From positions 608,001 to 672,000 of the forward strand of contig OZ244905.1 in assembly GCA_965221695.1 (NCBI GenBank): DNA of 64,000 bases, in the 5' to 3' direction. This stretch comes from Gammaproteobacteria bacterium. Its GTDB lineage: Bacteria > Pseudomonadota > Gammaproteobacteria > Eutrophobiales > Eutrophobiaceae. The notes under the pieces are model-generated. The model was not told the origin of the DNA. It saw only the letters and a program-made list of their open reading frames with translations, and ran no database searches. The position numbers were made by a program, and so were the translations under genes. Positions 1 through 64,000 of the stretch are shown here, piece after piece. Position 1 is the first letter of the stretch, and each line of letters opens with the position of its first letter.

Positions 1-494
1 GTGTTTGCTTCCAGCAGACCGGTGAGTCCCAGGCCGAAACCTCCCAGGCCCCAGCAGATCATGCTCGGGTCCCACCACTGGCAACCGTACATGTTGCCGA
101 ATCTGAGAGACAGTTCCGCATGAGCAAAGGTTCCGTAATCGTTGGCCAGCACACCATGTCCGGGCCATAGCCCCACAGATTCCCGTCCAACGGCCTGGAA
201 ACCCTGGACAATACAATCCAGGGCATCATCCCAGCTCACCACGTCCCAGTTGCCGCTCGCGCGCTTGCTGCGCATCATGGGATAGAGGATACGCCGGGGA
301 TTGTCTATTATCTCGCCGGCTGCCTGTCCGCGCGCGCAAAGGAAGCCGCGGCTATCCGGGTTCTGCTTATCGCCGGTGATTTTAACCAGCCGGTTGCCGG
401 CAACGGTGACCTGCATCCCACACAGCGTAGGATGACAATTCATGGGGCACATGGTGCGGACTGTGCGTGATTCCTGAGGCTGTAGAGGTGTCAT
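1..494 (-). CDS. Molybdopterin-dependent oxidoreductase, N-terminal part (runs off the window start)
   Basis: Manual translation from ATG at 494: MTPLQPQESRTVRTMCPMNCHPTLCGMQVTVAGNRLVKITGDKQNPDSRGFLCARG...NPRRILYPM...VSWDDALD, the Fe4S4-binding N-terminus of the DMSO reductase family. Not in the ORF track because it is truncated. Confidence 0.85.
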   Translation of the reverse strand, partial: MTPLQPQESRTVRTMCPMNCHPTLCGMQVTVAGNRLVKITGDKQNPDSRGFLCARGQAAGEIIDNPRRILYPMMRSKRASGNWDVVSWDDALDCIVQGFQAVGRESVGLWPGHGVLANDYGTFAHAELSLRFGNMYGCQWWDPSMICWGLGGFGLGLTGLLEAN

Positions 495-532
495 AGGAAG
501 CGTTCAGTCAGCCGGGATATATGCCGTGTCGG

Positions 533-1165
533 TCACTTTACCCGCAGGTGGTAAGCGAACTGAGGGCAGATGTGCCCTTTTACCTCGGTTTCGGATTCTC
601 CCAACAGTTTCACCTCACACCAGGGATTGAAAAGCGCTTCGACCTCATCCCGGAATACCCGGAATGGTGGCGGGTTGATCTGGCCATCCTGATAAGTCAG
701 GGTGATGAGCAAGGCTTGCATGTCAGGTTGCAACAAGGTGTTCATGCTTGCGGCATATTGCGCGCGCCGGTCATGAGGCAAAGCAATAAGCGACGCGCGG
801 TCGTATACCGCAACCACATCGGACAGCCGCCCTGGCTCCAAAGAAAAGAAATCGCCGCACAGAAATTCCAACTGTTCCGAGCGATACCTGATAAACGGGC
901 CATCCCGGTCACGCTCCGCGTCCAAGCCATTTTCTTCGATAAACGACCGGGCGGCAATCTCGCTCAGTTCCACGCCAAGCACATGGTACCCCTGAGCCAT
1001 CAACCAGATCATGTCCTTGGACTTTCCACACAGGGGCACAAAGACCTTGCTACCCGCAGGAATGCTCAGGCCGGGCCATCTGTTGACCAACACGGGGTTG
1101 AAATCCTGCTGGTGGAAGGCCAGTTCATTCGCTTCCCACTTCTCATGCCAGAAATGATGTTCCAT
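533..1165 (-). CDS. tpm: Thiopurine S-methyltransferase
   Basis: FWHEKW, VFVPLCGKSKD, GVELSEIA, YDRASLIALP motifs of the TPMT family. Confidence 0.92.
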   Translation of the reverse strand: MEHHFWHEKWEANELAFHQQDFNPVLVNRWPGLSIPAGSKVFVPLCGKSKDMIWLMAQGYHVLGVELSEIAARSFIEENGLDAERDRDGPFIRYRSEQLEFLCGDFFSLEPGRLSDVVAVYDRASLIALPHDRRAQYAASMNTLLQPDMQALLITLTYQDGQINPPPFRVFRDEVEALFNPWCEVKLLGESETEVKGHICPQFAYHLRVK

Positions 1166-1419
1166 GCCAGCGGATTATATCAGACAGAATTGGGATGCCA
1201 ATAAAATGATGCTGCTCTTGTAGCGATGTTGATCAATCAGCATAAACCCCTCAAGATCAGGGCGCTACTGCACATGTATGTAACTACTGTGTCGCTTGAT
1301 GAGCGACCCCTTCTCTCACTGAATTCCCGTTTGCATTACCGGAATGGTATGCAAGGCGATTCCATGAACATCGCAAGAGAACCACTCGCACAACAGCCGG
1401 AGTCCAGTCAAAAGGAAAA

Positions 1420-2475
1420 TTAGCCAGGCGCTTTAACTTTGTGGTAGAACTGGATTATTGCCCCATCCGGGGTCTTGATAGAGAAGATATCGACTTGGCC
1501 CAGCAGTTCCATATCGGCGCGACTTATAGGGCGATGTATAGGCCAGCCCCGGCTTTTAATTTCTGTCTCTGCTACGGCAACATCCGCCACTTCGAATCGG
1601 ACCGCTAGAATGCCCAGGTTCGGCGCATCACACCGGCCCGAGTAATCCTGGCCATCAAGTCCTCTTATCTCGATCATTTCCATTCGCCCGAACTCGCCCG
1701 GTGTCGGGTATACGATGCTGGCCTGGTATGGGATTGTTGTGGTCAGGTTAATGGGCAATCCAAGTGGGGTGGGAGTAGGCGTCTTGGCTGTGTAGGGTTC
1801 GCCATGGTAGAAGGTGGCAAAACCCAGGACTCTGGTGAAGAAGTCATAGGAGATATCCCGATCGCGCACCATCTGCATGATGTTAAACGGGCGTGTCATG
1901 CGCTCGAAAGGCGGGATGTCTGACGGCAACGGCGGCGAAAGCCGCTCATATCCTTGCACCTGTATCCCGTCCGGTCCCCGGAATATAGTAATGTTTAGCT
2001 TCGATGCGCCGAATTCCAGGTAGGTAATAGGCGTTTCTGTCCACCAACCAATGGCGATGGCATCATCATAGACGGACTGCATGTCCTTCATGCGCGCCAT
2101 CAGGCTGAAGTAGCAGCCGGTATCCCAGGCCCTGGCTCCCGGTCTCATGGGCGCGCGCCGCCCGGCACGGTCGAATCGTATCAACCGGAGGTTCGCCTGG
2201 TTCTCGCCTGGCCTGCCAAGGATCAACATCTCCCCGGTTGCCTCCGCCGCCAGTCCCCAGGTAGCAATTTCGGAAGCGGAAACGCTCCCATGCGCCTTGT
2301 TCTCATAGCCGCCAATTTCATGGAAAAATCGAGCGCTTGCCCGCAAATCGGTAACACTGAGCACGGCCTCCTGCCAGGGCTTGTTAGTGATCGGCGTCAC
2401 TTCACTCGCTGCGCCGCCCGCGCCGATAACAAGGCTGCATACGACACACAACATTACTGATATTAGCGTTTTCAC
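1420..2475 (-). CDS. Exported VOC/glyoxalase-fold protein
   Basis: N-terminal signal peptide; repeated VOC modules (LSVTDLRASARFF, FRGPDG, KTPDGAIIQF). Confidence 0.7.
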   Translation of the reverse strand: MKTLISVMLCVVCSLVIGAGGAASEVTPITNKPWQEAVLSVTDLRASARFFHEIGGYENKAHGSVSASEIATWGLAAEATGEMLILGRPGENQANLRLIRFDRAGRRAPMRPGARAWDTGCYFSLMARMKDMQSVYDDAIAIGWWTETPITYLEFGASKLNITIFRGPDGIQVQGYERLSPPLPSDIPPFERMTRPFNIMQMVRDRDISYDFFTRVLGFATFYHGEPYTAKTPTPTPLGLPINLTTTIPYQASIVYPTPGEFGRMEMIEIRGLDGQDYSGRCDAPNLGILAVRFEVADVAVAETEIKSRGWPIHRPISRADMELLGQVDIFSIKTPDGAIIQFYHKVKAPG

Positions 2476-2478
2476 GGG

Positions 2479-2955
2479 TTAACCCGCAATCAGATTCAAC
2501 GGCAACTGATTGGTGCACTTGATCTCCGAGACGGCCATCCTGGAATTGACTTCACGCACCATGGGCAGGGACAGCAACTTGTGCAGGAAACGCTCGTAGG
2601 CGTGGATGTCGGTAGTGACGACCTTGAGCAGGAAGTCTATCTCCCCCATGACCGTGTAGCATTCCAGCACTTCCGGCAGTTTCTCCACGGCTTGCTGAAA
2701 ATTGGGCAGAGCTTCTCGACCATGCGCTTCCAATCGAATCTCCGCAAACACGATGACATCCAGACCCAGGCGGTTGTGGTCCAGGATTGCCACCCGTTTT
2801 TTCAGAACCCCGGCATCTTCCAGGCGTTTCAGCCTGCGCCAGCAAGGCGAGACGGACAAACCGATCTTTGCCGCCAGTTCGCTGATCGTCAGCCCGGCGT
2901 CATGTTGCAAAACAGCAAGGATATTTCTGTCGAACTTATCGAGCTTATAGACCAT
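2479..2955 (-). CDS. bkdR: Lrp/AsnC family regulator, probably BkdR
   Basis: LDKFDRNIL...LSVSPCWRRLKRLE HTH and AsnC C-terminal domain; divergent from the bkd operon. Confidence 0.8.
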   Translation of the reverse strand: MVYKLDKFDRNILAVLQHDAGLTISELAAKIGLSVSPCWRRLKRLEDAGVLKKRVAILDHNRLGLDVIVFAEIRLEAHGREALPNFQQAVEKLPEVLECYTVMGEIDFLLKVVTTDIHAYERFLHKLLSLPMVREVNSRMAVSEIKCTNQLPLNLIAG

Positions 2956-3055
2956 ATTTACCTGTGAAATAAGATTTTAAGAAATATTTTTTCTGATTAT
3001 CGGCATTTCACACGAAAAAAGCAAAAACAATCCTCTTTTTCCCACTTATACTTTG

Positions 3056-3082
3056 GGAGCCTCTGATTAAGTCAGAGGTTCC
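3056..3082. repeat. Collapsed copy of the GGAANCTCTGA MITE family (inverted-repeat pair only)
   Basis: GGAGCCTCTGA-TTAAG-TCAGAGGTTCC, near-identical to the first hairpin of the elements at 51096 and 54973. Confidence 0.75.
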
Positions 3083-3109
3083 TTTATTGAAAAACTATCA
3101 TACATTGAT

Positions 3110-4336
3110 ATGGCTGCCAGATTGCATATTCCTACCGCGCCGTACCGCCCCGGAGAAGAACCGGATTTCAAGGCTATCGCCCTGACCAAGCCCGGCGCGC
3201 TGGACTGTCCCGACGAGCTGGCGCCCGCTAACGAGATCAGCGCCCTGTCGTTCGGTCTGATCCGCATCCTTGATGAGAATAATCAAGCTGTGGGGCCTTG
3301 GCGCCCTGAACTGTCCGCCGATATGTTGCGTGACGGCTTGCGCCATATGCTGCTGACGCGCCTGTATGATGATCGTATGTTCAGGATGCAGCGCCAGGGG
3401 AAATTGTCTTTCTACCTGAAATGTACTGGCGAGGAAGCTGTCTCGATCGCGCAGTGTATGGCGCTGGATAAGGATGACATGCTGTTCCCTACTTATCGGC
3501 AGCAGGGCCTGCTCATCGCGCGCGGCTATCCCCTTCAGGAGATGATGTGCCAGTGTCTGTCCAATGCCGGCGACAAACTGCAGGGGCGCCAGTTGCCGGT
3601 CTTGTACAGTTCGGACGCCTATAACTTTTTCACCATCTCCGGCAACCTGGGCACGCAGTTTTCTCAGGCTGTCGGCTGGGCCATGGCCGCTGAATACAAA
3701 AAGACCAGCGATATTGCCGCGGCCTGGGTAGGCGAAGGTACCAGCGCTGAAGCAGATTTCCATTATGCTCTTACCTTCAGCGCCGTATACCAGGCGCCGG
3801 TGGTATTAAATGTAGTGAATAACCAATGGGCTATCTCTACCAACCAGAATGTCGCCGGTGGCGAACAAAACCCGTTTGCCGCCCGCGCTATCGGCTACGG
3901 CATCCCCGGCCTACGCGTGGATGGCAATGACTTTCTGGCAGTGTTCGCCGCTACCCGCTGGGCCGCGCGCAGGGCGCGCGCAGGTGGCGGCCCAACCCTG
4001 ATCGAATTGTATACCTATCGCGCCGGAGCACATTCCAGCAGCGATGACCCGGGCAGGTATCGGCCTGTCGATGAGTGGGAGAACTGGCCTCTGGGCGATC
4101 CCATTAAGCGGTTAAAACAGTACTTAATCGCCTCGAATGAGTGGTCGGAAACAGATCACGAACAACTTAAGCAGGAACTGGAGGAGATAGTGAGCGCTAC
4201 CTGGAAGGAAGCGCTGGCGTTGGGCGATCTGAATGAAGGCCCGCGCCCGCCTGATTCGGCCATGTTCGAACATGTCTATAAGGAAATGCCGCCGCACCTT
4301 ATCGAACAACGCCGTCAGTTTGAGGCAATGAAATGA
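3110..4336 (+). CDS. bkdA1: Branched-chain 2-oxoacid dehydrogenase E1 alpha
   Basis: RQGKLSFY, TPP motif GEG...VNNQWAIS, YRAGAHSSSDDP. Confidence 0.93.
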   Translation: MAARLHIPTAPYRPGEEPDFKAIALTKPGALDCPDELAPANEISALSFGLIRILDENNQAVGPWRPELSADMLRDGLRHMLLTRLYDDRMFRMQRQGKLSFYLKCTGEEAVSIAQCMALDKDDMLFPTYRQQGLLIARGYPLQEMMCQCLSNAGDKLQGRQLPVLYSSDAYNFFTISGNLGTQFSQAVGWAMAAEYKKTSDIAAAWVGEGTSAEADFHYALTFSAVYQAPVVLNVVNNQWAISTNQNVAGGEQNPFAARAIGYGIPGLRVDGNDFLAVFAATRWAARRARAGGGPTLIELYTYRAGAHSSSDDPGRYRPVDEWENWPLGDPIKRLKQYLIASNEWSETDHEQLKQELEEIVSATWKEALALGDLNEGPRPPDSAMFEHVYKEMPPHLIEQRRQFEAMK

Positions 4337-5418
4337 ACACGCAATCAAGTCCAGGACCACATCAGGCAACACAGTCCGAGGCAGCTAGGGCAGCGCGTCA
4401 GGACACGCGCTCGATGTCCATGATCCAAGCCCTGAATTCGGCGATGGACGTGATGCTGGAACGCGACCCAAAAGTGATCATTTTCGGCGAAGATGTGGGC
4501 TATTTCGGTGGCGTATTCCGCTGCACCGAAGGTCTGCAACAGAAGCACGGAGAGGATCGCGTGTTCGACACGCCTATTGCCGAGGGAGGAATTGTTGCTA
4601 CGGCCATTGGCATGGGTGTGAATGGTCTGCGGCCACTGGTCGAGATCCAGTTTGCTGATTACATCTATCCCGCTTTCGATCAGATTGCCAGCGAACTCGC
4701 CCGCCTGCGTTACCGTAGCGCCGGCCAGTTCTGGTCGCCGGTGACCATCCGCACACCCTGTGGAGGCGGCATACGTGGCGGGCAGACTCATTCACAAACG
4801 CCGGAGGCGCTGTTTGCTCATGTTTGCGGTCTGAAGACGGTCATGCCTTCCAATCCCTATGACGCCAAAGGTCTGCTGATCAGCGCAATTGAGGATGATG
4901 ACCCGGTCATCTTTTTTGAACCTAAGCGCCTCTACAACGGTCCGTTCGACGGTGACCCCGACAAACCATCCAGGAGCTGGGGCGACCACGACAAGGGCCA
5001 GGTCCCAACTGGCCACTACCGTGTGGCGCTGGGCCAGGCGGAAATCGCGCGCGCCGGGAACGATGTGACCGTTCTCGCCTACGGCACAATGGTGCACGTG
5101 GCGCTGGCGGCAGCGGCGCAGACGGGCATCGATGCCGAGGTGATCGATGTGCGCTCCCTGATGCCATTGGATGTAGATGCTCTCTGCGCTTCTGTGTGCC
5201 GCACTGGGCGTTGTATGATCGTGCATGAAGCCACGCGCCACTGTGGCTACGGCGCGGAGCTCTCGGCGCAGATGCAGGAACATTGCTTCTGGAACCTGGA
5301 AGCGCCCATTGAGCGGGTGACGGGGTGGGACACGCCCTACCCGCACGCGCAGGAATGGGCTTACTTCCCGGGGCAAGCGCGGGTAGCCGCGGCGTTGCAA
5401 CGGGTCATGGGCGCCTGA
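4333..5418 (+). CDS. bkdA2: Branched-chain 2-oxoacid dehydrogenase E1 beta
   Basis: FGEDVGYFGGVFR, EIQFADY, GGQTHSQ, GWDTPYP; ATGA overlap with bkdA1. Confidence 0.93.
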   Translation: MNTQSSPGPHQATQSEAARAARQDTRSMSMIQALNSAMDVMLERDPKVIIFGEDVGYFGGVFRCTEGLQQKHGEDRVFDTPIAEGGIVATAIGMGVNGLRPLVEIQFADYIYPAFDQIASELARLRYRSAGQFWSPVTIRTPCGGGIRGGQTHSQTPEALFAHVCGLKTVMPSNPYDAKGLLISAIEDDDPVIFFEPKRLYNGPFDGDPDKPSRSWGDHDKGQVPTGHYRVALGQAEIARAGNDVTVLAYGTMVHVALAAAAQTGIDAEVIDVRSLMPLDVDALCASVCRTGRCMIVHEATRHCGYGAELSAQMQEHCFWNLEAPIERVTGWDTPYPHAQEWAYFPGQARVAAALQRVMGA

Positions 5419-5420
5419 TC

Positions 5421-6686
5421 ATGCCAGAGTATTCATTCAAACTGCCGGACCTGGGCGAAGGGACCGTGGAATCGGAGATTGTCGCCTGGCGCGTCGAAGT
5501 CGGCGATTTTGTCAACACGGACCAACCCCTGTTGGACATAATGACGGACAAGGCCACTATCGAAGTCACTGCGCCGGTAACCGGAACCCTGATTTCCGTC
5601 GCGGGCGAAGCCGGCGACCTTATTGCAGTAGGCGCCGAACTGGCGGTATTCTCTACCGCTGAGCAGGAACCGGCAGAGCAAGCGCTGGAAACGGTTACAG
5701 CCGGGGATACATCACCAAACGCTGAGGCAGCCGGCGATGCGCTGCTTTGTCATGCCAACGTAAGCGGAGTTGTGCCGATCGATCCCGACGCCACCAGGGA
5801 AACCGCGCCAACCAGCGCCAGGCCACAAACCTCCCCCGCCATTCGCCGCCTAGCCAGAGAACAAGGTATCGAGCTCAACCAGGTACGCGGCTCTGGGCCG
5901 AACGGACGCATCACCCGCGCGGATATCGACCAGTATCTGGAGCGATCGGAACCACAGCGCGTTTTTAAGACCAAAGCGGTTTCAACTGGCGCGCGTGAGA
6001 TTAAACTAACGGGGCTACGCCGCAAGGTCGCCGAGAAAATGGCGCTAAGCGCCAGCCGTATCCCACACTTCAGCTATGTCGAGGAAGCCGATGTCACTGA
6101 ACTGGAGCGGCTGCGCAGCCGCCTTAACGGGACGCGGCAGGAAGACCAACCCAAGCTCAGCTACCTGCCTTTCTTGATGCAGGCATTGGTAAAGGTGGCG
6201 CAGACGTTCCCATATTGCAACGCGCACTTTGACGACGAGAACCAGGTTATCAGGCAGTTCGATCCGGTCCACATAGGCATTGCCGTGCAGACAGAGCGCG
6301 GCCTGCTGGTACCGGTTATCCGTCACGCGCAGACCCTGGACCTTTGGCAGTGCGCCGCTGAACTGAAGGACATTGCAGAACGGGCCAGAAACAGGCGCGC
6401 CCGCAAACAGGAACTCAGCGGCTCGACAATTACCCTCTCCAGCCTGGGAGCGCTCGGCGGTATCGTGTCCACACCCATCATCAATTATCCCGAAGTCGCG
6501 ATCATCGGCATTAACCGGACCCGGCGGCGCCAGGTGTTCGAAGATGGCGGGGTCAGCAACCGCCTGGTGATGAATATCTCTTCTTCGTTCGACCACCGTG
6601 CACTGGACGGATATGAAGCTGCGCAAACCATCCGGGCGTTAAAAGGCTACCTGGAATCCCCGGCGACCCTGTTCCTGCACGCATAA
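5421..6686 (+). CDS. bkdB: Dihydrolipoamide acyltransferase E2
   Basis: Start re-assigned to ATG 5421 (MPEYSFKLPDLGEG); lipoyl motif MTDKAT, E3-binding SPAIRRLA, catalytic FDHRALDG. Confidence 0.92.
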   Translation: MPEYSFKLPDLGEGTVESEIVAWRVEVGDFVNTDQPLLDIMTDKATIEVTAPVTGTLISVAGEAGDLIAVGAELAVFSTAEQEPAEQALETVTAGDTSPNAEAAGDALLCHANVSGVVPIDPDATRETAPTSARPQTSPAIRRLAREQGIELNQVRGSGPNGRITRADIDQYLERSEPQRVFKTKAVSTGAREIKLTGLRRKVAEKMALSASRIPHFSYVEEADVTELERLRSRLNGTRQEDQPKLSYLPFLMQALVKVAQTFPYCNAHFDDENQVIRQFDPVHIGIAVQTERGLLVPVIRHAQTLDLWQCAAELKDIAERARNRRARKQELSGSTITLSSLGALGGIVSTPIINYPEVAIIGINRTRRRQVFEDGGVSNRLVMNISSSFDHRALDGYEAAQTIRALKGYLESPATLFLHA

Positions 6687-6760
6687 ACGATTAAGAATTT
6701 CCGGATAATAGGGTAAACTTAGTTACCTATGAATTTCATGCGGCGCAGTGAGCAAACCCA

Positions 6761-7552
6761 ATGATTGTCGAACAGATCTGGACCGGCAACGACTGGCGTA
6801 ACTTCAATTATCTTATTGCCTGCCCCGATACCGGCGAGGCGCTGGCGATTGACCCCCTGGACCATCGCAAGTGCCTGCGCCATGCGCGCGACCAGGGCTG
6901 GGATATCACCCAGGTACTCAACACCCATGAACACCATGACCACATCGGCGGCAACGCTGCGCTGATTGCCGAAACAGGCGCACAGTTGCTCGCTCACAAA
7001 AATGCGGTGGATCGGATTCCCGGTGTGGACAAAGCGTTATCCGCCGGCGATATCATCAAGGTCGGAAACCGCGTCGAGTTGGAGGCGCTGGATACACCGG
7101 GGCACACCATGAGCCACGTCTGCCTACTCTCGCATACGGACCAGATGTCCTTGTTCTGCGGGGACACCTTGTTCAATGCCGGCGCCGGCAACTGCCACAA
7201 TGGTGGCCATCCGAACCAGTTGTACATGACTTTTACCGGCCAACTGGCAAACCTGCCCGACAACACCCTGGTTTATCCGGGCCATGACTACATCATCAAC
7301 AACCTGCAGTTCACGCTGAGCAGAGAACCCGGCAATACCGAGGCGCGCGCGTTGCTGGACAACCTGGCCGACCAGGACCCGGATGACGCGCTGGTCACTA
7401 CCATCGGGCTGGAGAAGACGGTCAACACCTTTTTCCGTCTGAGAAATCCGGAAGTGATAGAGAAGCTACGCGAGTCGTTCCCTGATTTATCCGCCGACCC
7501 CGATGAGAAAACGGTCTTCCTGAAGTTACGGGAACTTCGTAACGACTGGTAG
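6761..7552 (+). CDS. gloB: Hydroxyacylglutathione hydrolase (glyoxalase II)
   Basis: THEHHDHIGG, TPGHT, FCGDTLF, YPGHDY, EKTVNTFFR. Confidence 0.88.
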   Translation: MIVEQIWTGNDWRNFNYLIACPDTGEALAIDPLDHRKCLRHARDQGWDITQVLNTHEHHDHIGGNAALIAETGAQLLAHKNAVDRIPGVDKALSAGDIIKVGNRVELEALDTPGHTMSHVCLLSHTDQMSLFCGDTLFNAGAGNCHNGGHPNQLYMTFTGQLANLPDNTLVYPGHDYIINNLQFTLSREPGNTEARALLDNLADQDPDDALVTTIGLEKTVNTFFRLRNPEVIEKLRESFPDLSADPDEKTVFLKLRELRNDW

Positions 7553-7559
7553 CACACCA

Positions 7560-7964
7560 TTGTCGACGCGCGCAATACTGCTTGCCGCCGACGGGTTGCT
7601 GATTATCCATACCCTGTTTATTGCTTTCGTGGTATTTGGGCTGCTGCTGGTTCTCGCCGGAACAGTCGCAAAATGGCGCTGGATCAGGAATCCCTGGTTC
7701 CGTTGCATTCATCTCGGCGCCATCGGCTTCGTAGCGCTGCAGTCCTGGCTGGGAATGATGTGCCCGCTGACGATCTGGGAAAATGCGCTGCGACAACTGG
7801 CAGGGCAGTCAGGCTATGGCGATTCGTTCATACAGTACTGGCTGCACAATCTGATCTTCTACCAGGCGGAAGCCTGGGTATTCACACTGTCTTATACCGC
7901 CTTTGGCGCACTCGTGGCGCTTGTCTGGCTACTGGCGCCCCCGGAATTTACAAAAAAGCAATAA
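7560..7964 (+). CDS. DUF2784-like membrane protein
   Basis: LAADGLLIIHTLF...CPLTIWENALR...FIQYWL pattern; hydrophobic helices. Confidence 0.75.
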   Translation: MSTRAILLAADGLLIIHTLFIAFVVFGLLLVLAGTVAKWRWIRNPWFRCIHLGAIGFVALQSWLGMMCPLTIWENALRQLAGQSGYGDSFIQYWLHNLIFYQAEAWVFTLSYTAFGALVALVWLLAPPEFTKKQ

Positions 7965-7987
7965 GTACAGCCCGCCCTGGCTTAAAA

Positions 7988-8617
7988 TCAAAGCGATTTA
8001 AGATAACGCCAGGCACGCTTCCCCCGTGACTGTTTACGCAGCCACAGCAGGTCCTCCGGCAAGTCAATATCCCGACCAAGGCCGGCGGAACGGGCTATAT
8101 GAATGGGAACCCGGCGTGTTGCCGCTTCCTTGCGAAATTCTTCGAAACTGTTCTCACCGTACATCAAATTCATCGCAAGAGGCGGCGTAAACACCAGGCC
8201 GTTGGTGCCACCATCGTTGGCAGCGGGGCACAAGGTAACGCCATCCTTGTGCTCCCGGTCCAGGTAAACCAGGTCCCGGTCTTCGATCTCCGGCACGTCG
8301 GCCGGGATGATGAGTACCTTGCCGGCGCTGTTGTCGCTGATATGCTCTATTCCTCTCAAGACATCCGCGGCATAGCCGCTGTCGGTTCCCGTGTTGAGTA
8401 TGTCAGCGGTTTTTTCCCGGGCCTGTGCGATCACATCGGCATCGCAACTGATCACCGTAACACCAGTCACCGCGGCGGATGCAGCCAGGGTGTCCAGTAT
8501 GTCTTCCAGCATGCACAAGCTGAGTTGCCGGCGCTGCGGCGATGTCAGAACAGTTGCCAGGCGCAACTTGGAATGCCGCAACCGCTTTACCGGGATCAGC
8601 GCCCACATAGTAAGCAA
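7988..8617 (-). CDS. cofC: 2-phospho-L-lactate/PEP guanylyltransferase (F420 biosynthesis)
   Basis: ALIPVKRL..SKLRL, IIPADVP, DGGTNGL, YGENSF, DIDLPEDL. Confidence 0.88.
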   Translation of the reverse strand: MLTMWALIPVKRLRHSKLRLATVLTSPQRRQLSLCMLEDILDTLAASAAVTGVTVISCDADVIAQAREKTADILNTGTDSGYAADVLRGIEHISDNSAGKVLIIPADVPEIEDRDLVYLDREHKDGVTLCPAANDGGTNGLVFTPPLAMNLMYGENSFEEFRKEAATRRVPIHIARSAGLGRDIDLPEDLLWLRKQSRGKRAWRYLKSL

Positions 8618-8633
8618 CCTCTGATCTCAAATA

Positions 8634-9293
8634 TCAATCGATACCGGTGATGCGAATACCGGAATGGCTGGTCTTGTAGGTCTTGTTGATATGAATAAGA
8701 AGGCTGGTCAGGGCCTCGGCGGCCGCTGCATTGGCAAGTTTACCGGCATTGATGGCGCGGCAACCGCTGTCTTCCACCAGTTGCATCACCTCCCGGCGGG
8801 TTTCCGGGTCGTCACAGGTGACGAGGATATCGCAGTCGATTTCAACATCCTGTTCCAGCAGGTTGGCGGCCACATTGTGATAGGCCGCGGCGACCCGCGC
8901 CTTGTCTCCCACCGTTTCGCGGGTGATAACCGCAACGCTCCCCTGCGCCGGCAACTGGACAACAGCCACCTTCGGCGGCATCAGCGGTACCGTGGTATCT
9001 ATCAGGATCTGCCCGGACAGGCCCGACCTGATACTCTCAAGAGTGGCTGCGTGGGCAGCAAACGGCACGGTCAGCGCCACGACCTCAGCCTGTTGCGTCG
9101 CACTGAGATTGTCCATGCCGGCAATAGCCCCTGCACCGGGCTTCTTATTCAGTTCAGCCGCCGCATTCTGCGCCTTCTCCGCCACCCGGGAGCCGATGAT
9201 TACCTCGTGTCCGGCCCTGGCCCAACGCCAGGCAAGGCCGTAACCAAGATTACCGGTACCACCCAGAATCGCTATTTTCCGTTTATTTTCCAT
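8634..9293 (-). CDS. npdG: NADPH-dependent F420 reductase
   Basis: ILGGTGNLGYGLAWRW, IIGSR, DTTVPL, AAYHNV, C-terminal LLIHINKTYK..SGIRITG. Confidence 0.9.
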   Translation of the reverse strand: MENKRKIAILGGTGNLGYGLAWRWARAGHEVIIGSRVAEKAQNAAAELNKKPGAGAIAGMDNLSATQQAEVVALTVPFAAHAATLESIRSGLSGQILIDTTVPLMPPKVAVVQLPAQGSVAVITRETVGDKARVAAAYHNVAANLLEQDVEIDCDILVTCDDPETRREVMQLVEDSGCRAINAGKLANAAAAEALTSLLIHINKTYKTSHSGIRITGID

Positions 9294-9351
9294 TGTCAGA
9301 CCAGAAGACAGGAACAGGTTAACCCTGCTCGCTTTCTATTGTTATAATATA

Positions 9352-9381
9352 GGAAGCTCTGATTTAATCCTCAGAAGTTCC
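9352..9381. repeat. Collapsed copy of the GGAANCTCTGA MITE family
   Basis: GGAAGCTCTGA-TTTAATCC-TCAGAAGTTCC. Confidence 0.7.
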
Positions 9382-9399
9382 TAAGAAGCATTGTACAGA

Positions 9400-9473
9400 T
9401 GGGGGCTCGTCTAACGGCAGGACAGCGGACTCTGACTCCGCCAGTAGAGGTTCGAATCCTCTGCCCCCAGCCA
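9400..9473 (+). tRNA. tRNA-Gln (anticodon CTG)
   Basis: TGGGGGC acceptor / GCCCCCA-G-CCA end; anticodon arm GCGGA-CTCTGAC-TCCGC; T-loop GGTTCGAATCC. Confidence 0.95.
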
Positions 9474-9509
9474 ATTTACAGTTTCAAAACGTTTCATTTC
9501 CTGACCGTG

Positions 9510-9646
9510 GACGTGAAGGTATCACGAAACGGGCGCATTGCAAAATCCTATCCTGGATGCAGCGAATCCGCATGAACGGGAAGCCAACTCATAGCGGCCT
9601 TGTCGCCTATCCAATGATGACGCCAGGGTTGGCGCGGGACAAGGCG
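9510..9646 (+). pseudogene. Fragment of a P4-like tyrosine integrase arm-binding domain, copy 1
   Basis: Removing a 5-bp ATCCT duplication gives DVKVSRNGRIAKSWMQRIRMNGKPTHSGLVAYPMMTPGLARDKA, matching the KSWxxRxRxxGK...GLGxYPxxxLxxARxKA arm-domain pattern; lies 36 bp after a tRNA. Confidence 0.7.
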
Positions 9647-9659
9647 ATTGACATAGAAT

Positions 9660-29440: not shown

Positions 29441-30329
29441 GCCAGTGTTTAGCTATTTCCACCCGCCGGCAGATCCAGACTTTATCGTGTTCTAGCGCAT
29501 AATCCAGGAACCGCTCCAATGCAGCCGCCCTGCCCGGCTTACCGATAAGACGGCAGTGCAAACCGACGGACATCATCTTCGGCACGGTCTCGCCTTCCCT
29601 ATAGAGCAGGTCGAAGGCATCCCGCAGATAGCTGAAAAAATGCTCGCCGGTGTTAAAGCCCTGACTGGTGGCAAAACGCATGTCATTGGCATCCAAGGTA
29701 TACGGCACAACCAGGTGGGGCTTGCCGTTCACCAACTCCCAGTAAGGCAAATCATCCGCGTAGGAATCTGCGTCATAGAGAAAACCGCCATGCTCGACGA
29801 CCAGGCGGCGGGTATTCGGGCTGTCACGACCAGTGTACCAGCCTAACGGCTGGCTGCCCGTCAACGCAGTGATCGTATTCACTGCCAGTCTGATGTGCTC
29901 GCGCTCGGTATCTTCGTCGACAAACTGGTAATTAATCCAGCGCCAGCCGTGGCTTGCTATCTCATGTCCGTCTTCCAGCATAGCCTGTGCGGCCTCGGGG
30001 TTGCGCTGCAACGCCATTGCCACCCCGAATACGGTGACCCGGATGTTTCGCTCGCGCAAGATGCGCAGCAGCCGCCAGAAACCGGCCCTGCTACCGTATT
30101 CATACAAAGACTCCATGCTCTTGTGGCGCGCGCCGGCATAGGCTTCGGCGCCGATAATCTCAGATAAAAAAGTCTCGGATGCGGCATCTCCGTGCAATAC
30201 AGAATTTTCCGCGCCTTCCTCGTAGTTGAGCACGATCTGCAACGCAAGGCGCGCGCCGTTTGGCCATTGCGGATCGGGCGGATTTGCCCCGTAGCCGATT
30301 AAATCTCTTGGGTAAGCCTGATCACTCAT
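29412..30329 (-). CDS. puuE: Allantoinase PuuE (polysaccharide deacetylase fold)
   Basis: YPRDLIGYG, LNYEEGAE, YEYGSRAGFWR, SHGWRWI, GLHCRLIG; next to uraD and alc. Confidence 0.93.
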   Translation of the reverse strand: MSDQAYPRDLIGYGANPPDPQWPNGARLALQIVLNYEEGAENSVLHGDAASETFLSEIIGAEAYAGARHKSMESLYEYGSRAGFWRLLRILRERNIRVTVFGVAMALQRNPEAAQAMLEDGHEIASHGWRWINYQFVDEDTEREHIRLAVNTITALTGSQPLGWYTGRDSPNTRRLVVEHGGFLYDADSYADDLPYWELVNGKPHLVVPYTLDANDMRFATSQGFNTGEHFFSYLRDAFDLLYREGETVPKMMSVGLHCRLIGKPGRAAALERFLDYALEHDKVWICRRVEIAKHWHDKRPYSEK

Positions 30330-30375
30330 ATCTTATTAAACACTGTACAGGTGATATGTTAAAAAAACCATTATA

Positions 30376-31491
30376 ATGAAGCCCACAAAACAATCAGACT
30401 TTATCTCTGGCAATTACCCTATGGAAGAAGACTCCAGACTGCACGACATCAGGCACGCGTTTGTCGACCTGGCCGACAACCGCATGGGCGCCAAGGCAAT
30501 TTATTGCACTGATGATTTCTTTGCGCCCATGGAGAACCTGATAAAACCGGAGGAACCTGTGCATATACCCGGCAAGTTTACCGAGCACGGCAAGTGGATG
30601 GACGGCTGGGAATCCCGGCGCCGGCGCAGTGAGGGGCATGACTACTGTATCGTACGCCTGGGTGTAACCGGCATTATCAAGGCTGTGGACATCGATACCC
30701 GGTATTTTACCGGCAACTATCCGGCCCAGGCATCACTGGACGCGTGTTATTCGGAAGATCTACCGGACCAGACGACAAAATGGACAGAGATCATCCCAAA
30801 GTCCAGCCTGGAAGGCAATTCTCATAACATATTCGATTCCGACGATATCAATATCTGGACTCATGTCCGTTTGAACATCTATCCGGATGGGGGTGTGGCA
30901 CGTCTGCGCGTATACGGTCATGTCTACCGGGACTGGTCTGATGTAAGCAGCAAGCAGTTGATTGACCTGGCTGCAGTGGAGAATGGCGGCAGGACACTGG
31001 CCTGTAACGATGAACATTTCGGTTCCATGGGCAATATCAATATGCCTGGCCGGGGCATCAACATGGGCGACGGCTGGGAAACCCGGCGCCGGCGTGACGC
31101 TGGCCATGACTGGCTCATCCTGCAACTCGGTCATGCCGGAATCATCGATAGTATTAACATCGACACCGCTTTTTTCAAGGGCAACTACCCCGACCGGGTC
31201 AGCCTGGATGCCCTGAACCTGGCCGGTTTTACAAAGGACGCGCCCACACTGGAAGAAGTTGCCTGGCATGATGTCATCGGTCTCATCCTGGAGCAGAACC
31301 CTGATGCACTGCTTGAGAATGGAGCCAGTTGGCAGATACTCTTGCCTGAATACAAATTGGGACCTGACCAAGAGCACATCTTGACAGAAGAGTTGCAGGA
31401 CACAGGGCCGGTCAGCCATATCCGGATCAACATACACCCTGACGGCGGCCTCAGCCGCTTACGAGTACTTGGCTACAAATATAGCGATTAA
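30376..31491 (+). CDS. alc: Allantoicase
   Basis: Two repeats with DGWESRRRR / DGWETRRRR and YPDGGVARLRV / HPDGGLSRLRV. Confidence 0.94.
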   Translation: MKPTKQSDFISGNYPMEEDSRLHDIRHAFVDLADNRMGAKAIYCTDDFFAPMENLIKPEEPVHIPGKFTEHGKWMDGWESRRRRSEGHDYCIVRLGVTGIIKAVDIDTRYFTGNYPAQASLDACYSEDLPDQTTKWTEIIPKSSLEGNSHNIFDSDDINIWTHVRLNIYPDGGVARLRVYGHVYRDWSDVSSKQLIDLAAVENGGRTLACNDEHFGSMGNINMPGRGINMGDGWETRRRRDAGHDWLILQLGHAGIIDSINIDTAFFKGNYPDRVSLDALNLAGFTKDAPTLEEVAWHDVIGLILEQNPDALLENGASWQILLPEYKLGPDQEHILTEELQDTGPVSHIRINIHPDGGLSRLRVLGYKYSD

Positions 31492-31492
31492 T

Positions 31493-32053
31493 ATGGAGAA
31501 AATTTACATCCGTTCCCAGCAACTACTGGAAGACTCGTTCCGCCTGGCTGCGACCATCTACGCCAGCGGTTTCCGTCCTCATTTCATCGTGGGAATCTGG
31601 CGCGGCGGTTCGCCGGTAGGCATTGCTGTTCAGGAATATTTTGAATTTCGCGGCGTGCAGACAGACCATATTGCCATCCGCACTTCTTCCTACACCGGGA
31701 TCGGCAAACAATCGAAGCTGATCCGCGTGCACGGCCTGCATTATATTATCGAAAACGTGAATGCCGAGGATGCCCTGCTCATCGTCGATGACGTGTTCGA
31801 TTCCGGCCGCAGCATCAAGGCGGCGCTGGATGAACTGAAAGAAAAGACCCGACGCAATATGCCCGTCAATTTGAAAGTCGCCTGTCCCTGGTACAAGCCG
31901 GGAAATAACAAAACAAACATTGTGCCGGACTATTACATTCACGAAACCGACAAATGGCTGGTATTTCCGCACGAACTTGCCGGGTTGACCATTGAGGAAA
32001 TCAGGTCAGGCAAACATGACTTGAGCGAAATCTGCGACCTCTTGATCGATTAA
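31493..32053 (+). CDS. Purine phosphoribosyltransferase-like protein
   Basis: GIWRGG, PRPP loop LIVDDVFDSGRS, WLVFPHE; start re-assigned to ATG 31493. Confidence 0.85.
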   Translation: MEKIYIRSQQLLEDSFRLAATIYASGFRPHFIVGIWRGGSPVGIAVQEYFEFRGVQTDHIAIRTSSYTGIGKQSKLIRVHGLHYIIENVNAEDALLIVDDVFDSGRSIKAALDELKEKTRRNMPVNLKVACPWYKPGNNKTNIVPDYYIHETDKWLVFPHELAGLTIEEIRSGKHDLSEICDLLID

Positions 32054-32124
32054 AACAAAGCCGTTTCAATCCAGTTCTGATTTATTGCTAGAATTCAGCC
32101 CGAAACTCATAAGCGGGGAGCAAC

Positions 32125-33585
32125 ATGTTCATAAAACGATACTTTACTGCGCTGGCTTTTCTAATGCTGTTTCTTGCCGCCCAGGTGAATGGGCAACAAT
32201 ACGGGAATACGGATTTCCATGCCAGCGGCGACCCCGAAGCCCATGCCTTGTTCATTCGCGGCCTGGTGATGTTACACAATTTTGAATATGAAGACGCCAG
32301 GGCGATGTTCCGGCAGGCGCGCAACTTGGATCCGGACTTCGTAATGGCCTATTGGGGCGAGGCGCTGACCCACGAGCATCCTCTCTGGAACCAGCAGAAC
32401 CTGAACGCGGCCAGGGCCGTGTTGGAGCAGTTGGCGCCTACTGCCGAAGAGCGGGTGGAAAAAGCGCAGACCGAACGGGAAAAAGCCTATATTCGTTCGG
32501 TCAATGTCCTGTTCGGCGAGGGAGACGATCGGGAACGGGATTACGCCTACAACGCTGCCTTGGAGAAAATCAGCAATACCTGGCCTGAGGATATTGACGC
32601 GGGAGCGCTATACGCGCTATCAACGCTCACCACCAGCCATGACGGCCGGGATTTTTACAAGTTCATGCGAGCCGGCGCCATCACGGAGGAATTGATGGAC
32701 CGCGCCCCACGACATCCCGGTGTCCTACATTACAACATCCACAGCTACGATGACCCGGTCCACGCTCCATTGGGCTTGCGCGCTGCGGACATCTATTCCG
32801 ACGTGGCGCCCGCTGCGGTGCATGCCCTGCATATGCCGTCTCACATCTATTTTGCCTTGGGCGACTATGAACGGGCCGGCCAGTTGAACAAGCGTTCATT
32901 CGATGCGGCCCTGAAACGGATGCGTAAAAACGATCTCCCTTACAATGGCCAGGCCTATCACTCTCTGTCCTGGCTGATTTATGCGCGCCTCCAAGAAGGC
33001 CGTTTCGACGAAGCCAGGCGTCTACTTGGCTACGCCGAGCGGGAGTGGAAAAATGCCGACACACCGACTAACCGTATCGGTTTTATCACTTGTCGTAGCA
33101 ACTACATCATTGATACCCAGGCCTGGAACGATCCGCTGCTGGACCTGGAAGTCAGCTACGACAAGGTATGGTCCTCCGCTATCGCCATGGATCAATACGT
33201 AATGGGTCTGCGGGCGTTGCGCCAGGGTGATGCCGATAAAGCGATGGCGATTGTGACTTCATTTGTGAGTTCGCCCAATCCGGAAAGCAGGAGTATCCGC
33301 GCCGCTGCGCCGACAGTCCTGAAACTGCTTCTCGAAGGCCATCTGCTTATCGCTGAAGGAAACCAGGAGCAGGGACTGGCGCTGATGCAGGAAGCCGTTG
33401 ACCTGGAACAAAGCCTTGAACCGGCTATCGGCCCGGCTATGCCCCAGCCCGCGGCAGAAGCCCTGGCAGAGGTATACCTGGAAATCGGCGCTACGGAGCA
33501 GGCCCGAAAAAACTACCAACTGTCGCTGACCCGCGCCGTCAACCGCCGACGCTCACTCGAGGGTTTAACCCGGATTTCTCACTAA
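32125..33585 (+). CDS. Exported TPR-repeat protein
   Basis: Signal peptide; GLVMLHNFEY, DPDFVMAYWG, HPGVLHYNIH, HALHMPSHIY. Confidence 0.75.
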   Translation: MFIKRYFTALAFLMLFLAAQVNGQQYGNTDFHASGDPEAHALFIRGLVMLHNFEYEDARAMFRQARNLDPDFVMAYWGEALTHEHPLWNQQNLNAARAVLEQLAPTAEERVEKAQTEREKAYIRSVNVLFGEGDDRERDYAYNAALEKISNTWPEDIDAGALYALSTLTTSHDGRDFYKFMRAGAITEELMDRAPRHPGVLHYNIHSYDDPVHAPLGLRAADIYSDVAPAAVHALHMPSHIYFALGDYERAGQLNKRSFDAALKRMRKNDLPYNGQAYHSLSWLIYARLQEGRFDEARRLLGYAEREWKNADTPTNRIGFITCRSNYIIDTQAWNDPLLDLEVSYDKVWSSAIAMDQYVMGLRALRQGDADKAMAIVTSFVSSPNPESRSIRAAAPTVLKLLLEGHLLIAEGNQEQGLALMQEAVDLEQSLEPAIGPAMPQPAAEALAEVYLEIGATEQARKNYQLSLTRAVNRRRSLEGLTRISH

Positions 33586-33607
33586 AGAGTCGCCCTGCGG
33601 GCGACAC
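33586..33607. repeat. Short hairpin repeat, same family as 11591; possible terminator
   Basis: AGAGTCGCCCTGCGGGCGACAC followed by AAAATTT directly after a stop codon. Confidence 0.5.
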
Positions 33608-33700
33608 AAAATTTAGCTGGACTCCTGCGGTTGCGAGAGTGGTTCTCTGGTAGCGGCCGCGGAACTGGTAGACGCTGGCAGACAATGTCAGATTGAATCG

Positions 33701-35026
33701 TCAATACCTCGCGAGAAGGTAGAGCCAGTAAATGGTTTTATCCGCGCTCTGGGCGGCATTGCGAGCGAGGTTAAGCGCATTCCGGTCGGCATTATAATCC
33801 GCATATTTAAAACCCACGGTGTAATGTTTGTAAAAGTTTTTTTCCACGAGTATATCCAGTTCATTGCCGTAGTCGTAAGAGTCCTTGTCCGTTTTCAGCA
33901 TATGATAAGATAACGCCAGGTCTGTGTTATAGATCGACGTAGTATAGTTAATATAGGTATCTTCAATGCCATCTCCAGGTGTAATCACGAAACGATCGGC
34001 CCACCCCTGGAATGCGTGATTAGTGCCAAGTATGGTGACAAACCTGTCGGCGCCGCCATCGCCGCCGAGCAATTCATAATTGGCAGTCAGAGAAAAGGAT
34101 TTAACTGGCCCCTGTCCGCCGCTCCAGGCGACGCCGCCGGCAGTCAGCAGATAATCGGCATTGATATGCTTCTTGTTATTGGCCTGGTCGCGCTGGTTTG
34201 CATACTCAAATGTATACAATATCCGCCAGGACTCATTTACCCGCCAGGCGCCTGACAGGCGTATGCCCAGCGTTCCGACGGAAAAAGCGGCAGCATTGTC
34301 AAAATCCAGCCAATAACCATAAGCCTCAATTTTTGCCTTGACAGATTTGTCATACAGGACGTTCAACAAATGTGAATTACTGTCAAATTTGTCCAGCGGG
34401 TCGGGAGCGTCGTTACCGAATATACGATTGACCTGCCAAGTGTAGCCGTATCTGATCTTGAGATGCTCAACCGGTGTCATCTCAACGGTCAGCGCGTCAT
34501 GGGTTTGCCAGTTCTGCCGCCATAATACCGTGCCCAGATAACGATGCAGCGGCGCTTTGCGCCAGGTGATGATTTGTCGTCCCACTTTCATACGCGTAGC
34601 CGGCAAACCGTTAAAACTCAGCCAGGCTTGATTGAGTTCCGTGCCGTTCGGGTCGGCGACAACGGCATAATCAGTTTTGTCATTGGAGCCGTTGTTAAAA
34701 TCATCGGGGCCGAGTTCACTGATATGTTCGAACTCAATGCCGGCATTAAAACCATGGAAAGACGCTGTATCGTAACCCAGTACCAACCGGAGTGTAGAGG
34801 CTTCGGCTGTCTTCAATGGGTTACTGCCGGCAGCTCGCCCATCATCCTCTACCCGCTCAAAACGATAGCGTCCGACAAAGCGAAACTTGCCTCCTAATAT
34901 TGCATCTTCTAAACGCTGCGTTGGGCGCTGCGCCTGAATGTCCGCATTGACCCGATGAGAAGCGCAGGAAAAGATCAGCGCCAAACCGATAAAACCACAG
35001 CCCAGATGGGCATATACATCTCTCAT
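33701..35026 (-). CDS. Alginate export family (AlgE-like) outer-membrane beta-barrel
   Basis: RYRFERV, VADPNGTELNQAW, KVGRQ, WRQNWQTHD, LGTNHAFQGWADRF; aromatic C-terminus. Confidence 0.8.
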   Translation of the reverse strand: MRDVYAHLGCGFIGLALIFSCASHRVNADIQAQRPTQRLEDAILGGKFRFVGRYRFERVEDDGRAAGSNPLKTAEASTLRLVLGYDTASFHGFNAGIEFEHISELGPDDFNNGSNDKTDYAVVADPNGTELNQAWLSFNGLPATRMKVGRQIITWRKAPLHRYLGTVLWRQNWQTHDALTVEMTPVEHLKIRYGYTWQVNRIFGNDAPDPLDKFDSNSHLLNVLYDKSVKAKIEAYGYWLDFDNAAAFSVGTLGIRLSGAWRVNESWRILYTFEYANQRDQANNKKHINADYLLTAGGVAWSGGQGPVKSFSLTANYELLGGDGGADRFVTILGTNHAFQGWADRFVITPGDGIEDTYINYTTSIYNTDLALSYHMLKTDKDSYDYGNELDILVEKNFYKHYTVGFKYADYNADRNALNLARNAAQSADKTIYWLYLLARY

Positions 35027-35139
35027 AGGTTTTCTCCTCGCAAAACCGGCGCGTTATGTAAAGGGCCTCCGCTTCAGCCGGAAGCTCCTGCAGCGCAGGT
35101 ATGTGTCATCGAAGATAATCTCCAATAAGTTGCGATTCC

Positions 35140-35153
35140 TTGATACCGGTCAA
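35140..35153. promoter_or_regulatory. FNR/DNR box upstream of the TonB receptor
   Basis: TTGAT-ACCG-GTCAA, with a CATAAT -10-like hexamer at 35175-35180, spacing typical of a class II activated promoter. Confidence 0.8.
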
Positions 35154-35190
35154 GTTATTCAACAATTCGGCAACCATAATATCAGCCACC

Positions 35191-37356
35191 ATGAAACGCT
35201 CTTTACTGCTTGCCTGTTTCGTCCTCTCCATCTTATGGGGGTTCTCTCCCGGCGCCACAGCCAAGGATTTTCTCGAAGAAATCGTTGTGGTCGGCAGCAA
35301 AACCGAACGGCCGCGTTGGACCGTCTCCGGCCAGGTGGAAACATTCACCCGGGAACGACTGGACTGGCAACAAGTCGCTGAGTTCAGCGATGTCAGCCGT
35401 TACGCGCCAGCATTGGAAGCAGATTACAGTGGCAGCCGCTTCGGCTTTACCGGCCTTTCAATTCGCGGCGTGGGAGATAACCGAGTGGCTCTGGAACTGG
35501 ACGGCTCACCATTGCCACAACAGCTTGACGTTGGCAGTTTTGCGGATAACGGCCGCCTGGCGCTTGACCCAGCAACCATCAAGCGCATCGAAATCCTGCG
35601 CGGTCCCGCATCAGCGCTGTATGGTTCGGACGCGATTGGCGGCGTCGTGATCATTGACACTGTTGACGGCGCTGACCTGGTTGATGCTGGCCGACGCTAC
35701 TACTGTGGCGCAAACGGCGGCTATTACAGCGCCGATAATTCAAAACATGGCCAAGCCACTTGCGCCTGGGCGAACGATACCGACAGCGCCATGCTCTCTG
35801 TGAGCCGGCGCGCCGGCCATGCATTAGAGAACCGGGCCAGGGATGTGGAAAGTGACCGTGTCAAGTTCAACCAATGGCAATGGTTTGCAAAATGGAGTCA
35901 TGCATTTAATCACGGCGGCAACTTGCGCTTCCTGGTCGATTATTTCAGCCGTAACACAAGCAGCGACCTGCGCGCGCAACTGGGATATGAGCGTTTTGCC
36001 AGTACCACAAAACTACAAGGCGACGATGAACAGCAGCGTTACCGGATAGCGTTGCAATATGACCTGCCCGCCTGGCGCTGGTCAGATCAGCTCAGGCTGC
36101 TAGCCTATTACCAGCATAACGATACCGAACAACAGACCGAACAATACCGTCGCAGCTTTGGCGCCCCGGTATTCCTGCAACGGAATTTCTTCCTCACTGA
36201 GCAAAACCTGGGCGGCGAAATTAAATCCAGGCATGAGTTCAGTGTCGCCGGGCTTGATCATGTGTTGCTTGCGGGTATGGAATGGGATCGGCAACGGCTG
36301 CTCGAAAGACGCAATGCCAGCCAGACAAATCGGATAAGCGGACAGGTGACAAACACTGTTCTGGGAGAAACCTTTCCCCTGCGAGACATGCCAAAATCCA
36401 CGACTGACAAAGTGGGAATCTTCATCCAGAATGAGATCCTGTGGAAAAACCTGACCCTGACGCCGGCGCTTCGCTGGGACTATTTCAAACTTGATTCCGA
36501 TACCGACTCTTATGTTACCGACAAGACCTTGCTGACCGACCTGAGCAGCGCTGACCTGACCGCGCGTCTGGGTCTGGTATGGCGATTGAGCGACGATTTT
36601 TCTGTTTATGCCCATTACGCGGAAGGATTCCGAGCGCCACCGGCGGAAGACGTCAACCTGTTTCTTGATATTGCTCTGTTCAACTATCGCTCGTTGCCAA
36701 ACCCCGATTTAAAACCGGAACGTTCGCGCAACCTTGAAATCGGTTTTCTACTGCGCTGGCACGGGTTGTCAGTAGAAGCCGGCGCATACCACTCACGCTA
36801 TCGCAACTTTATCGAAACTCGCGCGTTAATCGGCCCTGACCCGGACACGGGAGGATTGTTATTTCAGTCCCGAAACCTTGAAGATTCGACCATTTATGGC
36901 TTTGAAGCCAACTTGAGCCAATCGCTTGAGTCGCTACGCCTGATGCATCGGGGATGGCACATCGATGCCGGCCTGCACTGGGCCCGGGGGGAAAATGACG
37001 TGACCTCATTGCCACTAAATTCGGTCAATCCGCTAAAAGCGGTGATCGGGCTGCGTCGGGAAATAGCATCGCAGCCTTTTGCAGCCAGCTTGCGAGTGGT
37101 CCATTATGGCAAACAACATCGTACTGATTTTAGCGCCGGCGATTTTTTTGTGCCTTCTTCCGCAACAGTAGCAGACCTGACGCTCTGCTGGAAACAATCC
37201 GAGCGTCTGCGCTGGTTTCTCGGCATATATAACCTGACGAATAAACGTTATCAGCGTTATACCGAAACGCGCAGGCTGAAACCGGATGACCCAAGACTGG
37301 AAATTCTGACCCAACCGGGGATTAACGCGGCGCTGACCCTGCACATCGATTTTTAA
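35191..37356 (+). CDS. TonB-dependent receptor, heme/hemoglobin class
   Basis: TonB box LEEIVVVG, plug IEILRGPASALYGSDAIGGV, FRAP and NPDL motifs, terminal F; start re-assigned to ATG 35191 (signal peptide MKRSLLLAC). Confidence 0.88.
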   Translation: MKRSLLLACFVLSILWGFSPGATAKDFLEEIVVVGSKTERPRWTVSGQVETFTRERLDWQQVAEFSDVSRYAPALEADYSGSRFGFTGLSIRGVGDNRVALELDGSPLPQQLDVGSFADNGRLALDPATIKRIEILRGPASALYGSDAIGGVVIIDTVDGADLVDAGRRYYCGANGGYYSADNSKHGQATCAWANDTDSAMLSVSRRAGHALENRARDVESDRVKFNQWQWFAKWSHAFNHGGNLRFLVDYFSRNTSSDLRAQLGYERFASTTKLQGDDEQQRYRIALQYDLPAWRWSDQLRLLAYYQHNDTEQQTEQYRRSFGAPVFLQRNFFLTEQNLGGEIKSRHEFSVAGLDHVLLAGMEWDRQRLLERRNASQTNRISGQVTNTVLGETFPLRDMPKSTTDKVGIFIQNEILWKNLTLTPALRWDYFKLDSDTDSYVTDKTLLTDLSSADLTARLGLVWRLSDDFSVYAHYAEGFRAPPAEDVNLFLDIALFNYRSLPNPDLKPERSRNLEIGFLLRWHGLSVEAGAYHSRYRNFIETRALIGPDPDTGGLLFQSRNLEDSTIYGFEANLSQSLESLRLMHRGWHIDAGLHWARGENDVTSLPLNSVNPLKAVIGLRREIASQPFAASLRVVHYGKQHRTDFSAGDFFVPSSATVADLTLCWKQSERLRWFLGIYNLTNKRYQRYTETRRLKPDDPRLEILTQPGINAALTLHIDF

Positions 37357-37371
37357 TAAAAGCGCCACGAA

Positions 37372-37385
37372 TTGATCAGTGTCAA
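37372..37385. promoter_or_regulatory. FNR/DNR box upstream of nirS
   Basis: TTGAT-CAGT-GTCAA about 60 bp before the nirS ATG; RBS GAGGAG at 37434. Confidence 0.85.
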
Positions 37386-37431
37386 GAGACTACAGCCAAT
37401 AACCTGCTATTTTTTCGCTGTGTTCTGTTAG

Positions 37432-39510
<2,079 letters not shown>

Positions 39511-39564
39511 CTCGGATTATTCTCCGAGGCTCGCCTCAGAACAGGTGTAGAAGTTACAACTAAG

Positions 39565-39647
39565 GGAAGCTCTGACAAGTCCATCCAGGACTTGTCAGAG
39601 AGCGGCACAGTTTCTGTGTCGCAGAACCTTTGATTTAATCAGAGGTT
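39565..39647 (-). mobile_element. Internally deleted, inverted copy of the GGAANCTCTGA MITE
   Basis: GGAAGCTCTGACAAGTCCATCCAGGACTTGTCAGAG is the reverse complement of the right end of the 54973 element; ends in GAACCTTTGATTTAATCAGAGGTT. Confidence 0.75.
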
Positions 39648-39702
39648 GGTTAATCGATGTGTTCAATCCGCCGCCAGTCGGCCTCAGTTGTGATGGTGTA
39701 AA

Positions 39703-40431
39703 ATGTCTTATCCAGATGTAACAGTTGCGCATAATGCCGACAAAAAAGTTTTCCCATTTAACCCCTTGGAAAAAATGTTCAAACAGGACTTGTTCCAGGA
39801 CCTGAACGCCGCACAGCGTTCGCTGATCCGCTCTTCAATTCGCACTATCCGTCTGAAGCAGGGTCAGACCCTGTTTCAACAGGGAATGCCGGCCAGGTCA
39901 TTCTATTTTATTGTCAATGGCTGGATAACGTTATTCCGTCTGCATGAAAGCGGCGCCACCACCGTGATACATACTTTTGGCGCTGGGGATATGTTCGGCG
40001 AGGTCGCGGCGCTGGCCATCAACAGCTATCCTGTTACGGCTGATGCGGCAACAGATACGATCGTGTATTCAATACCGGCTGCCGCTTATCGTGCACTGAT
40101 AGAACGGGATGCCCGCCTCGCGATACGCGTTATCAACAGCCTGGAACAACGCGTCCGCATCTTGATCAGCGAGTTTGAACGTTGCCAGCAAGACTCCGGC
40201 GTAAACCGGCTGGCGTCGTTCCTGGTCGAATTGTCTCGCCGCTCAAACTCAAACAATGGTCACTACATGCTGCCGTTCAGCAAACAAACGCTGGCAGGCA
40301 TGTTGCATATCCAACCGGAAACTCTGTCACGCGCGTTCTCGGTACTGCGTAAATACGGCGTAAAAAGCTACCGTAATGGCCGCGTGCACATTCCGGATAT
40401 GCGCGCTCTGAACACCCTCCTCCGCGAATAA
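39703..40431 (+). CDS. Crp/Fnr family regulator, DNR/NnrR type
   Basis: cNMP-like domain (LFQQG, GDMFGEVA), recognition helix PETLSR, no Fe-S cysteine cluster. Confidence 0.88.
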   Translation: MSYPDVTVAHNADKKVFPFNPLEKMFKQDLFQDLNAAQRSLIRSSIRTIRLKQGQTLFQQGMPARSFYFIVNGWITLFRLHESGATTVIHTFGAGDMFGEVAALAINSYPVTADAATDTIVYSIPAAAYRALIERDARLAIRVINSLEQRVRILISEFERCQQDSGVNRLASFLVELSRRSNSNNGHYMLPFSKQTLAGMLHIQPETLSRAFSVLRKYGVKSYRNGRVHIPDMRALNTLLRE

Positions 40432-40483
40432 AACAAGAGGCGTTCGCATACAAGCGCAGGCTTACGCCGGGAGCGCGGATATC

Positions 40484-40537
40484 CTAGCCCGAAAATCTCA
40501 GCGATCATCGCATCAATTGGTGAGATATTCGGTCTAA
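40484..40537. repeat. Miniature inverted-repeat remnant
   Basis: CTAG-CCCGAAAATCTCA...TGAGATATTCGGT-CTAA imperfect inverted repeat between convergent genes. Confidence 0.5.
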
Positions 40538-40592
40538 AGAAAGCAGAGATTCCTGTTGTTTGCTCCGACTGACCTCACACTTTCGTTGCAGT

Positions 40593-41576
40593 TCAATCCA
40601 GGTCCAGTTTGAACAACTCAATGGCATTGGAGCGTCCTATCTTCACGCGCTCCTCCTCGGTGATTACGCTGGTGGCGTCGTACCAGTCCGCCGCATCCTC
40701 CATGCGTTCAAACGGATAGTCGGCGGAGAAGTAGAGCCTGTCCTTACCCAGCACATCCAGGGCGCAGCGGAACGCCGGATCGTCAAACAAGCCGCTAACG
40801 GTGATATGGAAATGCTCCCGGAAGTAATCGCCCAGCGGGCGTTTGCCGCGGTAGCCGCGTCGGGAAAATCGCATGCGCGCATCAAGACGCCACAGGGCAA
40901 ACGGGATATTCTCTCCCATATGACCCACGGCTATCTTCAGGTTGGGAAAATCATCGAACACGCCGGAACCGCACAGGCGCAACGCGTGGATCGAGGTTTC
41001 CACCGCGAAGCCCCAGGGAGCGCTCATCAACCAGGGGTGCCCATCATAGTTTCTGGCCTGGGCGGGAATCTGCATACGCGGGTGCAGGTAAAAAGGCACG
41101 TCCAGGTCCGATACCGCCGCCCAGAAGTCACGGTACTCCGGTATGTCGTAGTATATCGCCGTGTCCGGTTCGTCTTTTTGGGTAAACCCGTTTACCAGCG
41201 CGCCCTTGAAACCGAGTTCATTGACACACCGCTCCACCTCCGCAGCCGCGGCAGCGGGGTCTTGCATGGGCAGCGCAGCCATGCCGGCATAACGGTTCGG
41301 GTGTTGGGTCACCGCGTCGGCAATACGGTTGTTCGCCTTGCGCGCAAGCTCGATGGCTTGCTCAGTATCCAGAATCGCCTGCAGGCCCGGCGCATTGAGA
41401 GACAGCAGCGCCAGTTCGATTCCGGTCTTATCCATTGCCGCGAGGCGCATGTCGTCGACATCCAGAAGTTCCAGGGTAAACTCGTCCCATCTACCCGAAT
41501 CGCCGGCAAATGCTTTGGCATTGCCGACGGTTTCTTCGATGGCCAAGTGTTCTTCAAATGCGATTTTGCCTTTCAT
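40593..41576 (-). CDS. Amidohydrolase-2 non-oxidative decarboxylase, gamma-resorcylate/2,3-dihydroxybenzoate type
   Basis: MKGKIAFEEH, LSLNAPG, FYLHPR, YDGHPWL, GHMGE, FSADYPFE; 327 aa like characterised gamma-resorcylate decarboxylases. Confidence 0.88.
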   Translation of the reverse strand: MKGKIAFEEHLAIEETVGNAKAFAGDSGRWDEFTLELLDVDDMRLAAMDKTGIELALLSLNAPGLQAILDTEQAIELARKANNRIADAVTQHPNRYAGMAALPMQDPAAAAAEVERCVNELGFKGALVNGFTQKDEPDTAIYYDIPEYRDFWAAVSDLDVPFYLHPRMQIPAQARNYDGHPWLMSAPWGFAVETSIHALRLCGSGVFDDFPNLKIAVGHMGENIPFALWRLDARMRFSRRGYRGKRPLGDYFREHFHITVSGLFDDPAFRCALDVLGKDRLYFSADYPFERMEDAADWYDATSVITEEERVKIGRSNAIELFKLDLD

Positions 41577-41610
41577 GATACTCTTATCTCTCAGTGTTAT
41601 CGGTTTATGA

Positions 41611-43311
41611 TCAGTGTTGCGAACGCAGTTCCGGCGGGAGCCATTCGTAGTGGGAAAAACGATTGGTCCAGCCGGTTTCGTATCCGGGTAAAGGAATGAC
41701 GCCGTTATCGGCTACATAGGCATCCCAAAGCGCTTGCATTTCAGCCAGTTTCTGAGGGTGATGCTCCGCCAAGTCAATGCTTTCTGCCGGATCCTCGGCC
41801 AGGTTGAACAGCGACCAGCGCCCCTCCGGTCCCCACGGCGCATTCATCCAGGTTATCTTCCAGTCACCCTGCACCACGCCCCTGCGGCCCATCATCACGT
41901 ACGCAAAATAGTCCTCCGGCGGGTGCGCCTGCGTGCTTGAACCGTGCAGGAACGCGCGCATCGACCTCCCTCTCATCGGCGGCATTGGCTCGCCATTGTC
42001 GGCAACGCCCGGATGCTCTACGCCGGCATAATCCAGCAAGGTAACAGGCAGGTCAAGGACGTTTGCTGGGGCGGACGACACCTCTCCTGCTTCAATACGG
42101 CCGGGAAAACGGAAAATGGCCGGTGTGCGAATCCCCCCTTCGGTAGGAAACCCCTTAAAATAACGCAACGGGGCGCTGCCGACATGCGCCCAGCCTGCCC
42201 CCAGCCAGGAATAGGAACCGGGCCTCCCCAGGTTCTCCTGGCTGACATCAAAGCGGCCCTCGGCCCAGTCAAAACCCGGTTGCCCATAAAAATCCAACGG
42301 ATTGCCCCCTTCCGCGCCGTTGTCGGAGAGGAAGATCACCAGCGTGTTGTCCGCCAGTCCCTCCCGCTCCAGGTATTCGAGGACTCTGCCAATATGAAAA
42401 TCCATGGCTTCCGTCATCGCCGCGTACACTTGCATGCGGCGGACTTCGAGGCTGCGCATGGTTTCATCCAGGTCATTCCATACCGGCCAGGCCGGATGCT
42501 GTTCTGCCGCGACCTGCTGTTCGCCAATCAGCCCGGTGTTACGCATCCGTTCGATGCGCGCGGCGCGCACGGCATCATAACCCTGTTCGTATACTCCGGC
42601 ATAGCGCTCGATATATTCATCCGGCGCGTGCAGTGGGTAATGTGGCGCAGTAAATGGCAAGTAGGCGAAAAAAGGCTTGCCGTCGGACCGATGACGGTCA
42701 ATATACTCCATAATCTTGTCGGCATAGTTCCTGGAGGAGTAAAAGTCATCGGGCAACTCAATCTCACGACCGTTTTCCACGTAAGTCACTGAGTCCAGTT
42801 CCAGCAATGACGGCGCCCTGTTGAAATGGGAACCGCTACCCTCCACCAGCACGAAAGATTCCTCGAACCCGCGCCGGTCGGGCCACAGGACCGGGTTGCC
42901 ATGCCCGCCCATGTCCCATTTGCCGGCGATATAGGTATGGTAGCCATCGCCGTGTAACACGTTGGCGATGGTCGTCACCCGGTCTGTGAGGTAGGTCTCA
43001 TAACCCGGTTGTCCGCGTATCGCCGGCGTAAACTCCCCGGCCATGGTGCCGTAGCCGGCAGGGTGGCTGTCGGCGCCGGTGAGCAGCATCGCGCGGGTGG
43101 GTGAGCACAACATGTGCACCCGGAAATGGGTCATCAGCATGCCCTGGGCCGCGAGCCGGTCGATATTGGGCGTGCGGATCTCACTGCCCATCACTCCGAT
43201 GTCCGAATACCCCATATCATCCGCGAGGATGACCAGGAAGTTGGGGCGTTCGGGTTGTTTGCCGGTACAGGCGACCAGCAGACAGGCGGCACATAGCAAC
43301 GACAACCGCAT
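41611..43311 (-). CDS. Arylsulfatase (AtsA-like), predicted lipoprotein
   Basis: PNFLVILADDMG, CSPTRAMLLTG, GKWDMG, APHYPL, SDNG; lipobox LVAC; start at ATG 43311 (43356 possible). Confidence 0.92.
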   Translation of the reverse strand: MRLSLLCAACLLVACTGKQPERPNFLVILADDMGYSDIGVMGSEIRTPNIDRLAAQGMLMTHFRVHMLCSPTRAMLLTGADSHPAGYGTMAGEFTPAIRGQPGYETYLTDRVTTIANVLHGDGYHTYIAGKWDMGGHGNPVLWPDRRGFEESFVLVEGSGSHFNRAPSLLELDSVTYVENGREIELPDDFYSSRNYADKIMEYIDRHRSDGKPFFAYLPFTAPHYPLHAPDEYIERYAGVYEQGYDAVRAARIERMRNTGLIGEQQVAAEQHPAWPVWNDLDETMRSLEVRRMQVYAAMTEAMDFHIGRVLEYLEREGLADNTLVIFLSDNGAEGGNPLDFYGQPGFDWAEGRFDVSQENLGRPGSYSWLGAGWAHVGSAPLRYFKGFPTEGGIRTPAIFRFPGRIEAGEVSSAPANVLDLPVTLLDYAGVEHPGVADNGEPMPPMRGRSMRAFLHGSSTQAHPPEDYFAYVMMGRRGVVQGDWKITWMNAPWGPEGRWSLFNLAEDPAESIDLAEHHPQKLAEMQALWDAYVADNGVIPLPGYETGWTNRFSHYEWLPPELRSQH

Positions 43312-43344
43312 TGTCAGCCGGAAAGACAAGAAGGGAAAGGATTT

Positions 43345-43392
43345 ACTGCCCCTCATGGCATAACGCAGGCCGTAATACGCACGAGGGGCAGG
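43345..43392. terminator. Stem-loop between the TonB receptor and the arylsulfatase
   Basis: CTGCCCCTC...GAGGGGCAG inverted repeat with a long loop. Confidence 0.35.
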
Positions 43393-43407
43393 TTTTTGTT
43401 CGCTATA

Positions 43408-45702
43408 TCAGAAACTGTAGGAAATGCTTCCGCCGAACCACTGCGGTGGACCGTATATCTCCTCAAGGAATTCGGCCAGGCCCAGATCAACCAGGTAAAT
43501 CCGGTATTCCGTATCAGTCAGGTTCTTGGCCCATACTGAGGCTTTCCATTTTCCATCGTCGGTAGTATAGGACATGCTGGCGTTGAGGATGCCGTACCCT
43601 TTTTCATGGTTGACCTCATTCTTGGCGCTGTACAGATAATGATCGCCGTAAATGAACCCGTCAAGTTGTATGGCCATGGAACCGCCAGGCGCCTGCCAGG
43701 TATGCCGTCCGAGGAAATTGAAGCTGATATCAGGCGCCTGCGGCAGATCACCTTCAACAAAAAACTCGCCAAATACAGTCGGTGTCTCGTCCACTTTGCT
43801 GGACATCAGCGCTACGCCAAAATTGAAATCCCAGTTATCCGAAGGCGACAAGGCCAACTCAATCTCACCGCCATAAGCCTTGGCGTCGGAATTAAGCACG
43901 TCAGGTTGCAGCGCTATCAGGGAGAAAACCTGATAATCATTATAGTCATAGTAGAAGCCGGTTGCGTTCAGGCGGCCGGTACCGTTGAATATGGTGAATT
44001 TACCACCCACCTCATAGGACCACAACACCTCCTCATCATGTTTGATCACGTCAGATACATCCACAGGGCCGCGAAAATCGGGTACGGTAGCCACAGCCCA
44101 GTTACCGCCCTTTATGCCGCGATTGACGGAGGCAAACAGCAAGGTGTCGTCGTTGGGACGGAAATCAAGCTGGAAGCGTGCGGCCCAGTCATTGTAAGAG
44201 ATTGTTGACTGTGCGGTATTGAATGGGCTGGTCCTGGCAATCTCGTCGGTGATATATGTATTACCTTGAGCAGCCTGGGAAGCAGCAAAAGCGACATACC
44301 CGGCGTCATCAACATCTGAGAAGGTAGACGTATAATCAAAATCTTTGTCATCCTCGGACCAGCGCAGCCCGACGATGAAAGTCAGTTGTTCAGTAAGATC
44401 ATATTCAGCCTGTCCGAAGATCGACCAGTTCTCCGAATTCTGTTCATAAGGCGCAAATATCACACCCGTTGGAGAAGCAGTGAGGATTGAACCGGTAACG
44501 GATGCGGTGTTGCTCATGGACTGGTCGAAGTAGAAACCACCCACGGTCCAGCGCATGCGATCGGCTTCGCCCGATACACGTATTTCCTGGGTCCATGCTT
44601 CAAAATCTGCGGTGGTGATAAACTGGAACCGGTCGGTGATGAAGGGGCCGGCATCCGCGTCTTCAGTATAATACTTGTCGAAGGTCTGGTAATTTGTGAT
44701 CGATTCCACCTTCATGCTGTCGCTTACATCCCAAACGAACTTGGCAGTCACGTTCCAGCCATCCCGATTCATACTTCCTTGATCATCCGAATAATGACTG
44801 CGCGGGTCACTACTGGGTATGCCCGTAATTGGATCGCTGGGCGGCCCGGTCGGGATTCCAAAACCCGTCCCTCCCTCAAAATCAGCAGTAGCAGGAGTCC
44901 ATGTATAGGTTCCGGTAGGCACGTCATTGTCTTCCATGTAGGTAACGCGCAAATCCGCAAGCGCTTGATCACTCAAATCGATCTGCAGGGAACCGCGTAG
45001 CACGAAACCGTTGGCGCCGTGGGAATCCCTGACAGTAGGCTCACCGTTCGCCTCCAGAAAATCATCGCTCAACGCTTCCACGTAACCGTCACCTTTTTCC
45101 CAGCGTCCGGCAAAACGCGCACGTATGTTATCACTTAACGCACCGCCTACCGCGCCTTCCACGTATTTGCGGTCATACTCTGCATAGGATGCCTCGATAT
45201 AGCCATTGACCTCCTCCTCTGTCGCGCCCCGGGTTACGTACTGCACCACACCACCCGTGGCATTACGCCCGAATAAGGTGCCCTGGGGGCCGCGCAACAC
45301 CTCCACACGCTCTATATCAAACATCTGCTGACCTACCATATTCATGCTGGAGATATAGGCCTCGTCGATGTAAGCGGCGACAGGCGCTTCAAGGTTGTCC
45401 TGGAAATTACTCTGCGAGATGCCGCGAATATTCAGGATAACCAGCGAAGGTGTGTAAGTAAAAAACTGCATCGACGGCACCTGCTGGGTGATATCGATGG
45501 TATTGCTGAAATTCAGGTTCTTTATCAAATCCCCACTGAACGCGGTCACTGCGATGCCGACATCCTGCATGCTCTGCTCGCGTTTCTGTGCGGTAACAAT
45601 GACCTCCTCAAGCAATTGCGCGCCGGCAAATGGTGTGGAGAACAGCAAGGCGCAGCTACAGAGGCCCGCCCATAAGGGTTTAACTTGTTTGAATAAAGAC
45701 AT
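43408..45702 (-). CDS. TonB-dependent receptor
   Basis: LEEVIVTAQKREQ, VEVLRGPQGTLFGRNATGG, terminal YSF. Confidence 0.93.
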   Translation of the reverse strand: MSLFKQVKPLWAGLCSCALLFSTPFAGAQLLEEVIVTAQKREQSMQDVGIAVTAFSGDLIKNLNFSNTIDITQQVPSMQFFTYTPSLVILNIRGISQSNFQDNLEAPVAAYIDEAYISSMNMVGQQMFDIERVEVLRGPQGTLFGRNATGGVVQYVTRGATEEEVNGYIEASYAEYDRKYVEGAVGGALSDNIRARFAGRWEKGDGYVEALSDDFLEANGEPTVRDSHGANGFVLRGSLQIDLSDQALADLRVTYMEDNDVPTGTYTWTPATADFEGGTGFGIPTGPPSDPITGIPSSDPRSHYSDDQGSMNRDGWNVTAKFVWDVSDSMKVESITNYQTFDKYYTEDADAGPFITDRFQFITTADFEAWTQEIRVSGEADRMRWTVGGFYFDQSMSNTASVTGSILTASPTGVIFAPYEQNSENWSIFGQAEYDLTEQLTFIVGLRWSEDDKDFDYTSTFSDVDDAGYVAFAASQAAQGNTYITDEIARTSPFNTAQSTISYNDWAARFQLDFRPNDDTLLFASVNRGIKGGNWAVATVPDFRGPVDVSDVIKHDEEVLWSYEVGGKFTIFNGTGRLNATGFYYDYNDYQVFSLIALQPDVLNSDAKAYGGEIELALSPSDNWDFNFGVALMSSKVDETPTVFGEFFVEGDLPQAPDISFNFLGRHTWQAPGGSMAIQLDGFIYGDHYLYSAKNEVNHEKGYGILNASMSYTTDDGKWKASVWAKNLTDTEYRIYLVDLGLAEFLEEIYGPPQWFGGSISYSF

Positions 45703-45747
45703 CAGACTTATCCTCCTGCTGGTTCATCTTTTTTAGTTATGATGGTA

Positions 45748-45812
45748 TTGTACTACAAAGATGCGCTGTTGAGAATCAAAATATTGACTTTTTAAACAAA
45801 ATTGTTGTACAA
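45748..45812. promoter_or_regulatory. Two TTGT-N3-ACAA operators (GntR/FadR-like) in a divergent promoter
   Basis: TTGTACTACAA at 45748 and TTGTTGTACAA at 45802; same motif recurs at 57523, 57610 and 57674. Confidence 0.6.
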
Positions 45813-45853
45813 AAATCACATGCTTTTACCCTAATACCGTAATTTTGCCACCA

Positions 45854-46855
45854 ATGACGCAGAATCTCACTGAACAAAACCCCGATACAAAGCAAATGTT
45901 GGCGATGTACCGCGCCATGCTGCTGATCCGGCGCGCCGAGGAACGGCTGCGGGATGATTTCCATGCCGGCGAGCTGCCAGGCGGCGTACACCTGTATATC
46001 GGCCAGGAAGCCATCGCCGCAGGCGTTTGCGCGCACCTGAATAACGCCGATCCCATTGCCAGCACCCACCGTGGCCATGGACACTACCTTGCAAAAGGCG
46101 GCGACCTGGAGGCCATGTTGGCGGAAGTGTATGCCCGTGAAACCGGAATCTGCAAAGGTATGGGTGGGTCCATGCATGTGGCAGATTTTTCCAGGGGCAT
46201 TATCGGCGCCAACGGTATCGTGGGCGGTGGTCTGGCCATTAGCGCCGGCGCCGCATTCGCCGCACAACTGGACCGCAAGGGCGGGGTCGCGGTGTGTTTC
46301 TTCGGCGACGGCGCGGCCAACCAGGGCATGTTCATGGAGACACTGAACGTTGCCACGTTATGGAAACTGCCGCTGCTGCTGGTATGCGAGCATAACTGCT
46401 ATTCCGAATTTTCCCCTTCCGACACGGTGACCGCCGGCGAAATCGCCGATCGCGCCAGGGCTTTCGATATACCTTGCAACGTGGTGGACGGGAACGATGC
46501 CATCGCCGTCTGGCAAGCTGCCGGCGCCGCAGTGGAACTGGCGCGCAACGGGGGCGGCCCGTCCTTTATCGAAGCGAAAACCTACCGTATCTACGGTCAT
46601 AACGAAAGCGAGACACACTGGCTTAGCGGCAAATACCGGGAGGAGGACGAGATTGAGCCATGGCGCCGGCGCGACCCCATCGAACGTCTGGGCAATCTGA
46701 TGCTGGAAAACGGAGTTTGCGCAAAAAATGATCTTGCAGCCATCGACGCCGAGATTGGCGCACTGGTTGCCGCAGCCGCCAAGAACGCCGCCGCGGCCGG
46801 CGCGCCGGACCCGCAACTGCCGCACCAACTGATGTTTTCCGAACAACCTGCTTGA
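45854..46855 (+). CDS. TPP-dependent dehydrogenase E1 alpha (AcoA-like)
   Basis: HLYIGQEA, STHRGHGH, GGSMH, FFGDGA...N motif, TYRIYGH. Confidence 0.9.
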   Translation: MTQNLTEQNPDTKQMLAMYRAMLLIRRAEERLRDDFHAGELPGGVHLYIGQEAIAAGVCAHLNNADPIASTHRGHGHYLAKGGDLEAMLAEVYARETGICKGMGGSMHVADFSRGIIGANGIVGGGLAISAGAAFAAQLDRKGGVAVCFFGDGAANQGMFMETLNVATLWKLPLLLVCEHNCYSEFSPSDTVTAGEIADRARAFDIPCNVVDGNDAIAVWQAAGAAVELARNGGGPSFIEAKTYRIYGHNESETHWLSGKYREEDEIEPWRRRDPIERLGNLMLENGVCAKNDLAAIDAEIGALVAAAAKNAAAAGAPDPQLPHQLMFSEQPA

Positions 46856-46863
46856 ATACCATC

Positions 46864-47847
46864 ATGGCAAAGAAACGACTCATACAAGCCATCAACGACA
46901 CCTTGTTTGCCGAGATGGAACGCGATCCGAAGATCATCCTGTTCGGCGAAGATGTGGAGATCAGCATGTTCGGCGACACCAAGGGATTGCATCAACGCTT
47001 CGGCCCGGACCGGATCCGCAACACGCCCATCTGTGAAGCCACGCTTACCGGCATGGCAGTCGGCGCCGCAGCCAGCGGCTACCGGGTAATCCTGCACCTG
47101 ATGTTCTCCAATTTTATTTACACCGGTTTTGACGCGATCGCCAACCAGATGGCGAAACTGCGGCTGATGACCGGCGGCCAGATAAAACTGCCCATCACTG
47201 TCCTTGCGAGTATCGGCGGGGGTCGCTCAACCGCTGCGCAGCATTCCGATACGCCTTATCCGCTGCTGATGAACCTGGGCGGCGTCAACGTGGTCGTCCC
47301 GTCCACACCGACGGATGCGGCGGGATTGCTGAGGACTGCAATACGGGGCGATAACCCGACCTTTTACCTGGAGGCCGGCGGCCGCGGCGGCGAACGGGGT
47401 GAAATGCCGGATGGTGATTTCACCATTCCGTTCGGTTCGGCGCAGGTACGCAGACCGGGCGCAGACGTTACCCTGGTCAGTGTCGGCGCGATGATGAAAC
47501 CGACCTTGCAGGCCGCACAAGCGTTGGCTGAAAACAATATAGACGCGGAAGTGATCGACTGCCGCACCCTGGTGCCGCTGGACACCGATACCATCATCAC
47601 CTCGGTGGCCAAAACCGGCCGTGTTGTTATCGTTGATGAAGCCCGCGACCGGTGCAGTGCGGCCAGCCATATTGCTGCGGTGGTCAGCGATGAGGGCTTT
47701 GCGCACCTGAAGGCGCCGGTCAAACGCGTCACAGTCCCGAATATCGCGATGCCTTACGCCCCCGACGCGGAGAAAGCGGCCATTCCGAACCCGGAGCGAA
47801 TCGCCGCAGTCACCGAATCCCTTGTCAACAATACGGAAACTGAATGA
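46864..47847 (+). CDS. TPP-dependent dehydrogenase E1 beta (AcoB-like)
   Basis: FGEDV, RNTPICE, AAQHS, EVIDCRTLVPLD. Confidence 0.9.
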   Translation: MAKKRLIQAINDTLFAEMERDPKIILFGEDVEISMFGDTKGLHQRFGPDRIRNTPICEATLTGMAVGAAASGYRVILHLMFSNFIYTGFDAIANQMAKLRLMTGGQIKLPITVLASIGGGRSTAAQHSDTPYPLLMNLGGVNVVVPSTPTDAAGLLRTAIRGDNPTFYLEAGGRGGERGEMPDGDFTIPFGSAQVRRPGADVTLVSVGAMMKPTLQAAQALAENNIDAEVIDCRTLVPLDTDTIITSVAKTGRVVIVDEARDRCSAASHIAAVVSDEGFAHLKAPVKRVTVPNIAMPYAPDAEKAAIPNPERIAAVTESLVNNTETE

Positions 47848-48086
47848 AAGTCAAACTGAAACTCGCCCAGGTGGGCATGAACATGGAAACCGCCACCATC
47901 GTCGCCTGGCACAAACAGCCGGGCGAAAGCTTCAGCAAAGGCGACTCCTTGTACGAGATCGAGACGGAGAAAGTGGCCCAGGAGGTCGAGGCGCCGGGAG
48001 ACGGAAGCCTGTTGGAAATTCTGGTGGCTGAAGACGAGGACGCGGATGTGGGCCAAGAGGTCTGTGTGGTGGAAATGGAACTCTGA
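47844..48086 (+). CDS. Stand-alone lipoyl-carrier domain
   Basis: 80 aa with EIETEKV lipoyl-lysine motif; ATGA overlap with E1 beta; no E2 catalytic domain follows. Confidence 0.88.
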   Translation: MKVKLKLAQVGMNMETATIVAWHKQPGESFSKGDSLYEIETEKVAQEVEAPGDGSLLEILVAEDEDADVGQEVCVVEMEL

Positions 48087-48140
48087 TGCAGGACTACTTT
48101 TCCGAACCCATGAACAATCTTATTTAAACGTAGATAATTT

Positions 48141-48902
48141 ATGATAAACAAGAATATAGCTATATTTATTATTGTCATTTCTAGCTTTATCTCACAAGTT
48201 GGCGCTGATGAATATGCAGAGATGCAACAACGCATCGAACGGCAGCAGCAAGCGCCGGATCGGCATAAATGGGATTTCCGCCGGGATGCGCCAAGAAAAC
48301 CCTTTGAGACGTTCAAATTCCTCGGCCTGAAACCGGGCATGGCGGTGATGGACGTGGGCGCCGCCGCTGGCTATACCACCGAAATGTTGGCCGCGGCTGT
48401 AGGCCCCGAAGGCAAGGTTTACTCACAGAACCGGGCGCGGGTGCTGTATAAGTATGCCGACGGCTACTACCAGCGAACGATGGATGAACGGCTGGCGAAC
48501 AATCGCCTGCCGAACGTTGTCCTGCACGTGAAGGAATACGACGACCTGGGTTTGGATGAGGGACTGGACCTGGCCTTCTGGGGAAACAATTTCCACGATT
48601 ATTACTATCATGAAGAAGGCGAAACCACCGCCCTGGAAGTCCTGCTCAGCATCAAAAAGACCTTGAAACCCGGCGGGGTTCTCGGCATTACCGACCATGT
48701 CGGCATCGCAGACCAGGACAACCGTGCCCTGCACCGGATTGAACCGGACATTATCCGGGGTGCACTGAAACAAGCGGGGTTCGTTATCGAGGCCGAGTCC
48801 GACCTGTTTGCAAACCCGGAAGACGATTACACACTGGACGTCTACAACGAGGAGGTTTACCTGAAGACCGACCGGGCGCTGATACGCGCCAGGAAGCCCT
48901 GA
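48141..48902 (+). CDS. Exported class I SAM-dependent methyltransferase
   Basis: Signal peptide; RKPFETFKFLGLKPGM, DVGAAAGY, LKPGGVLGITDH. Confidence 0.82.
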   Translation: MINKNIAIFIIVISSFISQVGADEYAEMQQRIERQQQAPDRHKWDFRRDAPRKPFETFKFLGLKPGMAVMDVGAAAGYTTEMLAAAVGPEGKVYSQNRARVLYKYADGYYQRTMDERLANNRLPNVVLHVKEYDDLGLDEGLDLAFWGNNFHDYYYHEEGETTALEVLLSIKKTLKPGGVLGITDHVGIADQDNRALHRIEPDIIRGALKQAGFVIEAESDLFANPEDDYTLDVYNEEVYLKTDRALIRARKP

Positions 48903-48930
48903 TACCGAACTTCTCAGGAAAACATATCAG

Positions 48931-50631
48931 ATGAAACGCACGTTCCTGTCAGCTATTGCCCTCACCTTGCTGTGCTCTGTTGCGGCCTGCTCCGGCCCCG
49001 ACCCTGATACCCCCGATGGCGCGGATTCACGACCTAACGTGCTGCTCATCGTTGTCGATGACGTGGCGTTCAATGACCTTGGTCTGCTTGGCAGTGAAAT
49101 CAGGACACCCAACATTGATGCGTTGGCGCGGGAAGGCGTTTTTCTCACCAATTTTCACGTAGCGCCCAACTGTTCGCCCACGCGGGCGATGCTGTTTTCC
49201 GGAACCGACAGCCACAATGCCGGCCTCGGCAATATGTTTGAAGACCTCGCGCCCAACCAGGAAGGCAATCCGGGGTATGAAGGTTACTTGAACTTTCAGG
49301 TGGCGGCCCTCTCGGAACTGTTCCTGGAAGCCGGCTACAACACGTACATGACCGGCAAGTGGCACCTGGGGCTGACGCAGGAAACCAGCCCTGCGGCGCG
49401 GGGTTTTGAAAAATCCTATGGCTCGCTGCAGGGGGGCGCCGGCGCGTTCGGCAATATGCTGCCGATCATCGGTCCGGGCAAAGCCCTGTACCGGGAAAAC
49501 GGCGTGCAACTGGAAACGTTGCCGGAGGACTTTTATACCACCCGGTTCTATACCGAACTGATGATGGACTATATCGGCAGTGACCTGGATGACGGCAAGC
49601 CATTTTTCGCCTACCTGGCCTATACCTCGCCCCATTGGCCACTGCAAGCGCCGCAGGAGTCCATTGCCCGCTACCAGGGCGTTTACGATGCCGGTTACGA
49701 TGCCCTGGTTGAACAGCGTCTGCAGAACCTGAAGGACCGGGGACTGGTCGATGCCGACACCGAACCGTTTCCCCGGCTGCTTGACGAGCGCCCCTGGAGC
49801 AAACTCAGCCCCGAGGAACAACGCTACCAGGCCAAAATAATGGAAATCTACGCGGCCATGGTTGACGATGTGGACGTGTATATCGGCAGGATCATCGATT
49901 ATCTGAAGCAGATTGGGGAATACGAAAATACCGTTATCTTCTTCATGTCTGACAATGGCCCCGAAGGCCATGCGATGCAGCGCTCTTTTATTGAAGTAGC
50001 CGAATGGGCGGCGGCCTGCTGCGATAACAGTTATGAGAATATCGGCAATGCCGATTCCTATGTCTGGCTCGGCCCAAACTGGGCGCGGGCGGGAAACACA
50101 CCGCTGCGCATGTTCAAGGGCTATACCAGCCAGGGCGGTGTGCGGGCGCCGGCTTTTTTTCATTACCCGCGCGCCATCCAGGGTACGGTCATGAACGATT
50201 CGATCATTACCGTAAAAGACGTCATGCCGACCCTGCTGGAACTTGCCGGGATCGCGCACCCCGGCGGCAGGACGTTCCAGGGGCGGGAGGTGATAGCCAT
50301 GCAAGGCCGTTCCATCGTGCCGATCCTGACCGGCGCGAGCGCTTCAATCAGGGAGCCGGATGATTACATGGGCTGGGAGCTGTTTGGCAAACAGGCCATC
50401 CGCCAGGGCGATTGGAAGATCCTGTACGTACCCAGCATTCCGACCCGGGACGCGCGCCTGCCGGTCATGAAACCGGGCCAATGGCAGTTGTACAACCTCG
50501 CAGACGACCCGGCGGAAATGAACGACCTGGCGGACACCAACCCTGACAAACTGCGGGAAATGCTGGCATTGTGGGAACGGTACACCACGGAGAACCACTT
50601 TATCTATCCGGATACGCTTACCGGTTATTGA
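48931..50631 (+). CDS. Arylsulfatase (AtsA-like), predicted lipoprotein
   Basis: PNVLLIVVDD, CSPTRAML, GKWHLG, SPHWPLQAP, SDNG, GWELFG; lipobox VAAC. Confidence 0.93.
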   Translation: MKRTFLSAIALTLLCSVAACSGPDPDTPDGADSRPNVLLIVVDDVAFNDLGLLGSEIRTPNIDALAREGVFLTNFHVAPNCSPTRAMLFSGTDSHNAGLGNMFEDLAPNQEGNPGYEGYLNFQVAALSELFLEAGYNTYMTGKWHLGLTQETSPAARGFEKSYGSLQGGAGAFGNMLPIIGPGKALYRENGVQLETLPEDFYTTRFYTELMMDYIGSDLDDGKPFFAYLAYTSPHWPLQAPQESIARYQGVYDAGYDALVEQRLQNLKDRGLVDADTEPFPRLLDERPWSKLSPEEQRYQAKIMEIYAAMVDDVDVYIGRIIDYLKQIGEYENTVIFFMSDNGPEGHAMQRSFIEVAEWAAACCDNSYENIGNADSYVWLGPNWARAGNTPLRMFKGYTSQGGVRAPAFFHYPRAIQGTVMNDSIITVKDVMPTLLELAGIAHPGGRTFQGREVIAMQGRSIVPILTGASASIREPDDYMGWELFGKQAIRQGDWKILYVPSIPTRDARLPVMKPGQWQLYNLADDPAEMNDLADTNPDKLREMLALWERYTTENHFIYPDTLTGY

Positions 50632-50632
50632 A

Positions 50633-51091
50633 TCAAGCTAAAGATGGGAAACCTCCTGCCGGCTTGATAAGTTCCAACAGGTTTCCGAACGGATCGCGGC
50701 AATAAACACAGGTTATTCCCAGTTCGTTGGTAACAGGCTCGTTCATTTTTGCGCCGCCCAGTTCAATCACCTGAGCCAGCGCCTGCGCGACATCCTCCAC
50801 CTGGAAACACAAGTGCCGGATACCGTAATCATTGGCATTGAGCAAAGCCGGATCGATTGTTGACTGCGGTTGCTCGTATTCAAACAGCTCCAGGTAGCCA
50901 TTGGGTCCTTCCAGCATACAAAACCTGGCGCTGGTTCCGGACATGCCGATGATCTGATTGAAAATTGACGATTTGTCCCAGTGTGACTCCCGTATCTTTT
51001 CATAGCCCACCAGTTCCGAATAAAACCGCACGGCCTTTTCCAGGTCCGGCACGACGATGGCGGCGTGGTGAAACCTGATCACATTTGCCAT
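50633..51091 (-). CDS. VOC/glyoxalase family protein
   Basis: HHAAIVVPDLE, LELFEY, HLCFQV, RDPFGNLLEL. Confidence 0.88.
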   Translation of the reverse strand: MANVIRFHHAAIVVPDLEKAVRFYSELVGYEKIRESHWDKSSIFNQIIGMSGTSARFCMLEGPNGYLELFEYEQPQSTIDPALLNANDYGIRHLCFQVEDVAQALAQVIELGGAKMNEPVTNELGITCVYCRDPFGNLLELIKPAGGFPSLA

Positions 51092-51095
51092 TTAA

Positions 51096-51245
51096 GGAAC
51101 CTCTGATATGTCAGAGGTTCCTACGATACAAGGATGTATCGTCAATATCAATGACTGTAAAGCATTGATATTGTGAGGAAAACAAAAATCGCATTTTTGT
51201 TTTCCGTACTCTGACAAGTCCAGGACGGACTTGTTCAGAGTTTCC
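51096..51245. mobile_element. 150-bp five-hairpin MITE with TTAA direct repeats
   Basis: TTAA-GGAACCTCTGA...TCAGAGTTTCC-TTAA; homologous to 54973-55123. Confidence 0.85.
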
Positions 51246-51258
51246 TTAATTTTATTCC

Positions 51259-54200
51259 TCAAACATCCCTCAATCGTTCTATCAGTTGCTGTAATGCCAG
51301 TTTTACCGTCTGCGCTCGCTCTGCCACCGGTTCGGTCAGGGGATCGGACAGTCTCGACAGCATCGGCAGCAGGCGTTTGCGCAGTTGTTCCGCCTGTTCA
51401 GACGGCAGGTTATCCTTACCCTGTTCAACTTTTTCCAAGCGCTGGCGCAACTGGTAAATCACGTTCCAGGCCGATTCGACATAAGCAGGTCCGTCGCCGG
51501 CATGATAGGCGCAACCGGAGCGCAGGATATACAGGTCCGGACTCCAGTAGGTTGCCAGCAGGTCGTCTAGCATTTCCAACGCATCCCGCGCAGCCTGTGT
51601 ATCACCATCTTCCCGCGCCTGCGCCACGCGCCAGTCCACCCGTAATTTGACCGCAATCGGAAATACCGGCGAAGTGGGCGGTACCCGCGCCAGGCTATCA
51701 TCCAACTCCCTGATGCGCCCGAATTGTCCGCGCAAGCCGTAGGTCCAGGCTTCGAATACGCGCCGCTCCGGGCCGCGCAAGCTGTTGGCCAGGGTAATAA
51801 TCTCTCGCGGCACCTGGCCGCGCGCGATATCACCGAGGTGTAGCATCAGCAGGCCGTACTTTGCGTTATCATTACCCGGATTGATCGACAACGCCAGATT
51901 GTATCGCTCACGCGCCCGTTCCGTATCGCCGCTGTTGTCCAGACCCATAGCCTCGATCACCGCCTTGCTGTCCTCTGCCGCCACGGCTTGCGCCAAATCG
52001 TAGGCGCGCCGGACGAAATCGCCCATCAGCAGGCGTTCGGCAATATACGCCAGGTCCAGATCGCCGGCATGTTGCCGGTGAAACCGGCTCTGCGGGTTCG
52101 TTAACGGGTCCATGCCGTCGAAAATCTTCTGCATGTCATCGGCTGTCAGCCCGTCTCCGTTGTTACGGCTGAAGAAGGCCAGCCGGTTATGCTCATCCGT
52201 ATTCACCGGCGCTCCGCCGGCAAATTGCCGGATAGCCTCATTGTCCAGGGTCAACATGACCAGCGCGTCTTCAATCCCGCGCATGCCCAGGCGGTTATAG
52301 TGACGCGGATGTTGCTGCAGGGCGCGACCCGCATTGCGCGCGCCGTTCCAGATTTCGATGGGAACATCCGCGCCAAGGAAAAACAGCACCTCCCGCTCCG
52401 GCTGGTACAGTTCCACATAGCTGAATTGTTCCGCGACCGTTGCTGCGAGCGTCTTCAGCAATGCCTCATCCACGAAACGGGAATTGATCCATTGCAGAAA
52501 CACGCCGCCGTTGTTAAGACGGGACTTGGCCAGCGCCAGGAACTCGCGGGTATACAGGTGGGAAGCGCCGCCGGTCCACGGATGCGAGGGTTGCGACACG
52601 ATGATGTCGTAACGCTTGTCAGACAGCATGATGGCATTGCGGGCGTCGTTGATCACCAGGTTCACACGCGGGTCCGAAAACGGATCGTGGCCGCGTTCGT
52701 TACTGACCGCGTCGTTGGCGCTGATCACCTTCGGTTCCAGTTCAATGACATCGATATCAGCGATGTGAGGCGCGACGCCTTCCAGCGCCACACCACCACC
52801 AAAGCCGACGACCAGCATGGAACGGGCGTCGGGCCGAGCCAGGGTGGTCAGGCCGGACAACCACTTCTGCGAGTTATTGACTGGCGCCGTGCCGAGCCTG
52901 GCGATGGCGGATTCCGACAGGCCGTTACTGGACAAGTGAAAAAAACCGTCCAGTTCGGTCATCAATATGGTCGCCGAACGGCCGACACCGTAGTAGTATT
53001 CTTCACCCCGCACTTTGTCATCCGGAACCTGCGCATAGATGAGGTCATCCGGACGCTCGAAGCGCAGCACAAATAAGCTGAGTACAGCCAGCGCCAGCGC
53101 ACCGGACATGGTCCATTTCCGTTGTGGTTGCAGGGTCGCGGCGACAACGGCAGCCAGTGCAATGCTGACCAGCATGACCAGTTGCAGCGTGTGGCCGAAA
53201 CCAAGGGCCGGCAGGAGGAAAAATCCGGTCAGCAACGCGCCGCTGATAGCCCCGACCGTGTTCCAGCTATAGATGCGACCGGCCACGCCGGCAGCCACTT
53301 GCGCCTGTTGTGCGCCGATGCGTACCGCCAGCGGATAGGTAGCGCCGATGAACAGTGTAGCCGGAACAATCACCAGGAAGGCGTACAGCGCTTTGCCGGC
53401 TAACTCCCTACCTTCCGGCAACCATGCACAGATGACGGTATAGGAGAGCCAGGAAAATATCGCGATCAGCGCCTGCGCGGCGCTGAACAGCGCCAGCGCC
53501 CTGCTTCGCTCCCGCGCCAGGGGGCCTGCCGCCAACCCGCCCAGGGCAATACCGGTGAGAAAACAGGCCAGCATAATGGAGAACGCATAGATGGTCCCGC
53601 CGAACAGGTGACTCAACAAGCGCGTCCAGAGCACTTCCAGGGTGAACGAGACCATGCCGGAGACCAGCATCACTGGCATGATCCAATGGTAGCGGGTCTG
53701 GCGCACAGTGTGTCCCTGGGAAACTGGATCGTCAGCAGGTCCTTCGGCGCCAGTTTCCATCGCAGGTTGGGCAGCAGTAAGGCGAGGCGAACCGGGATCG
53801 CCCCCTTGTCCTTGAGCATCTGTCCCCGCTCCTTGTTGGACGGCAACGAGGCGCGCCAGGTAGAGCGCGATGAAAAATACGAGCAGGTTAACTCCGGCGC
53901 CGACTCCGAGGGTACCGAACAGACCCAGCCAGGGTAACAGCAGGAAACCCGCCACCAGGGCGCCAAACACCGCGCCCAAGGTATTAATGCCGTAAAGGAA
54001 ACCGACCCTGGGTCCGATCTGGTTGTCGGCGCTGACTGCGTATTTTGCCAGCAGCGGCAGCGTCGCGCCCATGGCCGCGGTGGGCAGGGACAGGATCAGA
54101 AATGTGGCCGCAAGGTAGTACAGAGTCTGCCCTACGCCCGTATCGGATACCGGTTCCGGCATGCCGCCGAACACTGAGATAAACAGCAGTTGGGCGACAC

Positions 54201-54630
54201 CCAGTAGCGCCGGCACAAGTAATGCGGTTATGCCAATCAAACCCTCCAACACACCGTAGACCAGTACCGGTCGGCGGAGTGCGGGCACAAACCGGGCTGC
54301 CAGCGCCGCGCCCAGGGCCAGTCCCGCCATGTACGCCGCCAGTGTCGTCGCCACGGCGATATGCGAAGTCCCGAATACCACCCCCAGTTTCTTCAACCAG
54401 GCAGCCTGGTACAGCAGCGCGGCAAAACCGGACAGGAAAAAACAGGCCGCCAGCGCGAGCAACACTGGTTTTTCCCTGCTAGCTACTGGATTGGGGGAAG
54501 GCCCCTGCTTTTCATATGCAGGAGTATCTTTGAAACCTGTTCTTTTTTTGCCGGAAGCAGACTGAGATCCGATGCTCTCCCCGCGCCCGGACTGCCTGTT
54601 GGAACGCATTTTAGCCCTTTTTTGAGCCAT
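51259..54630 (-). CDS. Fused membrane domain / spermidine synthase-like protein with helical C-terminus
   Basis: FFLSGFAALLYQ, MGATLP, YGINTLGA repeats; VVGFGGG, VIELEP, NDAR, YDIIVSQPSHPW, LYTREF. Confidence 0.85.
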   Translation of the reverse strand: MAQKRAKMRSNRQSGRGESIGSQSASGKKRTGFKDTPAYEKQGPSPNPVASREKPVLLALAACFFLSGFAALLYQAAWLKKLGVVFGTSHIAVATTLAAYMAGLALGAALAARFVPALRRPVLVYGVLEGLIGITALLVPALLGVAQLLFISVFGGMPEPVSDTGVGQTLYYLAATFLILSLPTAAMGATLPLLAKYAVSADNQIGPRVGFLYGINTLGAVFGALVAGFLLLPWLGLFGTLGVGAGVNLLVFFIALYLARLVAVQQGAGTDAQGQGGDPGSPRLTAAQPAMETGAEGPADDPVSQGHTVRQTRYHWIMPVMLVSGMVSFTLEVLWTRLLSHLFGGTIYAFSIMLACFLTGIALGGLAAGPLARERSRALALFSAAQALIAIFSWLSYTVICAWLPEGRELAGKALYAFLVIVPATLFIGATYPLAVRIGAQQAQVAAGVAGRIYSWNTVGAISGALLTGFFLLPALGFGHTLQLVMLVSIALAAVVAATLQPQRKWTMSGALALAVLSLFVLRFERPDDLIYAQVPDDKVRGEEYYYGVGRSATILMTELDGFFHLSSNGLSESAIARLGTAPVNNSQKWLSGLTTLARPDARSMLVVGFGGGVALEGVAPHIADIDVIELEPKVISANDAVSNERGHDPFSDPRVNLVINDARNAIMLSDKRYDIIVSQPSHPWTGGASHLYTREFLALAKSRLNNGGVFLQWINSRFVDEALLKTLAATVAEQFSYVELYQPEREVLFFLGADVPIEIWNGARNAGRALQQHPRHYNRLGMRGIEDALVMLTLDNEAIRQFAGGAPVNTDEHNRLAFFSRNNGDGLTADDMQKIFDGMDPLTNPQSRFHRQHAGDLDLAYIAERLLMGDFVRRAYDLAQAVAAEDSKAVIEAMGLDNSGDTERARERYNLALSINPGNDNAKYGLLMLHLGDIARGQVPREIITLANSLRGPERRVFEAWTYGLRGQFGRIRELDDSLARVPPTSPVFPIAVKLRVDWRVAQAREDGDTQAARDALEMLDDLLATYWSPDLYILRSGCAYHAGDGPAYVESAWNVIYQLRQRLEKVEQGKDNLPSEQAEQLRKRLLPMLSRLSDPLTEPVAERAQTVKLALQQLIERLRDV

Positions 54631-54631
54631 T

Positions 54632-54900
54632 CTAGTACTCTTTCAACTTAATTTTGACATGTTCAGAGTCACACAGCGACGCCAAGACAAGGCGCAGCCC
54701 GCCGGTAATGGCGCGCCCTTGCCAAGGGCTGCAACGCCGTATTGGCGTCGCTGTGTGGCTCCCTGCGGGCGGGCCGGGAAGCGGTCGCCCGCTGCGTTGC
54801 ACCGCTTGCGAAGGGCGCGCCATTCCCTGCGCATCGCGCCTTGCGCTCAACCGCTTCCCGACCCGCTGAATATGTCAAAATTAAGTTGAAAGAGTACTAG
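54632..54900. mobile_element. 269-bp MITE with about 35-bp terminal inverted repeats and CTAG/TA ends
   Basis: CTAGTACTCTTTCAACTTAATTTTGACATGTTCAG ... CTGAATATGTCAAAATTAAGTTGAAAGAGTACTAG; GC-rich self-complementary interior. Confidence 0.88.
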
Positions 54901-54930
54901 TTTATGGTCCCTGACTCGTAATCCGCACAC

Positions 54931-55171
54931 CATTCCCGTGCAAACGAGAATCCAGTAAGCAACATTTCCTTAGGAAACTCTGATTAAGTCAGAGTTTCCT
55001 TCGATACAGGGAGGTATCGCCACAATCAATGACGATAAGTCATTGATTGTGTGAGCACAACAAAAATCGCATTTTTGTTGTGCGTGCTCTGACAAGTCCA
55101 GGATGGATTTGTTCAGAGCTTCCATTATAAGGGTATTGTCGCCGACTGGATTCCCGCCGCTGCGGAAATGG
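54931..55171. repeat. REP-like doublet (CATTCCCG...GAATCCAG / CTGGATTCCCG...GAAATG) interrupted by a MITE
   Basis: Left arm matches 11688 through AGCAAC..TTCCTTA and resumes after the insertion with TAAGGG..TTG. Confidence 0.7.
54973..55123. mobile_element. Second full copy of the five-hairpin MITE
   Basis: GGAAACTCTGA...TCAGAGCTTCC with the same five stems as 51096. Confidence 0.85.
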
Positions 55172-55199
55172 CAAGCGCTGGCGGGGTATGCCAGGTTGA

Positions 55200-57509
55200 C
55201 TAGAAGTCTACCCTGGCGCGCACCCCCCAGGTTGCCGGTTGCCCCATATACATCGTATTCCCCCCCTCGGTAAGCCCTTCAAATCCATTGGTGGCGTACA
55301 ATGTGTCCGTTACATTCTTACCGTACACGGATATTCGATAGCGATCGTCCGGCCCGAACATGTAGTAACCGTTGACATTCAGGACAAAATACTCATCGTC
55401 CGGGAAGGTGTTGGCCACGTCGAACCAGCGTTCATCTTTATAGCGTCCGTCTACAATGACCCCGAACATGCCGTTGCCCATCGGCCAGTCCTGGCGTACG
55501 GAAAAATTGAAGCTAAGATCAGCCGCGCCAGGCAAACCATTCCCGATCTGGCTCTCATCAGCGCTATCAACTATCTCTGTATCAAGATAGGATACTCCAA
55601 CATTCAGATAAGTATGTTCCATAGGCGCCCAATCCAAAGTGGCATCCATCCCCCAGATTTCTGAACTGACGGCAATCCGGATGAATTCTCCATTGAGAAA
55701 CTGGCTGATTTGCTGGTCACGGAAGTCATTGAAAAACCCTGAAATATTGAGACGCGCCTTGCCGCCTGCCAGGTCGGATTTAATTCCGATTTCAAAGGCA
55801 TCCACCTTCTCCGGTGACAGCGGGTTATCGGCAAGACCAAGCATAATGAACATGGGCGCGGTATTGAAGTTGCCGGCCTTGTAACCGCGGCTCCATTGCG
55901 CAAAAGTCAGGATGTCGTCGTTCAGCCGGTAGTCAACTCCCACCTTGGCGCCCCATTCTTCCCAGGTGGTATCGTTGATATTGGCATCCGGATTATCGGG
56001 ACCACCGACAGTACGCGTATTCAAGCCATTATTCTTGGCGACAGTCCAAAGATCCTCAAAATCAGGCAGGTCTTCACCGGAATACAACGGCCCCGCCAGC
56101 TCCGCCCCCCAAACCCCGGGACCGCCGAAGATGGCCCTGGCGCTGCCCTTGACATTATCCGAACCATAGCGAAAACCGCCCTTGAAGGTGAGTGGTTCGG
56201 CAACATCGTACTCAACGTCAATATAACCGGAATAGGTGGTGTTTTCTCGGATACCTTCCGCTTTTACCAGCAGCGGCACAGGGTTTTCCCGAGAACCATT
56301 CTCAAATACCGGCCCGGGTGTCAGCGATATGTCTTCCCAGAAACCGTACACGCCCAGGTGCCAGCGCAACTTGTCCTCATCCTTGGAGCTTATCCTGAAT
56401 TCCTGGCTGATCTGGTCCTGCTCGGTATGCTGCCAGAAGTGAAAAGCCGGCGTCGGTGTGCCGTCCGCATCCTCGTTATAGTCGTTTTCGCTTTCTTCAT
56501 ATGCTGAGATCGACGTGAAGGTGAAGTTGTCAAATTCCCATACCACATGCGCAGAGAACCCTTTGCCTTCCACATCCAGTCTCGGGCGCTCCATGTCGTA
56601 AGGTGTATCGAGCTGGTCGCCACTGCCCACATATCCCGCGGCATTGGCGCAGGCGCCCGGCTTATTCGGTGTTGCACAGGGTTGGGTCGGGTCGTTCGGG
56701 TCCCGGGTACCGACAAACATCACCAGGTCCTGGTCGGACTTAATCTGTTCGTAATGGCCTTTCAACCGGACATAGATGTCATCGGAAAGCTGGAAAGCAA
56801 GCTGGCCGCGGATGCCGTACTTGTCGGCGCCGCCAATCTTGGAATCGTAAACGGAATTTTTCCGGAAATCATCCCGTGTGTGGTACTGGGCGGCAATACG
56901 AATGGCAGCTTTGTCACCGAGCGGTGCGCCGAACGCGCCATCCAGTTCCACGTTGTCCCAGCGCCCGTAGCCGGCGCTGAGAAACCCGTTGGCCTCGCCG
57001 CCGATTTCAGGCTTGCGGGTAACGTAGTTGACGGCGCCGCCGGTGGTATTGCGCCCATACAAGGTATTCTGCGGCCCGGCCATCACCTCGACCCGTTCCA
57101 TGTCATAGACCTGGGCCAGGTTTACCCCGGGTGATTCCAGCACTACCTCATCCACATACACCCCCACGCTGTTCGACGAGGCCAGGCCCTTGGCGCCGAC
57201 ACCGCGGATGAAGAAGTTGCCATAGGTATAGCCACCGTTGTTGATAATATCAAAATTCGGCACTTTGAGCAGAACCTCCTGGGCGCCGGAAAGGTTTTGT
57301 AGTTCCAGTTCATCGCCGCTGAAAGCCGTGATGGTAATACCGATATCCTGCAATGACTCGGTACGTTTGGTCGCGGTAACGACGATTTCCTCCAACGCCT
57401 GGGACCAAGCAATTGGAAGGTTTGCGACAGCGAGAACCAGCCCGAACAGGGACGCACACAACGCGCCAGAGTTTCTGTTCAGCCGTGCAGGCAATAAGTT
57501 ATTGTTCAT
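55200..57509 (-). CDS. TonB-dependent receptor
   Basis: LEEIVVTATKR, VEVMAGPQNTLYGRNTTGG, terminal VDF. Confidence 0.93.
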   Translation of the reverse strand: MNNNLLPARLNRNSGALCASLFGLVLAVANLPIAWSQALEEIVVTATKRTESLQDIGITITAFSGDELELQNLSGAQEVLLKVPNFDIINNGGYTYGNFFIRGVGAKGLASSNSVGVYVDEVVLESPGVNLAQVYDMERVEVMAGPQNTLYGRNTTGGAVNYVTRKPEIGGEANGFLSAGYGRWDNVELDGAFGAPLGDKAAIRIAAQYHTRDDFRKNSVYDSKIGGADKYGIRGQLAFQLSDDIYVRLKGHYEQIKSDQDLVMFVGTRDPNDPTQPCATPNKPGACANAAGYVGSGDQLDTPYDMERPRLDVEGKGFSAHVVWEFDNFTFTSISAYEESENDYNEDADGTPTPAFHFWQHTEQDQISQEFRISSKDEDKLRWHLGVYGFWEDISLTPGPVFENGSRENPVPLLVKAEGIRENTTYSGYIDVEYDVAEPLTFKGGFRYGSDNVKGSARAIFGGPGVWGAELAGPLYSGEDLPDFEDLWTVAKNNGLNTRTVGGPDNPDANINDTTWEEWGAKVGVDYRLNDDILTFAQWSRGYKAGNFNTAPMFIMLGLADNPLSPEKVDAFEIGIKSDLAGGKARLNISGFFNDFRDQQISQFLNGEFIRIAVSSEIWGMDATLDWAPMEHTYLNVGVSYLDTEIVDSADESQIGNGLPGAADLSFNFSVRQDWPMGNGMFGVIVDGRYKDERWFDVANTFPDDEYFVLNVNGYYMFGPDDRYRISVYGKNVTDTLYATNGFEGLTEGGNTMYMGQPATWGVRARVDF

Positions 57510-57522
57510 TCTATACCCCTCA

Positions 57523-57684
57523 TTGTTTTACAACCGTAGTATTGAGCCCGGCTCGATATTTGTTCTGTTTGGCAAAATTACAACATTAATAATTCAAATG
57601 CAACAGCTAATGTACAACAATTCAGTTGATATTTTACAGATTATTGGAATGATTAACGTGATTTTGCTTGTGTTTGTTGTACAA
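57523..57684. promoter_or_regulatory. Three TTGT-N3-ACAA-type operators in a divergent promoter
   Basis: TTGTTTTACAA (57523), ATGTACAACAA (57610), TTGTTGTACAA (57674). Confidence 0.6.
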
Positions 57685-57698
57685 AAGAGATAAAAAAG

Positions 57699-57729
57699 CT
57701 AGTACTCTTTCAACTTAATTTTGACATGT
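57699..57729. mobile_element. Solo left end of the 54632 MITE family
   Basis: CTAGTACTCTTTCAACTTAATTTTGACATGT identical to 54632-54662; no partner end seen nearby. Confidence 0.8.
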
Positions 57730-57868
57730 ATCAGATACAAGACAAAGCTGCCTGGCAGTTCCCATGGGCATTAGCCTGCATATTGCACCGGTGGATACAA
57801 TACTTGCGCAGAATATTTCAGGGCAAACGATTTGCACGGCAACAGCCACACGCTCAGAGGCTATCCGG

Positions 57869-59848
57869 ATGAAAAAAAATAAAACCCGAAAAGAAGAATC
57901 ATTGCTGGGGTTGGATCGGGAAATCACCCGCCGCGATTTTGTCGGCAGCGCCCTGGTCGGCGCCGGCGCCGGCCTGCTCGCGATGAAGGCGCCTGGGGTC
58001 CGGGCAGGTAACAACCCCGCGGTAACACACCGCAACATCCCGCAACAAATGCCGGTTCCCCTGACCGGCCTCTCACAGGACTGGACCGGACCCGGCGGTG
58101 TAGGCGATTACGCAGGAAAAAACGGCAATACCCATGAAGTGGTCAACGCCGCGCATGCCATCAGGAACCGTGAATTCGACAAGCAACTCGGCGGCGCGCA
58201 CGACACCGGCGAATCCTTCGACCTGGTCGTGGTCGGATGCGGTTTCGCCGGCTTGACCGCGGCGGCCACCTACCTGGAAGGCAATCCTGACGCCCGCATC
58301 CTGCTGCTGGACAACCATGCGATCTTCGGCGGCGAGGCCAAGGAGAACGAATTCGAGGTGGACGGTTACCGATTGTGGGGCCCACAGGGTTCGACCGGCA
58401 CGGTATTCAGCAAGGACAAGACCCGCCTGCCACTGTCGGTGCACCGCATGTGGCGCAAGCTGGGATTGCCGGAGAGTTTCGAACACCAGCAACTGGAAGG
58501 GACCGACAAGGACCTGTTTGTCCCGGTCGATGTCTGGGGTCCGATGCACGCGCGCTGGGAAGACGCCGACCTGGGCTGGTACTTCAAAGAGCATGGCTGG
58601 GTCAAGGACCCCTGGTCCAACGGCATGCGCGGCGCGCCCATTTCCGATAACCTGAAGAATGATTATTACGCGATGGAACTGTTCCGCCGCCCGCCGCGCC
58701 GTGACGACTGGAAGCAGTGGCTGGACAGTATGACCTACAAAGAATTCGTCATGAACGTGATGGGGCTGTCGGACGAGGTGTTTCCATACCTGGACCCGTT
58801 GTTGGCCGCGATGGGCACCGGCCTGGGCTGCGATGTGATATCGGCCTACCAGGCTTACGAGTTCGTGGCGCCGGGCGTCCATGCCTACCGCAGGTACCAG
58901 GGCCTTGGCGACCCCACCAACTTCTCCTATATCGCTTCGTTTCCCGGCGGTAACGGCGCACTGCTCAAGTATTTCGTCAAATTCCTGATACCGGACGCCA
59001 TCAGCGGCGATACCTCATTGGCCAACATGGCGGTCTACAGCCGGGTCAACTGGGACGCGCTGGACCGGCGCGATGCGCCGGTGAAGATGCGCCTGAGCGC
59101 TACTGTTGCTGCGGTTGAACATAACGGTCCACCCGATACGGCCGACGACGTATTCGTGACCTACTACAAAGACGGCAAACTGCATCGGGTCAACGCCAGA
59201 CATGTGGCGGTATGCAGCGGCCAATGGGTCAACCGTTATATCGTCAGGGACTTGCCGGATGAACACTTCGATGCCATGAGCGAGTTCCACCATGCGCCTA
59301 TCCTCACGTTGAACGTGGCGGTGCGCAACTGGAAGTTCATGGAGAACCTGGGCATTACCGCGGCGCGCTGGTTCGAGGGTTTCGGCTGGTTCATGAGCCT
59401 GCGCCGGCAGATGCTGTTCGACGGCAAGGCGCCGATGCCGCTGGACCCTGCCAAACCCACGGTTTTGACCCTGTTCATTCCGTTTACCCTGCACGGCATG
59501 CCGTTGAAGGAACAGGCAGTGGCATCCCGCATGCAGATGTTCGGCATGAGTTACAAAGAGATCGAAACCCGGCTGCGCGAGCAGTTTAGCGAAATGTTTT
59601 CCGCTTACGGGTTTGACGCCAGGCGGGACATCGCCGGCATCATCGCCAACCGCCATGGCCATGCCTACGGGGTGAGCGGGCCCGGGTTTTATTTCGGCAA
59701 CAAAGGGCGTGAAGCGCCCAGCGATATTATCCGCCGGGGTTTTGGGCGGATATGCTTCGGCCACTCGGAACTTACCGGCCACCAACTGTGGACGACCGCG
59801 GCCGAAGAAGGCGAGCGCGCGGCCCTGCAACTGCTTGATATTGCCTGA
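57869..59848 (+). CDS. Tat-exported FAD oxidoreductase, spermidine dehydrogenase (SpdH)-like
   Basis: LGLDREITRRDFVG Tat signal, VVGCGFAG, DNHAIFGGEAKENEF, FPGGN, NRHGHAY; start re-assigned to ATG 57869. Confidence 0.8.
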   Translation: MKKNKTRKEESLLGLDREITRRDFVGSALVGAGAGLLAMKAPGVRAGNNPAVTHRNIPQQMPVPLTGLSQDWTGPGGVGDYAGKNGNTHEVVNAAHAIRNREFDKQLGGAHDTGESFDLVVVGCGFAGLTAAATYLEGNPDARILLLDNHAIFGGEAKENEFEVDGYRLWGPQGSTGTVFSKDKTRLPLSVHRMWRKLGLPESFEHQQLEGTDKDLFVPVDVWGPMHARWEDADLGWYFKEHGWVKDPWSNGMRGAPISDNLKNDYYAMELFRRPPRRDDWKQWLDSMTYKEFVMNVMGLSDEVFPYLDPLLAAMGTGLGCDVISAYQAYEFVAPGVHAYRRYQGLGDPTNFSYIASFPGGNGALLKYFVKFLIPDAISGDTSLANMAVYSRVNWDALDRRDAPVKMRLSATVAAVEHNGPPDTADDVFVTYYKDGKLHRVNARHVAVCSGQWVNRYIVRDLPDEHFDAMSEFHHAPILTLNVAVRNWKFMENLGITAARWFEGFGWFMSLRRQMLFDGKAPMPLDPAKPTVLTLFIPFTLHGMPLKEQAVASRMQMFGMSYKEIETRLREQFSEMFSAYGFDARRDIAGIIANRHGHAYGVSGPGFYFGNKGREAPSDIIRRGFGRICFGHSELTGHQLWTTAAEEGERAALQLLDIA

Positions 59849-59886
59849 TCGCACAACTACTTACATATATTAACTCCGGCACACTT

Positions 59887-61602
59887 ATGAATAATCCATA
59901 TAATCTACTCCCTGGCGGATGGCGCAAACAGATTTGTTTCATGCTGCTCTTCATTTCACTGCCCACGCTGTCCGTGGCCGTTGAATTCACCGACCCGCCG
60001 AAACTTATTGCAAATCCGTCCGGGCGGGTACCGTTGGCTGCAGTCATCGAATTTACCAGCATTGAGCAGCTTGACGCCCATATCGAAATAACGGACGGGG
60101 AAAATACCTGGGATGCGGCCTTCGCTGCGGGCAGCGCTGAAGAAGGAAAATATGCAATTCCGGTACTGGGGATGCGGGCCGAGCGCGAGCACCAGATAAC
60201 CCTGACCTTGCGCTCAGATAATGAAACGGTTTATACCGAAACCTTCAGACATATGACTCCGGGCTATCCGGATAAACTGAATTTCCCCCAGATCAAGGTA
60301 TCCGTGTCCGAACCGGCGCGTATGGAACCTGGTGTTACCTTCCTCAGCGCCCGCCGGCGCGCCCTGGGACGCGGACACTGGTTGACGAAAAAGCAATACG
60401 AATGGTCCACCAATTTCGGGCTGCTCGTGGCCTTGGACAACAAGGGCGAGGTCGTGTGGTGGTTTGAATCGTCGTCCCGGGTGGCGGGGATTGAGCGACT
60501 CAGTAACGGGCATATCCTGATGCACCGTTTCAGTTCATCGCTTATCGTCGACATGCTCGGCAATGTGCAGGCGGAATACTACCCGGAAGACAATCCCATG
60601 CCGCCTCCCGATAACCCGAGTGCAATTCCCATCCGCAACCAGCAGACCTTGCATCACCAACCCCACGAATTGCCAGACGGCAATTTCCTTGCGTTTACCG
60701 CAAACGGCTATCCGATGAAAGACTGGTATTCCAGCGAGACGGACCCGGACGCGCCCAGGAAAGACGCCATCATCATGGCAGACTCCGTCGTCATCTTCAC
60801 ACCGGAAGGAGAACAGGTCTGGACCTGGGACTCCATGGATTACCTGGACCCCTGGCGCATCGGGCGCGACACCTTCTGGAGTTACTGGTGGACCCGGGGG
60901 TTCGACGGGTACCTCGACTGGACCCACGCCAACGGCTTGAGTTATGACCCGAGGGATGACTCGATCCTGGTGTCGTTCCGACAACAGAGTGCAGTCGTCA
61001 AGATCGACAAGAAAACCAAGGAGATCAAATGGATACTCGGCCATCACCGAGGCTGGCCGGCGCGCCTCAAGGACAAACTGCTGACGCCGGTTGGCGATCT
61101 CATGTGGCCTGCCTACCAGCATAACCCGCGAGTGACTCACGCCGGAACCATCATCCTGTTCGACAACCGCGCCTACAACGGCGCGATGGCCTTTGAAGAC
61201 TATCCGCCCCTGGAGGACAACTTCAGCCGCGCCGTCGAATACGAGGTGGACGAGGAAAACATGACCGTAAAACAGGTCTGGACCAGCGGCGACACCCAGA
61301 CCGAGGATTCCTGTTTCACCTATGCGATGAGCGACGCCTGGCGTTTGCCGATAACCGATAATCGCCTGGTGATCCATGCCTTTTGCACACCGCTGATACC
61401 CGGACTGGGCGAGGACATCATGGATGAAACCCGGCGCGTCACGGACGACATCTACTATCCGGGTGGGCACATCCTCGAATACGCCGGCGATGAAGTGGTG
61501 TTCCAAGTGGACTTCGGCATGGAACATGAACTGTTCCAGTGGAACGTATACGGTGGCTTCAGGAGTCCGAGCATATACCATACACCCGGCGCGGCGCACT
61601 GA
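59887..61602 (+). CDS. Aryl-sulfate sulfotransferase (ASST)
   Basis: N-terminal NPSGRVPLAA Ig-like domain; LHH, DWTHANG, SFRQQS, YQHNP, LFDN catalytic motifs. Confidence 0.88.
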   Translation: MNNPYNLLPGGWRKQICFMLLFISLPTLSVAVEFTDPPKLIANPSGRVPLAAVIEFTSIEQLDAHIEITDGENTWDAAFAAGSAEEGKYAIPVLGMRAEREHQITLTLRSDNETVYTETFRHMTPGYPDKLNFPQIKVSVSEPARMEPGVTFLSARRRALGRGHWLTKKQYEWSTNFGLLVALDNKGEVVWWFESSSRVAGIERLSNGHILMHRFSSSLIVDMLGNVQAEYYPEDNPMPPPDNPSAIPIRNQQTLHHQPHELPDGNFLAFTANGYPMKDWYSSETDPDAPRKDAIIMADSVVIFTPEGEQVWTWDSMDYLDPWRIGRDTFWSYWWTRGFDGYLDWTHANGLSYDPRDDSILVSFRQQSAVVKIDKKTKEIKWILGHHRGWPARLKDKLLTPVGDLMWPAYQHNPRVTHAGTIILFDNRAYNGAMAFEDYPPLEDNFSRAVEYEVDEENMTVKQVWTSGDTQTEDSCFTYAMSDAWRLPITDNRLVIHAFCTPLIPGLGEDIMDETRRVTDDIYYPGGHILEYAGDEVVFQVDFGMEHELFQWNVYGGFRSPSIYHTPGAAH

Positions 61603-61810
61603 GGCAGACTATCAGGCTATGTGGCGTACCTCCGGTTAAACCCCGGGAGCAAAGCCACCTATCCATAGCGCCAGCCTAAACTCTGCCCAGCGCACTACAT
61701 CGTCGCCCGAACGACCGGAGCGGCGGGTGGGACGGGAGGCGGCATTCGGTGGCGACGCCTGATCAACGGAACCGGTTGTATCGGGATGTATGTTGTTCAT
61801 TTTTGTTCTT

Positions 61811-62023
61811 TCATATCGCTGATCCGGCAGGCATTTGCTGGTAGAAAAGTTCATCAATTTTAGCCTGGGTTCGCGCATGTTCGATTGTCATTCCGACCAA
61901 ACTTCCATTTGCCGCAATATCTATGTAAATATTTTCATTAATCTCCCTGGTTTCATGGACTGATTGCTCAGAAAACTCAATCAATGCAGTATCGGTATCT
62001 TCAAAATATTTAATTTTCATCAT
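61811..62023 (-). CDS. DUF2283-like putative antitoxin
   Basis: MKIKYFEDTDTALIEF...GSLVGMTIEHA. Confidence 0.8.
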   Translation of the reverse strand: MMKIKYFEDTDTALIEFSEQSVHETREINENIYIDIAANGSLVGMTIEHARTQAKIDELFYQQMPAGSAI

Positions 62024-62258
62024 TCGACCTCATAAAACTTCTGTCAAAAAAAGCATTGTGAACCGTCACGCCATCCTCAAGCAAAATGACTCTGAGATAT
62101 TTCTGGGCGTCGGCAATGTAAGCCCATTTTCTGATTCGACCATCCGACTGAATATGTGTCTTGTCCGGTTTATTAACGACATGCTCAATCCATTCAGATT
62201 TGATCTGTATTCTATCTTTTCTCTGCCTCGTATAAAGAAAATATTGAGTAAATTTCAT
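62010..62258 (-). CDS. DUF4258/BrnT-like putative toxin
   Basis: QSDGRIRKW..YLRVILLEDGVTVHNAFFDR; overlaps the DUF2283 gene; AT-rich. Confidence 0.75.
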   Translation of the reverse strand: MKFTQYFLYTRQRKDRIQIKSEWIEHVVNKPDKTHIQSDGRIRKWAYIADAQKYLRVILLEDGVTVHNAFFDRSFMRSNDEN

Positions 62259-62280
62259 TTTTTCAGAAAGACCGGCAATT

Positions 62281-62925
62281 TTACACCTTTGAAAAGACCA
62301 TCTGCCGCATAGACCGGCGGGTGGATTCGATGTGCACTTTCATCTGCAGTTCGGCCAGTTTGGAGTCTCGCAGTTCCAGCGCGGCGATGATATTGCGGTG
62401 GCCGGCCTGGGCTTCCTTCATGCTCTTCATATCACCTGATTTGAGCAGTATGGTGTTGGCGATGTCGGGTACCCGCTGGATCATATCAAACAAGCTGCGA
62501 TTGCCCGAGGCCTGGTGGATCAGGTTATGAAATTCCATATTCAATTCCAGGAACTTGCGGTATTCACCGACACTGCCTTCGGCCAGTTTTTCCATCTGTT
62601 GTTCCAGTTCCCGCAGCGTTTGCAGGTCGTCATCGGTCAACCGCTCTGCGGCCAGGCCGGCGCTGTAACTCTCAAGCATGGAGGCAACGTCAAACGCCTG
62701 TTCGAACTCCTGTTGCGTCAGGTCGGTGACATAGGATCGGCGGTTCTCCCTGATGGTGACCAAACCCTCAGAGGCAAGTCGCTGGATTGCCTGGCGCACC
62801 GGTGTGCGGCTCACGCCGCAAAACTCCGAGAGTTCTTCCTCCTTCAGTTGAAAACCGGGCGCAAAAGCGCCGGACAGGATGGTATTCCTGATCCTGGTGT
62901 AAGCTCGTTCTTTTGCGGTTGCCAT
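62281..62925 (-). CDS. GntR family regulator (FadR/FCD type)
   Basis: GVSRTPVRQAIQRL winged HTH; NMEFH..I..ASGN FCD motif. Confidence 0.92.
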   Translation of the reverse strand: MATAKERAYTRIRNTILSGAFAPGFQLKEEELSEFCGVSRTPVRQAIQRLASEGLVTIRENRRSYVTDLTQQEFEQAFDVASMLESYSAGLAAERLTDDDLQTLRELEQQMEKLAEGSVGEYRKFLELNMEFHNLIHQASGNRSLFDMIQRVPDIANTILLKSGDMKSMKEAQAGHRNIIAALELRDSKLAELQMKVHIESTRRSMRQMVFSKV

Positions 62926-62930
62926 GGCTG

Positions 62931-64000
62931 TTATAACGCGACGATGACCGACTTTGACTCCGTGTATTCATCCACGCCCATGCGGCCGCTTTCGCGTCCC
63001 CAGCCGGACTGCTTGAAACCTCCAAAAGGCAAGGTCTCGTCAAACGCAAGTGGGGTGTTGATCCAGACCATCCCGGCCCTGATCTCAGCAGCCAGGCTAT
63101 GGGCGCGGCTGAGGTCCTTAGTCCAGATGGTCGCGACCAGCCCGTAATCCGTATCGTTGGCAACCCGGGCCACATCCATGATGTCTGCGGTTTCCTTGAA
63201 CGGCGTAGTGACGAGCACCGGCCCGAATATCTCCTCTCTTACCACCCGCATATGCGGTTCGGTCTCGGTCAGTATCGTGGGTTCCATGAAATAACCCCGG
63301 TCACCGTAGGGGTTGCCGCCCAGCAGTACTTGCGCGCCCTCCTCCCTGCCGGACTCGATGTATTCGCATACCCGCTCCCGTTGTCGGGCGGATACCAGCG
63401 GACCCAACTCGGTCTCCGGATCGGTGCCGGGACCGATTTTTGTGTTGCGGGCAATTTCCGCGACGCCATCAACCACATCAGCATATACTTTTTCGTGCGC
63501 CAACAAACGGGAACCGGCAAAACACATCTGGCCGCAATTGAGCAGGATCATCTCCGCGGCGCCGGCGATGGCCTGGTCGAGGTCGGCGTCATCAAAGATG
63601 ACGACCGGTGACTTGCCGCCCAGTTCCATGGACACTTTTTTCAGGTTGCCGGTGGCCGCCTGCACGATTTTCCTGCCGGTTTCGGTGGAGCCGGTAAACG
63701 CAACCTTGTCGATGCCAGGGTGCTCTGCGATAGCTGCGCCGACAACATGCCCGTAACCGGTGATAATGTTGACGACACCGGGTGGGAAGCCGGCCTCCAT
63801 GATCAGCTCGCCGAGCCGTAAGGTGGTGAGCGGTGTTTCTTCCGCCGGCTTCAACACCATCGTGCAGCCAACCGCCAGCGCCGGCCCCATTTTCGCAACC
63901 GCCATCACCAATGGCACGTTCCAGGGCACAATAGCGCCGACGACGCCTATAGGCTCCTTCAGACTGTAAGCATGGTAAGCGGGTCCGCTGGCTTTGTCTC
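62931..64000 (-). CDS. Aldehyde dehydrogenase (phenylacetaldehyde dehydrogenase-like), 5' end beyond the window
   Basis: YSLKEPIGVVGAIVPWN, FTGSTETG, MELGGKSP, GQMC, EEIFGPV, PFGGFKQSGWGRE. Confidence 0.93.
   Translation of the reverse strand, partial: DKASGPAYHAYSLKEPIGVVGAIVPWNVPLVMAVAKMGPALAVGCTMVLKPAEETPLTTLRLGELIMEAGFPPGVVNIITGYGHVVGAAIAEHPGIDKVAFTGSTETGRKIVQAATGNLKKVSMELGGKSPVVIFDDADLDQAIAGAAEMILLNCGQMCFAGSRLLAHEKVYADVVDGVAEIARNTKIGPGTDPETELGPLVSARQRERVCEYIESGREEGAQVLLGGNPYGDRGYFMEPTILTETEPHMRVVREEIFGPVLVTTPFKETADIMDVARVANDTDYGLVATIWTKDLSRAHSLAAEIRAGMVWINTPLAFDETLPFGGFKQSGWGRESGRMGVDEYTESKSVIVAL

Follow-up and report, generated by a model that had tools for sequence, protein, structure and literature searches.

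The DNA analysed here is a window of 64,000 nt (positions 608,001 to 672,000 of the forward strand of contig OZ244905.1) from assembly GCA_965221695.1 of a Gammaproteobacteria bacterium (Eutrophobiales, Eutrophobiaceae), the genome of which is a single contig of 3,539,060 bases that is 96.85% complete. It contains a four-gene module consisting of an AlgE-like barrel, a heme-class TonB-dependent receptor, nirS and a Crp/Fnr regulator, together with two regulatory boxes:

33701..35026, minus strand: AlgE / Alginate_exp-like outer-membrane beta-barrel, 441 aa, divergent from the receptor gene
35140..35153, plus strand: FNR/DNR-type box TTGATACCGGTCAA, between the barrel gene and the receptor gene
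35191..37356, plus strand: TonB-dependent receptor of the heme/hemoglobin class, 721 aa, Plug and barrel domains
37372..37385, plus strand: FNR/DNR-type box TTGATCAGTGTCAA, upstream of nirS
37447..39510, plus strand: NirS, cytochrome cd1 nitrite reductase, 687 aa, Cytochrom_D1 with an extra N-terminal cytochrome c domain
39703..40431, plus strand: Crp/Fnr-family regulator, 242 aa, DNR/NnrR-like, cNMP_binding and HTH_Crp_2 domains

The open reading frames as called were 33701-35026(-), 35140-37356(+), 37432-39510(+) and 39703-40431(+), and two of the starts were read from the sequence: the receptor begins at the ATG at 35191, with a signal peptide (MKRSLLL...), and nirS at the ATG at 37447, which is preceded by a GAGGAG Shine-Dalgarno. 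Between the receptor stop (37356) and the ATG of nirS there are therefore 90 bp, with both genes in the same orientation, as an earlier sequence-only reading of this DNA had stated.

Products and boxes of the nirS module

Two enzymes commit fixed nitrogen to loss as gas. NirS is one of them, and its gene is a standard denitrifier marker. The enzyme pairs a cytochrome c domain with an eight-bladed D1 domain and needs heme d1, a cofactor that is made by a dedicated multi-gene pathway and, to our knowledge, is used in no other enzyme. The window protein matches PF02239 (Cytochrom_D1) with 493 bits and has two cytochrome c domains (PF13442 among the matches), with CxxCH motifs at residues 39 and 191. 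More specifically, residues 150-687 match Pseudomonas aeruginosa NirS (1nir group, E 7e-263), and residues 22-135 match the cytochrome c domain at the C-terminus of copper nitrite reductases with three domains (3ziy group, E 5e-28). In the alignment with the P. aeruginosa enzyme, Tyr10, Arg156, His182, Arg198, Arg225, His327, His369, Arg372, the CxxCH motif, His51 and Met88 are kept. According to PMC8756737, His182 is the proximal d1 ligand, His327 and His369 are the distal residues, and His51 and Met88 bind the c-heme. Judged by alignment, the d1 site is intact, and since every checked d1-site residue, the CxxCH motif and Met88 are all kept, this NirS should need d1.

The core of the module resembles classical nir clusters (nirS with nirMCFDLGHJEN) in its identical d1 site, in the predicted control by a DNR-type regulator and in the co-occurrence of a NO reductase. 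Unlike these clusters, it has an extra cytochrome c domain fused to NirS, which probably replaces a separate electron donor, and a receptor gene where the biosynthetic genes would be. The extra domain is also present in 23 of the 25 receptor-linked nirS genes described below, because their alignments to the window NirS begin at residue 40 or before. A similar layout, in which NirS has a further cytochrome c domain at its N-terminus and lies in a neighbourhood that lacks other nir genes, is described for C1-C2-NirS of Chloroflexi (PMC8756737), whereas the receptor-linked nirS records, where titled, are gammaproteobacterial.

The regulator combines PF00027 (cNMP_binding) with PF13545 (HTH_Crp_2), matches the DNR structure 3dkw (E 7.5e-22) and has the recognition helix PETLSRAF, which contains the E-x2-SR motif. 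It passes no NCBIfam model (the best, FtrB, gives 89.7 bits against a cut-off of 211). Its earlier description as Cys-less was nearly right: there is no N-terminal FNR-type Cys cluster, but one Cys, C161, is present. From its sequence it would be a DNR/NnrR-like member of the Crp/Fnr family, with heme-dependent sensing of NO and binding to sites of the TTGAT-N4-ATCAA class as predicted properties.

The barrel protein starts with a signal peptide and ends with an aromatic residue, and gave no NCBIfam match and no Pfam family even at E<=1. Its AlphaFold model (18 strands, pLDDT 75.7) matches AlgE, Occ and MOMP barrels in Foldseek (E 1e-10, TM 0.53-0.60, with 0.53-0.56 for the AlgE chains), and PF13372 is found in 13-96% of the members of its neighbour clusters in the ESM Atlas. 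Homologs of 33-39% identity adjoin nirS in 10 of the 25 receptor-linked loci. The barrel is probably an anion channel that travels with nirS, nitrite being its putative substrate. Separately, one barrel homolog was seen inside a classical nir cluster (L182 of genome G219).

The pattern TTGATNNNNGTCAA (TTGAT-N4-GTCAA) has exactly two occurrences in the window, at 35140 and 37372, where 0.10 are expected by chance and two were reached in one of 100 shuffles; the boxes that had been proposed before the receptor and before nirS are thus the only ones. Box 2 is centred ~68 nt before the nirS ATG, and box 1 ~44 nt before the receptor ATG and ~120 nt before that of the barrel gene. A CATAAT at 35175-35180 would fit a -10 element for the receptor, and with box 1 as a class II site the receptor leader would be only ~3 nt long. 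As only ~44 nt separates it from the receptor ATG, box 1 could equally serve the divergent barrel gene, and may do so instead of the receptor. Throughout the genome there are 15 TTGAT-N4-[AG]TCAA sites, and the promoter-placed ones include those of the receptor, of nirS and, as a third FNR/DNR-type box, of the qNOR gene. Such boxes recur before the receptor in other lineages: allowing one mismatch at most, 11 of the 24 linked loci that could be evaluated have one there, compared with 84 of 2000 background windows, and 12 of 28 linked loci have no such box before either gene. Heme receptors are usually, if not by strict definition, Fur-controlled and linked to heme utilisation genes. The best match to the Fur consensus upstream of this receptor has 9 mismatches in 19 positions, which is the mode of random windows.

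Heme d1 genes and receptor class in the host genome

The sequence-only reading had noticed no nirF, nirN, nirJ or nirDLGH in the window, and this absence extends to the whole 3.54 Mb genome. Specifically, PF02239, which would reveal nirF and nirN, retrieves nirS and one 19.6-bit match under the cut-off; the best match to TIGR04051 (nirJ) has 82 bits against a cut-off of 515; and PF17805 (NirD/L/G/H type) has no match, although in any single genome d1 genes may be missed on an unassembled plasmid. One CysG-type methyltransferase of 464 aa is encoded elsewhere in the genome, so that a nirE-like activity may exist and siroheme, the d1 precursor, is available. It could hence be argued that d1 is made by an unrecognised pathway and that the receptor imports something else, for instance siroheme or a corrinoid. 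Against this, the genome has no homolog of any dedicated d1 step, and nirS is accompanied in the window module by no candidate genes for such a pathway (only the barrel, the receptor and the regulator are there); further evidence on both sides comes from the comparison of genomes below.

The assignment of the receptor to the heme class, likewise made from the window alone, stands. In addition to PF07715 (Plug, 77 bits) and PF00593 (TonB_dep_Rec_b-barrel, 195 bits), it passes TIGR01785 (TonB-hemin; 324.2 bits, cut-off 316.85) and TIGR01786 (336.9 bits, cut-off 323.75), and it carries FRAP at residue 480 and NPDL at residue 504, which correspond to the FRAP and NPNL boxes in loop 7 of heme receptors. 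Over 151 rows of its subfamily, R481, P483, N504 and L507 are found in all 151, F480 in 148 and P505 in 146. The nirS-linked subfamily is nevertheless borderline for TIGR01785, since relatives in G008, G242 and G423 score 283-308 bits, under the cut-off. In the host genome the receptor is the only one of the heme class (324 bits with TIGR01785, the next best having 157), and there are five matches to TonB.

With PhuR, ShuA, HemR and HasR the receptor shares the Plug and 22-strand barrel, the FRAP and NP(D/N)L motifs and a TonB box region. It differs from them in adjoining nirS and not heme utilisation or ABC transport genes, in having an FNR/DNR-type box, and in forming a separate clade. The difference extends to the ligand site. 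The axial heme ligands of studied receptors are a His in the plug and a His or Tyr in the stretch from FRAP to NPNL (His124 and Tyr519 in PhuR, His86 and His420 in ShuA). In the alignment, the plug His is absent from the receptor (Gly121 at PhuR His124, Ser116 at ShuA His86), and so is the loop ligand (Asn489 at PhuR Tyr519, Phe/Leu at ShuA His420). Asn489 is invariant in all 151 subfamily rows and His does not occur in the axial-ligand columns, which are mixed in the generic heme-receptor clade (Tyr in 41 of 128). The nirS-linked subfamily therefore lacks the axial ligands of the studied receptors and has a loop-7 signature of its own.

These observations bear on the most conventional explanation, namely that the receptor serves ordinary heme b or iron uptake under anaerobic control, covering the cytochrome demand of denitrification with no link to d1. 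That it passes the curated heme-receptor cut-offs, has FRAP and NPDL, and has PhuR as its closest solved relative (8the, E 3e-68) speaks for such a role. Against it stand the missing axial ligands, the lack of a Fur-like site upstream, the absence of HemS/PhuS (PF05171) and heme oxygenase (PF01126) from the genome and of heme ABC genes beside the receptor, and the presence of a ferrochelatase, because of which heme b should be home-made. Taken with the distribution of the receptor among genomes that make d1 (see below), we regard uptake of heme b or iron as unlikely.

Receptor-nirS linkage across genomes

In a survey of 160 loci fetched by receptor similarity, nirS lies beside the receptor in 25, with a gap of 16-518 bp in 24 of them and of 2741 bp in one. 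It is on the same strand downstream in 16 loci, on the same strand upstream in two and on the opposite strand in seven. By contrast, none of the 119 loci with receptor identity under 32.6%, 84 of which have at least 3 kb on both sides, contains nirS. The receptor tree gives the same picture, as a branch with support 100 splits 128 generic receptors from 151 others. All 25 linked receptors, including that of the window, fall among the 151, together with one that is unlinked (L102, with flanks of 3.7 and 5.2 kb and no nirS nearby), eight with short flanks and 117 without context; on the generic side none is linked, 85 are unlinked with flanks of 3 kb or more on either side and 43 have short flanks. 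In an IQ-TREE analysis of a 63-row subset, the linked state requires only two changes. There is thus a distinct nirS-linked receptor subfamily in which the linkage is conserved. At locus L095, a 62% ortholog of the receptor is divergent beside a homolog of NirN (6rtd, E 2e-86), another periplasmic d1-binding protein; an IS200-type transposase also adjoins this receptor.

Another reading is that nirS is a relic or d1-independent, its adjacency to the receptor being hitch-hiking in a single horizontally spread island. The presence of the module in only 2 of 23 genomes of the genus would fit recent transfer, and the transposase at L095 could be read likewise. However, NirS is intact, with all checked d1-site residues kept, and the linked receptors have diverged to 31-71% identity and yet remain beside nirS in varied orientations (16/2/7), which argues for long-term selection for linkage and not for one recent island. 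We consider a relic or hitch-hiking origin very improbable.

The association with missing d1 synthesis was examined at three levels. In the genus, the two genomes with nirS (G000 and G008) each have one D1 gene and a receptor directly upstream of nirS. In the class sample a D1 match was found in 68 of 400 genomes, being single in four (G000, G242, G375 and G423), and in the phylum sample in 55 of 401, being single in G000, G695, G751 and G753. As at most the best four D1 candidates per genome were scored in these searches (the best 4 of 9 in G423 and the best 4 of 5 in G242), 'single' could be an undercount; NirJ and NirDLGH were fully scored in the sampled single-D1 genomes, and both are absent from all six others (G242, G375, G423, G695, G751 and G753). 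In four of the six (G242, G423, G751 and G753), a receptor of the subfamily lies 0.2-2.4 kb from nirS. Of the 64 genomes in the class sample that have at least two D1 matches, none has a receptor near nirS, despite having the same cytochrome demand as would be invoked for heme b uptake; 63 of them have no receptor match at E<=1e-50, and in the remaining one, G418, a match of 31% lies 2.8 Mb away from nirS. Eight further genomes (G041-G048) all lack NirJ and NirDLGH, and seven of them have a single D1 match, but they are not independent support because they were found through the receptor. The control genomes G024, G034, G106, G219, G659, G675 and G716 carry NirJ and NirDLGH. Altogether, 14 of 14 genomes with a receptor near nirS are without NirJ and NirDLGH, and the expected association with missing d1 synthesis is borne out.

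G375 and G695 do not follow this pattern, as they are complete-looking genomes with nirS that have neither d1 genes nor a heme-class receptor. Either their nirS is idle or there is another d1 route, which might also serve the window genome. Both genomes therefore lend some weight to an unrecognised d1 pathway, as does the Rieske oxygenase and FAD monooxygenase flanking nirS in G375. Such a pathway would nevertheless leave the tight adjacency of the receptor to nirS or nirN in many lineages unexplained, and it seems to us quite unlikely.

Probable cofactor import and its implications

Neither a complete d1 pathway elsewhere in the genome nor an absence of receptor-nirS linkage in other genomes was found, and each computational test of the earlier proposal of cofactor import came out in its favour. 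Which tetrapyrrole is carried (d1, one of its precursors or a different one), how the genes are induced, how NirS is loaded and whether d1 is cross-fed are inferred. The receptor probably imports heme d1, or one of its late precursors, from outside the cell into the periplasm, and the gene content suggests that the host and many of its relatives take d1 from neighbouring microbes. The module would thereby enable a cd1 nitrite reductase in a bacterium that does not make heme d1. In response to anoxia or NO, the neighbouring regulator of DNR type, or some other member of the FNR family, would bind the TTGAT-N4-GTCAA boxes and induce the receptor and nirS in concert with the distant qNOR gene. 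NirS would be exported and its two c-hemes attached in the periplasm, and the TonB-energised receptor would move free heme d1 or a late precursor (e.g. dihydro-heme d1), originating from d1-producing denitrifiers, across the outer membrane. Semi-apo NirS would pick up d1 in the periplasm and turn active there, for which reason an inner-membrane transporter would be unnecessary. With the fused cytochrome c domain as a substitute electron donor and the AlgE-like barrel as the entry for nitrite, the module would form a portable, self-contained cassette. We know of no demonstration of free heme d1 in the environment.

Comparable systems exist for other cofactors. PqqU (YncD) is a TonB-dependent importer through which bacteria that cannot make PQQ acquire it for a periplasmic apo-enzyme of their own, and a structure titled 'Pyrroloquinoline quinone transporter' (9c4o) is among the structural relatives of the receptor. 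Both would be outer-membrane TonB gates that feed a ready cofactor to a periplasmic enzyme, with no inner-membrane step, in a host without the biosynthetic genes; here the cofactor is another one, and the genes for the receptor and the enzyme are physically linked and apparently share their regulation. Through BtuB, a complex modified tetrapyrrole is taken up in a TonB-dependent manner by bacteria that do not produce it, but cobalamin must reach the cytoplasm, while the periplasm is where d1 would be used. In Pseudomonas stutzeri, N2O reductase depends on the TonB-dependent copper receptor NosA/OprC. There, too, a protein of the outer membrane provides a periplasmic enzyme of denitrification with a prosthetic component, although it carries a metal ion and not an organic cofactor. 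The receptor itself belongs to none of these families, with 38 bits against a cut-off of 1200 for PqqU (NF041535), 93 bits against cut-offs of 836 and 600 for BtuB, and 58 bits against 472 for NosA/OprC (TIGR01778). In the full-text literature, coverage of which leaves out most subscription journals, no description of d1 uptake, d1 auxotrophy or receptor-nirS linkage was found.

There is about an even chance that heme d1 is a traded cofactor, and that widespread gammaproteobacterial d1 auxotrophs reduce nitrite only near d1-leaking denitrifiers by means of this portable cassette. If this receptor subfamily imports d1, (i) heme d1 would be a shared good like B12, PQQ, heme and siderophores, (ii) the module would offer a simple system, without NirF or NirN, for the long-open problem of d1 delivery to periplasmic NirS, and (iii) some nirS carriers would depend on their neighbours, so that nirS surveys and MAG annotations would have to be read differently. 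With d1 as a traded cofactor, environmental nirS counts would overstate the number of autonomous denitrifiers, and cofactor cross-feeding, already known for B12 and PQQ, would underlie part of denitrification.

The module and its nitrite reductase

The module consists of a barrel gene, a heme-class TonB receptor gene, nirS and a gene for a Crp/Fnr regulator, set among unrelated flanking genes (for a TPR protein, an amidohydrolase, a sulfatase and another TonB receptor).

Genes and domains of the module (window positions)
33701-35026 (-), barrel protein, 441 aa, no family match
35191-37356 (+), TonB-dependent receptor, 721 aa, passing curated heme-receptor models
37447-39510 (+), NirS, 687 aa, two CxxCH motifs, match to Pseudomonas aeruginosa NirS
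37447-37860 (+), extra N-terminal cytochrome c domain of NirS, residues about 22-135, by sequence match
39703-40431 (+), Crp/Fnr regulator, 242 aa, resembling DNR

The gene and box details of the sequence-only reading proved correct wherever they were checked, apart from the description of the regulator as Cys-less: this DNR-like protein indeed lacks the FNR Cys cluster, but it has one Cys rather than none. The reading frame at 40560-41699 (+), 379 aa, was rejected as a gene and is most likely spurious, having no family and an odd, Arg-rich sequence and lying antisense to the Amidohydro_2 gene at 40593-41576 (-). No clear island signature was found by composition, the GC content being 0.49-0.55 within the module against 0.52-0.59 for its flanks. 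That the module is a relic or an accidental island is very improbable.

Residues 150-687 of NirS match P. aeruginosa NirS (E 7e-263), and residues 22-135 resemble (E 5e-28) the cytochrome c domain found at the C-terminal end of three-domain copper nitrite reductases (3ziy group). In the alignment the protein keeps the c-heme ligands together with His182, His327, His369 and also Tyr10, Arg156, Arg198, Arg225 and Arg372, the last five of which we take to be d1-site residues. Judged by its sequence, NirS plainly expects d1, and the use of some other cofactor was ruled out since every d1-site residue checked is kept. The functions of His51, Met88, His182, His327 and His369 are given in section 20 of PMC8756737. 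The two-cytochrome architecture resembles the C1-C2-NirS that section 19 of the same paper describes as an added-domain form confined to Chloroflexi; here, in contrast, two-cytochrome NirS is common in gammaproteobacterial loci. Specifically, among the matches listed, 23 of 25 receptor-linked nirS genes have the extra domain (aligned from window NirS residue 40 or earlier), and the remaining two end at contig edges.

Linkage of the receptor to nirS and absence of heme d1 synthesis genes

The window's genome (G000) is a single contig of 3,539,060 bases, 96.85% complete. The absence of nirF, nirN, nirJ and nirDLGH, at first noted for 64 kb, extends in profile searches to the whole genome: nirS is the sole gene with a D1 domain (PF02239), next to a 19.6-bit match under the cut-off, so neither nirF nor nirN was found; the top radical-SAM match reaches 82 bits against a NirJ cut-off of 515; and the siroheme-decarboxylase-type domain of NirD/L/G/H has zero matches. 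Since a CysG-type methyltransferase is present, siroheme can probably be made, and no later step. A PF18764 profile search for NosZ was without match in this genome, and its control likewise matched nowhere.

Within the genus (23 genomes), nirS occurs in G000 and G008 only, with exactly one D1 gene each; in both, the receptor (71% identity) lies directly upstream of nirS, and the barrel and regulator genes are also there. The relatives G024 and G034 have classical nirS-nirF-nirN sets, without a receptor of the nirS-linked type. All six module genomes searched for TonB have it.

With the single receptor protein as query, no relative was found among genome contigs; alignment-based locus searches gave, among the matches listed, one close ortholog (L095) and a tier at 27-37% identity. 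Among the matches listed, nirS lies beside the receptor in 25 of the 160 loci fetched by receptor similarity. All but one of these have a gap of 16-518 bp; in the remaining one it is 2741 bp. nirS stands downstream on the strand of the receptor in 16, upstream on that strand in two and on the opposite strand in seven. Receptor identity to the window protein is 32.6-36.8% across all 25, and none of the 119 listed loci with a receptor below 32.6% has nirS (84 of these have flanks of 3 kb or more in both directions).

The 279-row receptor tree is split by one branch (support 100, length 0.22) into a generic side of 128 ordinary heme-class receptors (none linked, 85 with sufficient flanks and unlinked, 43 short-flanked) and a side of 151 rows (25 linked, the window among them, one unlinked, L102, eight short-flanked, and 117 proteins without context). 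The proposed tie between receptor type and nirS is thus borne out, all 25 linked receptors falling on one side and none of the 85 flanked generic ones being linked. In an IQ-TREE analysis of 63 rows the linked state needs just two changes. Two unlinked loci, L022 (34.6%) and L036 (33.1%), were dismissed as exceptions, both being on the generic side.

L095, at 62% identity and with short flanks, is the sole close ortholog with context among the matches listed. Its receptor gene is divergent from that of an adjacent NirN homolog (6rtd, E 2e-86). NirN, too, binds d1 in the periplasm, and this neighbour hints that some lineages may import dihydro-heme d1.

Neighbours of the receptor in L095
346-1764 (-), NirN homolog
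4188-4556, DUF454 gene
4761-5246, IS200-type transposase

In eight genomes chosen via the receptor (G041-G048), NirJ and NirDLGH are absent from all eight and a single D1 match is present in seven, which by the manner of choice amounts to consistency rather than an independent association. The eighth, G042, has three partial D1 matches, among them one of 184 bits that is perhaps NirN-like, as in L095.

Two broader samples, in both of which at most four D1 candidates per genome were scored and the counts include related, non-independent genomes, bear on the same association. In the class sample (400 genomes scored, at least 90% complete, and one more unscored) a D1 match occurs in 68, and exactly four have a single match (G000, G242, G375 and G423), with long nirS frames of 692-764 aa. 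In the phylum sample (401 genomes searched) a D1 match occurs in 55, the single-match genomes being G000, G695, G751 and G753, all in the class of the window's genome. NirJ and NirDLGH are absent from all six single-match genomes besides G000, and both are present in the control genomes G106, G219, G659, G675 and G716. A receptor of the nirS-linked subfamily lies near nirS in four of the six (G242, G423, G751 and G753), at 311 bp in G751; in G753 it lies 2.3 kb upstream of a nirS-nirT pair that is more distant (45% identity), and G242 has two such receptors, about 13 kb apart.

Receptors of the nirS-linked subfamily in G242
G242:C5:12514-14601, 34% identity
G242:C5:27269-29344, 36% identity, beside nirS

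Among the 64 class-sample genomes with at least two D1 matches, a receptor match at E<=1e-50 is absent in 63, the exception, G418, having one at 31% that lies 2.8 Mb away from nirS; in the phylum sample the receptor search of multi-D1 genomes covered three cases. The suggestion that the receptor goes with missing d1 synthesis therefore stands, with the receptor near nirS in 4/6 single-match and 0/64 multi-D1 genomes.

No heme-class receptor was found in the other two single-match genomes, G375 (best TIGR01785 match 173 bits, 33 of 33 candidates scored) and G695 (37 of 37 scored). It is mainly because these two have neither receptor nor d1 genes that the d1-import reading is held with restraint. 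An alternative in which d1 is made by an unrecognised pathway and the receptor imports something else is, in our estimate, distinctly unlikely.

The nirS neighbourhoods themselves vary. In G375 (L180, G375:C14:1-17000) nirS is flanked by genes for NnrS, a Rieske oxygenase, an FAD monooxygenase, a barrel protein and cytochrome b561; in G695 (L188, G695:C25) it is an orphan amid DNA ligase, HD-domain and amylase genes. In G753 (L190) a hemerythrin gene lies ahead of the nirS-type gene. Behind the latter come the gene for a NirT/NapC tetraheme cytochrome with a fused EB_dh heme-binding domain and, 3 kb downstream, a second TonB receptor.

Neighbourhood of the nirS-type gene in L190 (G753)
10683-12509 (+), nirT/EB_dh gene
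8131-8697 (-), hemerythrin gene

Ligand of the receptor, control of the module and the barrel

The receptor exceeds the cut-offs of two curated heme-receptor models (324.2 bits against 316.85, and 336.9 against 323.75), its nearest solved relative is PhuR (E 3e-68), and the heme-class motifs recognised earlier were found again, FRAP at residue 480 and NPDL at 504. Within the heme-receptor family it is a divergent protein, and anaerobically controlled uptake of heme or iron could be its role. We consider this unlikely, however, on several grounds. Ferrochelatase is encoded in the genome, from which the HemS/PhuS family and heme oxygenase are missing, and by TIGR01785 the nirS-linked receptor is the only one of the heme class (324 bits, runner-up 157). 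Upstream of it no Fur-like site was found, the best match having 9/19 mismatches, the mode of random windows, against an enterobacterial/pseudomonad consensus that may not fit this organism. Moreover, at the positions of what we take to be the axial heme ligands of PhuR (His124/Tyr519) and ShuA (His86/His420), mapped via alignments in which a PhuR chain offset of 13 falls on His and Tyr, the receptor has Gly, Ser, Asn and Phe/Leu. Asn489 is invariant in all 151 subfamily rows, and loop 7 has a signature of its own (Pro484, Asp487, Leu492, Ile/Leu494, Phe497, Arg500, Ala501) at which generic receptors differ. These residues would fit a different ligand.

In accordance with the earlier reading, the 64 kb contain precisely two copies of TTGATNNNNGTCAA, at 35140 (box 1) and 37372, where 0.10 would be expected. 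The looser pattern TTGAT-N4-[AG]TCAA has 15 sites in the whole genome; the promoter-placed ones include those about 44 nt before the ATG of the receptor gene and 68 nt before that of nirS, as well as sites upstream of genes for an acyl-CoA dehydrogenase, an IclR regulator and a protein of 173 aa. TTGATTGAAGTCAA is found twice in the genome as identical copies (G000:C1:1612278 and 1656415), one of them 45 nt ahead of an ORF of 173 aa that matches no Pfam family. A quinol NO reductase gene has its box at the same spacing as nirS, about 66-68 nt. A fourth gene of the heme-copper oxidase family (491-aa frame) is present alongside aa3-, cbb3- and qNOR-type genes.

Respiratory genes elsewhere in the genome
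G000:C1:1764987-1767272 (-), quinol NO reductase, 761 aa (PF22085 + COX1), TTGATGAAAGTCAA box at 1767332, 66 nt before the ATG
G000:C1:2793086-2794375 (-), fourth heme-copper oxidase family gene, COX1 160.7 bits

In lineages other than that of the window, boxes with no more than one mismatch stand before the receptor in 11 of the 24 linked loci that could be evaluated, before nirS in 9 of 26, and before at least one of the two genes in 16 of 28, against 84 of 2000 same-locus background windows. Since a class II placement of box 1 would leave the receptor almost no leader, this box may act for the divergent barrel gene, alone or together with the receptor gene. A scan for sigma-70 promoters and terminators gave no excess over shuffles, with neither of the two intergenic regions yielding a hit.

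The 441-aa barrel protein is modelled as an 18-stranded outer-membrane barrel (pLDDT 75.7), with AlgE and Occ channels as nearest folds (TM 0.53-0.60) and PF13372 in part of its ESM Atlas neighbours. Its homologs accompany nirS in 10 of 25 linked loci among the matches listed, and one sits in the classical nir cluster of G219 (L182:9362-10600, (-)), where it adjoins nirS with d1 genes and without receptor. A role as partner of the receptor was thereby ruled out, and on this gene context the barrel is tied to nirS, not to the receptor. It may be a general, not yet described nirS-associated outer-membrane channel; that it conducts anions, perhaps nitrite, is a guess.

Probable import of heme d1 and its bearing on denitrification

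On balance it is probable, from the gene content and linkage, that heme d1 or one of its late precursors enters the periplasm through the receptor and that NirS is loaded there. The receptor would carry the cofactor across the outer membrane, and an inner-membrane transporter would not be required; the absence of ABC genes fits, because loading in the periplasm needs no inner-membrane step. PMC3694632 describes NirS as periplasmic and NirN and NirF as involved in its maturation, which the module would manage without either protein. As a system it would function most like the cofactor piracy of PqqU or BtuB and, like NosA/OprC, would have a receptor serve a denitrification enzyme. A full-text literature search found no description of d1 uptake or of receptor-nirS linkage. 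The receptor-nirS module is of high interest, since with it the proposed d1 auxotrophy and cross-feeding can be put to a direct test.
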